A stretch of DNA of 64,000 bases from Planctomycetota bacterium. GTDB lineage: Bacteria; Planctomycetota; UBA1135; UBA2386. Below, one piece after another: positions 1 through 64,000 of the stretch (position 1 is its first letter; every line of letters starts with the position of its first letter). The stretch covers positions 6,240,001 to 6,304,000 of the forward strand of contig OZ245006.1 of NCBI GenBank assembly GCA_965223545.1. The letters run 5' to 3'. The position numbers were made by a program, and so were the translations under genes. The notes beneath the pieces are model-generated. The model saw only the letters and a program-made list of their open reading frames with translations, had not been told where the DNA came from and did no database searches.

Positions 1-175
1 CGCCATCGAACACCACGCTGGAGTCCTGCCAGCCCAGGTCGTCGACCAGGAAGACCACGATGTTGGGGCGGCCTTCGGCCGACGCTTGTGCCGCTGCGGT
101 CGCGGCTAGAGCGAGGGAGAGGAGGGAGGCCACGGCGCGTCTTCTCGTGCGCGGGGCGAGGTGGAAGCGAGGCAT
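1..175 (-). CDS. Sulfatase, N-terminal fragment (runs off the window edge)
   Basis: Own translation from ATG 175: MPRFHLAPRTRRRAVASLLSLALAATAAAQASAEGRPNIVVFLVDDLGWQDS. Signal peptide followed by the canonical PNIVxxxxDDLG sulfatase start motif. Confidence 0.85.
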   Translation of the reverse strand, partial: MPRFHLAPRTRRRAVASLLSLALAATAAAQASAEGRPNIVVFLVDDLGWQDSSVVFDG

Positions 176-250
176 CGACCGGCCGTTCTACCGCGGCTGG
201 CGGGTCGGATGACAGACGGCGGCGGGCAAGGGCTACATTGACGGTGTCCC

Positions 251-3247
251 ATGGCAACAGCGAAACGCTCGATCGTCGTCTCCGGCTTGCTCGCCCTTGG
301 TGGTGCGCTCGCCTTTCTGGTCTGGTCGGCGATGAGCGGTGAAGCGCCAGCTCCGGTGGTGCCGCCATCGATCGGTGCCTCCGAAGGGTCCGGCATGGTG
401 GCCACCGCGGAGCCGGAGATCGAGGGGTCGGGGGCCCGCGTCGCCGCGCCGGCCGCGGCCGCCGCCGGTTCGGCGGCGGGCGATCTGCACGCCGATCCGG
501 TGTACCGCGCGGGATTGTGCGGGTTCTATGGGCGCGTCGTGGACCACGCCGGCGCACCGGTGCCCGCGCTGCGGGTGTCGGTGTTTCGCTTTGCGCCCGA
601 TTCGCTGACTCCGGAACTGGTCGAAGGCGCCGAGGCGGCGCCGTTCGATGTCGATATCGACGCGGGCGAGACCGAGACCGGTGAGGACGGGCGGTTCGAG
701 CTGGCCGACATCGTGCCGCAGGGGTTCTACGCGGTCACGGCGGGCGTCGGCGCCGAGGTCTCGAAGACGGTGTTCCTCGACCAGACGCCGGGGCCGGGGC
801 AGCGCGTCGACGTCGGCGACATCGTCCTGGACAACACCGGCGTGATCGTCGGCCGGGTCGTCGACGACGACGGTGTCGGCATCGCCGGTGCGATCGTGCG
901 GGCGCTGGAGCTGCCGGCCGTGGCGAGTGCATTCGTGCCAGTCGAGCGGTTGCACCCCGAGGCAGTGGTGATTGTCGACGAAGCCAGCCAGCGCGCGGTG
1001 TTCGAGGTGCCGCGGTGGGTGCAGCACCGGTTCGAGCAGCTGCCGATCCCCACCGTCCTGAGCGGACCGGACGGAGCGTTCCGTTTGACCGGCGTGCCGG
1101 CGGGTACGCCCATGGTCGTGGCGTCGGTGCGCGCGCGGCTTGGCCACGTTCTGCAGCGCGTCAAGATCGAGGCCGAGACCGAGCGCGATGTCGGTGAGCT
1201 CCGGCTGCGCGAGGGCGACGAGGCCTGGGGGCGGGTGCTCGATACCCGTGGCGAGCCGGTCGTCGGCGCCGAGGTCGTCGTCGGTCAGGTGTTGAGTGTC
1301 GGACCGGTTGCCGTCGGTGAGCGCGCGGAACCGACCAACGAGAACGGCGAGTTCTCATTGACCGGTTTTCGCGGCGGCAAGGTGCTGGCGGCAGCCCGGC
1401 GCGGTCCGGGTGAGGCGTGGACCATCGGCGAGGCGGCGCCGGTCGCGCGGGACTTGATCATCCGCTTGCCGGCGGCCCACAGCCTCACCGTGCGGGTTAC
1501 GGACGCGGCGGGTGATCCGATCGAGAGCGCGCGCGTGCGGCTGTTGGCCGGTGCGTTGGCCACGTCGGGCGACGATGCGCTGGAGGCATACCGGTTCGGA
1601 GTGTTGCCGGAGGTGCCGCTCGACGAGCGTGCGACCCTGCTGTCGGACGGTGTCCTGCGCATCGACGACTTGGCGGCTGGTCCCTACTTGGTGTTCGCCT
1701 CGGCGGTGGGGCGCGAGGCCGCGTTCGAGACCGTCGAGCTCGACGGCGACCGCACGCAGAGCCTGCGTCTCGACGATGCGGTCCGGTGTCGGGTCGAGGT
1801 GGTCGATCGGCGCGGAGAGCCCGTGCGCAACGCCGCGATCTACGCCGAGAGCAAGGACAGCGAGGCGGCGCCGGACATGCCGCAGCGCCGCGGGCGCACC
1901 GATGCGTCGGGCAGCCTGGCGGTCGGCGATCTGGCCGCGGGCGAAGTCGAGCTGCACGCGCACCACCCGGCCTACGGCTGGGTCGGCGCGGAGGCGACGT
2001 TGCCCGCCGCCGAGGTCGTGCGCTTGGTGTTCGACGACCCCGGCGCGGTGCGTGGCACGGTGACGGACAGCGGTCGGCCGCCACAGATCGGCGAGTGGAT
2101 GGTGGTCTTGGCGCCGGAGTGGAGCGAGGGCGGCAACGATGTGGCGCTGCCCCGGCTCGCGGCGCCAGACGCGGACGGGGCCTTCGTGGTCACCGGTGTG
2201 CAGCCGGGCAAGTACCACGTGATGGCGGTGCCCTCGGTGCGCAGCGTGAGCTCACTCGGCTCGCTGATGGAGATGATGATGCTCAGCCGGATGAACAGCT
2301 CGCCCCGCATCGAGAGCGTGGATGTGACCGCGGGCGCGGAAAGCACCGTGCAGCTCGATGTCGCCGAGGAGCCGACGGTCATCGACGGTCCCTCGGCCAA
2401 CGTGAGCGGCACGATCACCATCAACGGCGAGCCAGGCGCCGATCTCATCGTGACCACTTGGGGGGGTGGTCGTTCCGCCGCCACCGCCGACGCGAATGGC
2501 TTCTTCGATCTCGGTCCGCAGCCGGCGGGGACGGTGCACCTGCGGGTCACGGACCCGAGCGCCGGTGTCGATTTCGGCGACGGCATCTACCAGCGCGAGA
2601 TCGAGCTGGCGGAGAGCAACGACCAGCACGTGCTGATCCAGCTCGACTACGGCGTGGTGGAGGGCTTCGTGCGGCAGGCCGACGGCAGCCGCGTGGCGCG
2701 GTGCGCGGTGAAGATCGAGGGACAGCTGATCGACGGCGGCAGGGCGGAGCGCATGGCGGCGGCCGACGACGATGGCGCATTTCGCATCGAAGGCGTCCCC
2801 GCTGGTCGATACGAGGCGAAGGCCGAGGGCGACGCCGGCAAAGGCTCGCTGGAGATCGACGTGGCTGCTGGTTCGATCACTGGAGTCGAACTCGTCTTGC
2901 AGCCCACCTACTCGGTGCGCGGCACGGTCGATTGGGCCGCGCTCGAGGGGCGGCCGGTCAGCTGGGGTTGGCTCGAGTTGCAGCGCGAAGACGGCGCCGA
3001 GGGCGGGGAGAGCGTCCACGTCGACGACGACGGCAGCTTCCTGGCGAAGGGCCTGCTACCCGGTCGCTATCGAGTCGAGGTCCGCGCCCAGGTCCGCAAG
3101 CCGGACGCCAAGGAGAAGTGGGACGTCGAGTCGATCGAGCTCGACGGCGGCGTGCTGCAGATCGACCGTGACCTGACCGGCGTCGTCCTCCGCCCAGAGC
3201 GAGTCGACGAATCCCCCGAAGAAGCCGAAGAAGACGGCGGGAACTGA
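251..3247 (+). CDS. Membrane-anchored protein with multiple carboxypeptidase-regulatory-like (CarboxypepD_reg) beta-sandwich repeats
   Basis: 998-aa ORF with an N-terminal TM segment and repeated GRVVD..G.P..GA.V / TD..G.F.L..L..G.Y motifs. Confidence 0.8.
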   Translation: MATAKRSIVVSGLLALGGALAFLVWSAMSGEAPAPVVPPSIGASEGSGMVATAEPEIEGSGARVAAPAAAAAGSAAGDLHADPVYRAGLCGFYGRVVDHAGAPVPALRVSVFRFAPDSLTPELVEGAEAAPFDVDIDAGETETGEDGRFELADIVPQGFYAVTAGVGAEVSKTVFLDQTPGPGQRVDVGDIVLDNTGVIVGRVVDDDGVGIAGAIVRALELPAVASAFVPVERLHPEAVVIVDEASQRAVFEVPRWVQHRFEQLPIPTVLSGPDGAFRLTGVPAGTPMVVASVRARLGHVLQRVKIEAETERDVGELRLREGDEAWGRVLDTRGEPVVGAEVVVGQVLSVGPVAVGERAEPTNENGEFSLTGFRGGKVLAAARRGPGEAWTIGEAAPVARDLIIRLPAAHSLTVRVTDAAGDPIESARVRLLAGALATSGDDALEAYRFGVLPEVPLDERATLLSDGVLRIDDLAAGPYLVFASAVGREAAFETVELDGDRTQSLRLDDAVRCRVEVVDRRGEPVRNAAIYAESKDSEAAPDMPQRRGRTDASGSLAVGDLAAGEVELHAHHPAYGWVGAEATLPAAEVVRLVFDDPGAVRGTVTDSGRPPQIGEWMVVLAPEWSEGGNDVALPRLAAPDADGAFVVTGVQPGKYHVMAVPSVRSVSSLGSLMEMMMLSRMNSSPRIESVDVTAGAESTVQLDVAEEPTVIDGPSANVSGTITINGEPGADLIVTTWGGGRSAATADANGFFDLGPQPAGTVHLRVTDPSAGVDFGDGIYQREIELAESNDQHVLIQLDYGVVEGFVRQADGSRVARCAVKIEGQLIDGGRAERMAAADDDGAFRIEGVPAGRYEAKAEGDAGKGSLEIDVAAGSITGVELVLQPTYSVRGTVDWAALEGRPVSWGWLELQREDGAEGGESVHVDDDGSFLAKGLLPGRYRVEVRAQVRKPDAKEKWDVESIELDGGVLQIDRDLTGVVLRPERVDESPEEAEEDGGN

Positions 3248-3345
3248 ACGTACGGAGCCAGGCTCCCATTCATCACTTCGCCGGCCGACGGCCGACGAAG
3301 CACCGCGAAGTGATGAATGGGAGCCTGGCTCCGTACGTTCAGTTC
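3241..3345. repeat. Perfect 41-bp inverted repeat with 23-nt loop between convergent genes
   Basis: GAACTGAACGTACGGAGCCAGGCTCCCATTCATCACTTCGC at 3241-3281 and its exact reverse complement at 3305-3345. Confidence 0.95.
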
Positions 3346-3943
3346 AGGGCTCGAGGGGGACGTTCCAGTAGCGCTCGGAGACGAACTTCTCCCACGACTG
3401 GCGCACGCGGCCGACCGCGACACCCAGGGACGGCGACCACTTGGGGCGCTCCGGCGGCTTGGCGAGCCGCAGGCCGGCTTCCAGAGGGGTGCGGTCCGCC
3501 TTGCGACGGTTGCACTGGACGCAGGCGAGCACGCAGTTCTCCCAGGTGCTGCGGCCCCCGCGCGAGCGCGGTAGCACGTGATCGATGGTGAGCTCGTTGG
3601 TTCCCGGCTTGCGCCCGCAGTACTGGCAGGTGTTGCGGTCGCGTCGGTACAGGTTGCGCCGGGTGAACACGACGGTCTGCGACGGCACCCGGTCGTAGCG
3701 CGTCAGCACGATCACCTCGGGGATGCGCAGGCGCAGCGTCACGGTGCGCACGCACGGTTCTTCCGGTGGAATCGCCAGGTCGGCCCAGGACTCGAAGCCG
3801 TGCGCTTCGTAGGTCTCGGGCACGATGGCCTTGGCGGCGCCCGAGTACACCAGGCGCAGCGCGTCCCGCACCGAGGTTGTCGCGATCGCCAGCCAAGATC
3901 GGTTGAGCACCAAGGTCGGTTGTGCCAACACGTTGACTGTCAT
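3344..3943 (-). CDS. HNH endonuclease (McrA-like, stand-alone)
   Basis: RD..TCQYCG, TIDHVLPRSRGG..TWENCVLACVQCN..K motifs and an N-terminal LVLN..W. Start chosen at ATG 3943. Confidence 0.9.
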   Translation of the reverse strand: MTVNVLAQPTLVLNRSWLAIATTSVRDALRLVYSGAAKAIVPETYEAHGFESWADLAIPPEEPCVRTVTLRLRIPEVIVLTRYDRVPSQTVVFTRRNLYRRDRNTCQYCGRKPGTNELTIDHVLPRSRGGRSTWENCVLACVQCNRRKADRTPLEAGLRLAKPPERPKWSPSLGVAVGRVRQSWEKFVSERYWNVPLEP

Positions 3944-4086
3944 GACGATACGATAACGGTTCCCAAGAGAGTTCATCGGCGCCTGGGCCGCTCCGAGAGA
4001 GTCGAAAACGGAAAGGCCCGATGCCAGCGCGGCGTTGCGCGTCGAGATCGCGGTTGCGCCGCCGGTCACGGTATCATGTTTCCACG

Positions 4087-5499
4087 GTGGGCGACACGGC
4101 GAGCAGAGCGGGGTTGGTGCGGTGCTTGGCCGCCTGCGCGCTCGCCGTAGGTGCGGTGAACGCGCAGGCGGCGTTCGCCGGTGTGCGTTCGCTCGAGCGG
4201 GGCGAATGGTTGATCGGCGCCGGCCCAGCGGCCGACTCGGGCCGCGAGGTCCTGCTGGTGCCGACCAACGCGCGCGACCTGGGCGCGACCCTGGTCTACC
4301 TCGCCGAGCTGCAGCAACGCTTCGCCGACACGATCGACGTCGTCGCGGTGGTTCCCCATTCGATCCCCGCCGATGGCTTGGCGGCGGCGCGCGCCGCCAT
4401 CGGTGACGCCCGGATCGCCGTCACGCTGCAGCCGGAGCTGCACCGCGCGGTCTCGGGTGCGGTCTCGCTGCTCGCCGCCGATGGCGAGCCGCTGTGGACG
4501 GGGGACGTCTCCTCGGGCTTGGTGGGGTTGTTGCGCCGCTGGCAGCAAGACGAGGACCGCGGCGTCCTGCGCGCGCTCGCCGGCGACGAGCGGCTGCGGC
4601 TCGAAGAGCTCGGCGAGCTCGAGGATCACGACACCGCGTCGCTCCGCGCCGCGGCGCGCCAGGCCCTGGCGCGCAACGATGGCAATCCCGACGCCTGGCT
4701 GCTCGAGCTCATCGTCGCCGTCGAGCGAATGGGTGACCTCGAACGCGCGCGGCACGTCGCCGACCGCGCCCTGCGCCAGCTCGCGCTCGACGGCAAGGCC
4801 GTGATCCGTTTCGTCGACAAGCTGCTGCGCACCGTGCCCGACGACGCCGTGATCCTGCAGAGCTGTCTGATGGCGCTGGTGCCGGTGGCGCCCGCCCTGG
4901 CCGGCGATTTCGACGCACAGCTGGTCTATCTGGCCGCGCTGAGCGGCGTCGGTCGGGTGCGCGAGGCCCGCATCCTGGTCGAGCGGCTGGTCGGCATGGC
5001 GCCGCGGTGGCCCTCGGGGCACGTTCGGCTGGCCGAAGCTCTGACCTTCGGCTCGTTGGCGCCCGAGTTCGCCGCGACCGCGCGGGCACAGCTCGAGCTG
5101 GCGGCGCAGCGCGACCCCGGTCCCGACCACTTGTTGGTCGAGTACCGGGTCCGCCGGCACTGCGAGCGCGACATGGCGGCGGCGGACGCGGTGCTCGACC
5201 GCTTCGTGCAGACTCTCGGCGGCCTGCCGGCGCTCAACAACACGGTTTGGTTCATGGTCACCCAAGAGCCGCGCCGCGGTCGGTTCCGCGCGGCGGCGGC
5301 GGCGCTCGCGCAACGCATGCTCGAATCCCGGCAGATCGACGGCGCGGAACTCGACACGATCGCGCTCGCGTTCTTTCTCGACGGCCGCGTCGAGGACGCG
5401 GTCGAGCTGCAGATCCGGGCCGTCGAGCTCACCAGCCAGACCACTTATCGCGCCCGCTTACAGCGCTACCAGCAGGTGCTCGAACGACAGCGGCGCTGA
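4087..5499 (+). CDS. Secreted protein: degenerate TlpA/thioredoxin-like N-terminal domain plus C-terminal TPR-like helices
   Basis: Signal-like ACALAVGAVNAQA; YLAELQQRFADTIDVVAV resembles a TlpA helix-strand; LDTIALAFFLDGRVEDAVELQIRAVEL is TPR-like. GTG start inferred. Confidence 0.55.
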   Translation: MGDTASRAGLVRCLAACALAVGAVNAQAAFAGVRSLERGEWLIGAGPAADSGREVLLVPTNARDLGATLVYLAELQQRFADTIDVVAVVPHSIPADGLAAARAAIGDARIAVTLQPELHRAVSGAVSLLAADGEPLWTGDVSSGLVGLLRRWQQDEDRGVLRALAGDERLRLEELGELEDHDTASLRAAARQALARNDGNPDAWLLELIVAVERMGDLERARHVADRALRQLALDGKAVIRFVDKLLRTVPDDAVILQSCLMALVPVAPALAGDFDAQLVYLAALSGVGRVREARILVERLVGMAPRWPSGHVRLAEALTFGSLAPEFAATARAQLELAAQRDPGPDHLLVEYRVRRHCERDMAAADAVLDRFVQTLGGLPALNNTVWFMVTQEPRRGRFRAAAAALAQRMLESRQIDGAELDTIALAFFLDGRVEDAVELQIRAVELTSQTTYRARLQRYQQVLERQRR

Positions 5500-5590
5500 G
5501 CCGGGTCGCCGCTGCGCAGCGAATGTTTTGCCATTGGCCGCGTAGCGCTACGATGCCGCCGTTGCTCTCCCCAAGCCCGTTGGAGGCGCC

Positions 5591-6064
5591 GTGACCCGAC
5601 TGTTCGGAATCCTGTTCATGCTCATCTTGCTTGCCGCCGGCGTCGGCTATTGTCGCGGTTGGTACACGGTGGAGGCGGCCGACGGATCGCTGACGCTGTC
5701 GCTCGACAAGGACCGGGTCAAGAACGACACCGCCAAGGCGACCGAGGCGATCGGCAACCTGTCGCGGACCGCCGCCGAGCGGATCCGCAATCTGGCGCGT
5801 CGGGTCGGCGACGGCTACTCCGAGCTGCAGGGCAACTTGGTCGCGGTCGATCCCGTCCAGCGCTCGGTCGAGATCGAGGCATCGGGCGAGGCGGTGCCGC
5901 TGGTCGTGCCCGCCGGGGTGCCGCTGATACTGAACGGTGCCGAGGTCGAGCTCGACGCGCTCCGCGACGGTGATGTGCTCACCGTGCAACTGGAGAGGGT
6001 CGCGGGTGCGGACGGCGCGGACGAGACCTTCGAGATCCGGCGCGTCCAGGTCGAGCGCCACTGA
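5591..6064 (+). CDS. Hypothetical membrane-anchored protein
   Basis: GGAGG RBS, N-terminal hydrophobic helix followed by YCRGWY, beta-rich C-terminal half. Confidence 0.75.
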   Translation: MTRLFGILFMLILLAAGVGYCRGWYTVEAADGSLTLSLDKDRVKNDTAKATEAIGNLSRTAAERIRNLARRVGDGYSELQGNLVAVDPVQRSVEIEASGEAVPLVVPAGVPLILNGAEVELDALRDGDVLTVQLERVAGADGADETFEIRRVQVERH

Positions 6065-6094
6065 TCGCCGGCCGCCGGCGGACGCGGCGAGAGG

Positions 6095-6292
6095 GATAAG
6101 GTGAGGCGCGACCCCGCTCGCTTTCGGCGACGAGCGGTGGCCGCGCCTCGGGGCCCTTCAGCACACGCGGTGCAGGGATTGTGCCGGCCGTCTGCGAGCG
6201 TGCCGGCGGTGCGTGTGCGCCGCCTCGGGGACGAGCGTCGGGGACGGATGCAGTCTCCAGGGGTCTGAGGCGGTCGAACGGAGGGCCACGCT
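6095..6292 (-). ncRNA. Candidate structured small RNA (alternatively a 43-aa leaderless peptide plus terminator)
   Basis: Lies downstream of the promoter above; three-way junction of stems plus a long terminal hairpin (6103-6149). No match to an RNA family I recognise. Confidence 0.35.
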
Positions 6293-6298
6293 GACTCG

Positions 6299-6327
6299 AG
6301 GATAATCACCCGGGCATGCCGATGCAA
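6299..6327 (-). promoter_or_regulatory. Sigma70-type promoter TTGCAT-N17-TATCCT pointing into the intergenic region
   Basis: Minus strand: -35 box at 6327-6322, -10 box at 6304-6299, exactly 17 nt apart. Confidence 0.55.
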
Positions 6328-6382
6328 TCCGTTGTCCTCGGGAGGCCAACGCGTTGCCGCACATTGCGAGGGTCGAAAGGCG

Positions 6383-7465
6383 TCAGCGTCGCGGCTTCTG
6401 GGGGCGCGGCACCGAGGGGCGGGACGTCGGGGCGGCGTTTGGCGGCTCTTCTCGGTCCGGTTCCGCTTCCCCTCCCTTCGCCGCGGCGCGCGCTCGCTGG
6501 CGCTCGGCCTGCCGCTTTTGGCTCTGCATGTAGCCCTCGGTGCCGAACTGGACGCCGCGGCCGAGTTTGGCGTTGTTGTCGTAGTAGTCGCGGCCGTAGT
6601 CGGCGAATGCCTCGACGTCGAAGCGCTGGAACGGCACGAACGGCCGTTCCGCCAGCCGTTCGTGCACGAGCTGGTTGATCGGCTTGAGGGTATCGCCGGT
6701 CGTGCCCTGCGCGGTGGATAGGAACGTGTCGCGGGGCTCCCGCTCGCGCCGCTCCCGCTCCGCCGCCGCGTCGAACCCCTGCCACGTGCTGCGCGCGAAG
6801 GTGGCGGGTCCGTGCGTGCGCAGGGCGGCCAATTGCAGCCGGGAGTACATCTCCCGCTTGGCGGAGGCGCCGCGCGAGCGATCGCGCCACAACGCGTGCA
6901 ACGTCGTCGCCAGCTCGAGCTCCTGCGCCAAGTCGTCGGGATGCCAGAACCCCGGCAGTGCGTGCAGCACGACGCCCGACGCCGACAAGACGAAGATCTG
7001 CACGTTGCGCGCGCCGGCACCGTTGGTGGTGCCGACCGCGGGCTGGTCACAGGTGTAGCCGTGTGAGCGACCGACGTAGTCCTCGCGGGCGATGTTGTGC
7101 CAGCCGGCGACGAAGTCGCGCGCCAGCAGCGACCGCACGCGTTCGTCGGCGAGGGCGACCGCCCTCAAGCTCTGGCCCGCGCTTCAGAGGAAGCCGTCGA
7201 TGTCGCCGAGCGCCTGGATCCAGAGGACCGGCTTGCCCTGTGCCCGGCCGGCCGACAGCGCCGCGCCCAGCGAGCGGTACCAGCGCACGTCCTCGAGCAG
7301 GCCGTCGACGGCGGCGCGCACCTGCTCGCCGTTCAGCTGGAGCTTGCGGAAGGCTCTTGCCTCACGCGCCGCACGGCGCACCGCAGCCGCGTCCTGCGCA
7401 AAGGCGGTCGTCGGTAGAAGGGGCAGGAGCGCGGCAGCAGCCGCGACGATGCGGGAGGTGGCCAT
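6383..7465 (-). CDS. Putative secreted selenoprotein, SelN(SELENON)-like thioredoxin fold, with in-frame UGA (Sec) at 7184-7186
   Basis: ORFs 7184..7516 and 6383..7168 share a frame and are joined as GKPVLWIQALGDIDGFL-U-SAGQSLRAVALADERVRSLLARDFVAGW. Signal peptide MATSRIVAAAAALLPLLPTTAFAQ; SECIS-like hairpin after the UGA. Confidence 0.75.
7151..7166 (-). promoter_or_regulatory. Bacterial SECIS-like hairpin
   Basis: mRNA reads UGA-N17-GAGGGC-GGUC-GCCCUC; the apical GGUC loop starts 23 nt after the UGA. Confidence 0.7.
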
Positions 7466-7582
7466 CGGCAAAACGCGCCTTGGCGGCGGATCGGTCCGGG
7501 GCGGAGCCCGGATCATACATCGGCGGTGGAGCCGCCGGCAGTACCGCCGATCATCTTGCCGGCCGTTCGCCGGTTTGCGGCG

Positions 7583-7936
7583 TCACTCCGATCGCAGCAG
7601 AGTGCAGGGCAAGAACTCTTCGAGGAACTGCTGGGTCGGGCCGGTGTTCGGATCGAACTCGACGCCGACGTCCCAGAGGCCGTTGTCGGTCGGCTCGGCG
7701 CGCCGGACCTCGACGCGCATGTTGTGCAGCTGATTGCCGGCGGCCACCCGCAGCACCACGCTCTCGCCGACGAAGAACCGGTTGGGTGTGCGGATGCCGA
7801 GGCCGCGGACCGACACGTTGGACACGATGCCCAGCGCGTGGTCCTCGGAGTCCGGCCGCTCGGCCGAGATCCGGGCAAAGGTCTGCTTCTCGAAGCGCTC
7901 GTCGCGCCGCCGGTCGTCGATGTGCTGAGCGTCCAT
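7583..7936 (-). CDS. PilZ domain protein (c-di-GMP receptor)
   Basis: RRDER (RxxxR) and NVSVRG (D/NxSxxG) motifs, C-terminal VGVEF. Confidence 0.85.
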   Translation of the reverse strand: MDAQHIDDRRRDERFEKQTFARISAERPDSEDHALGIVSNVSVRGLGIRTPNRFFVGESVVLRVAAGNQLHNMRVEVRRAEPTDNGLWDVGVEFDPNTGPTQQFLEEFLPCTLLRSE

Positions 7937-8189
7937 GATGTGAACTCTTGTCTTCGCGTTCTGCCGGCGGCATCGGAAGCCGCGCAGCGGAGCTTGAGTG
8001 GGGCCGGAGGGTGAGCGGTCAAGGCGGCGCGGGCACACGGCACCGCGACGATGGGTGGCGATGCGCGAACTCCCGCTGGCGCCGGGCCGGTGCGCCACGA
8101 GCGGATGGCCACTGCCCTAAGACGCGCGCCTGCGCGGGACTGTCTCGCTTCGAGAAAGCCGAAGCTCGACGATTCGTGGCGCCGGACGC

Positions 8190-8984
8190 TCAGCCCAGCT
8201 GCGCCTTGGCCTGCGCGACGCTCTGCTTGAGCGCTTCCATCAGGTTGAGGATCTTGGGCTCCTCGGGGTCGGCGACTTCGATCACCTCTTGGCCATCGAC
8301 CTTGGCCTGGATCAGCTCGGTGAGCCGCTCGACGTAGGTGTCCTCGTAGCGGCCGATGTCGAAGTCCTCGATCCGGGTTGCTTCGATCAGCGTCTTGGTC
8401 AGCTGCAGCTCGTGGTCGGGTAGCTCTTGTTCGGCGAGCTCCTCGACGAACGTCTGCGGCTGCTTGACCTTGGCCTTGTGCACCAGCACGACCATGGTCA
8501 GCAGCTTGCCGGCGGGCCGGATGGCGACCAGTTGCTCGCGTCCCGAGATCACGACTTGCGCGATGGCCTCGACGCCGGCATCGACCATCGCTTGCAGGAG
8601 CAGCGCGTAGGGCTTCTGTCCGACCGCACCGTCGGGCAGAAGATAGTAGAAGCGGCCGGAGCGGTAGATCTCGTCGATCCCACCGCGGTCGACGAAGCCG
8701 TCGATGCGGACCGAGTTGTCGCGTTCGGGCCGGAGCTTCTGCAACTCGTCGAGGTCGACGCGCACGTACTGGCCCTTGGCGTACTCGTAGCCACTGACGA
8801 TCTGGTCGCTCTCGAGCGCGCCGTGCTCCGGGCACGACTTCTGGTACTTGACCCGCTGGTTGCAGTCGGCGTGCAGCTGGTTGAGTCGGATGTCACTGCC
8901 CGACGTGGTCGCCGTGTAGCCGCGCACGGGCACGGTGACCAAGCTCAGGCGCAAGAATCCCTTCCACGTCGGTCGCGGTGCCAT
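8190..8984 (-). CDS. ku: Non-homologous end-joining protein Ku
   Basis: RPTWKGFLRLSLVTVPV, LNQLH..C..RVKY, IVSGYEYAKGQYV, YEDTY, NLMEALKQS. Confidence 0.95.
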   Translation of the reverse strand: MAPRPTWKGFLRLSLVTVPVRGYTATTSGSDIRLNQLHADCNQRVKYQKSCPEHGALESDQIVSGYEYAKGQYVRVDLDELQKLRPERDNSVRIDGFVDRGGIDEIYRSGRFYYLLPDGAVGQKPYALLLQAMVDAGVEAIAQVVISGREQLVAIRPAGKLLTMVVLVHKAKVKQPQTFVEELAEQELPDHELQLTKTLIEATRIEDFDIGRYEDTYVERLTELIQAKVDGQEVIEVADPEEPKILNLMEALKQSVAQAKAQLG

Positions 8985-8987
8985 CGG

Positions 8988-9395
8988 TCAACCGCGAACG
9001 GAGTCGACGTCCATGACGTACAGCGCGACGACCACGTCGTCCTCGCGCTCTTCGCCGATGTAGAGCTTGCCGGAGATCTCGACCGTGCCGGCAAACACCT
9101 CGGTGGTGACCCCCTCGGGCATCGCGCAGAACACGACTTCGTTGAGCTTGGGCATGCCCTCGCAGCCGCAGGCGTCGTCGATGAGCATGAAGAACTCGAC
9201 CGGGCCGATGCCGTCGTCCTCGCGCTGCATGAAGCCGGACAGCGTGATCTCACGCTCGTCGTACTGGGTGACCTCGGCCGGCAGGGTCATGCCTTCCTGG
9301 TACTCGAACCCGGACAGCACGGCGAAGTCGACCTTCTCCGGTTCTAAAGGACCGGCCAGGACGGCGGCCAGCCCGATGGTCCACGCGAGCTTCAT
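8988..9395 (-). CDS. DUF3299-like exported protein
   Basis: LPAEV..YD...ITLSGFM, EFFML..ACGC...P..NEVV, V.ISGKL; ends 3 nt upstream of ku. Confidence 0.65.
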   Translation of the reverse strand: MKLAWTIGLAAVLAGPLEPEKVDFAVLSGFEYQEGMTLPAEVTQYDEREITLSGFMQREDDGIGPVEFFMLIDDACGCEGMPKLNEVVFCAMPEGVTTEVFAGTVEISGKLYIGEEREDDVVVALYVMDVDSVRG

Positions 9396-9529
9396 GACGG
9401 CATCTTAGCAATCGGGCAGACCGCGACGCGAGGCTGAGGGATAAAGGTGGCGGCTGCCGGGTAGCCGCCGCGGTTGGGGAGAATCGCACCGGTGGCGCCG
9501 CTATCCTCGCCGGGCCCGAAACAGCCGCC

Positions 9530-10342
9530 ATGACACCGAACCCCACCTCAGGCGAGCCGCTCGTCGGCTACAGCGTCACCGACCACGTCGCGGTGCTGAC
9601 CTTGCAGCACCCGCCGGCCAACACCTACAGCCACGAAATGATGCTCGAGCTCGACCGGTGCATCCTGCGGGCGCGGTTCGATGCGGCGGTGCAGGTGATC
9701 GTGCTCACCGGCGCGGGCGATCGGTTCTTCTGCGCCGGCGCCGACATCGCGATGCTCGAGCGCGCTGATCCGGGCTTCAAGTACTACTTCTGTCTGCACG
9801 CCAACGAGACCCTGTCGCGGCTCGAGCAGACCCCGAAGCTGGTCATCGCCGCGCTCAACGGCCACGCCGTCGGCGGCGGACTCGAGGTCGCGCTGGCCGC
9901 CGATCTGCGCGTCGGTCGCGCCGGCGCCGGCAAGATCGGGCTGCCCGAGGTCGCGCTCGGTGTGCTGCCCGGCACCGGGGGCACCCAGCGGCTGGCGCGG
10001 CTGATCGGCAAGGCGGCGGCGATCGAGCTGATGTGCAGCGGCGCCAACACGGACTTCGCCCGAGCGCACGAGCTGGGGCTGCTCAACCAATTGTGGGACG
10101 TCGACGCCGCCGACTTCGGTGCGCGCGTTCTCGAGTACGCGCGCGGTTTCTGCACACCGGAGAAGGCGGCGATGGCGGTCGGCCACATCAAGCGCGCGGT
10201 GCAGACCGGCGCGGAGCTTTCGCTCGAAGCGGGCCTCGCGCTCGAGCGCGAGCTGCAGGCCAAGCTGTTTGCCAGCCAGGACGCCAAGGAAGGGCTGGCG
10301 GCGTTTGCGAACAAGCGCGCCGCGGCCTTCGAGGGCTGCTGA
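9530..10342 (+). CDS. Enoyl-CoA hydratase/isomerase family protein
   Basis: FFCAGADI, AALNGHAVGGGLEVALAADLR, GLPEV.LGVLPGTGGTQRL. Confidence 0.92.
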   Translation: MTPNPTSGEPLVGYSVTDHVAVLTLQHPPANTYSHEMMLELDRCILRARFDAAVQVIVLTGAGDRFFCAGADIAMLERADPGFKYYFCLHANETLSRLEQTPKLVIAALNGHAVGGGLEVALAADLRVGRAGAGKIGLPEVALGVLPGTGGTQRLARLIGKAAAIELMCSGANTDFARAHELGLLNQLWDVDAADFGARVLEYARGFCTPEKAAMAVGHIKRAVQTGAELSLEAGLALERELQAKLFASQDAKEGLAAFANKRAAAFEGC

Positions 10343-10344
10343 TC

Positions 10345-11121
10345 ATGACCGATGCAGTGCTGACCGAGCGGCGCGACGATATCGCGATCTTGACCCTCAA
10401 CGCCCCGGAGAAGCGCAATGCGATCGATCTGGAGATGGTGCGCGGGCTGCACCGGGCGTTGGACGACTTGACCGGCGACGACGCCCTTGCCGCCGTCGTG
10501 CTGACGGGCGCCGGCGACCGCGCCTTCGCGGCCGGCGCCGACATCGGTGATTTGCTGGAGCGCAAGGCCGCGCAGGCGTTGGCGGCGATCAACTCGGGCA
10601 TCTTCCAGCGGATCGAGGAGTTTCCGGTGCCGACGATTGCCGCGATCCGCGGCTGGTGTCTCGGCGGTGGCTGCGAGCTGGCGATCGCCTGTGATCTGCG
10701 GGTCGCGGGACGGTCGGCCAAGATGGGGCAGCCCGAGGTCAAGCTCGGCATCATCCCCGCTGCCGGCGGCACCTATCGGCTGCCCCGCTTGGTCGGCCTC
10801 GGGCGCGCGCGCGAGCTGGTCTACACCGGGCGCATCCTCGACGCCGAGGCGTGCGCCGCGATCGGGCTGGTCAACGACGTCGTCGACGACGAGCAGGTGC
10901 TCGAGCGGGCGCTCGAGCTGGCGGCAGAGATCGCGCAAAACGGCCGCCTGGCGGTGCGCATGGCAAAGGCGGCGATGAACGGGCTCGCCCGGGACAACGC
11001 GCACCTCGCCGGCCCGTTCGAGAGCATTGCCCAGGCCGTCTTGTTCGACAGTGACGACAAGCACGCGCGGATGCGCGCATTTCTCGACAAGGGCGCCAAG
11101 CGGCGTGGGAGTGGCTCATGA
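10345..11121 (+). CDS. Enoyl-CoA hydratase/isomerase family protein
   Basis: AFAAGADI, GGGCELAIACDLR, GQPEVKLGIIP. Start at ATG 10345. Confidence 0.92.
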   Translation: MTDAVLTERRDDIAILTLNAPEKRNAIDLEMVRGLHRALDDLTGDDALAAVVLTGAGDRAFAAGADIGDLLERKAAQALAAINSGIFQRIEEFPVPTIAAIRGWCLGGGCELAIACDLRVAGRSAKMGQPEVKLGIIPAAGGTYRLPRLVGLGRARELVYTGRILDAEACAAIGLVNDVVDDEQVLERALELAAEIAQNGRLAVRMAKAAMNGLARDNAHLAGPFESIAQAVLFDSDDKHARMRAFLDKGAKRRGSGS

Positions 11122-11978
11122 CTCGGCCTCGATTCGTTTCCGTCGCCGTTCTCGGCTCGGGCACCATGGGGGCGGGCATCGCGCAGGTGTGTGCCGGCGC
11201 GGGCTCGCGCGTGGTGCTGACCGACGTCGCCGAAGACCGGCTCGAGCAGGCGATGGCCGGAATCGCCGCGTTCTTGGACAAGGGCATCGCCAAGGGCAAG
11301 ACGACGGCGGCGGACAAGCAGCGGGTCTTGGATGCGATCGAGCCGTCGACGTCGCTCGAGCAGGCGGTTGCCGGGGCGGACCTGGTGATCGAGGCCGTGC
11401 CCGAGGACGTCGCGCTCAAGCGCGACCTGTTCGCGCGCGTGGCGGGCGCTGGCCGGGCGGACGCGATCCTCGCGACCAATACGTCGTCGCTGTCGTTGGC
11501 GCAGATCTTCGCGCAGGCGGGCGATGCGGGCCGCTGCCTGGGGATGCACTTCTTCAACCCGCCACCGCTCATGCCGCTGCTCGAGGTGGTGCGCACGACG
11601 GCGACGATGGCGGCGTCCGTCGACGCGGTCCTCGAGTACGCCGCGCAGCTCGGCAAGGAGCCGATCGTCGTGCGGGACAGTCCGGGGTTCGCCACGAGTC
11701 GGCTGGGCGTGGTGCTCGGCTTGGAGGCGATCCGGATGGTCGAAGAGGAGGTCGCTTCGGCCGAGGACATCGACAAGGCGATGACTCTCGGTTACCGCCA
11801 TCCGATGGGGCCGTTGCGGCTCACCGATCTGGTCGGACTCGACGTCCGGATGGCGATCGCGGACTACCTGCGCGGCGAGCTGCGCAGCCCCGCGTTCGAG
11901 GTGCCGCAGCTGATGCGCGACATGGTGGCCCGCGGCCAGCTTGGCAAGAAGAGCGGCAACGGCTTCTATCGCTGGTAG
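11118..11978 (+). CDS. 3-hydroxyacyl-CoA dehydrogenase family protein
   Basis: GSGTMGAGIA, VIEAVPED, LATNTSS, GMHFFNP, HPMGPL.LTDLVGLD, GKKSG.GFY. Confidence 0.93.
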   Translation: MTRPRFVSVAVLGSGTMGAGIAQVCAGAGSRVVLTDVAEDRLEQAMAGIAAFLDKGIAKGKTTAADKQRVLDAIEPSTSLEQAVAGADLVIEAVPEDVALKRDLFARVAGAGRADAILATNTSSLSLAQIFAQAGDAGRCLGMHFFNPPPLMPLLEVVRTTATMAASVDAVLEYAAQLGKEPIVVRDSPGFATSRLGVVLGLEAIRMVEEEVASAEDIDKAMTLGYRHPMGPLRLTDLVGLDVRMAIADYLRGELRSPAFEVPQLMRDMVARGQLGKKSGNGFYRW

Positions 11979-12033
11979 CATCACCCCGCTCCCGCCGCGG
12001 GCGCCCGCGCGCCCGTCCAACCGGAGGAATCGA

Positions 12034-12885
12034 ATGCGCTGGAAAGGTCGTAGAAAGAGCGAGAACGTCGAGGATCACCGCGGCATGAGTCGCGGCAAGG
12101 TCGCCGCGGGCGGTGGCATCGGTGTGCTGCTGATTGCCGTCATCGCCATGCTGTTCGGCGCCGATCCGTCGGCGTTGATCCGCCAGCTCGGCGCCGGTGG
12201 TGGCGGTGGGGCCGTCGTGCAGGGCGGGGAGCAGTCCGGGCCGCGGCCCGACGATCCACTGGCCGAGTTCGTCAAGGTCGTGCTCGCCGACACCGAAGAC
12301 GTCTGGAGCCGACTCCTGCCCGGGACCTACCGGGAGCCGAAGCTGCGCCTGTTCGAAGGGTCGGTGCAGTCGGCCTGTGGACAAGCCACGGCGCAGGTCG
12401 GTCCGTTCTACTGCTCTGCCGACGAACGGGTCTACATCGACCTGTCGTTCTACCGGGACCTCAAGGAGCGCTTCGATGCGCCCGGCGACTTCGCCCAGGC
12501 CTATGTCATCGCCCACGAGGTCGGCCACCACATCCAGCACCTGCTCGGCAAGTCGGGCGAGGTCCACCGGATGCGCGGTCGAATCTCACAGGAGCAGTAC
12601 AACGAGCTGTCGGTGCGGCTCGAGCTGCAGGCGGACTTCTATGCGGGCGTTTGGGCGCACCACGCGCAGCGGATGAAGAACATCCTGGAGCGTGGCGATC
12701 TCGAGGAAGCGATGCGCTGTGCGGCGGCGATCGGGGACGATCGGCTGCAGAAGCAGGCGCAGGGCTACGTCCAGCCGGATACCTTCACGCACGGCACCTC
12801 GGAGCAGCGCGTGCGCTGGTTCCGCAAGGGGTTCGAGACCGGGGATTTGCGGCAGGGCGACACCTTCGCCGTGCGCAACCCCTGA
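12034..12885 (+). CDS. ypfJ: Neutral zinc metallopeptidase (YpfJ family)
   Basis: MRWKGRRKSENVED, GPFYC..D, AHEVGHH (HExxH), ELQAD, THGTSEQR; GGAGG RBS. Confidence 0.9.
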   Translation: MRWKGRRKSENVEDHRGMSRGKVAAGGGIGVLLIAVIAMLFGADPSALIRQLGAGGGGGAVVQGGEQSGPRPDDPLAEFVKVVLADTEDVWSRLLPGTYREPKLRLFEGSVQSACGQATAQVGPFYCSADERVYIDLSFYRDLKERFDAPGDFAQAYVIAHEVGHHIQHLLGKSGEVHRMRGRISQEQYNELSVRLELQADFYAGVWAHHAQRMKNILERGDLEEAMRCAAAIGDDRLQKQAQGYVQPDTFTHGTSEQRVRWFRKGFETGDLRQGDTFAVRNP

Positions 12886-12950
12886 CGCCCCGCAGGCTCT
12901 CGCGTCGGTCCCTATACTGCGGGGCCCACCGACTCCGACCTCCCCGACCC

Positions 12951-14393
12951 ATGAAGCAGTACTACTCCCTCGGCCTGGCGCTCGCCCTGTTTGTCGGCGG
13001 GCTGGCCAGTGTCGCCCCGGCGCAGTCCCATTCCGTCATCGTTTCGCCGGACTTGCTGTTCCAGTTGCGGGACGCGCGCAGCGGGCCGCTGTCGCTGGTC
13101 GATGACCAAGAGACCCTGATCGTCACGCCGTCGACGGCCGGTGGCTACGCGGCGCGGCCCTTCCGCACGGTGCCGACGATCAACGTCATGCACGGTGATC
13201 GGAACAACGACGGTGACCTCGACCACATCACGCCCTACGTCGACCTCAATTGCCTGATGCGGCGCACCCGGCCGCCGCACGTCGAGAACGGGCCGTTCGA
13301 GCCCGGCTCGATCTGGATGTCGGCGGTCTCGTCGGCGCGGTTCGCGTCGTCGACCGCGGCATCCTCGACGCGCGCCTCGGCCACCGACGGCGACGTCTGG
13401 CGCGCGCGCAACGGCGTCGTCGAGTACTTCGTCCGCGGTCCGGTGCTGGCGGCGTCCTACGCGAGCGCGACGTCGTCGGTGCCGAGCGTCGACGTCGACG
13501 GTCTGGTGCAGACGCCGTCGGGCGATCTCTTGGTCAGCTTCTACGATGACGAGACGATCGCCCGCAACGCGATCGCCGATGGCGATCTCTACCTGGTGCC
13601 CGCTGCGGCGATCACCTACGACGGCAACGGGCTGGTCTCTTCGATCGCGCGGGCGTCGGCCCGGCTGTTCGCCAGCGAGGCGGACTTCGACGCCATGGTG
13701 GCCAACTCCGGCGCCGTCGACATCAACGGAACACCGATCACCGCGATCGTCGACCTCACCGCACTGGCGATCGATCCGTCGGGCGGTACCTGGATCAGCC
13801 CGCGGGATCCGACCTTGAGCGCCCCCAACCTCGTCTTCGGCATTCCCGGCTCGGACGGGTTCGACAACTTGTGGAGCACAGCGGCCGGCGGTCGGCTCGC
13901 GGTCATCAACGGCGTCACCATGGGGCACCGCACCGGTCAGGCCAACGGCGACCGCTTTGGTATCTGGCCGATGCCCGGCACCACCGGCGTCAGCGCGCTG
14001 CTGATCGTGCCGGCACAGAGTCACTGGATCACGATGGACGCGCCGCTGTCGGGCAAGCAGAGCGGCGGTCTGTTCCAGCTCGAGATCGGCCGCATGCAGC
14101 CGTCGACTCCGTTCGTGCCGTTCGTCTCGCTCTGGGCGACGCAGATCGGGTTCGGCTACGTGCCGGCGCTGCCGGCGCCGGGGGGGCTCGGTGGCAACCG
14201 CTGGCTCGAGCTCGACCTCGCGACGTTGGTGGCGTTGCCGCCGTTGCTGGCCGATGCCGATGGCATCGCGCGGCTCACGTTGAGGGCGCCGCCGGGGATC
14301 CCGAGTGGCGTGGACTTCCTCGTGCAGGGCGCGGGTTTGCCCGTGGGGGGGGCGCAGCTGGTGCTGTCCGCGACGTGCAACATGACGTTCTGA
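12951..14393 (+). CDS. Secreted hypothetical protein with shared C-terminal domain
   Basis: Signal peptide ending APAQ, propeller-like DVDGL/DGD repeats, C-terminal G.ARLTLRAP...GVDFLVQ motif. Confidence 0.7.
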   Translation: MKQYYSLGLALALFVGGLASVAPAQSHSVIVSPDLLFQLRDARSGPLSLVDDQETLIVTPSTAGGYAARPFRTVPTINVMHGDRNNDGDLDHITPYVDLNCLMRRTRPPHVENGPFEPGSIWMSAVSSARFASSTAASSTRASATDGDVWRARNGVVEYFVRGPVLAASYASATSSVPSVDVDGLVQTPSGDLLVSFYDDETIARNAIADGDLYLVPAAAITYDGNGLVSSIARASARLFASEADFDAMVANSGAVDINGTPITAIVDLTALAIDPSGGTWISPRDPTLSAPNLVFGIPGSDGFDNLWSTAAGGRLAVINGVTMGHRTGQANGDRFGIWPMPGTTGVSALLIVPAQSHWITMDAPLSGKQSGGLFQLEIGRMQPSTPFVPFVSLWATQIGFGYVPALPAPGGLGGNRWLELDLATLVALPPLLADADGIARLTLRAPPGIPSGVDFLVQGAGLPVGGAQLVLSATCNMTF

Positions 14394-15340
14394 TGCGCGG
14401 GGGTGGGGGGCTGACCGGCGCGTTGGGGTGCGTCGGAGTCGCGCTGCTGGCCGCCGCAAACCGTGCGGTCGGTCAGCAAGTGACCTTCACGTGCTCGAGT
14501 CAGGAGCGCGTGCAGCAGTACGAGCCTTTGGATCTGGTTTGGACGGCTGTCGTCACGGGACCCCAAGAGGTCAGTGCGGACTTCGAGAAGAATGTCTTCG
14601 AGTTCGAGCGGTGGGACGAGGCCGAACGAGCCTGGCAGCCGATCGACTATGCGTTCGTCCGCTCCAGCACGTGGCCGGTGGATTGGCAGCCGGGACTGTA
14701 CTCTCACGGGGTCCGAATCCTCTCGCCCGCGATCATTGCCGTGCCGGGGAAATACAGGTTCAAGAAGGACGTGGCGTTTCTGGAGCTCACCGAGGTTGAC
14801 CAGAACTGGACCCACGTGGAGGTCGTCGCGCACGCGTCGAATGCCACTGCGTTTGGTCGCGAGGGGCCTCTGCGGGATGCCTACGGCTGGCTGAAGTTCG
14901 TCCTGCTCCAGGTGCACAACCTGGCTAACGTGCATGCTCTCGTACCCAATTCTAAGCCGCGCCACGTGGCGCACGCGGCCAGAAGAGCCGAGAGGGCTGC
15001 AGACTGCTTGCTCACCGAGTCACTGTCGGAGCGGGTTCTCGACATGGCCAGGCTGGCCAAGAGTTGGGCGCTGGTGGTGAGCGCGATGAACACGCGCGAT
15101 CCCGTCGATCCGGAGATGATCGGCGAGGCCCGGACTCACCTGCAGGCGGTGGACCCGACCCGCTACCCAGGTCCGTTCGGCAACGTGGGCGCAGACGCGT
15201 TGGGCCTCCTCGTCTTGTGCGACGCGTTGCTGGGCGACCGAGCTGGCGCCGAGCGGACTGCCGCGCGGCTGCGCAAGAGGTTTCCCCGAGCACCGGCCAC
15301 GAAGACGATCGAGAAGCACCTCGAGTATGCTCCACGCTGA
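14393..15340 (+). CDS. Hypothetical exported protein with C-terminal TPR-like helix
   Basis: ATG overlaps the upstream TGA; hydrophobic N-terminus; LLGDRAGAERTAARLRKRFP helix. Confidence 0.6.
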   Translation: MRGGGGLTGALGCVGVALLAAANRAVGQQVTFTCSSQERVQQYEPLDLVWTAVVTGPQEVSADFEKNVFEFERWDEAERAWQPIDYAFVRSSTWPVDWQPGLYSHGVRILSPAIIAVPGKYRFKKDVAFLELTEVDQNWTHVEVVAHASNATAFGREGPLRDAYGWLKFVLLQVHNLANVHALVPNSKPRHVAHAARRAERAADCLLTESLSERVLDMARLAKSWALVVSAMNTRDPVDPEMIGEARTHLQAVDPTRYPGPFGNVGADALGLLVLCDALLGDRAGAERTAARLRKRFPRAPATKTIEKHLEYAPR

Positions 15341-15391
15341 CCGACAGCGCCGTCCAACCCCAGCGCGCGGGCGGAGCCGGTGCCGAGAGAC

Positions 15392-15811
15392 ATGCGGGAG
15401 TTCGTGACATCGCCGGTGCTTCGTGCACTCCACGAGGCCGGGCTGCTCTGTTCTCGGAGCTCCTCCTGCAAGGAGATATCCGAGGACCACCTCGCCCTTG
15501 CCCTACTCAACCAGTGCGCGCAAGCCATCGACCAGGCCGGGGGCGACACGGTGTCGGCAAGGGCGGGTCTGCGCGCACGCATGGCGCCGGAGACCGGAGA
15601 AGCCGGCGGCGGACGACCGTTCTCGGCTGCGGCGCGGGCGGCCATCGAGCGGGCGCTCGGGTCCGCGATGGGGGAGTCGGGCTCGCCGACAACACGCAAG
15701 GCTGGAATCGGGGACATGCTCGGCGCGCTGATCGAAGGCGGGTCACCCGCCGCGCGCGTCCTCAGCGATGCCGGCATCACGCAGGAGATGCTGGCGGCGA
15801 TCCGCGACTAG
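15392..15811 (+). CDS. Stand-alone Clp N-terminal (Clp repeat) domain protein
   Basis: EISEDHLALALL, PFSAAARAAIERA, MLGALIEGGSPAARVLSDAGIT. Confidence 0.7.
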   Translation: MREFVTSPVLRALHEAGLLCSRSSSCKEISEDHLALALLNQCAQAIDQAGGDTVSARAGLRARMAPETGEAGGGRPFSAAARAAIERALGSAMGESGSPTTRKAGIGDMLGALIEGGSPAARVLSDAGITQEMLAAIRD

Positions 15812-15850
15812 ACGCCTGCTAGGGGGTCGGCGACGTGTCCGGCACGCTTT

Positions 15851-16249
15851 GAGCCTCCGGCGCCTCGAATCGTCGAGCTTCGACAACATTTTCGAGGCGA
15901 CGTCGCTGCCATGGCGACGTCGCCGCCGCGCCGGAGGCTCGGAGAGACAGTGCCTCCGGGCTCAGCGCGGCGGCGGATGGGTCGGACCTTCCAAGGCGCT
16001 CCGGCAAGAGCGGCATCCGAGTTTGGTTGCGGCCGTGGCCGCGCTGAGCCTCAGGGTCCGCAAATCTTCGCGCGGCGACAACCTTTCGGAAGGCTCGATG
16101 CCGCTGGAACTTCGACAACGCAGCTCCCGGAGGCTCGAAGACAACACTGGCCTCTGGGCTCAGCGCGGCCGCCGGCGACCGCGGGACCCGCGACCGACGC
16201 TCGGGTCGCGGAATGCTCCGTCTTTAGTTGCGGCCTCGGCCGCGCTGAG
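15851..16249. repeat. Mosaic array of four ~90-bp palindromic units (A-B-A-B), BIME/REP-like
   Basis: A units bounded by GAGCCTC.GG...CCGGAGGCTC (15851-15940, 16046-16136); B units bounded by CTCAGCGCGGC...GCCGCGCTGAG (15959-16050, 16159-16249). Confidence 0.9.
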
Positions 16250-16261
16250 ACACCGTGGCCG

Positions 16262-18637
16262 TCAGGGGCAGATCGACAAATGCAGCGCGTTCGACGCCGA
16301 GATGTCCCCGGCCGCATCGGTGCCGACGACCTGGAAGTACAGATCGACGCCGACCAGCGCCGGATTCGCCGGAATCGGTAGGCCGGCCAACGCCGCCACG
16401 CCGGTCACGCCTGCGGTCACGTTGGCCAGCAGCGCGCCGTTGGTGAGGGCGACGATGTCGAATGCCGGATACGCGACGTAGGTCGGTGCGACGCCCGCGA
16501 GGTAGAACGCTGGCGCTCCCGGCTGCAGACCGGCGGCGGCGAGGTTGACGTTGGTGCCCACCGCGCCGGTGCCGCCGGCTGCCAGCGACAGGGTGTGCTG
16601 GAGCGGGTCGAGGCGGTCGAACGCGCGGAAGCCGCAACCGGCCTCGTTGGGCATGTTGGGGGTCGGCACCGGGAAGGTGACCAACAGCGGGTTGGCGCCG
16701 GCGATGCGGCCGGTCGAGGTGTCGGCGATCTGTGGTCCGAACAGCAGGCTGTCGAGCAGGGTGGTGCCGTCGGTGGCCCACAGCCCGACCTCCTCGCCGG
16801 CGCCGGACAGCTGGAAGGTGGCGTGCAGCGGCCCCTCGGTCGGATCGTTGTCCGCCCAGATCAACAGGGTCTGGCCTGCGCCGATCGTGGTGCCCGCCGG
16901 GATCTGCCACTTGGTGGTGTTGGCGAGGTTGTCGGACAGATACATGCCCGACACGTCGATCGTGGCCGCGCCCTTGTTGTACAGCTCGACGAAGTCCTCG
17001 TAGGACCCGCTGGGGTCGGCGATCACGCTGTTGTTGATGGCCAGCACTTCGCTGATCACGATGTCGCTCGGCGCGGTGCCGCCCGAGAACGGCACGATGA
17101 TCGGGTCGAACTCGGTGCGTTGTGGCTCGTAGCTCTGGCCGCGCGGCGTGTTGTTGGCGACCGCGCCGACGTAGAAGCGCAGCTCGGTGCCGCCGACCCC
17201 CGTGACCGGAAGCAGCGCGCCGTAGACCCCGTCGCCGGCGGCGCCATCGCCCGACATACCGTCATCCGCCATCGTCATGAACGAGTACGGCGCGGTCTGG
17301 GTCGACTGGTAGTACACCCGCACCACGGCGATCGGATCGGTGCCCGTGACCTTCGCCGTCACGTAGATCGGCACGCCCGGCTGGTTGGTGCTGGCCGCGA
17401 CGTTTTGGATCGTCGGTGCGGCGGCCGCGACTTCGGGGTCCGCGAGCAACAGGGCGCGGCGGCGGCCGACGTACTCGCGCAGGCCGACGCGCGGGCCGGA
17501 GAAGAACCCCGACAGAACGACGGTGGATTCGAAGTTCTGCTGAAACTGCGAGTAGGTGTAGATCTTCTTCGGATCGGCCTGCACCGCGCTTTCGATCAGC
17601 GCGCGCCGGGCGGCGAACTCCGCGCTCAGACCGTTGGCCCAGCTGAACTCCGCCATCGCCGCGCGCATGTGAGCAAAGTAGCGCCCGCGCAGGTGGGTGT
17701 TGCTGAGCACGTTGCTGAGGAACGGCTTGTTGCTGCGCGCGAAGTTGTGGTCCGGCTGCCAGTTGTCCTCGGTCCAGGTCTCGTTGCCGTCGGTCTGGTG
17801 CAGATGCATGCGGCCGTCGACCGGGTTGCGGTACATCACGAAGTCGCAGCCCTTGTTGATGTAGCTGTCGTCGTCGGAGTAGAGGTTCTCCAGGACCACC
17901 GCCCAGATCGAAGGGTCGACGGCGAACACCTGATCGACCAGGGGCCAGTTCGCCGGCGGCGTGTTGCTCACGGCGTTGCAGACCGCGATCAGCTCATTGA
18001 CCGGGTTGGCGAGGCCACCGGTGCTCTTGATCTCGTACTGGCGGTAGTTGCGCGGATCGGTGCCGAAGTACTGCAGTCCCGGCCCGTTGGGGTTGTTGGC
18101 GCACTTGACGCGCATGCCGTCCTCGTCCTCGAACCACTGGCGCAGGACCTCCTTGCCGTACTGCTGGATGTTGGCGTAGACGCCCCAGTTGGCGCCGTTG
18201 AGGGTGACGACGACGTGGTTGGCGCGTCCGCTCGGGATCCAGCGCGCCAGGATGTTGTGGAACACCACCTCGCGGCAGAAGGTCGGGTCGAGGAAGCAGT
18301 TGTTGAAGTTGAGGGTGTCCTGCCCCATGACGCGCTGGTTGGGGTCGACGAAGTCGACGGCCACGTTGAGCGACACCTTCTGCGAGCCCGACGGCAGCGC
18401 CGTGTAGGAGGTGTTGCCGCGAATGCGCACGCCGACGCTGGGGTAGACCACGCCGTCGACCGTGAGGTCGGCGAGGATGTTCGTCTGCGAACGGTAGTTT
18501 TGCTGCAGGAGGGTCCACCAGTTGGTGTCGTGGAACTGCAGGTCCACCGTGCGCAGGATGTTGACGTCGTAGAAGTCCTGCGCGCGCGGCGGCGCGGTCC
18601 AGGTCAACAAGGCGATGGCGATGAGCAGCGTTCGCAT
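16262..18637 (-). CDS. CotH kinase family protein with lamin-tail domain and shared C-terminal domain
   Basis: VGVRIRGNTS, DPTFCRE, DDDSY; LTD motifs VISEVLAIN, DFVELYN, SGMYLSD; signal peptide. Confidence 0.88.
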   Translation of the reverse strand: MRTLLIAIALLTWTAPPRAQDFYDVNILRTVDLQFHDTNWWTLLQQNYRSQTNILADLTVDGVVYPSVGVRIRGNTSYTALPSGSQKVSLNVAVDFVDPNQRVMGQDTLNFNNCFLDPTFCREVVFHNILARWIPSGRANHVVVTLNGANWGVYANIQQYGKEVLRQWFEDEDGMRVKCANNPNGPGLQYFGTDPRNYRQYEIKSTGGLANPVNELIAVCNAVSNTPPANWPLVDQVFAVDPSIWAVVLENLYSDDDSYINKGCDFVMYRNPVDGRMHLHQTDGNETWTEDNWQPDHNFARSNKPFLSNVLSNTHLRGRYFAHMRAAMAEFSWANGLSAEFAARRALIESAVQADPKKIYTYSQFQQNFESTVVLSGFFSGPRVGLREYVGRRRALLLADPEVAAAAPTIQNVAASTNQPGVPIYVTAKVTGTDPIAVVRVYYQSTQTAPYSFMTMADDGMSGDGAAGDGVYGALLPVTGVGGTELRFYVGAVANNTPRGQSYEPQRTEFDPIIVPFSGGTAPSDIVISEVLAINNSVIADPSGSYEDFVELYNKGAATIDVSGMYLSDNLANTTKWQIPAGTTIGAGQTLLIWADNDPTEGPLHATFQLSGAGEEVGLWATDGTTLLDSLLFGPQIADTSTGRIAGANPLLVTFPVPTPNMPNEAGCGFRAFDRLDPLQHTLSLAAGGTGAVGTNVNLAAAGLQPGAPAFYLAGVAPTYVAYPAFDIVALTNGALLANVTAGVTGVAALAGLPIPANPALVGVDLYFQVVGTDAAGDISASNALHLSICP

Positions 18638-18733
18638 GGGGCGCTAGCGTAGCCGATGCAGCGATCGGGCCGGAGGGGGGCGCGTGCCGGTCGCCGGTTG
18701 TTACGATTTCGCGAAGCCATCGCGCCCTCGGCC

Positions 18734-20302
18734 ATGCCCCCACCCCGATTCGACAATCGCTTCACGCGCTCGCTGCCCGCCGACCCGGATCCGACCAACC
18801 GGCCCCGGCAAGTCCGCGGTGCGTGTTTTTCCCGAGTGCGGCCCGTAGTGCCGCGCGCGCCGGCGCTGGTGGCGTGGGCTCGTGAGGTCGTCGACGACCT
18901 CGGCATGGACGAGGCCGACCTGCAGGCGTGGGCCGACGTCTGGGCCGGCGGGCGCGTGCTGCCGGAGATGGATTGCCACGCGATGTGCTACGGCGGCCAT
19001 CAGTTCGGGCAGTGGGCGGGGCAGCTCGGCGACGGCCGGGCGATCAACCTCGGCGAGGTCGTCGACCGGCGCGGTGAGCTGCAGATGCTGCAGCTCAAGG
19101 GCGCGGGGCCGACGCCGTACTCGCGCGGTGCCGACGGGCTCGCGGTGCTGCGCTCCTCGGTGCGCGAGTTCTTGTGCAGCGAGGCGATGCATCACTTGGG
19201 CGTGCCGACGACCCGGGCGCTGAGCCTCTGCTTGACCGGCGAGGACGTGCTGCGCGACATGTTCTACGACGGCCGGCCGGAGTACGAGCCCGGTGCGGTG
19301 GTGTGCCGCGTGGCGCCGTCGTTTCTGCGCTTCGGCAGCTACGAGCTGCCGGCGGCGACCGGTCAACGCGAGCTGTTGGCCGCGCTCTGTGACTACACCA
19401 TCCGCCATCACTTCCCCGCCCTCGGCGAACCCTGCCCAGAGGTCTACGCCGAGTGGTTTGCGGTGGTGTGCCAGCGCACTGCCGAGCTGGTCGTGCACTG
19501 GCAGCGGGTCGGCTTCGTGCACGGCGTGCTGAACACCGACAACATGTCGATCCTGGGGCTGACGATCGACTACGGTCCGTACGGTTGGATCGATGATTAC
19601 GATCCGGACTGGACGCCCAACACGACGGATGCGCAGGTGCGCCGCTACCGTTTTGGCCAGCAGGGTCGCGTCGCCCAGTGGAACCTCGCGCAGCTGGGCA
19701 ACGCGCTCGCTCCTCTGCTGCCCTCGGTCGAGCCGCTGCAGGCCGCGCTCGACGACTACCGCCTGCGTTTCGAGCGGCGCTACCTCGAGATGATGACGCG
19801 AAAGCTCGGGCTGCTCCGCTGCGATGCCGACCGGGATCGCGCGCTGATCGAGCAGCTGGTGGGGCTGTTGACGTCGGTCGAGACCGACATGACTCTCTTC
19901 TTCCGGCAACTGGCGGAGATCCCGCTCGCCGCTCTGGCGCGCGGCGAGGGCGAGCAGCTCGAGGCGGCCTACTACGTTCCGCAGCAGCTCGACGAAGCGG
20001 CGCTCTTGCAGCGGCGCGAGTTCTTGATGGCCTACGCCGCGCGCGCCGGGCGGGATGCCGGCAGCGACGAGGGGCGCAAGCTGCGCATGGACTCGGTCAA
20101 TCCGCGCTACGTCATGCGCAACTACCTCGCCCAGCAAGCCATCGATCGGGCCCTCGAAGATGATTTCGATGGGATCGCGGAGCTGCTGGAGGTGATGCGA
20201 CGGCCGTACGAGGACCAACCGCGGTTCGCGAGCTACGCGGCCAGGCGGCCGGACTGGGCGCGCAACCGACCGGGGTGCTCGCAGCTGTCGTGCAGCTCGT
20301 GA
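18734..20302 (+). CDS. selO: Protein adenylyltransferase SelO/YdiU
   Basis: YGGHQFG.WAGQLGDGRA, QLKGAG.TPYSR..DG.AVLRSS.RE, GFVHGV.NTDN, IDYGPYG; C-terminal SCSS. Confidence 0.95.
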   Translation: MPPPRFDNRFTRSLPADPDPTNRPRQVRGACFSRVRPVVPRAPALVAWAREVVDDLGMDEADLQAWADVWAGGRVLPEMDCHAMCYGGHQFGQWAGQLGDGRAINLGEVVDRRGELQMLQLKGAGPTPYSRGADGLAVLRSSVREFLCSEAMHHLGVPTTRALSLCLTGEDVLRDMFYDGRPEYEPGAVVCRVAPSFLRFGSYELPAATGQRELLAALCDYTIRHHFPALGEPCPEVYAEWFAVVCQRTAELVVHWQRVGFVHGVLNTDNMSILGLTIDYGPYGWIDDYDPDWTPNTTDAQVRRYRFGQQGRVAQWNLAQLGNALAPLLPSVEPLQAALDDYRLRFERRYLEMMTRKLGLLRCDADRDRALIEQLVGLLTSVETDMTLFFRQLAEIPLAALARGEGEQLEAAYYVPQQLDEAALLQRREFLMAYAARAGRDAGSDEGRKLRMDSVNPRYVMRNYLAQQAIDRALEDDFDGIAELLEVMRRPYEDQPRFASYAARRPDWARNRPGCSQLSCSS

Positions 20303-20313
20303 GCGCGGTGGCG

Positions 20314-20425
20314 CAGACGCCAGTGTTGTCTTCGAGCCTCCGGGAGCTGCGTTGTCGAAGTTCCAGCGACAACGAGCCTTCCGAAAGGTTGTCGCCGCGC
20401 GAAGATTCTCGGACCCGGACGCTCA
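20314..20425 (-). repeat. Dispersed copy of repeat unit A plus linker (inverted)
   Basis: Reverse complement matches 16045-16156 at 105/112 positions by manual count. Confidence 0.92.
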
Positions 20426-21028
20426 GGAATGGGGAGGTGCCGCCTTCCCGCGCGGCTTGGGATAGGCACCGCAGAACAGCCGGAAAGTGCGGCCCTCGGG
20501 CGCGCGCTCGTCGTGGTACTTCGCCACCAGCGCGGCGACCGCGGCATTGAGTTCTTCGGCGAACGCGTGCCGCGACGTCGGGTCCGCGAACCGCAGCTCG
20601 ACCTCGATCGACAGCGTCGCCAGTCGTTGGCCGGCGGCCTCCGCGCCGGCTTGCAGGACGCCGAGCTCGTGCACGGTCCGCGAGGCCAGTGCGACCTGAT
20701 AGGCGGCCGAGAAGCGATCGCGCACCGATTCGGGCGAGCTGCCGAGCGCGCCGAGCGCCGCCGTCGAGATCGCGTAGGCGTCGCCGCTGCGCTGGTACAG
20801 GCGCTCGACGACGCTGCCGCGGCGCCGCTCGGCAACGACGCGGATCAGCTTGCGCTGTTCGAGCTCGTGCAGGTGGTAGTTGATCCGTTGTCGCGGGGCG
20901 CCGATGCGCGCGGCGACGGTGGCGGCGCTGGCGGGCTCGCCGAGCTGCTCCAGGAGCTGAAGGCGGGTCGGATGCAGCAGGGCCTGCGCCCGCCCGGCCT
21001 CGCCGATCACCTCCACGGCGGCGCTCAT
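20423..21028 (-). CDS. ArsR-like winged-helix transcriptional regulator
   Basis: ALLHPTRLQLLEQLGEPASAATVAARIGAPRQRINYHLHELEQ..LI; start overlaps the upstream stop (ATGA). Confidence 0.88.
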   Translation of the reverse strand: MSAAVEVIGEAGRAQALLHPTRLQLLEQLGEPASAATVAARIGAPRQRINYHLHELEQRKLIRVVAERRRGSVVERLYQRSGDAYAISTAALGALGSSPESVRDRFSAAYQVALASRTVHELGVLQAGAEAAGQRLATLSIEVELRFADPTSRHAFAEELNAAVAALVAKYHDERAPEGRTFRLFCGAYPKPRGKAAPPHS

Positions 21029-21885
21029 GAGCTCGCGGTCTCCCACCGTCCCGCGTCGACTCCGTCGAACAGCTCCAGCAGTAGCTGCTCGAACTGGCCG
21101 GCGAGCCGGGCGATCTCGCCGGCTGGCCGCTGGTACGCGCCCAGCTGGAGCCAGGCCGTCGGGGTGCCACCGCAGTCCTCGACGCAGAGCCGAAGGAACG
21201 CGCCGCCGTGGCTGTCGGCGATCCCGTTGAACTCGTGCGCGCGGCAGGCCAGCACGGTGCCGGCAAAGGTCTCGCCAGCCGCGGTCGTGAAGCGAAATGG
21301 CGCCCCCTCGGCTGCGCCTGCCACGGCGTCGGCACAGCGCAGGCCGCGATCGCCGATCAGCCGCTGCCAGCTCTTGTCGAGGTCCGGTGCGGTGGCGGTG
21401 CGCAAGACGAGCTGGCGGTCGTGGCCTCGATGCCGCTCGAGGTAGAGCTGCAGCGAGCCGAGCTCGACGGGCCAGCCCCGGCTGATGCCGTCGTACTCCC
21501 GGTCGAAGTCGGCCTCCGGTCCAAAGCCCGAGTGCACCAGCCGGAGAGTCGTGCTGCCGCCTTCGCCCGCCAGGTGGAAGTCGATGAACAGCGGCACCGG
21601 CTTGCCGTCGGCGCCCGTCGCCGGGCCGTCGTAGCGGGTGCGCAGGTGTCGACCCGGCTGCCAACGCTCGATGGTCTGGCGCCAGCGGTACGCGTCGCCC
21701 CACTGCCAGAGCACGTGGCCACCGGCCTCGGGGACGACCTCGCACTGCGGCGCGAACCAGCGCTGCAGCTCTTGTGCCGTGCTGATCGCGGCCCAGACCG
21801 CGGCGGGCGGCGCCTGGATCTCGAGTTCGTGCACGAACTCGCGTTGGGCCTGGGAAGCGGGTCGGGAGGACTGTTGGTCTCGCAT
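21025..21885 (-). CDS. SRPBCC/AHSA1 (START-like) domain protein
   Basis: EIQAPPAAVWAAIST..ELQRWF, TTLRLVHSGF, GW...L..L..YLE. Confidence 0.85.
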   Translation of the reverse strand: MRDQQSSRPASQAQREFVHELEIQAPPAAVWAAISTAQELQRWFAPQCEVVPEAGGHVLWQWGDAYRWRQTIERWQPGRHLRTRYDGPATGADGKPVPLFIDFHLAGEGGSTTLRLVHSGFGPEADFDREYDGISRGWPVELGSLQLYLERHRGHDRQLVLRTATAPDLDKSWQRLIGDRGLRCADAVAGAAEGAPFRFTTAAGETFAGTVLACRAHEFNGIADSHGGAFLRLCVEDCGGTPTAWLQLGAYQRPAGEIARLAGQFEQLLLELFDGVDAGRWETASS

Positions 21886-21924
21886 CGGGTTGGCCTTCAA
21901 AGAAGAAGAAGAGTGGGGATGAAA

Positions 21925-21979
21925 CCGACAAAACATTTTGTCGGCCAGGGTGTCAAGTGCCGACAAACAATTTTGTCGG
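21925..21979. promoter_or_regulatory. Tandem palindromic operators CCGACAAA-N4-TTTGTCGG flanking a minus-strand TTGACA
   Basis: Palindromes at 21925-21944 and 21960-21979; TTGACA at 21956-21951. Confidence 0.8.
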
Positions 21980-22057
21980 CCGATCGGGAGTTCCCTTGCC
22001 TCGGGGCCTTCGGCGAGACTCGTGGCGTTGCCGGCGCCCAGCCCAGCGAAGACTGTC

Positions 22058-23776
22058 ATGCCGATGATCCGAACTCCGTTCCGTCCTCGCCCGGCCAAGC
22101 GTGGATGCCGCTTCTGGTCTGCCGCATGGCTCTTGCTCGCCGCAGGGCTGGCCGGCCAACAGCCGCAGGTCGAGCCGAATCCCAAAGAGGAAGCGGCTCC
22201 CGAGGTGCCCGTGGCCCGGCCCTTGTTCGAGCTCCACCTGGCGGCTCCCGCCGCCTGGCGGGCGGCGTTCCTGCCGACCAACCTCGGCGCGATGCTGGCG
22301 GGCAAGGACACGCAGCCGATCGTCGGCCTGCTGCGCGGCGGCATCACTGCCGCGCTCGCGCCGGCCGGCGGCGACTCCGCCTTGGCCGCGCTCATGCAGC
22401 ACGAGGGCGCGCTCGACTTGGCGGTCGCGATGCGCGGCGAGCGCGCTCACGTGGTGCTCCGTTGGGAAGCGGGCGCGCAGTCGGAGGTCAAGCCCGTGGT
22501 CGACCTGCTCACCGAGGCGATGCGCGCGCTCGGCGAGCCGCAAGAAGTCGCGTCCCCTCTCGGGGCGCTGGCGACCGTCGCCGCTGCCGATGATGTCGCG
22601 ACGTTGCCGTTCTCGCGGGAGGGCGACGTCTTGGTCGTGATGGCGGTCGGGTCTCACGCGGCCGACGAGGGGGAGGCCGGCCTCGACCTGGAGACCGCGT
22701 TCGCGGTCCACGACCGATGGCGCCGCGAGCGGCGTTCGCCGGTCGCGCCTCCTCTGCGGGCGACGTTGGACTTGCCACAGCTGGTCGACCACGCGGTGAG
22801 CGAGTTCGGCTCGTTCGTCGATGCGGCGGCGCTGCGGCGATGGCTCGGCGGTGACACGCTCGGCGCGCTGCACGTCTCGCTGGCCGCGGCCGGGCCACAG
22901 CTGCAGCTGGAGCTCAGCACCCAATTCGGCGGCGGTGATCGCGGTGTGTTCGAGGCGGTGTTTCCCGACGCGCAGGGAGTGCCGGCCGTCCTCGGCGTCG
23001 TGCCGCCGGACTGCCGCGCCTACCGGGTCGGGCAGCTGCGGCTCGATGTGTTGTACGAATCGTTGGTGACCTTCTACGACGAGAGCGAAGAGGATCGGGA
23101 TCGCGCCACCATCGAGAGCGAGATGCGCGACAGCTTCGGGGTCGACCTCGGCGAGGATCTCCTGCGCCACCTGACCGGCGAGATCGCCCTGCTCTGGGGG
23201 CCGGGAGAGCGGCTGGAGATCGAGAACCTGTTCGACAACTTGGTGATCGTGCTGCCGATCGCCAACGCCGAGGCGTTTGCCCGAGCGTGGCGGGTCGTCG
23301 TGCCGGAGTTCAGCCCCGGCCGCGACTGGCAGCACTCGGAACGGGACGGCATCGAGTTCGACGCCGGCCACACGTGGTCGGGCGACTGGATGTGCTTCGC
23401 GCGCGCGCCGGAGATGCTGTGCGTCGGTCTGACGGACGGTGCCCGGGAGCTGCTCGAGCAGGTCCTCGACCGGCGCTCGGCGGAGGCTCCGGCCGAGCTG
23501 CCCCCGCCGTGGCCCGCTCTGCAACCCCACGCGCCGCGCGGGCTCAACGGCCTCGCCGAGACCGACGTGCGCGCCGTGCTCTCCGGCCCGTTGGCGCTGC
23601 TCTTCGAGCTGCTGGACGAAGGGGTGCCGCCCGAACTCGGCATCGACCTCGACCCGGAGGCGGCGGTCGGCGCCATCGATCGGTGGTGGCCCCTGCTGCA
23701 GCGGCATGCGCTGGACCGAGCGCAGACGATGACGGGCTATCGCGACGGTAGATGGGTGTTTCGCGTGTACTGGTGA
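22058..23776 (+). CDS. Exported hypothetical protein (DUF3352-like)
   Basis: Signal-like WLLLAAGLAGQ; GVDLGEDLLRHLTGEIAL motif. Start uncertain. Confidence 0.6.
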   Translation: MPMIRTPFRPRPAKRGCRFWSAAWLLLAAGLAGQQPQVEPNPKEEAAPEVPVARPLFELHLAAPAAWRAAFLPTNLGAMLAGKDTQPIVGLLRGGITAALAPAGGDSALAALMQHEGALDLAVAMRGERAHVVLRWEAGAQSEVKPVVDLLTEAMRALGEPQEVASPLGALATVAAADDVATLPFSREGDVLVVMAVGSHAADEGEAGLDLETAFAVHDRWRRERRSPVAPPLRATLDLPQLVDHAVSEFGSFVDAAALRRWLGGDTLGALHVSLAAAGPQLQLELSTQFGGGDRGVFEAVFPDAQGVPAVLGVVPPDCRAYRVGQLRLDVLYESLVTFYDESEEDRDRATIESEMRDSFGVDLGEDLLRHLTGEIALLWGPGERLEIENLFDNLVIVLPIANAEAFARAWRVVVPEFSPGRDWQHSERDGIEFDAGHTWSGDWMCFARAPEMLCVGLTDGARELLEQVLDRRSAEAPAELPPPWPALQPHAPRGLNGLAETDVRAVLSGPLALLFELLDEGVPPELGIDLDPEAAVGAIDRWWPLLQRHALDRAQTMTGYRDGRWVFRVYW

Positions 23777-23804
23777 CGCGGCGTCGGCGGTACCATCGCG
23801 GGCC

Positions 23805-26615
23805 ATGAAATGCATGGGACTCGCGGCCTGTGCGCTGACGTTGACCGGCGCGCATGCCGTGGCGCAGCCAGGCGCGGTCACTCCGCCGCAGGACTTCTTC
23901 GGTCACGAGATCGGCGCCGATCATTTCCTCGCCAACTACACCCAGCTGGTCGACTACTGGCGGCTGCTGGCGTCGGAGTCCGACCGCATGGTGTTGGAGG
24001 AGATCGGCACGACCGGCTACGGCCAGACCATGTGGATGGCGGTGATCTCCGCGCCGGAGACCGTGCGCGCGCGCGAGCGCTACCGGCGGATCTCCGCTCT
24101 GCTGTGCGGCGCGCGGGAGCTCGACGCCAGCCAGGCGGCCGAACTCGCGCAAGAAGGCAAGGCAGTCGTGTGGATCGATGGCGGCCTGCACGCGACCGAA
24201 GCCGTAGCGGGCCAGAACATCCTCGAGCTGGTCTACGCCATGGTCAGCCGCGACGACGCCGAAGTGCGGCGCATTCTCGACTCGGTGGTGCTGCTGGTGT
24301 GTCCGGCAAACCCGGATGGAATGGAGCTGGTGGCGCGGACCTACGGCGTCAGCCAGAGGGTCGGCGGGCTGCCCGTGCTGTACCAGCGCTACTGCGGCCA
24401 CGACAACAACCGCGACTTCTACATGTGCAACACCGTGGAGGCGCGCGCGATCAACCGCGTGCTCTACCGGCGTTGGTTCCCGCAGATCATCTACAACCAC
24501 CACCAGACCGCGCCGCGCGGCACGATCCTCTTCACGCCGCCGTTCCGCGATCCGTTCAACTACCAGTTCGATCCGTTGGTGGTGCGCGGCATCGATCTCG
24601 TCGCGGCGCACATGAATGGCCGGTTCACCGCCGAGGGCAAGGCCGGCGTGATCTCGCGCGGCGGCGCGTCCTACTCGACGTGGTGGAACGGCGGTCTGCG
24701 CACGACGGCTTACTTCCACAACATGATCGGCATCCTGACCGAGGCGTTCGGCTCGCCGAACCCGACGCGGGTGCGGCCTTCGCTGGCGCGGCGGCTGCCG
24801 TCGGGCGACTATCCGCTGCCGATCGAAGAGCAGCCGTGGCACGCGCGGCAGACCATCGAGTACCTGCAGACCGCCAACTTCGCGATCCTCGACTACGCGG
24901 CGCGCTACAAGGACGAGCTGTTGCTCAACATCTACCGGATGGGGCGCAACTCGATCCGGCGGGGCAGCGGTGATCACTGGACCGCGACACCGCGTTTGAT
25001 GGCCGAGGCGCGGCGCCGCCGGTCGGCCGGCGGCGACGGTGAGGATGGTGGCGGGCAGCCGAGCGGCGGCGCCGAGGGTGATGCCGAGGGCGACGGCTCG
25101 GCGGGACAGGGAGACGCGCTGATCGACGCCTTCGCCGATCCGGCGTTGCGCGACCCGCGCGTCTACGTGATGCCCAGTGACCAACCCGATTTCCACGCCG
25201 CGACGCGGCTGGTCGATGCGCTGCTCGCCAATGGGGTCGAGGTGCACCGCGCGACGGCGGAGTTCGCGGTAGACGGCCGCGCCGTGCCGGCGGGATCCTG
25301 GGTGGTGCAGTGTGCACAGGCGTTCCGCCCGCACGTGATGGACATGTTCGAGCCGCAGTGGCATCCGGACGACACCGATGCCGCTGGGCAGCCGGTGCGG
25401 CCGTACGACAGCGCGGGTTGGACGCCTGCCCTCACCGGTGGCATCGAGGTCCTGCGCGTGCGCGACGCGTTGAGCGGTCCGTTCGAGCTCGTGCAGGAGG
25501 CCGCGGTTCAGGCTGGCGCGGTCTCCGCCGGTGGCGCCGGCTGGCTGCTCGACGTGCGTCAGACGGTCGCCTTCGCTGCCGTCAACCGCCTGCTGGCGGA
25601 GGGGGTCGAGGTGGGCCGCGTGCCGGCGGCGGTCGGCGAGGGAGCCGAGCAGCTGCCGGCCGGCAGCTGGTTCGTCAAAGCCGCCGCCGACGTCGAGGTG
25701 CGGCTGCGCCAACTCGCCGCCGAGCTCGGCGTCGACGCCCGGGGCGTCGACGCGGCCCCGGCGGGTGTGCGACCGCAACGGGCGCCGCGCGTGGGACTGG
25801 TCGATGTCTACGGCGGCAACATGGCCACCGGATGGACGGAGTGGGTACTGACCGAGTACGGCTTCGCGGTGGAGCCGGTGTTCGGGGCGCGCCTCAACGA
25901 GGGCGAGCTCTCGCGCGACTTCGACGCCCTGGTGTTCGCCACCGGCTTGCCCGCCGCCAGCCGGGGCGAAGCCGTGCGCCGGGCGTTGCGCTCCCCGCGG
26001 CCGGCGGCCGAAGTGGACCTCGAGGAGCTTGCCGCGGCGCTGCCGCCGTTCGAGGACTGGTCCGACCTGGCGGCGCGGCGCGAACGCGTCGATGTCGAGC
26101 GCGCCATTCCCGCGCTGCGCGCGTTCGTCGATGGCGGCGGCGCGCTGCTCGCGCTCGGCGGCCAGGTCGGTGCCGCCATCGCGCACCTCGAGCTACCGGT
26201 CGAAGAGGGCGTGTACGTCACCGATGACGATGGCGGGGAGCGGCGGCGCGCCCGGCGCTCGGAGTTCTTCGTGCCGACTTCGGTGCTGCGCGCGCGGATC
26301 GAGGACCGGCACCCGTTGGCGCGCGGCGTCGCCGCCGAGTTGCCGGTCGTGTTCCGTCGCGGTGCCGTCCTGTGGCCGGAGTCGGACGCCGTCGACGTCG
26401 CCGTCCGCTACGCGGAGGAGGACTTGCTGATGAGCGGCTGGGCAGTCGGTGCCGAGCACCTGGCAGGGGCGGCGGCGGTGGTCAGCGTGCGTCGCGGCGA
26501 AGGGCGGGTGCACCTGTTCGGTGCCGATGTGATCTTCCGTGGCCAGCCGACTGCCAGCTTCAAGCTCGTCTTCAACGCGTTGCTCGATTCGGCGGCGGCC
26601 CGGCACGTGGAGTGA
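23805..26615 (+). CDS. M14 family zinc carboxypeptidase with C-terminal GATase-like domain
   Basis: GGLHATE (HxxE), NPDG, GHDNNRD, YNHHQ, ILTE; signal peptide. Confidence 0.9.
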   Translation: MKCMGLAACALTLTGAHAVAQPGAVTPPQDFFGHEIGADHFLANYTQLVDYWRLLASESDRMVLEEIGTTGYGQTMWMAVISAPETVRARERYRRISALLCGARELDASQAAELAQEGKAVVWIDGGLHATEAVAGQNILELVYAMVSRDDAEVRRILDSVVLLVCPANPDGMELVARTYGVSQRVGGLPVLYQRYCGHDNNRDFYMCNTVEARAINRVLYRRWFPQIIYNHHQTAPRGTILFTPPFRDPFNYQFDPLVVRGIDLVAAHMNGRFTAEGKAGVISRGGASYSTWWNGGLRTTAYFHNMIGILTEAFGSPNPTRVRPSLARRLPSGDYPLPIEEQPWHARQTIEYLQTANFAILDYAARYKDELLLNIYRMGRNSIRRGSGDHWTATPRLMAEARRRRSAGGDGEDGGGQPSGGAEGDAEGDGSAGQGDALIDAFADPALRDPRVYVMPSDQPDFHAATRLVDALLANGVEVHRATAEFAVDGRAVPAGSWVVQCAQAFRPHVMDMFEPQWHPDDTDAAGQPVRPYDSAGWTPALTGGIEVLRVRDALSGPFELVQEAAVQAGAVSAGGAGWLLDVRQTVAFAAVNRLLAEGVEVGRVPAAVGEGAEQLPAGSWFVKAAADVEVRLRQLAAELGVDARGVDAAPAGVRPQRAPRVGLVDVYGGNMATGWTEWVLTEYGFAVEPVFGARLNEGELSRDFDALVFATGLPAASRGEAVRRALRSPRPAAEVDLEELAAALPPFEDWSDLAARRERVDVERAIPALRAFVDGGGALLALGGQVGAAIAHLELPVEEGVYVTDDDGGERRRARRSEFFVPTSVLRARIEDRHPLARGVAAELPVVFRRGAVLWPESDAVDVAVRYAEEDLLMSGWAVGAEHLAGAAAVVSVRRGEGRVHLFGADVIFRGQPTASFKLVFNALLDSAAARHVE

Positions 26616-26625
26616 GCGTCGGCTG

Positions 26626-27855
26626 GTGCTCGGCTCCGACGCCATCGCGCTCGACGCCTGGCGCGCGCTGCGCGACGGCAAGCACGAGGGGCTGCTGCGC
26701 GAGGTCGGCGCAGCCGAACGCGTCACGCCGGCCCGCATCGCCGGCTGGCGCAAGACGTACGCGGCGGCGGTGGTGTCTGCCGCGGTCGAGTTGTGGCGGG
26801 CGCGCCGGCGCGCGGTCGGCAAGTTCGGTTCCGCCGCCGTTGGGTTGTGGGCCGACCTGGCCGCGGTCGAGCAGGCCAGCAGTGACGCGGTGGCGCGACA
26901 CAAGGCCGGTCGGTTCGCCAGCGCGGGCAGCGGCGTCGTCCACGACCTCTGCTGTGGCATGGGCGGCGACGCGCGCGCGCTGGTGCGCATGGCAAGCGTC
27001 GTCGGTGTCGACCACCACCCACTGCGCGCCTGGATGTGCCGGGCGAACGCCGGCTGTCCGGTGGAGGCTGCCGACGCGGTCGACTATTCGGCCGCGAGGG
27101 TGACCGGCGGGGACTGGCTGCACATCGACCCGGCGCGCCGCGACGAGCGCCGGGGAGCGCGCCTGCACACCCTCGAGCGGGCGCAGCCGCCGTGGGCGGC
27201 GGTGTTGTCGGTGTTGCTGCGCGCGCGCGGTGGCGCGTGCAAGCTCGGTCCCGGCGCATCGCTGCCGTTGCCGGTGCCGGGCGAGGCCGGGGCCGCCGCG
27301 CGCGACGCGCTGCAGCGGGCCGAGCTGGAGTGGATCGAGGAGCGCGGCCGTCTGGTGCAGACCGTGCTGTGGACCGGCGAGTTGGCCAGGGCGCCGGGCG
27401 AGCGCCGGGCGACCCGACTGCCGGCGGGAGATTCGCTGCTCGGCCGCCCCGAGCCGTTGGCGCTCTGCGCCGCGCCCGAGCGGTGTGCTTGGCTGATCGA
27501 GCCTTGCGCCGCCGTGGAGCGCGCCGGCCTGCTTGGCTGCGCGCTGCGGCAGGCCGGTGCCGGTGCCGCCGAGCTCGCGGGCGGGTTGGGGCTGCTGGGG
27601 GCGGAAGCGCCGGTGCGCTCGCCGTGGTTCGCGAGCTTCGAAGTGTTGGCGGTGACCGCTCCACGCCTGACCCGGTTGCGCGACACCCTGTCGGCGCTCG
27701 ACGCCGGCGAAGTCGTGGTGCGCACGCGCGGCGGGGCAGCGGACGTCGCGGCATGGGCGGCGCGGCTGCGCGGCGAGGGTGCGCGCCGCGTCGTCGTGTT
27801 CTTTCTCCGCCTGCAGCGCAAGGTGCGCGCCTTCGTCTGTGCCCCGTCTCGCTGA
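26626..27855 (+). CDS. Class I SAM-dependent methyltransferase with THUMP-like C-terminus
   Basis: EQASS.AVARHKA.RF, DLCCGMGGD, DPARR, KLGPG. Start uncertain. Confidence 0.8.
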   Translation: MLGSDAIALDAWRALRDGKHEGLLREVGAAERVTPARIAGWRKTYAAAVVSAAVELWRARRRAVGKFGSAAVGLWADLAAVEQASSDAVARHKAGRFASAGSGVVHDLCCGMGGDARALVRMASVVGVDHHPLRAWMCRANAGCPVEAADAVDYSAARVTGGDWLHIDPARRDERRGARLHTLERAQPPWAAVLSVLLRARGGACKLGPGASLPLPVPGEAGAAARDALQRAELEWIEERGRLVQTVLWTGELARAPGERRATRLPAGDSLLGRPEPLALCAAPERCAWLIEPCAAVERAGLLGCALRQAGAGAAELAGGLGLLGAEAPVRSPWFASFEVLAVTAPRLTRLRDTLSALDAGEVVVRTRGGAADVAAWAARLRGEGARRVVVFFLRLQRKVRAFVCAPSR

Positions 27856-27971
27856 GCGCGCCGCACGCCGGGTCGCGGAGTTGTTCAACGTCGCGTGGGC
27901 ATTGCGACGATGACTGACGAGGTGTGGTGGCCCCGAGGCCCCCATCGACGACAGCCAGTGAGGTGAGACCC

Positions 27972-29678
27972 ATGTCGGAAATCGCGACACCCGGTGTGCG
28001 CGGCGAAACGGTCGATGCTCGTGAAGCGGCAGCGGCAACCGAGGTTGCCCGCCGGCTGAACGCCGCCCACCGCGCGTTCGCCACGCTGCCTCCGTACCAC
28101 ATCCACGTGCAGGCGGCGATCGACGACCTGGACCGGGCACTGCGCACCTATCACGGTGATCACGGGGTCGCGGTGCGCTTCGAGCGGCGCGGCACCGAGC
28201 TCCTGTTCTCGGGCGAGGTGGTGGCGTCGGGGGACCGCAAGGAGTCGTCGCTGGCGTACACGCTCGCGCAGCACGGTGTCCGCTCGCTCGAGCTGCAAGC
28301 GGGCATCGACCGCCGCGAGGTGCTGCAGCTGCTCGAAGCGCTGTCCGTCACCCCGACCGGTGCCGACGCCGACGACGACCTGGCGCTGGTTCTCTGGGAG
28401 CGGCTGTGCGAGCACATCGCGGTCGAGGTGGTCGCACCGGCGCTGAACGAGGCGTTCGCCGCACCCGAGCCGACGGTGGTCGACGTCGGACCCGGCGAGC
28501 TGCGCCTGCGGTTGGCGGGTCGTGCGCGCACGCTGCCGGCGCCCGAGGGCCGCCCGGTGATGGCGGTGGAGGGCGAGCCTGCGCAGGTCGGAGCCCGCGA
28601 TCTGCTCGAGCTGCGGGTCCTGGCGACGCGCGAGGCGGGCGAGGCGGCGATCGACACCGCGGTCGAGGGTGTGCTGCGCATGGCCGGCGTCGCGTCGCGG
28701 CCAGCGACGGCGCAGCAGGCGTTGGAGCTGATCCGGGGCTCGATCGAGCGGCTGTTGCGGCGGCGGGCGTTTGCCTCCGCCCGGCGACTCGCCGAGCAGC
28801 TGCGCACCGCGCAGCAACGCGCGGAGCTGCCGGAGGAGTGGTTGCGCGAGGTCGCCCGCGTGCGCGTCGCGCTGGGCGAACCGCGGGCGATGGCGCCGGT
28901 GCTGACCCACCTACAGAGCGGCGTTGCGCCGCCCGACGCCGATCTGATCGGCTACCTGCGGGCACTGTCCCGCAACGCCGCGGCCCCGTTGTTCGCCTGC
29001 TTCCGGGCGGGACACCACAGCGAAGCGCTGATCCCCGCGCTGGTCGAGCTGGGCGGTGTGGCCGCCATCCAGGTGTATGCCGCCGAGCTGCAGTCCGACC
29101 GCAGCAGCCAGGTGATCGCGGCGATGCGTCTCCTCCTGGCGATCGACCCGCGCGCCAGCGCGCGCGAGCTCATCGCGCAGCTGCGCCACACCGATCCGCT
29201 GGTGCGTGAGGAGGCCCTGCGGGCGCTGCCGCGGATCGGCGACGAGCGCGTCGCCGCGCGCGCCTTGGCGGCGGTGACGGATCCCGCCCGCGAAGTCCGC
29301 CTGGTGGCGCTGGAGCTACTGTCGCGGTCGCCGGCGGCGGCGGCATTCGACCCGCTGATGGAGCTGTACGAGCGTTCGGCCAAGCAGGAGCTCGCCGAAT
29401 CCGAGGAGGTCGCTCTGCTCGAAGCGCTGGCGCATTGTGACCCGGAGCGAGCCGCGCACGTGCTCGGCGCGATGTTGCGCAAGCGCGGATGGCTGCCCGG
29501 CCGGCAGCTCGTGTCCGACCAGCAGCGACGCGTCGCGCGCGTGCTGGCGCGAGTTCCCTACCCTCCGTGCCGGGCGGTCGTCAACCAGCTGGCCAACGGT
29601 CCCAAGCCGGGGCCGATCCAGGCGCTGTGCGCGGCCGCCATCCTGGAGCGGGGCAGTCATCCGAAGGAGCAGCCATGA
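27972..29678 (+). CDS. HEAT-repeat protein
   Basis: LRHTDPLVREEALRAL and DPAREVRLVALELL repeats; translationally coupled to the next gene. Confidence 0.8.
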   Translation: MSEIATPGVRGETVDAREAAAATEVARRLNAAHRAFATLPPYHIHVQAAIDDLDRALRTYHGDHGVAVRFERRGTELLFSGEVVASGDRKESSLAYTLAQHGVRSLELQAGIDRREVLQLLEALSVTPTGADADDDLALVLWERLCEHIAVEVVAPALNEAFAAPEPTVVDVGPGELRLRLAGRARTLPAPEGRPVMAVEGEPAQVGARDLLELRVLATREAGEAAIDTAVEGVLRMAGVASRPATAQQALELIRGSIERLLRRRAFASARRLAEQLRTAQQRAELPEEWLREVARVRVALGEPRAMAPVLTHLQSGVAPPDADLIGYLRALSRNAAAPLFACFRAGHHSEALIPALVELGGVAAIQVYAAELQSDRSSQVIAAMRLLLAIDPRASARELIAQLRHTDPLVREEALRALPRIGDERVAARALAAVTDPAREVRLVALELLSRSPAAAAFDPLMELYERSAKQELAESEEVALLEALAHCDPERAAHVLGAMLRKRGWLPGRQLVSDQQRRVARVLARVPYPPCRAVVNQLANGPKPGPIQALCAAAILERGSHPKEQP

Positions 29679-31042
29679 CGTTGCAGTTGCGCGAGAGTCG
29701 CCTGACACCCGCCGCCACCGAGGCCGTGGCCGACGCCGGTCGCCTGCGGCGGCACGGACCGCTGGTGGTCGCCAACCTGCTGGCCGCCCTGCGCGGCGGC
29801 GAGCAGGCCTCGACCGGGTCCGCGGTCGTCGCCCGGACGCTGCGCGAGCTGATCGGCCGCGGCGAGCACCTGCAGCTCGACGTGGCGGAGCGCGGGGTCG
29901 AGGTCGGTGGGTTGCGGCTGCGCGTCGCCGCCGCAGAGGCGCGCGAGCTGGGCGATCGGTTGGCGGCGTGCGGCGTGGCGCGCGTCGAGCTGGCGCGCAC
30001 GACCTCACGCGCCGACCTCGATGCCTTCGCCGCTTCGTGTCGCACCAAGGACACCGTCGACGGGACCTTCGGGGGATTGCGCGTCACCGCGACGTTCGCC
30101 ATCGGCCCCGAGGCGGGCGAGCAGCCGGCGGTGGAGTCAGCTGTCTCGGCGAACGACCCGTCGGAGAGCGTGTCCGCACCCTCTTGGATGCAGTTGGCGC
30201 TGCGGGCATACGACCGTCTGGTCGCGGTGCACGGCGAGGCCCGCGTGCGCGATCGGCACGGTGAGCCGCTGCCGGTGCGCGCGGCAAAACACGCACTGCG
30301 CGAGGTCGTCGACGTGCTGTGTCACGACGACAGCCGTTTGTTGGCGGTGCTGTCCGTACCGGACGTGCGGTTCGCCCCCGGTCTGGCGCCGGTGCGTATC
30401 GCGCTCCTCACCACCGCTCTCGGAGTACGTCTCACCACGCCGCCGAAGGGTCTTGCCGAGCTCGGCGTAGCGGCCTTGTTCCGCGACTACGCCTCGGCAC
30501 CGGCCCCGGATCCGTACGGAGTGCCGCGCGAGCTGCCAGGCCTGTTGCGCGGTGCATCGCTCGGCGACGCCGCCGCCCGCGCCCTCCAGCTGGCGGTCGA
30601 GCTGGATCAGGCCGAGGCCGGGGACTTCACGCCGCGTTCGATGTTCGCCAACGTGATCGCGGTCTGCACGGAGTACGACCGCAGAGTGTCGTGCAGCGCT
30701 GACGGTCAGCCATTGGTCGAGCAGGTCTTTGGCACGATGCTCGAGCAAACCGGCAACGCGGGCGTGCGGCGCTTGATCCTCATGCTGCGCCAGCTGCTCG
30801 GCTGCTTCCCGCCGGGGAGCATCGTGCGCCTGGCCTCGGGTGCGTTGGCCGTGGTCGTGCGCTCCGGCGCGGCGGCGCCCGACCGGCCGCTCGTGCGCAC
30901 ATTGCTCGACGCCGAGGGCCAGCCGATCGACGCCTTGGTCGATGTTGCACAGGGAGAACGTGGCGGCGCCGAGGCGGTGGTGGCGACCGTCGCGGCGGAA
31001 GAAGTCGGCCTGCGCGGGTTCGAAGTCCTCGGTCTGCTCTGA
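29675..31042 (+). CDS. Degenerate HD-GYP-like protein
   Basis: LGVAALFRDY at the LLHD position, ANVIAVCTEYD, C-terminal GCFPPGSIVRLASGALAVV...DRP.V. Confidence 0.65.
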   Translation: MTLQLRESRLTPAATEAVADAGRLRRHGPLVVANLLAALRGGEQASTGSAVVARTLRELIGRGEHLQLDVAERGVEVGGLRLRVAAAEARELGDRLAACGVARVELARTTSRADLDAFAASCRTKDTVDGTFGGLRVTATFAIGPEAGEQPAVESAVSANDPSESVSAPSWMQLALRAYDRLVAVHGEARVRDRHGEPLPVRAAKHALREVVDVLCHDDSRLLAVLSVPDVRFAPGLAPVRIALLTTALGVRLTTPPKGLAELGVAALFRDYASAPAPDPYGVPRELPGLLRGASLGDAAARALQLAVELDQAEAGDFTPRSMFANVIAVCTEYDRRVSCSADGQPLVEQVFGTMLEQTGNAGVRRLILMLRQLLGCFPPGSIVRLASGALAVVVRSGAAAPDRPLVRTLLDAEGQPIDALVDVAQGERGGAEAVVATVAAEEVGLRGFEVLGLL

Positions 31043-31063
31043 CGCCGAGAACTCGCGCGACGC

Positions 31064-32050
31064 TCAGCGGCCGGTGGCGGGGGGTGCGGCTAGGCTGCCC
31101 AGAGGCAGCCAGACCCCGCCGTCGTTGCGGAGCCGGTTGCCTCCGAAGGCCTCGCCGAGCGCGCGCGTGCCCATGTGGAACACGGCGTAGGCGTCGGGGC
31201 CTTCGCTGCCGCTGTACTGCTGGTGTTCGTTGTCGGACTCCATCACCTGGCCCTCTTGGGTGATGGCGAACACCTTGTTGCCGCTCTGCCCGCGGACGGC
31301 GGGCCATGCGTACGCAACCCAGAACTGCTCGGCGTTGGACGCGTCCGGCGCGGAATCGTCGGCAGTGCCGATGCCGCCGCCGGCCTGGGGGCCGTCGGTG
31401 ACCGCGGCGACCGCGGTCGGCAGCCACAGCTGGAAGACGTATCCGCCTCGTTCGACGGTGCTATCCCGGAGCGCCAGCGGGACGCGCAGCAGCTGCTCGA
31501 TCGGTGCGCCGGTGGCCTCGCCGAATCGGTCCCGCAGCCGGGCACTGCCGGCCAGCTCGCCGAGGAAGCAGTACTCGCCTTTGCCGTCGTCGTCGACGTC
31601 GACGTAGGCGCGCTCGCGGGCGATGGCCTGGGCGCGCGCCAGCTCGTTGAGCACGATGACCGCCTGCTTCTCGCCGGCGGCCATGCGCATGGACTTGATC
31701 TCGCTCTTGGCGGCGGTGACCTCATCGGAGCTGAGAGTGCCGTTGCCGTCGGTGTCGGCCTCGCGCAGCAAGCGCTCGCCGATCGCCATCACTTGCCGCG
31801 CCCGCCCGCCGTGCAGCTGGCGGCGGGCGACGTCGGTGTTCGGCGCCAACGTGATGATGGTCTCCAGGCTCTTGCGGAACCGCTTGCCCGCCTGCGGATC
31901 GAGCTGGTGGACGATGGCGTCGACGCTCTGCGCGAAGGACTCCATCGTCCGGCTGTCGATGCGAGCCGGCGGCTGCGCTTGCGCCGCTGCCACGGTCGTG
32001 ATGGCGCCGGCCAGCGCCGTAGTGCGAATCCAAGTGGTCGGTCGTTGCAT
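31064..32050 (-). CDS. Secreted protein with an EF-hand-like loop and a pilin-like/DUF2950-like domain
   Basis: Signal peptide; ADTDGNGTLSSDE; DVDDDGKGEY..LGELAG; FWVAYAWP...G..GNKVF.I...G. Confidence 0.55.
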   Translation of the reverse strand: MQRPTTWIRTTALAGAITTVAAAQAQPPARIDSRTMESFAQSVDAIVHQLDPQAGKRFRKSLETIITLAPNTDVARRQLHGGRARQVMAIGERLLREADTDGNGTLSSDEVTAAKSEIKSMRMAAGEKQAVIVLNELARAQAIARERAYVDVDDDGKGEYCFLGELAGSARLRDRFGEATGAPIEQLLRVPLALRDSTVERGGYVFQLWLPTAVAAVTDGPQAGGGIGTADDSAPDASNAEQFWVAYAWPAVRGQSGNKVFAITQEGQVMESDNEHQQYSGSEGPDAYAVFHMGTRALGEAFGGNRLRNDGGVWLPLGSLAAPPATGR

Positions 32051-32230
32051 CTGCGCTCCCTCGCTGCCGCCGTCGGCAATTCCGACGGGTGGCTTGAGCG
32101 GGCGCGCGGCGGAAAGTCGCGACTCGGGCGAATCGACTGACTGTTCCGCGCAACGTGCTGCGTCGAGCTTGGTGCTGGCCACCCGGTGGCATCGAAATCG
32201 ACGCAGCGTTCTTGCTGGAGGCGCGTCGCG

Positions 32231-32254
32231 GGAGGTGCGACCCACCTCCTTTTT
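32231..32254 (+). terminator. Hairpin with T-tract (intrinsic terminator-like)
   Basis: GGAGGTG-CGACC-CACCTCC-TTTTT. Confidence 0.5.
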
Positions 32255-32276
32255 GCGGGTCATCGGGTGGCCTGCG

Positions 32277-34268
32277 TCATTCGCCCTCGGCACTCGCCGC
32301 GCGGGCCTCGCGGTCCCCCGATCGGGGCTCGTCCGTGGCTGCGGCGCGAGGCGGCGTGGACAAGTAGGTCGTGCCCGCGAGCCCGCCTTCGTAGTGGCGC
32401 ATCAGCAGAGCGGATTCCTCGACGCGGATCGCACCGGTGCGCAGCGCCTGCTCGGCGGCGGCGCGCACGCGCCGCACCAGATCCCGGCGGTCGTACTGCA
32501 CGTAGCCCAAGACCTCGGTGACGGTGTCGCCCTCGACCACCCGCTCGACGCTGTAGCCATGCTCGTCGTCGAGGCGGATGTGGATCGCGTTGGTGTCGCC
32601 GAACAGGTTGTGCAGGTCGCCGAGGATCTCTTGGTAGGCCCCGATCAAGAACACGCCGAGGTAGTACGGCTGGCCGGGCAGCAGGCGGTGTAGCTCGAGT
32701 GCCCGCTTGACGTCGTGCAGGTCGATGAAGCGATCGACGCGTCCGTCGCTGTCGCACGTGAGATCCGAGAGAATGGCGCGCTGCGTCGGTCTTTCCAGCA
32801 ACCGATGGATCGGCATGACTGGGAACAGCTGCTTCACCGCCCAGTGGTCGGGCAGCGATTGGAACACCGAGAAGTTGCAGTAGTAGTTGTTGGCCAGACC
32901 GCGTTCGAGGCCGTCGAGCTCGTCGGGGACGTAGTCGAGCTCGCGCACGATGCCGAGCACCTTGGTGCACACGGCCCAGAACAGCTGTTCCAGCACAGCA
33001 CGCCCGCGGAGGTCGAGGAAGCCGAGATTGAACATCTGCAGGCCCTCTTCCCGGCGCTGCAGCGCGTCGTGGTAGCACTCTTGGAAGGTCTTGCGCGTCA
33101 CCGCGGCGTGTGTCTCCCGCAGCGCCCTGATCGGCGCGGGCTCGTCGTCGCCGGTCTCCAGCGGGGGCGGCACGGCGTCGTCTTCGCGATTGACGCCGAG
33201 CACGTTCATCACCAACACCGCGTGGTGGGCGACCATCGCGCGGCCCGACTCGCTGACGATGTCCGGGTGCGGGATGTCCCGCGCATCGCAGGCCTCGCGG
33301 ATCGAGGACACCACGTCGTTGGCGTACTCCTGCAGGGTGTAGTTGGTCGAGGAGTGGAAGTTGGTGCGCGAGCCGTCGTAGTCCACGCCGAGGCCGCCGC
33401 CGACGTCGAGCATGCGGAGCTCGGCGCCCAGCGCGCACAGCTCGACGAAGATCCGGCTCGACTCGCGCAGCGCGTCCTTGATCGCTCGGATCGCGGTGAT
33501 CTGGCTGCCGATGTGGAAGTGCAGCAGCTCCAGGCAGTCGAGCATGTCGGCTTCCCGCAGCGTGTCGATGACGGAGACGAGCTCGGCGGCGGCCAGGCCG
33601 AACTTGGAGCGAGAGCCGGTGGACTCCGCCCATTTGCCGGCGCCGCGCGCCGCGAGGCGCGCACGCACGCCGATGTGTGGGCGCAGGCGCAGGCGTTGGG
33701 AGGCTTGGATGATCGACTGCAGCTCTTCGAAGCGGTCGATGACGATAACGGGGTGGCGGCCCAGCTTCTGTGCCAGCAGCGCCGTCTCGATGTAGGCGTC
33801 GTCCTTGTAGCCGTTGCAGATGATGAGCGAGTTGGGTCCCTCGGCCAGCGCCAGCGCCACCAGCAGCTCCGGCTTGCTGCCGGCCTCGAGCCCGAGCCCG
33901 AGGTCGCGACCGTAGTGCACCAGCTCCTCGACGACGTCGCTCTGCTGGTTGACCTTGATGGGGAACACGGGCCGATAGGCGCCGCCGTAACCCTCGTCCT
34001 GGATCGCCGTGCCGAACGCCGAGCCGATCTGCTCGAGCCGGTCGTGCAGGATGTCGGAGAACCGCAGCAACAGCGGAAGCGCGTATCCCCGGTGTTGCAG
34101 GTCTTCGACCAGGGCGCGCAGACTGACGCTGCTGCGCCCGCTCTTGTTGGTGACGCAGAGGTCGCCGGCCTTGTCGATGTGGAAATAGCCACAGCCCCAA
34201 GCGCGGACGTGATAGAGCTCGGAGCTGTCGCGGACGGTCCAGGACCGCAGGTCGGAGGAGTTCTTCAA
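32277..34268 (-). CDS. speA: Biosynthetic arginine decarboxylase
   Basis: VFPIKVNQQ, GLEAGSKPEL, HFHIGSQI, DVGGGLGVDYDG, SESGRA, TCDSDG, GAYQEILG. TTG start at 34268 inferred. Confidence 0.95.
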   Translation of the reverse strand: MKNSSDLRSWTVRDSSELYHVRAWGCGYFHIDKAGDLCVTNKSGRSSVSLRALVEDLQHRGYALPLLLRFSDILHDRLEQIGSAFGTAIQDEGYGGAYRPVFPIKVNQQSDVVEELVHYGRDLGLGLEAGSKPELLVALALAEGPNSLIICNGYKDDAYIETALLAQKLGRHPVIVIDRFEELQSIIQASQRLRLRPHIGVRARLAARGAGKWAESTGSRSKFGLAAAELVSVIDTLREADMLDCLELLHFHIGSQITAIRAIKDALRESSRIFVELCALGAELRMLDVGGGLGVDYDGSRTNFHSSTNYTLQEYANDVVSSIREACDARDIPHPDIVSESGRAMVAHHAVLVMNVLGVNREDDAVPPPLETGDDEPAPIRALRETHAAVTRKTFQECYHDALQRREEGLQMFNLGFLDLRGRAVLEQLFWAVCTKVLGIVRELDYVPDELDGLERGLANNYYCNFSVFQSLPDHWAVKQLFPVMPIHRLLERPTQRAILSDLTCDSDGRVDRFIDLHDVKRALELHRLLPGQPYYLGVFLIGAYQEILGDLHNLFGDTNAIHIRLDDEHGYSVERVVEGDTVTEVLGYVQYDRRDLVRRVRAAAEQALRTGAIRVEESALLMRHYEGGLAGTTYLSTPPRAAATDEPRSGDREARAASAEGE

Positions 34269-34342
34269 AGGCGGCCTCGGTCGACCGGAGAGGAAGAGCG
34301 AGATTGAAGCTCCGCCGTCGCCCTCCCGCAACGGCCTGGCCC

Positions 34343-35059
34343 TCAGTCTCGGTCACGGCGGCGAGCGATCAGGAGCAGCGTGCCGTTGAACGAGAGGCCC
34401 TCGGCGGCGACGGCGTCGGCCAGCCTGCGCCAAGCGCCGCGGTCCGGGTCGTTGGCCGGCAGGGTCGCGAGCAGCGGCTCGGCCTCGGCGGCGAGGTCTG
34501 CGAATGGCCGCCGGCGGAGTCGCAGGGCGGTGTGCACCTCCAGCCGCCAGGTGGCGGGAGCCGGCAAGGCGCGGCGCAACGCATCCGCCCCCATGGCGTC
34601 GTGGTGGACTTGGCCGGCGCGGCGGTGCTGGCGCTTCAACCACCGGTCGGCCGCTTCCGCGTTCCGCTGGCAGGCGAGGCCCGGGTCGAACCAGGGTTCG
34701 GCCAGCGCCAAGCCGCGCCGGCAGACGCGCGCGGCTTCGGCAAAAGCCACCGCCGGATCGGTGAGGTGATGCGGCACGTGCCGCATCGTGACCCAATCGA
34801 AAGAGCCGTTCCCGCAGGGCAACCGCTCGGCCTCGGCGCGTACGGTCGGCAGCCGTGCATGCGCTGCGACCAGGGCTTCATCGCCATCCGGCTCGGCGCC
34901 GACCACCGTCAGTCCCAGGCGCTGCAGCGCGGCGACGGTCGCGCCCGTGCCCGCACCGACGTCGAGGACCGACGCCGGCGCCAATGCCGCGACGCGCTGC
35001 GCAAACCACGAGCGCAGGAACGAGACGTTCTCGGCGGAGGCCGACGGCTTGCCATTCAC
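34343..35059 (-). CDS. Class I SAM-dependent methyltransferase
   Basis: VLDVGAGTG, AERLP..NGSFD.V..RHVPHHL.DP. Confidence 0.85.
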   Translation of the reverse strand: MNGKPSASAENVSFLRSWFAQRVAALAPASVLDVGAGTGATVAALQRLGLTVVGAEPDGDEALVAAHARLPTVRAEAERLPCGNGSFDWVTMRHVPHHLTDPAVAFAEAARVCRRGLALAEPWFDPGLACQRNAEAADRWLKRQHRRAGQVHHDAMGADALRRALPAPATWRLEVHTALRLRRRPFADLAAEAEPLLATLPANDPDRGAWRRLADAVAAEGLSFNGTLLLIARRRDRD

Positions 35060-35107
35060 AGTGGAACTACACCTTCGCCACCGGGCAGCTCCGGCTGGCT
35101 CGGGACG

Positions 35108-35728
35108 TCAGTCGCGGACCGCGGCCGACAGCGGGCGCGGTCCGGTGGGGGGTGTGGCGACTGCCGGTGTTTGCTCGGCCGCGCTAGCACCGCCCAGCGC
35201 GAGCCGCACCGCCGGGTGCATGCGGTTCAGCTCGACCGCGGTGACGGGGAACGCCGGGTTGCGCGGGTTGGGCTTCTTGCTGGTCACCAGCACGCCCTTC
35301 TCGATGGCCTCGGCGATCGCCCGTTGGCAGGACGGTGGCGACTGGGCCCAGTCGTGCTCGCTCTGCGGCAACAGCCGATCGCGCAGGAACTTCAGCGCGA
35401 CGAAATGGAGCTGCGGGCTGTCTTCGGCGGCGGACAGTACGTCGATCAGGTCCGGCAGGGGGTCGATGCCCTTGCAGGAGTCGACGTTGGGCGCGCCCCG
35501 TTCCTCGTAGTGGATCCGCACTTCGCCGTTGTTCGGCTCCCATTCGTCACCGGCGCACTCCTCGTGACGCAGCTGGACGATCGGCTGCATGCCGCTCGGC
35601 GGCGCAATCGCCAGCAGAGGCTGCAGCACCGGTGGCAGCATGCCGCCGTGGTGCATCGAGACCAGTGCGCGCAGCGCCTGCGCGACCCGCTCCTCGACTT
35701 GGCCGACGCGGGTTCCACGGCTAGACAT
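35108..35728 (-). CDS. Hypothetical protein
   Basis: Coding-like composition; C-terminal KPNPRNPAFPVTAVELNRMHP. Start inferred. Confidence 0.6.
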   Translation of the reverse strand: MSSRGTRVGQVEERVAQALRALVSMHHGGMLPPVLQPLLAIAPPSGMQPIVQLRHEECAGDEWEPNNGEVRIHYEERGAPNVDSCKGIDPLPDLIDVLSAAEDSPQLHFVALKFLRDRLLPQSEHDWAQSPPSCQRAIAEAIEKGVLVTSKKPNPRNPAFPVTAVELNRMHPAVRLALGGASAAEQTPAVATPPTGPRPLSAAVRD

Positions 35729-35993
35729 GGGTCGCCTCTCGCGCAGGCGGAATGGCTCGGAGCGAGAGAGGTGCGTGTGGTTCGTGCATTGGTCGGGCAG
35801 GTTCAACGGATGACGAAGGGCACTCCGCATCTTGGCTGTCGCGTGCGCGATCGTCAATGCGGTCGCGTGCTCGCCGCGTTGGCCCACCAGAACCGGTGCG
35901 AAAGCGCGTCGACCCCGAGTCCGCGACTTGTTCTCGTGCGTTTCGAGTGGTAGTGCGATGCGTTGCCCTTGTGGGGCGGCGCCGTGCCGCGCG

Positions 35994-37994
<2,001 letters not shown>

Positions 37995-38096
37995 GGCGGT
38001 TTCTCGAAATCGGCAAGGGACGACGGGCAGTCGTCGCCCGGGGGCGACAGTGTTGCGCCAGGTCGGCGGCGAGTGAAGGGGGAACCGCCTGACCGA

Positions 38097-38182
38097 GCTC
38101 AGCGCGGCCGGGGCCGCAACCAAACACGGAGCATTCCGCGACCCGAGCGTCGGTCGCGGGTCCCGCGGTCGCCGGAGGCTCA
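38097..38182 (-). repeat. Dispersed chimeric repeat copy (A terminus plus B body)
   Basis: Reverse complement of 38098-38175 matches 16172-16249 at 75/78; it begins with the A-type terminus TGAGCCTCCGG. Confidence 0.92.
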
Positions 38183-38935
38183 GGTGCCGCCGAGCTCGAA
38201 CGAGCACAGGTCGGTGGCAAGCACGACCTCGCCGGAGAACTCCGCCGCCGCGGCCGCGGCCAGATCGTGCCCCTCGCACTCCGGGTAGAAGTGGGTCAGA
38301 CAGAGCCGCCGCGCACCGGCTCGCTCCGCGGCGGCCGCCGCGAGTGCAGGCGTCAGGTGGCCGTCGACCTTGTGGCCGTCGGGGAACGCTGCCTCGCAGA
38401 CGAACAGGTCCACCCCGCGCGCCACCTCGACCAGGCCGTCGCACACGTCGGAGTCGCCGCTGATGGCGCAGCGCGCGCCGCCGGCTTCGATGCGGTAGGC
38501 CAGGCTCTCGGCGGTGTGCTCGACGGAGACCGCGTCGACCGAGAACGGCGGCAGCGCGTGGGGGCCGGGGGTCAGCTCGAGGGGCGCGAGCCGGTAGCCG
38601 CGCGCCGCCAGCCAGGGCCAGGCCCCGGTCAGCTGCTGCAACAGCGCCCGCAGCCCGGGGGCGCCGCCGATCCACAACGGCGGGCGGCCGGCGAAGCGCG
38701 GATTGCGCAGCGCGAACAGCAGCGCCGCCAGGTCCGCGGTGTGATCGGTGTGGTAGTGGGTGAGGAGAACACCGGTCAGGTCGTTCAGGTCCAATCCCAG
38801 TTTGGGCAGCTGGCGCAGGGTCCCCGGTCCGAGGTCGACCGCGATCGCCGCGCCACCGGCCTGCACCAGCACGCCGGCGGGCAGGCGGTCGGTGACCGGC
38901 ACGGCTGTCCCCGAGCCGAGGATCGTCACGCGCAT
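38180..38935 (-). CDS. MBL-fold metallo-hydrolase (RNase Z-like)
   Basis: ILGSG, DLGPG, THYHTDH (HxHxDH), SGDS, EAAF, HLT, LTHFYP. Confidence 0.9.
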   Translation of the reverse strand: MRVTILGSGTAVPVTDRLPAGVLVQAGGAAIAVDLGPGTLRQLPKLGLDLNDLTGVLLTHYHTDHTADLAALLFALRNPRFAGRPPLWIGGAPGLRALLQQLTGAWPWLAARGYRLAPLELTPGPHALPPFSVDAVSVEHTAESLAYRIEAGGARCAISGDSDVCDGLVEVARGVDLFVCEAAFPDGHKVDGHLTPALAAAAAERAGARRLCLTHFYPECEGHDLAAAAAAEFSGEVVLATDLCSFELGGT

Positions 38936-38941
38936 GGCGCG

Positions 38942-39550
38942 TCAGGCGCCGCGCTGGAGGTCGTCCAACGCGGCCTGGTAGTCGGCCGGGCTGTTGATGT
39001 TGCGCAGAAAGCGCCGGTCTGGATCGAAGGCGTCGACCTCGGCCTCGTCGAGCACGCGGGCCGCCACGCGGCCGGTCAACATCCGCGGCCTCCGCTCGCC
39101 TTCGGCGATCAACGCGTCGACGGTGGGCAGGACGGAGGTGCGGTAGATCGCGGTCAGCGGCTGCAGCTTGGCACCGACCCGGGGCAGCACCGCGTCGTGT
39201 TCGCCCAGCCGGTTGGCCAGCCAGGCCACGGCTGCCTCGGTCAGCTGAGGCGCATCACACGTGGTGACGAACGCCGCGTCACAGCGGTCTTGCAGGGCGC
39301 GCAGGCCGGTGGCGATGCCGACCAACGGACCCTCGTCGGGTTGCTCGTCGTACACCAGGTCGGTCTCGATCGGCAGCGGCGGCAATGCCTGCTCCGGGTC
39401 GCGCGCCACCACCAAGACAGGGTGGCAGCACTGCGCCAGGGTCTCCGCCGTGTGCCACAACAAGGTGGTGTCGCCGTAGGCGAGTGCTTCTTTGGGTTGC
39501 CCCATCCGGCGGCTGCGGCCACCGGCCAGGACGATTGCGCCGAGTAGCAT
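38942..39550 (-). CDS. mobA: Molybdenum cofactor guanylyltransferase
   Basis: IVLAGGRSRRMGQPK, GPLVGI..GL, TCDAP, QPL.AIY, NINSPADY. Confidence 0.9.
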   Translation of the reverse strand: MLLGAIVLAGGRSRRMGQPKEALAYGDTTLLWHTAETLAQCCHPVLVVARDPEQALPPLPIETDLVYDEQPDEGPLVGIATGLRALQDRCDAAFVTTCDAPQLTEAAVAWLANRLGEHDAVLPRVGAKLQPLTAIYRTSVLPTVDALIAEGERRPRMLTGRVAARVLDEAEVDAFDPDRRFLRNINSPADYQAALDDLQRGA

Positions 39551-39725
39551 CGTCTCCTTTGGTAACGTCGTGCCCTCCGGGCACCAAGCCGAAACCGGTG
39601 GCAACCTCGCCCGCGACGCCTCGCGCCCCGTTGCGGTAGGGCGTGGGAGCTCCGCGGGTGGGCCCGACCACCCGGCACTGCGCTCCGATCCCGCCGCCTT
39701 GCGCGCCTCTGCCCGCCGTCTCCGC

Positions 39726-40445
39726 ATGCTGCCCTCCAAATCCACCCGCGTCGCGATCCGGCGGTTGCTCGACGGGCTGCCGACCGCCGAGATCGGCGCG
39801 ATCTACTGCGATGAGGGTGGCGACGCGTTTTGGCGGGCGCGGCGGCCCGCGGTCGAGCGGGTCGGCGTGCGCTGGAGCCAGGAGTGGGCGCGCCGCGTGC
39901 CACGCGGCGGGCACAGCGTGTACGTCGGTGCCGGCGTCGCCGAGCTGCCCGTGCTGTTGACCGAGGTGCTCGATCTGGACCGGCGGTGCAGCGCGTTCAA
40001 CCTGCGCCCCGCCGAGTGCGCGCTGCTGGATGACGCGCTGCGCAGCGCCGGGCTCGGTGACCGCCTGCGCATCCAGCCCGCGTGCCCGGTGCGCACCGGC
40101 GCTCTCGAGCCGGGGTTCGACGGTTTGGCGATGGTCAGCGTGCTCACCGACCCGGAGACCTATCCCGAGCTGTCGGACGTCACCTACGGCCGCGCGATGG
40201 CGCTGGAACTCGACGTCAGCGCGTTCGCCGCACAGCGCGACGCGGCGCGCGCCCTGGTCGCCGGTTTGCTCGGGTCCGCGGCGCTGCCGGCGGTGGTGGC
40301 GACGACGGTCGACGAGGTCCCTTGGATCATGGAAGCGGCGGCCGGCCTGGGCCTCGCGGTCGACGCCGATGACACGGTGTTGGAGACCCCGCTGGTCGGT
40401 GACCCCGCGGGCTTTCTCGCGTTGCGCCGCGCCGCGCAGCCCTGA
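39726..40445 (+). CDS. Hypothetical protein (possibly methyltransferase-like)
   Basis: SVYVGAGVAE resembles SAM-binding motif I; SVLTDPE.YP.LS. Confidence 0.6.
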   Translation: MLPSKSTRVAIRRLLDGLPTAEIGAIYCDEGGDAFWRARRPAVERVGVRWSQEWARRVPRGGHSVYVGAGVAELPVLLTEVLDLDRRCSAFNLRPAECALLDDALRSAGLGDRLRIQPACPVRTGALEPGFDGLAMVSVLTDPETYPELSDVTYGRAMALELDVSAFAAQRDAARALVAGLLGSAALPAVVATTVDEVPWIMEAAAGLGLAVDADDTVLETPLVGDPAGFLALRRAAQP

Positions 40446-42221
40446 TCAGCCGCGGGCGACCTCGTCCTTGTCGGCCAGCGCTTCGATCTGCTGGCGCGAC
40501 AAACGCGACAGCCGCAGCTTGCGCGAGGCCAGTCGGGTGTCGCGCAGCTCGGAGTAGACCTCCGCGGGCATCCCGCGCGGCAGGTCGACGGTGCTGAAGT
40601 CGTCGTACAGCTCGATTCTGCCGACGCCGCGGCCCGGCAGTCGAGCCGTGGTCGCGATCGTCGCGACGATGCTCGCGGGTTTGGCGCCGTGTGTGCGGCC
40701 GACTTCGATGCGGTAGCGCTCCATGCCGCGCGCCGGGGGCGGGACGATCCAGCCCCGCTGGCGCGCCGGTCGCGGTCGCGCCCCGGTCGCCTCGCTGGCG
40801 CGGGTCCGCCGCCGCGCCGGGGGAGTGCGGAACTCGCGGCCGCCCGCCGGGGGCGCGGTCGGCTCGGGGCCCTCCGGCCACAGCGGGCGGCGGCCGCTCG
40901 CCAGATGGGCGAGGGCGGCCGCGACGCGCAGGGGCGGAGTGGACGAGGTTTCGCAGTACTCCCCGAGCAGCTCCGTGATCGGCTCGAGGTCGGGCCGGGT
41001 CAGAGCGTCCTCGATCCGCTCCAGCAGCTTGGCCGAACGCCGGCGGAACACGGCGTGGCGGTTGGGCAGCGCCATCGGCTCGAAGCGACAGCCCGTGGCG
41101 TTCTCGAGCATCCGCAGCCGTCGTCGCTCGGCGGGGGTGACGAACAGGATGGCCTCGCCGCCGCGGCCGGCGCGGCCGGTGCGGCCGATGCGGTGCACGT
41201 AGGCTTCGACATCCCAGGGGGCATCGTAGTTGATGACGTGGCTGACGCGTTCGACGTCGAGGCCGCGGGCGGCGACGTCGGTAGCCACCAGGATGTCGAC
41301 GCGACCGCGGCGCAGCCGATCGATGGTGCGCTCGCGCTCGCGCTGGGGCACGTCGCCGTTGAGGGGGGCCGCGTCGAAGCCGCGCGCACCGAGGTCCTCG
41401 GCGATGTCGATCGTCGCCGCCCGCGTGCGGGCAAAGACGATGACTCCGTCGTGGGATTCGGTCTCCAGAACCCGCGCCAGGGCCTCGCGCTTCTGCGCGC
41501 GGGTGACGACGACGGCGCGGTGGCGCACCGCGCTCGCGCCCCGGGTCCCGGTCTCGGTGGCGGTGTGCTCGGGATCGCGCAGGGTTGCCGCGGCGATGGC
41601 GCGGATCTCGTCGGCCATCGTCGCCGAGAACAGTGCGGTCTGGCGGTCCGCTGGCGCGTGCTCGAGAATGGACTCGACGTCCTCGCGGAAGCCCATCCGC
41701 AGGAGCTCGTCGGCCTCGTCGATGACCACGTGGCGGATCGCGTCCAAGCGCAGCGAGCCGCGCTGCAAGTGGTCCATCAGGCGTCCCGGCGTGCCGACCA
41801 CGACGTGGACCCCGCGCGCGAGAGGCGCCAGCTGGGCGCCATACGCCTGGCCGCCGTACACCGCCAGGACGCGCAGCTTGGCCATGAATTGGCCGTAGCG
41901 CTCGAATGCCCCCGCGACCTGCAGCGCCAGCTCGCGTGTCGGCGCCAGCACCAGCACTTGAGGTCGCTGGATGGCAGTGTCCAGTTGCGTCAGAATGGGC
42001 CAGCAGAACGCGCCGGTCTTGCCGGTCCCGGTCTGCGCCTGGCCGATGAGATCACGCCCGGCCAGCAGCAGCGGGATCGCCCGGCACTGGATCGGAGTGG
42101 GCTTCTCGTAGCCCGCGGCCGCGATCGCCCGCAGCACCGGATCGGCGAGCTGCAGGTCGGCAAAAGGACTTCCGTGCTGGTCGTCATTCGCCGCCGGAAC
42201 CGATGGGTCGCTCATGTTCAT
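40446..42221 (-). CDS. deaD: DEAD-box RNA helicase DeaD/CsdA with DbpA-type RNA-binding domain
   Basis: PTPIQ, AQTGTGKT, PTRELA, DEAD, SAT, ARGLD, HRIGRTGRAG; C-terminal YRIEVGR.HG.KP. Confidence 0.93.
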   Translation of the reverse strand: MNMSDPSVPAANDDQHGSPFADLQLADPVLRAIAAAGYEKPTPIQCRAIPLLLAGRDLIGQAQTGTGKTGAFCWPILTQLDTAIQRPQVLVLAPTRELALQVAGAFERYGQFMAKLRVLAVYGGQAYGAQLAPLARGVHVVVGTPGRLMDHLQRGSLRLDAIRHVVIDEADELLRMGFREDVESILEHAPADRQTALFSATMADEIRAIAAATLRDPEHTATETGTRGASAVRHRAVVVTRAQKREALARVLETESHDGVIVFARTRAATIDIAEDLGARGFDAAPLNGDVPQRERERTIDRLRRGRVDILVATDVAARGLDVERVSHVINYDAPWDVEAYVHRIGRTGRAGRGGEAILFVTPAERRRLRMLENATGCRFEPMALPNRHAVFRRRSAKLLERIEDALTRPDLEPITELLGEYCETSSTPPLRVAAALAHLASGRRPLWPEGPEPTAPPAGGREFRTPPARRRTRASEATGARPRPARQRGWIVPPPARGMERYRIEVGRTHGAKPASIVATIATTARLPGRGVGRIELYDDFSTVDLPRGMPAEVYSELRDTRLASRKLRLSRLSRQQIEALADKDEVARG

Positions 42222-42345
42222 GGTCGCAATGCCAAAGCGCACGGCCCGGGCAAACCGGCCAACCCTACTCGCGGTGGTGGCCACAGCGCAAGCAGCGGTC
42301 GGTCCGGGTCGTTGAAACCGGCCGGGGAAGTCATCTACTTCTGCG

Positions 42346-42813
42346 ATGGACGGCGATCCCGACGCGCCCGCGAGCCCGGCGGCCCGCCTGCCGGTGCGGC
42401 TCGAGCTGGGTGCCGCGCCGGCGGCTCGGTGCCGCATCGCCGTTTGGGGCCGGGCCCACCCGGGGGGGCTGGCCGTTTTCGACGACAACTGGCTCAACAC
42501 CGAGGTGGCGGTGGCGGGGGTGGAGCGCGGCTGGCGCTACCACGCGTTCCTGCGCGCGGGCGACTTCGCGCGCCTTGCGGGCGAGCTTCGCGCCCTCGAA
42601 GACGGGTCGCTCGAGCGGGCGGCCTTCGAGCCGCGCGATCCGTGGGTCGCGTTCTGGCTGTGGAGAGCGGACGGAGGCGCACAGGGCCGGGCGCGGTTGC
42701 GCGATGGCGGCTCCGAGCGCGGCGCGGAGTTCGGCCTGCGGCTCGACGACGCCGCCCTCGGCTGTCTTCGCCGCCAGGTGGAAGGCGTGACCAGCCTGTT
42801 GCCGCCGCGGTGA
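42346..42813 (+). CDS. Hypothetical protein (weakly WapI-like)
   Basis: DDNWL..EV.V, F.RLAGEL..L, AAFEP.DPW; coupled to the next gene via TGATG. Confidence 0.5.
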   Translation: MDGDPDAPASPAARLPVRLELGAAPAARCRIAVWGRAHPGGLAVFDDNWLNTEVAVAGVERGWRYHAFLRAGDFARLAGELRALEDGSLERAAFEPRDPWVAFWLWRADGGAQGRARLRDGGSERGAEFGLRLDDAALGCLRRQVEGVTSLLPPR

Positions 42814-43922
42814 TGGACGTCGACTTTCGCAACTCGGTCGTCCTCGCGCCGCTGACCAAGGGCGGCAACCTGCCGTTCCGCCGGCTGTGTGTCGCGCACG
42901 GTGCGCGGATCACGACGTCGGAGATGGCCTACGCCCGGCAGGTGCTGCGGGGCAGTCGGTCCGAGCTGGCGCTGTTGCGCCGCCACGGCAGTGAGCCGTG
43001 CTTCGGCGTGCAGCTGGCGGCGGGCAAGCCCGAGGAGGCGGCCGCCGCCGCGGCGGTCGCCGTCGAGCGGGGTGCGGTGTTCGTCGATCTCAACGTCGGC
43101 TGTCCGATCCACGACGTCGTGCGGCGCGGGATGGGGGCGACGCTGATGCGGAGGCCGGCGGTGGTCGGTCGCATTGTCGGCGCCCTGGTCGCGGCGGTGC
43201 CGGTGCCGATCACGGTCAAGCTGCGCACTGGCTGGCGCGAGGGGCGCGCGAACTGTCTCGAGCTCGGTCGCATCGCCGAGGCCGAGGGCGCCGCCGCGGT
43301 CACGCTGCACGCCCGCAGCCGCGAGCAGCGCTACAGCAAGGCGGCGGATTGGAACCAGGTCGCCGAGTTGGCCGCGGCGCTGTCGGTGCCGGTGATCGGC
43401 AATGGCGATCTGTTGACGCACTACGAGGCCGAGCGCCGGCGCGCCAGCAGTGGCTGTGCCGGCGTCATGCTGGCGCGGGGTGCGCTGATCAAGCCGTGGT
43501 TGTTTCGCGAGATCGCGGAGCGGCGGAGCATCGAGCCGAGCGCAGCGGAGAGGGTCGCGGTCTACGTGGAGTTCGTCGGCTACTTGCGCGAGCACTTCGG
43601 CGACGACGAGCGCGGTCGCGAGCGCGCCCTGCGTTTTCTCGCCTGGCACCTGGACTTCTTCAGTCGCTACCGGCCGCTGCCGGAGGCCGGGTTCGCGGCG
43701 GCGGCGGCGATGCACCCGCTGATGCAGACCCGGCACCGCGACGAGGAAGTGCCGTTGTTGGAAGCGGTGTTGCGGGATCCGCGGCCCGAGATGCACGCGG
43801 AGATCGCGGCCGTGCTCTGGGCGGCGGACGACGGCGCCGCCGCCGCTGCTCTGCAGGCGCTCGGCCAGCGCCTGCCACCGCGCGGCGGCGATCCGGCCGA
43901 GGTCCGCACCGCGCACGGCTAA
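42813..43922 (+). CDS. tRNA-dihydrouridine synthase family protein, Dus3-like
   Basis: LAPLTKGGNLPFRRLC, DLNVGCP, TVKLRTG, LHARSREQRYSKAADW, IGNGD, MLARGALIKPWLF. Confidence 0.9.
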   Translation: MDVDFRNSVVLAPLTKGGNLPFRRLCVAHGARITTSEMAYARQVLRGSRSELALLRRHGSEPCFGVQLAAGKPEEAAAAAAVAVERGAVFVDLNVGCPIHDVVRRGMGATLMRRPAVVGRIVGALVAAVPVPITVKLRTGWREGRANCLELGRIAEAEGAAAVTLHARSREQRYSKAADWNQVAELAAALSVPVIGNGDLLTHYEAERRRASSGCAGVMLARGALIKPWLFREIAERRSIEPSAAERVAVYVEFVGYLREHFGDDERGRERALRFLAWHLDFFSRYRPLPEAGFAAAAAMHPLMQTRHRDEEVPLLEAVLRDPRPEMHAEIAAVLWAADDGAAAAALQALGQRLPPRGGDPAEVRTAHG

Positions 43923-44083
43923 CTCCGATTTTGCCGGGGTCGGGCCGGCGTCGCGAAGCGCCGATGTCGTGGGTTTCTCGAGCCACCCCTAGGGGGATGC
44001 GTCGAGTCACCGCGCGCGGCACCGGGTTCCCTTGGCCGGAGAAGGGAGCATGATGTGGGCTCCATCCCCCAAGAGGACTCCCC

Positions 44084-46741
44084 ATGCGCTTTGTCTCCCT
44101 CGTCATCGCGGGCGCGTTGGTCGCGTCGGCGCCGGCTCAGATCTTCGTCAGCCCCAGTGGCAGTGATGTCACCGGCACCGGCAGCCAGGCCAACCCGTAC
44201 CGCACGATTGGTTTCGCCGCGGGCCAGGCCAACCCCGGCGCGGTGATCAACCTGACCGCCGGCGAGTTCGGTGATGACGACCAAATCGTCCTGGGCGACC
44301 GCGACCTCACGCTGGTGGGCGCCGGCATCGGCGCGACGATCGTGCGGCCGCACGCCACGCTGACCCAGACCTTTCCCGCTGGCCAGCTGCCGGGGACGCC
44401 GACCGAGCACACGGTGGTGATCGCGGTCGATGGCGCTGCGCGCGTCGACTTGCGCGGCATGACGATCGACGGCGCGTTCCGCGTGCCCGCGTCGGGTCGG
44501 CTCTACGGTGTGCTGTATCGCGATGGGGCCAGCGGGACGGTGGACGGAGTCGAGATCGTGAACACGCGCGACGACCCGCTCTCCAATTCGCAGTCGCCGG
44601 CGGCGGCCGTGGTACGGGGTGACGGCGCCGGGCCGAGTCAGGTCCGCTTTCGGCAGTGTCGCATCGCCGATTTCGGCAAAGTCGGGATCGCCGCGTTCTT
44701 CAGCGCGCTGGTCGACGTCGAGTACTGCGAAGTGCGCGGCGCGGGCGCGGTCGCCGGTGGCGGACCGGCGCAGGTTGGCGTGCAGATCGGTTTTGGCGCG
44801 GTGGGGGCAGTCAACCACAACATCGTCTCCGACTGCAACGACCCGGCGACGCCGGGGTCGTCGAGTGGCGTGTTGCTGTTCAACGCGGGCGCGGGGTGCC
44901 GAGTCGAAGCCAACTCGGTGGCGCGCTGCGACGACGGCATCGCGGTCGCCCAGCAGCCGCCCGCCAGCGTGGCGGGGTTCGTGCGCAGCAACAACGCCAG
45001 CGCCGCCTTCGATCAGGCGTTGCGTGTCGAGGGCCAGTCGCCGTTGCTGATCACCGGCAACGTGGCCAGTCACGTCGAGTCGGTGCTGTCGCCGGTCTGG
45101 GACGACACCGCCGGGCTCAACACGTGGCAGCGCAACCGCTATTCCGACTTCTTGTCGGGGGAGACCTATCCGATTCCGGGCGGCGCCAACGTGGATCCGG
45201 CTCCCGTGCGCGGCTGCGCCGAGTTCGCCCCGAGCGTGCCCGTCAATCTCGGGTTCTTCGCCGAGGACGTGGTCATCGCCGACTTCGATGGGCTGAACCA
45301 GCTCGACTTCGCCGCCGTGCGTCGCGGCGCCTCGCCGATCCTCGCGGTGGCGCTGGAGAACGGTGCCGGGGGCTACACGGTGCAGAGCTTGCCGTTCTCG
45401 TCCGGCGCCGCGATGGCCATCGATGTGGTGGCCGGTCAGTTCGACGCCATGCCGGGCGACGACTTGGTCGTGCTGACGCGCAACGTCGATACGACCTTCA
45501 ACAGCGAGGAGCGCTTCTACCTGTTCGCCAACGACGGTAGCGGTACGTTCTCGCTCACCTACCAGCAGAAGCTGCCGCCGGCGATCTTCGCCACCAACGC
45601 CATCGCCAGTGGCGACCTGAACGGCGATGGGTTCGAGGATCTGGTCATCGGCTCGTCCGGCAACGGGCTCGGCTTGCCCGGCATCGGGCTCCTGATGTTC
45701 AACTCGGGTTCGCTGAGCAGCTGGGCACCTGGCGCGTTGCCGGGGATTTCGCAGCCGGTCACCGCGGTGGCGGTCGCCGACATCGATGGCGCGGCCGGTG
45801 TCGACATCGTTGTGCTCGAAGCCACGACTCCGCAGGGCGGCATGCGCTTCTACACCAACGACGGAAGCGGAAGCTTCGTCGAGGGCGCGGGCAGCCCGGT
45901 ATTGGTCGGCAACACGCCGACGGCGGTGACCACTCAGGACATCGACGGCGATGGCGATCGCGATGTCATCGCCACCGCGTGGGAGTCGGCGACAGGGGTG
46001 ACGCCGGGCTCGGTGTGGATCCTGACCAACGACTTGCCGACGGGCTTCGGTGCGCGGTCGGTGCCGACGGACCGGGGGCCGGTCGATGTCGTCGGCGGTG
46101 ACATCGCCTTCGATTCCGACCCCGACACCCTGCGCTTTGACAGCGTGGTGGCGAACCGCCTCGGCAACTCGCTGACGCTGGTGATGGAGCACGCCTCCGG
46201 CGGTCCGGCCGGTGGCCCTCTCTGCACGCGCGGTGCGGGACCGACGGGAGTCGCGGTGGGCGATCTGGATGGCGATGGCTTGCAGGATGCGCTGGTCAGT
46301 GCCGCGGGGCGGGTCTTCGTCTCGATCCTGTACGGCGTGCCGACGTCGCGCGAGGACGTGTACGGCTTCGGTTGCCCGGGCACGGCGGGGCGTTCTCCGA
46401 CGATTGGCGCGGGCGGCAACCCCGGCGTCGCGCTGGTCGGCAACTCCAACTTCACCATCGAGCTGGGGGATACGCCGCCGAGCGCCCCGGCTGCGTTCTT
46501 GCTGTCGGGCGCGCCGTCGCCGGCGCTCTTCCCTTGTGGCCTGCACATCGGCCCGATCTTGTTCTCGGTCGGCGTGCCGACCTCGCCGGCGGGTGAGTTC
46601 ACCTTGCCGCTCCCCGTCCCGAACAACCCGAACCTGGTCGGGGCGACGTTCTACAACCAGTGGGCCGTGGTCGACCCGGTGGGGCCGTTCCTCAACTTCC
46701 TGACGCTGACGCAAGGGCTCAAGGTCCGCGTCGGCGCCTGA
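44084..46741 (+). CDS. Secreted FG-GAP repeat protein with N-terminal beta-helix (DUF1565-like) and shared C-terminal domain
   Basis: FVSPSGSD..GTGS..NPYRTI; multiple D.DGDG..D FG-GAP loops; C-terminal YGFGCPG...P..P.LVG..FY.QW. Confidence 0.85.
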   Translation: MRFVSLVIAGALVASAPAQIFVSPSGSDVTGTGSQANPYRTIGFAAGQANPGAVINLTAGEFGDDDQIVLGDRDLTLVGAGIGATIVRPHATLTQTFPAGQLPGTPTEHTVVIAVDGAARVDLRGMTIDGAFRVPASGRLYGVLYRDGASGTVDGVEIVNTRDDPLSNSQSPAAAVVRGDGAGPSQVRFRQCRIADFGKVGIAAFFSALVDVEYCEVRGAGAVAGGGPAQVGVQIGFGAVGAVNHNIVSDCNDPATPGSSSGVLLFNAGAGCRVEANSVARCDDGIAVAQQPPASVAGFVRSNNASAAFDQALRVEGQSPLLITGNVASHVESVLSPVWDDTAGLNTWQRNRYSDFLSGETYPIPGGANVDPAPVRGCAEFAPSVPVNLGFFAEDVVIADFDGLNQLDFAAVRRGASPILAVALENGAGGYTVQSLPFSSGAAMAIDVVAGQFDAMPGDDLVVLTRNVDTTFNSEERFYLFANDGSGTFSLTYQQKLPPAIFATNAIASGDLNGDGFEDLVIGSSGNGLGLPGIGLLMFNSGSLSSWAPGALPGISQPVTAVAVADIDGAAGVDIVVLEATTPQGGMRFYTNDGSGSFVEGAGSPVLVGNTPTAVTTQDIDGDGDRDVIATAWESATGVTPGSVWILTNDLPTGFGARSVPTDRGPVDVVGGDIAFDSDPDTLRFDSVVANRLGNSLTLVMEHASGGPAGGPLCTRGAGPTGVAVGDLDGDGLQDALVSAAGRVFVSILYGVPTSREDVYGFGCPGTAGRSPTIGAGGNPGVALVGNSNFTIELGDTPPSAPAAFLLSGAPSPALFPCGLHIGPILFSVGVPTSPAGEFTLPLPVPNNPNLVGATFYNQWAVVDPVGPFLNFLTLTQGLKVRVGA

Positions 46742-46765
46742 GCTCGGGCCCGGTCGAGACAAGCG

Positions 46766-47329
46766 GTGCGCTCGGGCCTCGCAGTCGGTCTGCTGTTGGC
46801 TGCGGGAGCGGTCGCGCTCGCACTGTGGGGCCCGGGCGGGGGGGCGGACGCGTCCGACCCCCCGGTGTCGGTCGGTGATGCTGCCTCGCCCCCCACGGAT
46901 GGCCCGCCGACGCTGGTCGGCGAGGCGATCGATCCAGCCGCCGGCGCGGCGGCCGCCGAAGCCGAGGCCGTGCCGCCGGCCGCTCGCCCGGCGGGAGCTC
47001 GGGCGTTGCAACCGTTCGGCGCCGAAGACGGAGCCGGTGAAGCCCCGCCGAAGGGTGATTGTCCGGTGCGCACCGCCGCCGGCTGGCTCGATCTTTCGCC
47101 GACGCTACGGCGCCTCGAGCGGGAGGGAGCGCAGGCCGCCGGCGAGCTCTTCGCGAACGCCGAAAAGCTGCTGCCGGTGCGGCCCGACGGCCACTACTCG
47201 CTGCATGCCGTCGATGGTGGCTCGGGCGAGGACCGCCTCGTCGTCGGTGCGCACGGTGAGGTGTTCTTCAGCGCGGATGCGGGCGAGTCCTTCAGCCGCG
47301 TCCACTGGCGGAGAGATGCCGGCCGGTGA
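46766..47329 (+). CDS. Membrane-anchored protein with degenerate barnase/RNase Sa-like domain
   Basis: TLRRLE...GELFANAEKLLP...GHY...DRLVVG..GEVFFSAD..ESF.RV. Confidence 0.6.
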   Translation: MRSGLAVGLLLAAGAVALALWGPGGGADASDPPVSVGDAASPPTDGPPTLVGEAIDPAAGAAAAEAEAVPPAARPAGARALQPFGAEDGAGEAPPKGDCPVRTAAGWLDLSPTLRRLEREGAQAAGELFANAEKLLPVRPDGHYSLHAVDGGSGEDRLVVGAHGEVFFSADAGESFSRVHWRRDAGR

Positions 47330-47350
47330 CGCGAGGAGCGGGGCTCGCTG

Positions 47351-50023
47351 ATGGCACCTGAGTGGATCGCGGCGTGCGTGGCGCTGGCGGTCGCGCTGGC
47401 TTTGACGCCGGTGATGGCCGTGGTGGCGCGGGGACTCGGCATCGTCGATTGGCCGGGTGATCGCAAGGTCCACCTGCGGGCAGTGCCCTACCTCGGTGGT
47501 GCCGCCGTGCTCGGTGCCATGTGCGTCGGCGTCGCGGTGACGGCGCCCGCTCCCGACCTGCTCGGCGATGGGCGGCTGGCCGCAGTGCTCGCCGGTGCCA
47601 TGGTGTTGTTCGTCGTCGGGTTGGTCGATGACGTGCGTGGGTTGGCACCGGCGACCAAGCTCTGCGCGCAGGTCGCGGTCGCTGTCGCCGTGTGGTGGGT
47701 CGGTCTACGGGTCGACCACTGGAGCGTGGTGGACGGCTTCACCCTGCAGCTCGGTTGGCTCAGCCTGCCGCTGACGGTGCTGTGGATGGTCGGCATCACC
47801 AACGCGATGAACCTGATCGATGGCATCGATGGCCTCGCCGCGACCATCGGCAGCATCGCGGCCGGGGCGATCGGTTTCATCGCCCTCTCGACCGGTCAGC
47901 CGGAGATCGGAATCGTCCTGCTCGCGCTGTGCGGCGCTCTGTTGGGTTTCCTGCCCTACAACATGCACCGCGCACGGATCTTCCTCGGCGACTCCGGCAG
48001 CTTGCTGCTCGGGTTCCTGCTGTCGACGGCGTCGGTCTACAGCACGGCGAAGTCGGCCACGTTCGTCGGCCTCGCCGTGCCGATGCTGTCGCTGGGGATC
48101 CCGATCCTCGACACCGTCTTTTCGATGGTGCGGCGGCTGATCGAACGGCGCTCGGTGTTCTCGCCGGACAAGAACCACATCCACCACCGACTGCTGGCGT
48201 TGGGCTTCGATCAGCCCCGCGTCGTCGCGTTGCTCGGCGCCGAGACCCTGGTTGCGACCGGTCTGGGCGTTTGGTCGATGCGCCTCGACAGCGGCGTGCG
48301 CCTGGCGGTGTTCGTCGGCGTGTTGGGGTTGCACGTATTGCTGTTCCGCAGCGTCGGAGCGGTGCGGTTGCGGGACTCGGTGCGCGTCTTGCGCGACGTC
48401 GCCGCCCGCGTGCGGCTGACGAAGGCCGAGCGCTATTGGCACGACAAGCTCGATCTGCAGTTCCGCGCGTGTGCAACGGTGGACGATTGGTGGCAGGCGG
48501 TGACCCGCGCGGCCGATAGCCTCGGGTGTGCGCGGGCGAGGCTCGCGCTCGAGCGCCGCAATGGCGAGCGCGACCTGCGCCGTTGGGTGCGCTCACCGCC
48601 GCTGTCTTGTGGCGTGTCGCGCTACGAGGCGGTGTTGCCGGTGCGCCACCGGCGCGGTGGAGACCCCGTGGCGTTGCAGGTCGACTTCGACGGCCGGCTG
48701 CCGCTCGAGCTGTCCGGCCGTCGCCTCGCCCTGCTCGGCCGGTTGCTGGACCGCCACGGCATTGCATCCCTGCCGGCCGACCCAGCGCGGGCGGATGCTG
48801 ATCACGCCGAACGCCCGGTTGCGGCCGCAGTGACGCCGCCGCGCAGCATTGCCATCGTCGGCAGCCGCGGCATCCCGGCGCGCTACGGCGGCTTCGAGAC
48901 CTTTGCAGAGCACCTGTCGCGCGACTTGACCCAGCGGGGACATCGCGTCGTCGTCACCTGCGAACGGACGCCCGGAGCAACAGCGGAGGATCTGCCGGCA
49001 CGCGCCGGCGCAGTCGAGTTGCGCCACGTGCTCGCGCCGCGACTCGGGCCGCTGTCGACGATCGTCCACGATGCGCTGTGCTTGTGGCGGCTGCGTCGGA
49101 CGACCGACGTGGTCTACCTGCTGGGCTACGGAGCCGCGTTCGCGGCGTGGCTACCGCGCTGGTGGGGCCGCGAGGTGTGGATCAACCCCGACGGGGTCGA
49201 GTGGGCGCGCGCCAAGTGGGGTGCGGTGGGCCGTCTGTGGTTTCGCTGGATGGAGTGGTGCGCGATGCGGGCCGCGCACGTCGTCGTCGCCGACGCGGGC
49301 GCGCTCGGGGCGCACCTGCGCGGCCGGCATCCCCGGGCGCGGGCGCGCATCGTGGAGATCGCCTACGGCGCGGAGCGCGGGACCGACACGAGCGCTGCCA
49401 CCGTCCGGGCGCACGGCCTGGTCGCCGATGGCTATCTGCTGATCGTCTGTCGCCCTGAGCCGGAGAACCACGTCGTCGAGCTCATCGAGGGCTACGCGAC
49501 CGCGGCGGTGTCGATGCCGTTGGTCGTGATCGGCGACACCGCGCGCGACACGCCCTACTGCCGGCGTGTGCGTGCCGCGGCGGAGGCCGCCGGGCCCGGC
49601 GTGCGCCTGCTCGGGCCCGAGTACGACCGGCGGCGGCTGACCGATCTCCGCGCCCATTGTCGCGCCTACCTGCACGGGCACTCCGTCGGGGGGACCAACC
49701 CCTCGTTGCTCGAGGCCCTCGCGGCCGGCAACGCGGTCGTCGCGCACGACAACGCGTTCAATCGCGAAGTCTTGGCCGGCGTGCCCAGCGCGTGGTTCGT
49801 CAACCGCGACGGCGTCGCAGCAGCCATCCACCGCATCGCTGCCGCGAGCGCCGCGGACCTGGCGGTACGCCGGCAGGCCGCGCGCCAACGGGTGGCGACC
49901 GCGTACGGCTGGACGCAGATCGGCGATCGCTATCACGCCCTGCTCGGTCACCGTGCCTTGCCCCAGTTGGTTCCTGCCGACCGCGGCGTGCAGCGGTCGC
50001 GGCGGCCGGCGGTCACCGGGTGA
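47351..50023 (+). CDS. WecA/MraY-family UndP-sugar-1-phosphate transferase fused to a GT4 (DUF1972-type) glycosyltransferase
   Basis: N-terminal half: RKVH...VPYLGG, GLVDD, NAMNLIDGIDG, FLGDSG, DKNHIHHRL. C-terminal half: IVGSRGIPARYGGFETF, NPDGVEW.RAKW, GHSVGGTNPSLLEA. Confidence 0.88.
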   Translation: MAPEWIAACVALAVALALTPVMAVVARGLGIVDWPGDRKVHLRAVPYLGGAAVLGAMCVGVAVTAPAPDLLGDGRLAAVLAGAMVLFVVGLVDDVRGLAPATKLCAQVAVAVAVWWVGLRVDHWSVVDGFTLQLGWLSLPLTVLWMVGITNAMNLIDGIDGLAATIGSIAAGAIGFIALSTGQPEIGIVLLALCGALLGFLPYNMHRARIFLGDSGSLLLGFLLSTASVYSTAKSATFVGLAVPMLSLGIPILDTVFSMVRRLIERRSVFSPDKNHIHHRLLALGFDQPRVVALLGAETLVATGLGVWSMRLDSGVRLAVFVGVLGLHVLLFRSVGAVRLRDSVRVLRDVAARVRLTKAERYWHDKLDLQFRACATVDDWWQAVTRAADSLGCARARLALERRNGERDLRRWVRSPPLSCGVSRYEAVLPVRHRRGGDPVALQVDFDGRLPLELSGRRLALLGRLLDRHGIASLPADPARADADHAERPVAAAVTPPRSIAIVGSRGIPARYGGFETFAEHLSRDLTQRGHRVVVTCERTPGATAEDLPARAGAVELRHVLAPRLGPLSTIVHDALCLWRLRRTTDVVYLLGYGAAFAAWLPRWWGREVWINPDGVEWARAKWGAVGRLWFRWMEWCAMRAAHVVVADAGALGAHLRGRHPRARARIVEIAYGAERGTDTSAATVRAHGLVADGYLLIVCRPEPENHVVELIEGYATAAVSMPLVVIGDTARDTPYCRRVRAAAEAAGPGVRLLGPEYDRRRLTDLRAHCRAYLHGHSVGGTNPSLLEALAAGNAVVAHDNAFNREVLAGVPSAWFVNRDGVAAAIHRIAAASAADLAVRRQAARQRVATAYGWTQIGDRYHALLGHRALPQLVPADRGVQRSRRPAVTG

Positions 50024-51200
50024 GGCTTGCCCGGCGGCGCGCCACGGCGCGGCGGTAGATCTCCAGCAGGGCCTGGTGGTTGGCGGCGGGCATGAAGTGC
50101 TGCTCGAACCGCTGGCGGGCTCGACGCCCCATCCGGGTGGCGAGACCGGGGTCGTCGTGCAGTCGCTGCATCGCCGCGGCCAGCCCAGCGTGGTCTCCCG
50201 GTTCGACCAGGAGGCCGGTTTCACCGTCGACGATCAGATCGCCGAGGGCGCCGATCCGCGACGCGATGACCGGCCGCGCGGCGGCCATCGCCTCGAGTAC
50301 GACCATCGGCATCCCCTCGTACCAGACCGACGGGAACACCGCGAACGCGGCGTCGCGCATGCGGCGCGTGGCGGCGGCGTGGTCGAGCAAGCCGAGCCAT
50401 TCGACGTGTGCCAGCTCCACCGAAGCCAGCGCGCGCCGCACGCGCTCCGCGTCCGGGCCGGTGCCGGCGATCGAGAACGGTCGCCGAAAACGCCGCAGCG
50501 CGGCGACCAGGCAGTCGATGCCTTTCTCCGCGCCGATGCGGCCGACGAAGAGGCCCGGCCCAGTGCCGGCGCCGGGCGTTGGTGGGTCGGCCAAGAAGTT
50601 GGGCTTGACGTCGATGTGCGTGGCGGGGAGCCCCATCGCGCGCATCTTGGCCGCTGCGAAGTCGCTGAGCGCGATGTAGCTGTCGACGCAGTTCGACCAA
50701 GTGCCCAACCACCGGTGCATCAGCAGCATCGATGCGACTCCGGCGGTCTGCAGCGACGAGCCGTGGTAGCAGCCATGGCGGATCGCCGGCCAGAACCGCT
50801 GCCCGCTGCAGGCCTCGCAGATCGCGCCGTCGCGGTAGAGCAGCGCGCCCGGGCACACCAGGCGGAAGTGGTGCAGAGTGTGCACCACCGCGACGCCTGC
50901 GCGGTGGCAAGTGCGCAGCGCGGCCGGCGAGATCAGCGGAAAGGTGTTGTGGAAGTGCACGATCTCGGCGGCGGACTCGGCCAAGCAGCGCCGGAGCTCT
51001 CGCCGACTGCGCAGCGACCAGTGCGCGGTCAATGGGATCGCCAATCGTCGCAGTCTGCTGGACGCGTCGAGTTCGGCGTTGTCGCGGGTATAGGTGTGCA
51101 CCGCGTGTCCGTGCTGCTCGAGCAGAGCCCGCTCCTGTTCGAACACCGTGTTCTCGCCGCTCGGCGGGCGCAGGTAGTTGTGCACCAGCAGGATCCGCAT
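50013..51200 (-). CDS. Glycosyltransferase family 4
   Basis: ILLVHNY...SGE, HFHNTFPLISP, VGRI..EKG, PSVWYEGMPMVVLEAMA. Confidence 0.92.
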   Translation of the reverse strand: MRILLVHNYLRPPSGENTVFEQERALLEQHGHAVHTYTRDNAELDASSRLRRLAIPLTAHWSLRSRRELRRCLAESAAEIVHFHNTFPLISPAALRTCHRAGVAVVHTLHHFRLVCPGALLYRDGAICEACSGQRFWPAIRHGCYHGSSLQTAGVASMLLMHRWLGTWSNCVDSYIALSDFAAAKMRAMGLPATHIDVKPNFLADPPTPGAGTGPGLFVGRIGAEKGIDCLVAALRRFRRPFSIAGTGPDAERVRRALASVELAHVEWLGLLDHAAATRRMRDAAFAVFPSVWYEGMPMVVLEAMAAARPVIASRIGALGDLIVDGETGLLVEPGDHAGLAAAMQRLHDDPGLATRMGRRARQRFEQHFMPAANHQALLEIYRRAVARRRASLTR

Positions 51201-51204
51201 GCCG

Positions 51205-52632
51205 TCACCCGGAATCTCTCGCGAAGGCGCGCGTGCGCCGCGCGCGCTGGGCGTAGGCGATGATCAGCACCAGCAGCAGAAAGCTGCTGTCGTGCATCAC
51301 CAGTGAAGTCGACGTCGTGCCGCGCACCAGCAGCAGCCCGTACAGCCCCGTCATCTGCAGATGCAGTCGGTGTGCTGCCGGTCCTGCGCGCCGCGCGGTG
51401 CCGGTGACGAGCAGTAGGCTCAGACCTCCGCCCAAGAGCGCGCCACACCAAAGCACCGCGCCCACGGCGCCCGTATTGACCAGGACGTCGAACACCGAGC
51501 CGTGCAGCCCGACCATCTCCGAATTGAGCAGTACATCGAAGCGCGCGCCGGATGCAAAACCGAAGCCGAACAGAGGTCGCTCTTGGTAGCGCTCGAGCGC
51601 GTGGCTCCACACCGTCGTGCGTCCGGTCAGCGTCGTCAGCATCTCGGTGTTGCGCCCGGCGGTGAGGTACTCGAGGAGCAGGTCGCCGATGCCGGCGCTG
51701 AACGCGACGACGGTGGTGAGCAGGATGACCAGAGTCAAGCGGCCGATGCGCCGGGTGCTCGCCAACCACCACAGCGCGATCGCGGCAAATCCGGCCAGCG
51801 AGGTGCGCGATTGCGCGAACACCATCGTCGCGACCCCGAGCGCGGCGACGTTGCGGTAAAGCAAACGCCGCGTCGCGGTATCGGCCTCGATCGCGCGGCA
51901 TGTGCCGATGAAGCCGAGGACCGCGCCGAAAAAGCCGACCGAGTTGGGATTGATGACCGGCAGGACGCCGTTCAGTTGAACCCCGAGCAGTCCCTTGGCC
52001 GGCGGCAGTGCCAGCTCCGGGCTCCACGCGGCGCCGAGCCACACCGAGCAGGCCAGCGCTCCGTACAGCACGAGCACAACGTCGAGCGTCGCGCGGGCTT
52101 GCACCGTCGACCGCGTTCGCGACAGGGCGATGCCGCCGAACACTACGACGACCAGCGTCTCGGTTGCCTTGTACGCCGTGTACAGCGGCTGCGAGGACCA
52201 GAGGGTCGAGCAGATGCCGAAGCTCGCGTACGCCGCGAGTAGCCCCACCGGGCCCGTGCAGGTGAACTCGACGCCCCGCCGCGACGCGGTGAACAGGGCG
52301 AGCAGACCGGCCAAGCCGACCTGCGCGATGCGCAGGAGAGACGCCGGATCGAGCGGGTTGGCGACCAGCGCACTCGAGCTGCGCGCGCGCCACAACAGCA
52401 CGCTGCAGAACAACAGGATCCAGCCGAGCTTGAGCAACGGGTCGTGGCGCAGCGCGGCCCGCGTCGCCGACCAAAGGCGCTGCGCACAGCCCCAATGGAC
52501 GGCTCCGTAGCCAGCGGCAGCCGCTGCGATCACCGCTCCCGGTGCGCCGCCGGCGGCCAGCATCAGCGCCGCCGTCAGCGCGATTGCCGCCGCGGCCACG
52601 TGGTGGACGATGAGGGGGGCGCGGATCAGCAT
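51205..52632 (-). CDS. O-antigen ligase/Wzy-like polymerase
   Basis: Multi-TM protein; NPNSVG, AQSRTS, TLTGRTTVW, RPLFGFG, H.S..DVL..TG.VG. Confidence 0.82.
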   Translation of the reverse strand: MLIRAPLIVHHVAAAAIALTAALMLAAGGAPGAVIAAAAAGYGAVHWGCAQRLWSATRAALRHDPLLKLGWILLFCSVLLWRARSSSALVANPLDPASLLRIAQVGLAGLLALFTASRRGVEFTCTGPVGLLAAYASFGICSTLWSSQPLYTAYKATETLVVVVFGGIALSRTRSTVQARATLDVVLVLYGALACSVWLGAAWSPELALPPAKGLLGVQLNGVLPVINPNSVGFFGAVLGFIGTCRAIEADTATRRLLYRNVAALGVATMVFAQSRTSLAGFAAIALWWLASTRRIGRLTLVILLTTVVAFSAGIGDLLLEYLTAGRNTEMLTTLTGRTTVWSHALERYQERPLFGFGFASGARFDVLLNSEMVGLHGSVFDVLVNTGAVGAVLWCGALLGGGLSLLLVTGTARRAGPAAHRLHLQMTGLYGLLLVRGTTSTSLVMHDSSFLLLVLIIAYAQRARRTRAFARDSG

Positions 52633-53870
52633 CCGGTTTGCTCCGCCGGGCACAGTCGTTCGTAGAGCGCGAGCATGCGCTCGCCGCGGACCTGCCAGGT
52701 CCAGTCGCGGTGCAGGCGTGCCTGCGCGCCTGTGCCGAGTGCACGCGCGCGGCTGGGGGCGTCCAGGAGTGCGCCGACTCCATCGGCGAGCCCGCGCACC
52801 ACGGTGTCCCTGTCGCCGATGGGCACGGCGATGCCGCAGCTCGCGTCGGCGATCTCGGCCGGACCGGCGTGGTCGAGGTAGACGCTGGGCAAGCCACACG
52901 CCATTGCTTCGAACATCACCCAGGCGCCGGCGTCCTTCAGGCTCGGTTGCAGGAACACGCTGGCGCGGCGGAAGCGCTGCAGCAACGCCGCGCGCGGTAG
53001 CGCGCCGGTGAAGAGCACCCCGCTCTCCAGATCCGGCGCTCGACACCGCCGGCGAAGCGCGTCGCCGCACGGCCCGTCGCCGATGATCTCGAGCCGTGCG
53101 TCGGGGTGCTGCGCACGTACGCGCGCGAACGCATCGAGGCCGAGGTGCATCCCCTTCCAGTGCAGCAGCCGCCCTGCCATCACGACCAACTTGGGCTCGC
53201 GTCCCGCCCCGTCGCCGTCCGCGCCGGTCGCCAGCAAGGCTTCGTCCACGGCGGTTTCCAGCAGTGGCTCGACGACGGGGCGGTAGCGCTTGGCAAGTGC
53301 GGCCTCGGTGAGTGGCGTCCGCGCGAGAATCAGCCGGGCGCGGCCGGCGGTGCGGCGGAAGCTTGGGCTGAAGTCGAGCGTCCAGCCGAGCACTAGGTCG
53401 CGCAGCCGCTCTTGGGCACGGCCGCGCAGCGGCAGGTCCGCGCGCAGGCTCGGCGGCACGCGCTCGGCGCCGCCGAGCGGTCCCCAGATGAAGGGCACCG
53501 GCAGCCGGGCCACCGACGCCGGCAGCCAGAGGTTGCCGAAGGTCAGAGCATGCGCCACATCGAACGGCCGGGCGGCGTGCAGGCGCCGGGCCGCGCGCAG
53601 CGCGGCGCGCTGCCAGAGCCAGTAGTAGAGGTAGATGCCGCGTTGGCCGCGCTTCCACCAGCGCGCCCACGCGGGCAGGTCGACGAACTCGAACCGGGGG
53701 TGCGGACCGGGCTGGGCGCGCACGGCACTCTCGATCGCGGCGCGGTTGTTGGTGCGGGTCAGGACGGTGACGTCGTGACGCCGCGCCAGCTGCCGCGACC
53801 AGTGCCAGCCGACGCCGGGTTCGGAGCCGCGGTCGGGCTCGCACGCGTACGCCGAGACCAAGACCCTCAT
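52626..53870 (-). CDS. Glycosyltransferase family 4
   Basis: VLVSAYACEP.RGSEPGVGW, GRLLHWKG, PSL.D....V.FEAMACGLP. Confidence 0.92.
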   Translation of the reverse strand: MRVLVSAYACEPDRGSEPGVGWHWSRQLARRHDVTVLTRTNNRAAIESAVRAQPGPHPRFEFVDLPAWARWWKRGQRGIYLYYWLWQRAALRAARRLHAARPFDVAHALTFGNLWLPASVARLPVPFIWGPLGGAERVPPSLRADLPLRGRAQERLRDLVLGWTLDFSPSFRRTAGRARLILARTPLTEAALAKRYRPVVEPLLETAVDEALLATGADGDGAGREPKLVVMAGRLLHWKGMHLGLDAFARVRAQHPDARLEIIGDGPCGDALRRRCRAPDLESGVLFTGALPRAALLQRFRRASVFLQPSLKDAGAWVMFEAMACGLPSVYLDHAGPAEIADASCGIAVPIGDRDTVVRGLADGVGALLDAPSRARALGTGAQARLHRDWTWQVRGERMLALYERLCPAEQTGC

Positions 53871-55321
53871 GATGACCCCCGCGCGTGCAGGGTGCAGTTC
53901 AGCAGGGTGGACCACGTCGCCGCCAGAGCGTGGCCGTCGCGGTCGATGGGGCCGGCGCGCCAGTGCTGCGTGAGATAGAGGCTGGCGATGTCGCAGAGGT
54001 AGAGCGCGAGCGCCGCCCGCCGCAGCGCCGGGGCGATGCCGAGCTCGATGGCGACCCGCGCGGCCAGATCCGTTTCACCGGCCCTGGCATCCAGCAGCCG
54101 TGAGGCCAGGCCGGTCGGTGCCAGGCGATCGACGAGGACGCCGGTCTGCAGGGCGAAGTGCAGCGCGTCGCCGAGCGGCGGCCAGCCCTGTCGGGCGAAC
54201 TCCCAGTCGAAGACGCACAGTCGGCCACGGCGGGTGTACGTGTTCCAGGGGGTGAAGTCGCGGTGTGCCATCCCGCTCGCGACGCCGTGGGCGTCGAGCT
54301 GCTCGATGCCGAAGCGCAGCGCCGCCTGCAACGGCGCGAGCCACTGTCCGCTGTGATGGGGCGGGATGCGGGTGAGCCGCTCCTCCAGCTCGGCCTCGAA
54401 TGCGCCCCCTCGCCACCGCGCCGGGCCGCGCGTGGCCGCCGCCAAGTGTGCCAAGAACTCGACGTGCCGGCCGTCGGCCCGCAGCGGGCCGCCGTCGAGT
54501 GCGCGCTTGGTCGTGCTCTGCACGACGGCGCGATCGGTCTGGCCAACACGGACGTCGGCGAGCACGCGAGGGACTTCCGCGGCGCCCAAGTCGACGCCCT
54601 GTAGGCCGCTGAGCGCATCGACTTCGCATTGCAGCAGCGCTGCGGTGTGCGGAGTGGCGAGCTTGGCATAGCCGACGACGACGCCCTTTGGCGTCATCAG
54701 CAGCAGGCTCGGCTTGCGCAACGCACCCGGCGTGCCGGGGAACAAGGCCACGGCGAGCGGCTGGGCCAGGTGGGCGGCGAGCGTCTGGCGCAGACCGCGC
54801 GGGGCTTCCGCGACGCCGGGTTTGACGGCGACGAGGATCGCGTCGCGGCTGAGCAGTCGTTGCATCCCGGCGCGGCTGGCCGCGAACGCGGCGCGCTTGG
54901 CGAGGCGGGCTCTGGCCCGGCTCGGCTGGTAGAGCCCCAGCGCGGCGGCGGCCGGTCGGGGGCCGGACGGGGCGATCACCCGCGGATCGTGGATTCCGGG
55001 CAGCGCGGCATAGCGCTCGACGGTGTAGCCCCGCGCGCGGAGCGCGCGCCTCCAGCGCCGCGCAGACCGCGTACAGACCGCGACGGAGCCCCCCGGGGCC
55101 AGCGCGCGATCCAGAGTCTCGAGCGGAGCCTCGCCGAGCAGCAACAACGCCATCGTGTCGGCCCGGTCGGACAGTGCGTCCACCGCGCAGCATTGGACGG
55201 CCGCGTCCGCGGTCGGCTCGACGTCCACCGGCGGGTCGTGGGGCGTGGCCGTTGGCACGGCGACCACCCGCGGTGGTCGCAGCGGCAGCAGGTGGCGGAG
55301 CTCGGCGAGGCGTGGGTCCAT
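53867..55321 (-). CDS. APH/kinase-like phosphotransferase in the polysaccharide locus
   Basis: GYAK, HRDFTPWN (catalytic loop), FDWEFA, D.LHF. Confidence 0.75.
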   Translation of the reverse strand: MDPRLAELRHLLPLRPPRVVAVPTATPHDPPVDVEPTADAAVQCCAVDALSDRADTMALLLLGEAPLETLDRALAPGGSVAVCTRSARRWRRALRARGYTVERYAALPGIHDPRVIAPSGPRPAAAALGLYQPSRARARLAKRAAFAASRAGMQRLLSRDAILVAVKPGVAEAPRGLRQTLAAHLAQPLAVALFPGTPGALRKPSLLLMTPKGVVVGYAKLATPHTAALLQCEVDALSGLQGVDLGAAEVPRVLADVRVGQTDRAVVQSTTKRALDGGPLRADGRHVEFLAHLAAATRGPARWRGGAFEAELEERLTRIPPHHSGQWLAPLQAALRFGIEQLDAHGVASGMAHRDFTPWNTYTRRGRLCVFDWEFARQGWPPLGDALHFALQTGVLVDRLAPTGLASRLLDARAGETDLAARVAIELGIAPALRRAALALYLCDIASLYLTQHWRAGPIDRDGHALAATWSTLLNCTLHARGSS

Positions 55322-55325
55322 GGTG

Positions 55326-56699
55326 TCAGCGCCAGCGGCGTTCCTCGCGTGCGGCCAGGGTGGCGAACACGATCTGCTCGATCTCCAGCAGCTCGCGGTC
55401 CAGGGACTGCTCGGTCGACACCGAGTGTGCGCTTGGTGTCCTTTCGGCGATTTGGGCGAGGATCGCGAGCTGGCGCTCGATCTCGCGTTCGTCCAGCTCC
55501 TGCTTGCGCGCGTGAATCCGCGCCGGCGTGCCGGTGAGGACCACCACCAGGTCCAGCTTGGGGATCGTGGCGACGGCGGCGTGGACCAACCAGTCCGGCA
55601 AGCGCAGCCGCGAACGGCGTCGATCGACGACGAAATCGTAGGCGTAGCGTTCGACGACGGTCAGGGTGGAGCACACCTTCGGCCACCACAGGCGTGGCCA
55701 GTAGCCGAGCTGGTAGTCGCACCAGTAGTAGGTGAACCGCAGCAGCGATACCGCGCGTCCCATCGGCGGGCGCGCGTGCGGAGTGCTCGGTGGCCGCGGC
55801 GGGCGGACGCCGGGCAGCACGCGGCTCGGTTGCGGCAGCAGGTAGGGGCGCCAGTGCATCGCCGCGGTGCGGCGAAACGCCGGCGCAACGCGCTCGCGCA
55901 GCGCGGCCGCCACCGTCGATTTGCCACCGCCATCGGGCGCCAGCAAGCCGAGGTGCAGACCCGTCGGACGACCGAGGCGGGTGACGACGCGCAGGCCGCG
56001 CCGCACCGCGGCGTTGACGGCGGCGGCCGGCCGCCGCCAGAGTCGGCGGCGGGCCGACCGTGCGAGAGACGGCAGCGCGGGATGGTGCTCGTCGTCGCTG
56101 GTGAGGAGCGCATCGATGCGAGGCCACGGGTCGTCACCGAAGTGGCGCCGAAACAGCGCGTCGCAACCCGCCCGGTCCTCCTCGATGCCGGCGACGATCC
56201 GACCGCGGTCGTCGACCCCCAGGCGTCCCTTGCGGCTGCGCTTGAGGAGGAGGTAAGTGGCTTCGACCGCCGCGGCCGGTCGGCAAAAGCAGCCGTGCCG
56301 TCGACGGCCGTCGAGCAGCGTCGTCGAGGCGATGCGATAGGCGCCGATGCCGCGGTGGTCGGCGAGGAGATCGATCTGCAGGAAGCGCGGCGCGCCATCG
56401 TCCTCGTGCCACGCGACGACGTAGAAGTAGCACCACGGGATGTCGTAGTGGATTCGTTGGACCACGTGGGCGCCGTGCGCCGCGGCCGCCGTGCGCACCA
56501 GGCGCGCCGCGTCGCGGCGCCGCGCGGGGTCGATGGCGATGTCGACGTCCGACGGGGCCCGGTCGGGGAGCTGGTCGTAGTCGTGCAGCACGCAGTAGGC
56601 GATGTCCGCTGCGTCGAAGCCGGCGAACAGGTGGCGCAGCATGGCCCCCACCCGGGTCGACTGTCGGTAGCGCGGCAGGGTCGTTGGATCACCCGGCAT
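55326..56699 (-). CDS. Nucleotidyltransferase-like plus thymidylate-kinase-like fusion protein
   Basis: YCVLH....LP....SDVDIAI and LQIDL (NTase-like); APDGGGKST P-loop, ERYAYD, ARKQEL (TMK-like). Confidence 0.7.
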   Translation of the reverse strand: MPGDPTTLPRYRQSTRVGAMLRHLFAGFDAADIAYCVLHDYDQLPDRAPSDVDIAIDPARRRDAARLVRTAAAAHGAHVVQRIHYDIPWCYFYVVAWHEDDGAPRFLQIDLLADHRGIGAYRIASTTLLDGRRRHGCFCRPAAAVEATYLLLKRSRKGRLGVDDRGRIVAGIEEDRAGCDALFRRHFGDDPWPRIDALLTSDDEHHPALPSLARSARRRLWRRPAAAVNAAVRRGLRVVTRLGRPTGLHLGLLAPDGGGKSTVAAALRERVAPAFRRTAAMHWRPYLLPQPSRVLPGVRPPRPPSTPHARPPMGRAVSLLRFTYYWCDYQLGYWPRLWWPKVCSTLTVVERYAYDFVVDRRRSRLRLPDWLVHAAVATIPKLDLVVVLTGTPARIHARKQELDEREIERQLAILAQIAERTPSAHSVSTEQSLDRELLEIEQIVFATLAAREERRWR

Positions 56700-57936
56700 G
56701 GCGGACTCGAACGCGGTGGTGCCATGCGGCGACGAGGAAGGACAGCAGCACGGCTTGGCCCAGGGCGGCGGCGGCCGCCACGCCCTCGGCACCGTAGCGC
56801 AGGATCAGCGGCGGGCCCGCACAGATCGCCACCGCGGCCGTGATCGCGCCGGCGAAGAACAGCGCCTGCGGTGCGCGGATCGCCTTGAAGCCGTATTCGT
56901 AACTCCGGCCCAGCGCCAACAGGGCGTACTGGAGGGCGAACCAGCGCACCAGCGTTGCCTCGCCGGCATAACGATCGCCGTAGACCGTGGCGAGGGTCAG
57001 CTCGGGCACGCAAGCAACCGCCGCGCCGAAGCCGCCGATCGCCACACCCGCGAGCCAACGGCACCGCGCCAACAGGGGCTGCAGCGCCGGGATGCCGCCA
57101 CCGGCGTAACGCCGCGCGGCCGCTGGGTTGGCGACGTTGTCCATCGCCAGCAGCAGGGGGTGGGTCGCGCCGAGCAGGTGGCGGGTGGCGCCGATGGCGC
57201 CGACCGCCGCGGGGGCGAGCAGCAGCGCGCCGAGGTAGACCATCAGCTGGCTGCGCGCTTGCTGGGTCAAGACACCTGCCAATCCCCAGCGGCCGAACTG
57301 CCAGTGCTCGCGCAGGGTCGCCGCGGTGCGGTCGGTGCGCTGCGCGATCAGGTCCCGGCATTGCCAGTAGCCGAGGAGCGCTGCGGGGAGCGCCGCGGCG
57401 CCGAGCGCGACCAGGGCGGTGCTGGGTGAAGGCGCTGCGCGGCCGAGTGCGACGACGGCGCAGAGCTGTCCAGCGCACGCCAGGGCATCGTTGGCGAGCG
57501 CAGCCGCCAGGCGACCTCGGGACAGCAGGACCCGCCGCGGAAACTCCTGCAGCAGCTGGCCCACGCTGCACACGAGCAGGGCGGCGGTGAGCTGCAGCAG
57601 CGTGGCGCCGCCGAGAGCGCCCGCGAGGAGGGCCGCGCCCGCGCCGAGCGCGGCGAGCAGCGGGATGTAGGCGGCGTGCAGTCGGGCAGCGGCGGCGTAG
57701 TAGGGGCGCGCGAGGTCTGCGGCGAGCGGCGCCCCGAACGTCGCCAGCGGGCCGCCGAGCAGCGCCAGGTGGACACCCGCCGAGAGCATCACCAGCCCCT
57801 GGCAAACGACGAACGCGCCGAACTCCGCGGCGCTGAGCTGGCGCGCCAGGAGCACGGTGATCGAGAAGCGGGTCACCGAGACGATCAGCTGGTCACCGAT
57901 CGCCAGTGTGTTGCGACGCCACCGAGAAGCGCCCAA
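56689..57936 (-). CDS. Wzx-like polysaccharide flippase
   Basis: DQLIVSVTRF...LLARQLS..EFG.F; many TM segments; YG..YA motif. TTG start inferred. Confidence 0.75.
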   Translation of the reverse strand: MGASRWRRNTLAIGDQLIVSVTRFSITVLLARQLSAAEFGAFVVCQGLVMLSAGVHLALLGGPLATFGAPLAADLARPYYAAAARLHAAYIPLLAALGAGAALLAGALGGATLLQLTAALLVCSVGQLLQEFPRRVLLSRGRLAAALANDALACAGQLCAVVALGRAAPSPSTALVALGAAALPAALLGYWQCRDLIAQRTDRTAATLREHWQFGRWGLAGVLTQQARSQLMVYLGALLLAPAAVGAIGATRHLLGATHPLLLAMDNVANPAAARRYAGGGIPALQPLLARCRWLAGVAIGGFGAAVACVPELTLATVYGDRYAGEATLVRWFALQYALLALGRSYEYGFKAIRAPQALFFAGAITAAVAICAGPPLILRYGAEGVAAAAALGQAVLLSFLVAAWHHRVRVRHAG

Positions 57937-57938
57937 CC

Positions 57939-58811
57939 CTACCGCCTCGCGTCCATGGAGGGGGGCACCTCCGCTGCTGTCAGCCGTGCCATGCTGTCGG
58001 CGCGCGCAGCGCTGAGGGCGTGCTCGATGGCTGCGACCCGCGCCGCGTCGCGGCCGCGGGAGACCACGACCTCCGCGTCGCGCGTCAGCAGCTCGGCGCG
58101 AAACACGGCCTGTGTTGGAACCGGTTCGAGAGTGAACCCGTGCGTCGCGTTCAGGTGGCGGATCAGCTCCGGTCCGCGCGCCAGCACGTCCTCGAGGGCC
58201 AACAGCAGGCTGCGCGCCGGCCGCCGGCGCGCGTGCTCGACCAGGCGTTCGTTGTACAAACACCAGGCGTGCAGACTGGTGCGCCGCGCCCAGCTGGAGC
58301 CGGGGCGGTAGCGCCACCGGCGCAAGGCGGCCCGCGCACTCGACTCATCCGGCCGGGGCCGGGCGCCGCGCCGCCGGATCGAATCCACCACGGCTGCTGC
58401 CGGGCGGTATACGCCGAGCATGACCAGCGATGGGCAGGCCTGGCGCCACAGGTCCAAGAACAGCGCACTGCGGGGGTCTTTGAAGCCCCACTGGCGCTCG
58501 CCGCGGCGCTCGATCAGCGCGCGTGCCGCAGCGATGCGTTCCGGGTCGGAGCGTCGGCCGAGCGCCTCGGGCAAGCGGCGCAGACCGCGTCCGCGCAGGC
58601 CGCCGCTCGACAGACCCGCGTCGGCGAGCAGTGCGCGGTGCAGGCCCACCGCCTCGTCGTCCTCGAACAGACCCGGCTCGTTGCCGATCGTGGCCCCGAG
58701 CAGGGCGTTGCCGAGATGCAGGCCGCAGGCGTGCAACCAGCTCGCGGTGAGCGACGTGCCCGAGCGGTGCATGCCGGCGATCAGCAGCGGAGGTGGAACG
58801 GTGCGGCTCAT
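57939..58811 (-). CDS. Sulfotransferase family protein
   Basis: IAGMHRSGTS (5'-PAPS loop), NEPG.FED, WGFKDPR, YRP..AVVDS..RR. Confidence 0.88.
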   Translation of the reverse strand: MSRTVPPPLLIAGMHRSGTSLTASWLHACGLHLGNALLGATIGNEPGLFEDDEAVGLHRALLADAGLSSGGLRGRGLRRLPEALGRRSDPERIAAARALIERRGERQWGFKDPRSALFLDLWRQACPSLVMLGVYRPAAAVVDSIRRRGARPRPDESSARAALRRWRYRPGSSWARRTSLHAWCLYNERLVEHARRRPARSLLLALEDVLARGPELIRHLNATHGFTLEPVPTQAVFRAELLTRDAEVVVSRGRDAARVAAIEHALSAARADSMARLTAAEVPPSMDARR

Positions 58812-58836
58812 CGCGCCCGAGAACGTGGCTGGCGGC

Positions 58837-59913
58837 TTACCGCGTATCGAGAGGGTCGACGAAGAAGTTGACCTGCAGCCTGAGCACCGCGGCGATCAGC
58901 GACCGCGTCCAGGAGCCGGTGGTGTGATCGACCGAGATCACGTCGCCCGGGCGGATCTCCAGCTGGCTGGCGCGGTCGGCTGGCCGGCCGGAGATACCGA
59001 ACGTGGCGGCGACGATCTCGCCGTCCTCCGCCTTGCGAAACACCGTGGCGTAGGGCGGGTCGGCGATGCGGTCGACGCCGCCGGCGACCGCGAGTGCTTG
59101 CATCAGGTTGTAGCTGCCTCCCGGTGGATACTCGTAGGCGCCGGGCTTGGCGACCAGCCCGACGACGGTGAACAGCTCGGGCTCCCAGCGCTCGACCTCG
59201 ATGGTCTCGCCGCCGCGCAGCGCCACGTCGGCATACGGAACATTGAGGCCGACGACCGGCAGAGCGAGTGCCGTCGGCCGGTCTTCCCCGGGCCGGCGGA
59301 TGCGGATGGTGCGCGCGCCGACCTCGAGATTGCTCGCGCGCAGAATGCCCCCGGCTTCGGTCAGTGCGCCGTAGAGACTCATCCGGTCCGACGGCAGGGC
59401 GTGCACTCCGGGCTGTTCGACAGCGCCGAGGACGGCGACCTTGACGGTGTGGTGCTCGCGCACTTCGACGACGATCGCCGGTCGTTGCGCCAGCAGCCGG
59501 GGGTAGAGCGCGGCCGCGATCGTCGCCTCGATCTGCAGCAAGGGCATGCCGCGGGGTGCCTCTTCGCCGGTGCTCTCCTCGCGATCGCTCTCGAGGACGG
59601 AGATGTCGCCGGCGAGCGGCAGCTGGATGGTCCAGTCGTCGCGGACGCGGGTCAGCAGCTCGCCGCCATCGCCGGCGAGCAGCTCGCCCGCACCGCGCAC
59701 CCGCAGTAGGTCGCCGGGCACCACCCGGTACGGGCCCGGCGTCGGCAGCCCGGCCAGCAAGCGGTCGCGGTCGAGCGCCGGCTCGATGGGGCCCGCGGCG
59801 ACGAACGCCTGGTAGTCGGCGTCGGTCGGCCAGTACGTCGTGCCGATGCCGCAGCCGGTCGTCGCCAACAGACACCACAGGCCGGCGGCTGCCGTTGGGC
59901 GACCGCGCCTCAC
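58837..59913 (-). CDS. Polysaccharide export lipoprotein (Wza/SLBB)
   Basis: LATTGC lipobox, YRVVPGDLL.V, V.VLGAVEQPG, VGLVAKPG.Y, IRPGDVI.V. Confidence 0.87.
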   Translation of the reverse strand: MRRGRPTAAAGLWCLLATTGCGIGTTYWPTDADYQAFVAAGPIEPALDRDRLLAGLPTPGPYRVVPGDLLRVRGAGELLAGDGGELLTRVRDDWTIQLPLAGDISVLESDREESTGEEAPRGMPLLQIEATIAAALYPRLLAQRPAIVVEVREHHTVKVAVLGAVEQPGVHALPSDRMSLYGALTEAGGILRASNLEVGARTIRIRRPGEDRPTALALPVVGLNVPYADVALRGGETIEVERWEPELFTVVGLVAKPGAYEYPPGGSYNLMQALAVAGGVDRIADPPYATVFRKAEDGEIVAATFGISGRPADRASQLEIRPGDVISVDHTTGSWTRSLIAAVLRLQVNFFVDPLDTR

Positions 59914-62117
59914 GACACGTCGCTCCGGGGCCGGCGCCGGCGGGCCACGGGATCGGACGTCGACAGCGTCGAAGCCGCCGGGGTGCCCGGTGCTTTGGCG
60001 CGCTGGTCGTCGCCGCCACTCCTGCCGTAGCCGTAGCCCGCTCCGTAGCCGTAGCCGATGCCGCGCGGCATGCCGTTGAGCGCGATGCCCAGCAGGCGCA
60101 CGTCGGTCTCGAGCAGCGCGTCGCGGGCCGCCGCGGCGCGCTTCACCGTCGTCTTGTCGACCCGCACCACAAGCACCGCGCTGGCGCAGCGCGCGGCGAT
60201 GATGCGTGCGTCGGCGACCGGCAGGATCGGTGGCGAGTCGACGATGACCCGGTCGTAGCGCTCGGCCGCGGTGCGCAGCAGCTGAGCGAACCGGGGGCTG
60301 TCGAGCAGCTCCGCCGGGTCGGGCGGGATCGGGCCGGCGGCCAGCACGTCGAGCCGGTCGATCCCACTGCGCTGCACCGCGGTTTGCAAGTCACCGTCGT
60401 CGCGCAGCAGCGTGGACAGGCCGTCCTCGCCCGCCAGCCGAAAGCGCGCGGCCTGGCGCGGCCGGCGCATGTCGGCGTCGATCAGCAGGGTGCGCTGCCC
60501 GGCCTTGGCCATCGCGATCGCGATGTCGCCGGCGATCGTGGTCTTGCCGTCGCCGGTGTCCGGCGAGGTGATCTGCGTGACGCGGGCCTCGCCATCGGGC
60601 GAGGCGAAGTAGATCGCCGTGCGCAGCGAGCGGGCCGCTTCGGCGGACGCGGCGTGCTGGCCCCACGCTTCGACGGCCGACTCGCCGCCGCTGCCGCGTG
60701 GCCGGCGCGGCAGGATCGCCAGCACGGACAGGCCGAGGGCGCCGCGCAGCTCCTCGGCGCTGCGGATGCGTTGGTCGAGCATGCCGCGGAGCCAGGCCAG
60801 GCCGGTGCCGGCGAGCAGGCCGAGCAGGACCGCGATCGCCAGCCGCGTCGCCTTGCTCGAAGCGACCTCGGCGGTGCGCGGTTCGGCGTAGTCGAGCACG
60901 TGGACGATGCCGGCCCCGCTGTCGTCGCCGTCGCCGACGCGCAGGGCGGCGAGCTGGGTGTAGACCGCGTCGAGGGCCTTCTCGGCGCGGAGCACGTCGC
61001 CGCTCAGCTGGTCGTAGCGCGCGTAGACCGCGCCCAGCGCGTTGACGCGTTCCTCGCGCGCGGCGACGGCCTCGGCGAGCTGCCGGTGCTTGTTGTCGGC
61101 GGCCAGGTGGGCCTGGCGCAGCCCCTCGACGAAGGCCTCGGCGAACAGCGCGTCCTGTCGGGTCAGCTCGGCGCGCAGCTCACCGATGGCGACGTCGAGG
61201 TTGACGACTCGCGGGTGCTCCGCCGACAGCTGCACCACCAGGTCGGCCCGCTCGCGTTGGAGCTGGATCACTTGCTGCACGATGGCGGTGACGCTGGGTG
61301 GCCACAGGTTTTGGAATCCGCCGTGCTCCAGCAACGTGGGCAGGACCTGGCGCAACACGGTGGGGTCGGCCTTCAGCGATTGTGCGGTCTGCCACGCCGC
61401 CGCGGTCTTGCGCAGCTCGTTCTCCGCATCCACCAGCTCGGCCGACAGCTTGCGCCAGGTTTCGGCCAAGACCGAGAGGCCGCCGACCTCGTCGCCGACC
61501 TCGGGGTGCTCGGCGCGGTAGTTGGCGCGCGCCAAGGTCGCCTGCTCGAGCTCGGTGCGGCGTCGCTCTTCCTCGGCGGTCAGCGCGGTGCGCAGCTCTT
61601 CCGCGCTGCCGCGTTGCATCTTGGTCTGGAAGGCTTCGAAGGCGGCGACGATCTCGTTGACCACGGCGCACGCTTCGTGTTTGTGCGCCGAGTCGAGCCC
61701 CAGGCTGATCACGTCGTCGTCGCTGCCGACGCGGACGTCGAGCTCCTTCTTCAGCCACGCGATCTCGTTGGTGCCGGGCTCGAACAAATCGGGTCGCGGA
61801 TGCGCGCCGCGGAACTCCTGCAGCGCTTCGACCAGGACCTCGGTCGACACCAGCAGCTCGGCCTGGGTGTTGGCGTAGTTCTTGGCGCCGAGGCCGAACA
61901 GGGCTTCCATGCCCGGCACCGCGCCCCGCGCGCTCTGCACGAACAGCCGGGACTGCGCGCGCCAGATCGTGCCCTGGCGTTGCACGAAGAGGAACCCGCA
62001 CAGCGTCGCCAGCGCGGTGCAGGCGGCGATCCACCAGCGGCCGCGCCAGAAGATCGATCCCACCTGGGCGAGCGACAGCTCGGCGCCGTCGGCGGGGGTT
62101 TGGTCGGGGGCGCTCAC
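59910..62117 (-). CDS. Wzc-like chain-length regulator / BY tyrosine kinase
   Basis: Two TM segments, coiled coils, TSP..GDGKTT, LIDADMRRP, IVDSPP, Tyr-rich tail GYGYGAGYGYG. Confidence 0.92.
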   Translation of the reverse strand: MSAPDQTPADGAELSLAQVGSIFWRGRWWIAACTALATLCGFLFVQRQGTIWRAQSRLFVQSARGAVPGMEALFGLGAKNYANTQAELLVSTEVLVEALQEFRGAHPRPDLFEPGTNEIAWLKKELDVRVGSDDDVISLGLDSAHKHEACAVVNEIVAAFEAFQTKMQRGSAEELRTALTAEEERRRTELEQATLARANYRAEHPEVGDEVGGLSVLAETWRKLSAELVDAENELRKTAAAWQTAQSLKADPTVLRQVLPTLLEHGGFQNLWPPSVTAIVQQVIQLQRERADLVVQLSAEHPRVVNLDVAIGELRAELTRQDALFAEAFVEGLRQAHLAADNKHRQLAEAVAAREERVNALGAVYARYDQLSGDVLRAEKALDAVYTQLAALRVGDGDDSGAGIVHVLDYAEPRTAEVASSKATRLAIAVLLGLLAGTGLAWLRGMLDQRIRSAEELRGALGLSVLAILPRRPRGSGGESAVEAWGQHAASAEAARSLRTAIYFASPDGEARVTQITSPDTGDGKTTIAGDIAIAMAKAGQRTLLIDADMRRPRQAARFRLAGEDGLSTLLRDDGDLQTAVQRSGIDRLDVLAAGPIPPDPAELLDSPRFAQLLRTAAERYDRVIVDSPPILPVADARIIAARCASAVLVVRVDKTTVKRAAAARDALLETDVRLLGIALNGMPRGIGYGYGAGYGYGRSGGDDQRAKAPGTPAASTLSTSDPVARRRRPRSDVS

Positions 62118-62156
62118 GATGGCGGGTGGCTGGAAGCGCCCGGTCCTCTTTGGAAC

Positions 62157-62912
62157 TCAGCCGGCGGCGACGACGGCGATGTTGTCCTGCCCGCCCGGGT
62201 GGTTGTCGACACCGGCCAGGGCGAGCTCGGTGAGGGCTCGAGCGAAGGAGGAAGCGGTCGGGTGGCGGTCGAACACCCCGCTGACATGGGCCGGTCCGAT
62301 CGACAGCTCGGGTCGGCGATAGCAGCAGGCGTCGATTCCGTCACTGAATCCTACAACCAGATCGCCCGGCTCGGCGACGAACTCGAACTCGGCGCCGCGC
62401 CCCGGAGCGAGCGACTCGGCCAGCCGCGGACTGACCCACGCGCTGTTCTTGGTGTTGAGCTGGAGCGGCCGCGCGGCGCGGCGCAGCAGGACCATCGACG
62501 CGTCGCCGTAGGAGATGCCAAAGCCCGCGCCGTCGGCGCGATGCCACACCGCGACGGCCAGGGCAGTGCGCGAGTGCTCGTCGGCCGCTTCGTCCTCGGT
62601 GCAGGCGGCGAGCTGGGCGACGAGCTCGAGCGGGGTCGCGGCGATGCCGACCGGCGGGCGCGCCAAGGCGGTGAGCAGGGCGTGGCTGGCGTAGTGGCCG
62701 TGGTGTCCATCGGCGACCGCCAGCAGCGTGCGCTGTCGGTCTTCGATCAGCAGGGCCGCGTCTTCGTTGGGGATCGCCGGGTCGCCCTTGTGGCGCAGGC
62801 CCGGGCTCTGGCGATCGCCTCCGACGCTGAGTGCGCAGGCCGCCCGGCCCTGGCGCAGCGCGCGCAGCTCGTACTCGCCGTACGCGTGGTGGTCGCGCCC
62901 CAAGAGCAGCAC
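62157..62912 (-). CDS. PP2C/SpoIIE-like protein phosphatase
   Basis: NEDA, LAVADGH, GDAS, FSDGI, QDNIAVV. Confidence 0.82.
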   Translation of the reverse strand: MLLLGRDHHAYGEYELRALRQGRAACALSVGGDRQSPGLRHKGDPAIPNEDAALLIEDRQRTLLAVADGHHGHYASHALLTALARPPVGIAATPLELVAQLAACTEDEAADEHSRTALAVAVWHRADGAGFGISYGDASMVLLRRAARPLQLNTKNSAWVSPRLAESLAPGRGAEFEFVAEPGDLVVGFSDGIDACCYRRPELSIGPAHVSGVFDRHPTASSFARALTELALAGVDNHPGGQDNIAVVAAG

Positions 62913-62958
62913 GACTTCGCGGTCGGCACCGCCGGCGTCCCCGCTCAGGGTTGGCCGC

Positions 62959-63237
62959 TCAGGGTTGGAACGGGGACAGCGGACGCGGATCGAGCGACAG
63001 CGTGAGTGCGTCGACTGCGCGCGTGGACGGCTGCGCCGTGCGGCGGCCGCGGCGTTGTCCGCGATCGCGCACCGGCTCTTGCCCGATGACCAGCTCCCAG
63101 GCCGACGGCGACAGCTGTTGCTCGGGCGTGGCCTGGCCGGCGCGTGCCTCGTGTTGCGTCGAGACCGCGATCGCCACCACGAGCGCGGCTCCGCCGATCC
63201 ACCACTTCTTGTCGCTTCGCTGCATCATCGTGCTCAT
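62959..63237 (-). CDS. Small hypothetical membrane/exported protein
   Basis: KKWWIGGAALVVAIAVS hydrophobic segment; TAGCAT -10-like box upstream. Confidence 0.45.
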   Translation of the reverse strand: MSTMMQRSDKKWWIGGAALVVAIAVSTQHEARAGQATPEQQLSPSAWELVIGQEPVRDRGQRRGRRTAQPSTRAVDALTLSLDPRPLSPFQP

Positions 63238-63486
63238 CCGGTCCGAAGACCCGGGACGTGTGCCGCCATGCTAGCGGGTCGCCCCGCCTTGCCAAGATGC
63301 TCTGCACCGTCCGCGCCCCGGCGGGTGGCGCCGCGCCGCGCAGTCCGACCCCAGGGGTTTCCCTGGGCCTAGCGGCGACGCGCCGGTGCCAAGGGAGGCT
63401 CCGCGGTGGGGTAGGCTCCTTCCTCGAGAGCGTGACGCGGCTGCGCGCTCGCTCGACCCGGCCTCGAATTGTCGCCGCCACCGCCC

Positions 63487-64000
63487 ATGGTCCCCGCCCG
63501 TCCCGTCGACGCCGTCTGCCGCTGGCTGATCGCCGCCACGCTGGCGGGAGTCACGCTGGCGTTCGGCGGCGTCGTCGCCGAGGCGCACGTGGTGCTGTTG
63601 GCGGTGGCTGCAGCGCTGCTGGGTTGCGTCGCGATGCGCTGTGTGCGCTACCCCGAAGACGGGGTGGTGGGTCACTGGGCGCTGTTGCCGGGCGCTGCGT
63701 TCGTCGGTCTCGTCGCACTGCAGACCTGGGCGCTGCCCGACGGGTGGCTCGCCGCGCTGGCACCGATGGCGGCCTCGTTCTGGCAGGAGGCCGGCGCCGT
63801 GGTCTCGCCGGCTGCGGTGGACCGTCCTTCGGTGTCGCTCTACCCGCACGCGACGGCGGTCGACCTGCGGCTGTTGTGCGCCGGCTTCGCCTTCTGGATC
63901 GCCGCGATGCAGCTGGCCCGGATCCCGGGAGCGGCGGCGTGGCTGCTCGCGGCGGTCGCGTCGATCGGCGCCGGCGCCGCCGCGATGGCCGTATTGCAGG
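63487..64000 (+). CDS. O-antigen ligase family membrane protein, N-terminal part (runs off the window edge)
   Basis: Own translation: MVPARPVDAVCRWLIAATLAGVTLAFGGV...ALQTWALPDGWLAALAP...SVSLYPHAT..DL; open to the window end. Confidence 0.75.
   Translation, partial: MVPARPVDAVCRWLIAATLAGVTLAFGGVVAEAHVVLLAVAAALLGCVAMRCVRYPEDGVVGHWALLPGAAFVGLVALQTWALPDGWLAALAPMAASFWQEAGAVVSPAAVDRPSVSLYPHATAVDLRLLCAGFAFWIAAMQLARIPGAAAWLLAAVASIGAGAAAMAVLQ

Follow-up and report, generated by a model that had tools for sequence, protein, structure and literature searches.

On the minus strand of a planctomycete contig, what look like two hypothetical genes almost certainly form a single gene, which encodes an exported, thioredoxin-like selenoprotein of 360 residues. 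They lie in the stretch of 64,000 nucleotides that was analysed as a whole (the window; Table 1). Comparison with homologs leaves us close to certain that SelB and tRNA-Sec read the in-frame UGA at codon 94 as selenocysteine (Sec) by way of a hairpin 23 nt downstream, giving a single protein. The recoding itself is of the textbook kind; the family is widespread (261 stretches in GTDB) and split in nearly every database record, and it would represent a predicted exported selenoprotein without resolving Cys or cis-Pro in lineages seldom studied for selenium.

A single reading frame interrupted by UGA

On the minus strand, a 110-aa ORF (7516-7184) and a 261-aa ORF with a TTG start (7168-6383) share a frame and are separated by the TGA at 7186-7184 and five sense codons, just as an earlier note on this DNA had placed them. 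Starting from the ATG at 7465, the joined frame runs through the UGA as codon 94 to the stop TGA at 6385-6383 and encodes 360 aa, with Leu93 directly before the UGA, which agrees with the note's remark that Leu and not Cys precedes the Sec. Its expectation that annotation would break the gene in two was also right, as database records keep the halves as separate proteins, and the halves do not occur as unlinked genes: they lie in frame in 81/81 hits among the best 80 of 261 GTDB loci. Two contigs from public sequencing runs of one study, which may be the source DNA, span the stretch with zero differences, and no RNA run was among those listed as containing it. A scan for promoters and terminators found none on the strand of the gene.

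Table 1. Features of the selenoprotein gene and neighbouring genes in the window
Feature	Position	Strand	Basis
Full gene, 360 aa with UGA94 as Sec	6383..7465	-	frame reading; homolog linkage
True stop TGA of the 360-aa frame	6385-6383	-	
In-frame UGA, codon 94, read as selenocysteine	7184..7186	-	homolog column, model, CxxC alignment
Bacterial SECIS, 6-bp stem, GGUC loop 7160-7157, 23 nt past the UGA	7151..7166	-	covariation, codon skew, hairpin test
Predicted signal peptide, residues 1-23, inferred cleavage A-F-A / Q24	7397..7465	-	sequence
Predicted Thioredoxin_7/DsbD-gamma/AGR-type domain, about residues 51-194	6884..7315	-	structure + profile matches
Cys139, not conserved	7049..7051	-	alignment
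Asn154, cis-proline column, after invariant T-N-G-A-G loop	7004..7006	-	alignment
Family-specific C-terminal subdomain, about residues 195-300	6566..6883	-	alignment, model
Charged low-complexity tail, residues 311-360, varies among homologs	6386..6535	-	alignment
PilZ-domain protein	7583-8014	-	neighbour in window
Ku protein	8190-8984	-	neighbour in window
Weak DUF3299 protein	8988-9395	-	neighbour in window
HNH endonuclease	3344-3994	-	neighbour in window

Conservation of the UGA codon among homologs

Homologs were collected by scanning GTDB with two motifs from the downstream half of the protein, a search that is blind to codon 94. The scan gave 261 confirmed stretches, and the homolog counts rest on the best 80 of these loci with 81 copies, labelled as Planctomycetota or its subgroups (57), Melainabacteria/Obscuribacterales/Cyanobacteriota (15), Bryobacterales (1) or carrying no label (7). 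The Sec column holds TGA in 80 of the 81 copies (79 read directly, plus L068 with an alignment offset of two codons), TGC in one, and TAA or TAG in none; within these best 80 of 261 loci the TGA spans at least three phyla. Of 61 related genomes, 30 match the protein, some with multiple copies, a set that overlaps with the GTDB set and is not independent of it.

The single TGC copy belongs to a tandem pair (L026 / L084) in which a TGA copy is followed by a TGC copy that has lost its SECIS loop along with several of the C-terminal invariants; the pair serves as a natural control for the change from Sec to Cys. Among 150 listed representatives of the database relatives, 18 full-length ones span the Sec column, with 12 Cys, 2 Trp, 1 Ser and 3 other residues (divergent paralogs). 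For one of the Trp proteins, P0134, the cluster also includes the same gene from longer contigs, where it is called split just past this column. Gene calling under another code is the likely cause, and we rejected this Trp as an artefact. The second is P0135. The earlier note had named Trp or variable residues at this column as evidence against its reading, and given TGA in 80/81 copies (best 80 of 261) we judge that this is not the situation here.

The SECIS hairpin

The hairpin GAGGGC-GGUC-GCCCUC occupies 7166-7151, and its loop (7160-7157) begins 23 nt after the UGA. Its stability alone does not exceed that of shuffled sequences (z 0.25 for 45 nt and -1.46 for 26 nt), and since the folding energy is unremarkable, the case for a SECIS is made by comparison of homologs. 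The bacterial SECIS consensus has a loop of 3-9 nt, a stem of 4-16 bp and a spacing of 16-37 nt (PMC13188914, section 5), with a G within the first two loop positions and an energy of at most -7.5 (PMC13188914). The window hairpin falls inside all of these ranges, with a 4-nt loop, 6 bp, 23-nt spacing, the loop G and -12.2 kcal/mol for a folded 26-nt piece. It is therefore like the E. coli fdhF-type element in loop, stem, G position and spacing, judged by the same consensus, and shows no difference of kind from it, although its stem sits one base out of register with that of the window protein's own relatives.

Across 51 Planctomycetota-type sequences (50 loci out of the best 80 of 261 and the same-genome paralog), 99.3% of cells in the 6-bp stem are paired and there are 21 double-sided changes, 16 of them from C-G to A-U; 0 of 500 shuffles matched this pairing and covariation and slid controls were far lower, with the caveat that the structure was derived from the same sequences and that related sequences are not independent. 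Homologs among the best 80 of 261 use three stem registers, with 4-, 5- and 6-nt loops and an identical loop G-U in all; the window hairpin has the 4-nt-loop register, and relatives have loops of 5-6 nt with the stem offset by one base. A strict hairpin test, with thresholds chosen after the hairpins had been inspected, was passed by 79/80 TGA sites (best 80 of 261) versus 32/2000 control positions, and a loose test by 80/80 versus 617/2000. The Cys (TGC) copy fails the strict test.

Arg101 is encoded by CGG, AGG or AGA only, the top codon skew among the 108 columns scored (best 80 of 261), and the codon of Val103, which supplies the loop G-U, encodes Val in 80/80 TGA loci (best 80 of 261); four close Cys proteins have Thr, Thr, Ile and Leu at this position. 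The bacterial SECIS that had been proposed downstream of the UGA is thus upheld by the consensus, by covariation, by its conservation among homologs and by its loss in Cys forms. The proposed check of homologs for Cys or TGA at the column and for the hairpin gave TGA in 80/81 copies, TGC in one and a hairpin at 79-80 of 80 TGA sites (best 80 of 261).

Selenocysteine machinery of the genome

The selA, selB, selC and selD genes, whose absence would have spoken against recoding according to the earlier note, were all found. Those for SelA, SelB and SelD score above curated cut-offs, the selD gene carries an in-frame TGA of its own, and tRNA-Sec is the sole tRNA with a UCA anticodon found in the genome. 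Because prfB is present (C1:3852269-3853294), UGA is otherwise a stop in this genome; the one in-frame TGA in prfB is expected from its programmed frameshift. We found selA in 60/61 related genomes, the single miss being a genome that is 73% complete and has tRNA-Sec, and in 5/5 of the distant carriers examined, of which four belong to Melainabacteria/Obscuribacterales and one to Bryobacterales.

Domain structure of the predicted protein

By eye the N-terminus is signal-like, with an h-region and A-F-A followed by Q24, and a crude hydropathy rule finds such N-termini in 74/81 copies (best 80 of 261) versus 3/424 internal-Met controls. The signal peptide previously noticed on the joined protein is therefore a consistent prediction, and a signal peptide of the Sec-pathway type very probably exports the protein to the periplasm.

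An AlphaFold model of residues 24-330 (pLDDT 96, pTM 0.93) places the Sec directly before helix 72-81 (mature-chain numbering), and the Sec aligns with the first Cys of CxxC control proteins. In this model the fold is of the Thioredoxin_7 type with Sec at the N-terminal attacking position, so that model and CxxC alignment agree with the earlier assignment of the UGA to the active site of a thioredoxin-like fold. The best structure match is 3f9u_B (VIA-align Z 10.4, rmsd 2.2, 111 residues), followed by 2lst (Z 9.3), 3ira (Z 9.0) and AGR3 (Z 7.9), all thioredoxin-like; Foldseek gave none at E 0.001 or better, with top entries of the same class. The closest known types are thus Thioredoxin_7/DsbD-gamma/DsbH/DUF255 and AGR2/AGR3 by structure (Z 7-10) and AGR2/AGR3, which have one active-site Cys only, by PDB profile (E about 0.01). 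Unlike these, the window protein has a five-residue insertion before the active residue, Sec for Cys, no cis-Pro and an extra C-terminal subdomain.

A C/U-x-x-C motif is absent, as U+3 is Leu in 33, Gly in 29, Ala in 17 and Met in 1 of 80 (best 80 of 261), and U-1 is Cys in only 1/80 of the same set. The suggestion that a resolving Cys might lie in GYTCDQ did not hold up: Cys139 is present in the closest relatives and in 20/80 overall, and no other column exceeds the 25/80 at position 169, which is Ala in the window protein (best 80 of 261). With 60/80 homologs (best 80 of 261) lacking it, Cys139 was rejected as a family-wide resolving residue. The cis-Pro column, assigned by sequence alignments in which SELENON-type and CxxC proteins have Pro, holds Asn in 80/80 (best 80 of 261); by these alignments no cis-Pro precedes strand 3.

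The C-terminal subdomain contains the invariant polar residues R225, Q229, D232, R270, G291 and D296, and residues 190-310 modelled alone reach pLDDT 90. Further invariant residues, N148, N154, Q156 and W174, lie upstream of it. Its best match among PDB structures has Z 3.2 and Foldseek gave zero matches, which is not proof of a new fold. One family member, P0022, carries extra Cys-rich sequence at its C-terminus (listed as Pfam PF24273) that is possibly metal-binding.

Relationship to SELENON

The earlier note called the protein SelN-like. Distant kinship stands, with the thioredoxin domain of the animal SELENON profile matching the window family at 96.8% and E 2e-10, but membership of the family does not, since separate bacterial orthologs exist. 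When 401 genomes of the phylum were searched with a short motif, 7 matches emerged, and 5 of these form one Cys-Sec family with its own SECIS; among its relatives are Ca. Poribacteria proteins and two JGI records that automatic annotation already names 'selenoprotein N'. The profile of this family found 20 weaker matches (P0400-P0419, best E 3e-46), most of them named SELENON or from animal genomes, and fits animal SELENON over 359 columns at 100% and E 3e-48 (hhalign). As judged from these profiles, the Cys-Sec proteins are true bacterial SELENON orthologs. A thesis, unpublished, reportedly deals with a Poribacteria SelN homolog.

The window family at full length fits animal SELENON over about 100 columns (82.6%, E 1e-5, hhalign), and pairwise BLASTP of the window protein against SELENON gives E 1e-4 at 24%. 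Against three canonical CxxC groups the animal SELENON domain profile scores 87.9%, 63.5% and 0.1%. The window profile scores equally against mixed CxxC controls and bacterial orthologs (97.7% vs 97.6%) and reaches 99.6-99.8% against other Asn-type subfamilies, and the ortholog profile aligns with the window family in its last 44 columns only but with SELENON throughout. The gapless alignment to SELENON given in the earlier note holds from the Sec to the strand-ending Trp and breaks just upstream, at a one-residue indel. In the animal SELENON database records read (among P0400-P0419), the Sec codon region is omitted or altered, hence an alignment gap there. For a natural Cys homolog, the ESM Atlas showed unnamed bacterial clusters (0.90-0.91) and weak Thioredoxin_7, with no SELENON cluster among them.

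In an unrooted tree of 85 hand-picked domains (61 SELENON-like, and 24 CxxC controls from six genomes), the controls are set apart from the rest (98/93), and the rest divides into an Asn-type branch with the window family (99/96) and a SELENON-type branch (96/92). A quick tree, also unrooted, which includes 7 further domains from animals and omits 4 rows (three long-branch singletons and one duplicate), places animal SELENON inside the bacterial orthologs (SH-aLRT 95). Because the trees are unrooted, a common origin presupposes a root among the CxxC proteins. On present sequence comparisons our verdict is that the window family is a cousin of SELENON and not a member.

On both sides the Sec occupies the attacking position of a Thioredoxin_7-type domain and is preceded by a short insertion (G-x-L/I-D-x-x-x), and the alignment runs without gaps from Sec to the next strand; the two also share a secretory-pathway location (predicted for the window protein) and the same side of the tree. 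The N-terminal domain of SELENON, however, is absent from the window protein, which has only 93 residues before the Sec, and no EF-hand (by Pfam scan) or membrane anchor was seen in it; SELENON itself combines calcium sensing through an EF-hand with reductase activity on SERCA2. The SELENON dyad, C427-U428 (PMC7474598), is likewise absent from the window family (Leu93; Cys at -1 in 1/80, best 80 of 261), which has Asn for cis-Pro and adds a C-terminal subdomain of its own.

The bacterial SELENON orthologs (L119-L123, L132-L134, L137, P0285-P0369) come from Planctomycetota and Ca. Poribacteria, are full-length and mostly have signal-like N-termini, Cys-Sec, cis-Pro and a SECIS. Their database entries end at the UGA, they have no Pfam or NCBIfam model, and a PDB profile search for them found no PDB sequence. 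Fifteen further proteins (P0373-P0387) have sigma-70 region 2/4 (ECF-type) domains fused to a SELENON-ortholog domain, and P0373 stops exactly at the Cys preceding the expected UGA; these are possibly sigma factors with a selenoprotein sensor module.

Tentatively, and with slightly more doubt than confidence, we regard the window gene as belonging to a single branch within a large bacterial superfamily of SELENON-related proteins that is so far uncatalogued; animal SELENON would then be of bacterial stock and the window protein a natural 'trapping' form. The superfamily would then consist of exported single-Sec thioredoxin proteins in many subfamilies of Planctomycetota, Ca. Poribacteria and Obscuribacterales, including full-length orthologs that enclose animal SELENON, and the window branch would have a chemistry not yet described for selenoproteins. 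Soluble proteins of this kind would make the unsolved structure and the catalytic cycle of SELENON testable. Bacterial relatives of this myopathy protein, soluble and both with and without the Cys-Sec dyad, offer a practical route to its mechanism.

Proposed mechanism and alternative explanations

The earlier description of an exported redox selenoprotein stands for recoding and, as a prediction from homolog comparison, for export; its redox role would follow from the modelled active site. Sec is almost certainly inserted at UGA94 by SelB and tRNA-Sec under guidance of the SECIS, and the signal peptide very probably routes the protein to the periplasm. There the selenolate may attack an oxidised sulfur on an envelope protein or peptide client, either a disulfide or a sulfenylated Cys, and form a mixed selenyl-sulfide. 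With no Cys beside the Sec, that intermediate must either persist for long or be resolved by an external partner; a small thiol or a CxxC/UxxC thioredoxin of the periplasm could serve, and the genome holds several UxxC/CxxC Thioredoxin_7 genes as candidate recyclers. The invariant T-N-G-A-G loop, the Asn for cis-Pro, G-F-W and the C-terminal subdomain probably confer specificity for one client. In SELENON, residue 428 attacks and a C427S,U428C mutant remains substrate-bound (PMC7474598); by analogy, the window protein may correspond, in natural form, to the 'trapping' mutant SELENON C427S or to AGR2 with its single Cys. We lean slightly towards this whole chain, a single-selenol oxidoreductase outside the cytoplasm that acts on a putative client and is recycled by outside thiols.

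The main rival keeps the same selenoprotein but makes it a small-molecule enzyme or metal(loid) binder. The Asn loop and the C-terminal subdomain would build a pocket in which the Sec reacts with a peroxide, with a carbon-halogen bond in the manner of a deiodinase, or with a soft metal. This reading gains its standing from the missing cis-Pro, replaced by Asn in 80/80 (best 80 of 261), and from the many polar residues that are invariant beyond the thioredoxin core. The cis-Pro is thought to be part of the polypeptide-binding site, and it may prevent metal binding, with Arg found there in peroxiredoxins (PMC2757866); its loss argues against a generic protein-disulfide role, and the Cys-rich add-on of P0022 also fits a metal binder. 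Against this, the protein has neither a peroxiredoxin TxxU nor a GPx UxxT motif (U+3 is Leu/Gly/Ala), His168 (66/80) and His175 (57/80) are not invariant (best 80 of 261), the nearest folds are thiol-disulfide proteins, and metal-resistance or dehalogenation genes do not recur nearby. We consider this reading unlikely, though a serious competitor of the single-selenol oxidoreductase. A dithiol-type enzyme in which Cys139 resolves Sec94, at least in the window subclade, is improbable: Cys139 occurs in the window protein and its closest relatives, but it is missing from 60/80 homologs (best 80 of 261), including the same-genome paralog, and no Cys column compensates for it (maximum 25/80, position 169; best 80 of 261).

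That the protein is a true bacterial SELENON ortholog with SELENON function is more doubtful still. Its thioredoxin domain aligns with that of SELENON Sec to Sec, and the split that sets canonical CxxC proteins apart (98/93) leaves the family on the side of SELENON; the other bacterial family, however, fits animal SELENON over 359 columns (E 3e-48) and has the animals nested within it, while the window family fits about 100 columns (E 1e-5), has neither the N-terminal domain nor Cys-Sec nor cis-Pro, and does equally well against the mixed CxxC control profile (97.7% vs 97.6%). The 359-column and about 100-column profile matches, together with the nesting in the tree, largely refute orthology. 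We would be very surprised if the UGA were a real stop, leaving two genes or a pseudogene, or encoded Trp or another residue. Such readings could appeal to the halves stored as separate database proteins and to the two proteins with Trp at the column, one of which (P0134) shares its cluster with a gene called split just after it. They do not account for TGA in 80/81 copies in at least three phyla and never TAA/TAG (best 80 of 261), for a column that swaps with Cys, or for a hairpin that covaries and vanishes in Cys forms, and the genome has prfB and no UCA-anticodon tRNA found other than tRNA-Sec.

Comparison with catalogued selenoprotein families

NCBIfam release 20 and Pfam gave no usable match to the 360-aa protein (NCBIfam 0 families at E up to 1), Cys relatives had weak scores against NCBIfam models, and all 17 relatives scored there fell far below cut-off. 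No model was found in NCBIfam release 20 for the bacterial SELENON orthologs or the other single-Sec paralogs tested. In the accessible part of PMC13188914 (2026), Table 1 with 119 families has no recognisable SELENON-like row or matching motif, the families without a model being compared by name and motif only, and the selenoproteins given as common to prokaryotes and eukaryotes are SelD, GPX, DIO, SELENOW and MsrA, with SELENON not listed. Term searches in the accessible portions of the BSepDB and deep-Sep papers, of metazoan/algal selenoproteome papers, of a selenoprotein review and of the Porphyra planctomycete paper revealed no such family, and among the listings of an open literature search none describes the window family or bacterial SELENON; the families of Haft and Tolstoy (2025) were covered through NCBIfam and Table 1 of PMC13188914.

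The catalogued thioredoxin-fold selenoproteins whose SECIS lies within the ORF (UxxC, CxxU, VPGUxxT NF041382/3, Trx7/PDZ NF041199) are like the window protein in SelB-type recoding and, as far as the accessible part of Table 1 of PMC13188914 goes, in SECIS geometry and thioredoxin fold. They differ in that the catalogued motifs UxxC, CxxU, CxU and UxxT/S are absent from the window protein, which also has no NCBIfam/Pfam match. The window family was thus not found in the catalogues checked and, from sequence, appears related to but distinct from animal SELENON.

Neighbouring genes and other selenoprotein genes

Upstream of the gene are one gene for a PilZ-domain protein and one for Ku. Clustering of the neighbourhoods of 83 loci revealed clade-level synteny only, with no conserved operon; the window neighbours are not kept, and no conserved neighbour in this set hints at a client or reductant.

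The same genome has a paralog with about 50% identity (L036:3742-4641 +, C1:2993741); its Sec column is likewise TGA and it has a SECIS-like hairpin, but it lacks Cys139. Two further genes (L037:3311-4258 -, C1:2580658, and L126:1898-3142 +, C1:6151520) encode single-Sec thioredoxin-like proteins that are predicted to be exported, one with Cys-Sec and one with Cys-x-Sec, each with a hairpin downstream and neither with an NCBIfam family. Five Thioredoxin_7 matches in this genome (L163, L164/L127, L166, L167, L169) have an in-frame TGA in UxxC and downstream hairpins, and L127 is fused to a CopZ-like metal-binding domain. TGA-bearing related subfamilies occur in 47/251 genomes searched. Further Planctomycetota subfamilies (L138-L158) also carry TGA at this column, with a comparable stem encoded by the conserved Arg codon region; in some genomes such genes are arrayed in tandem, and in L138 another TGA lies upstream, following a Cys.
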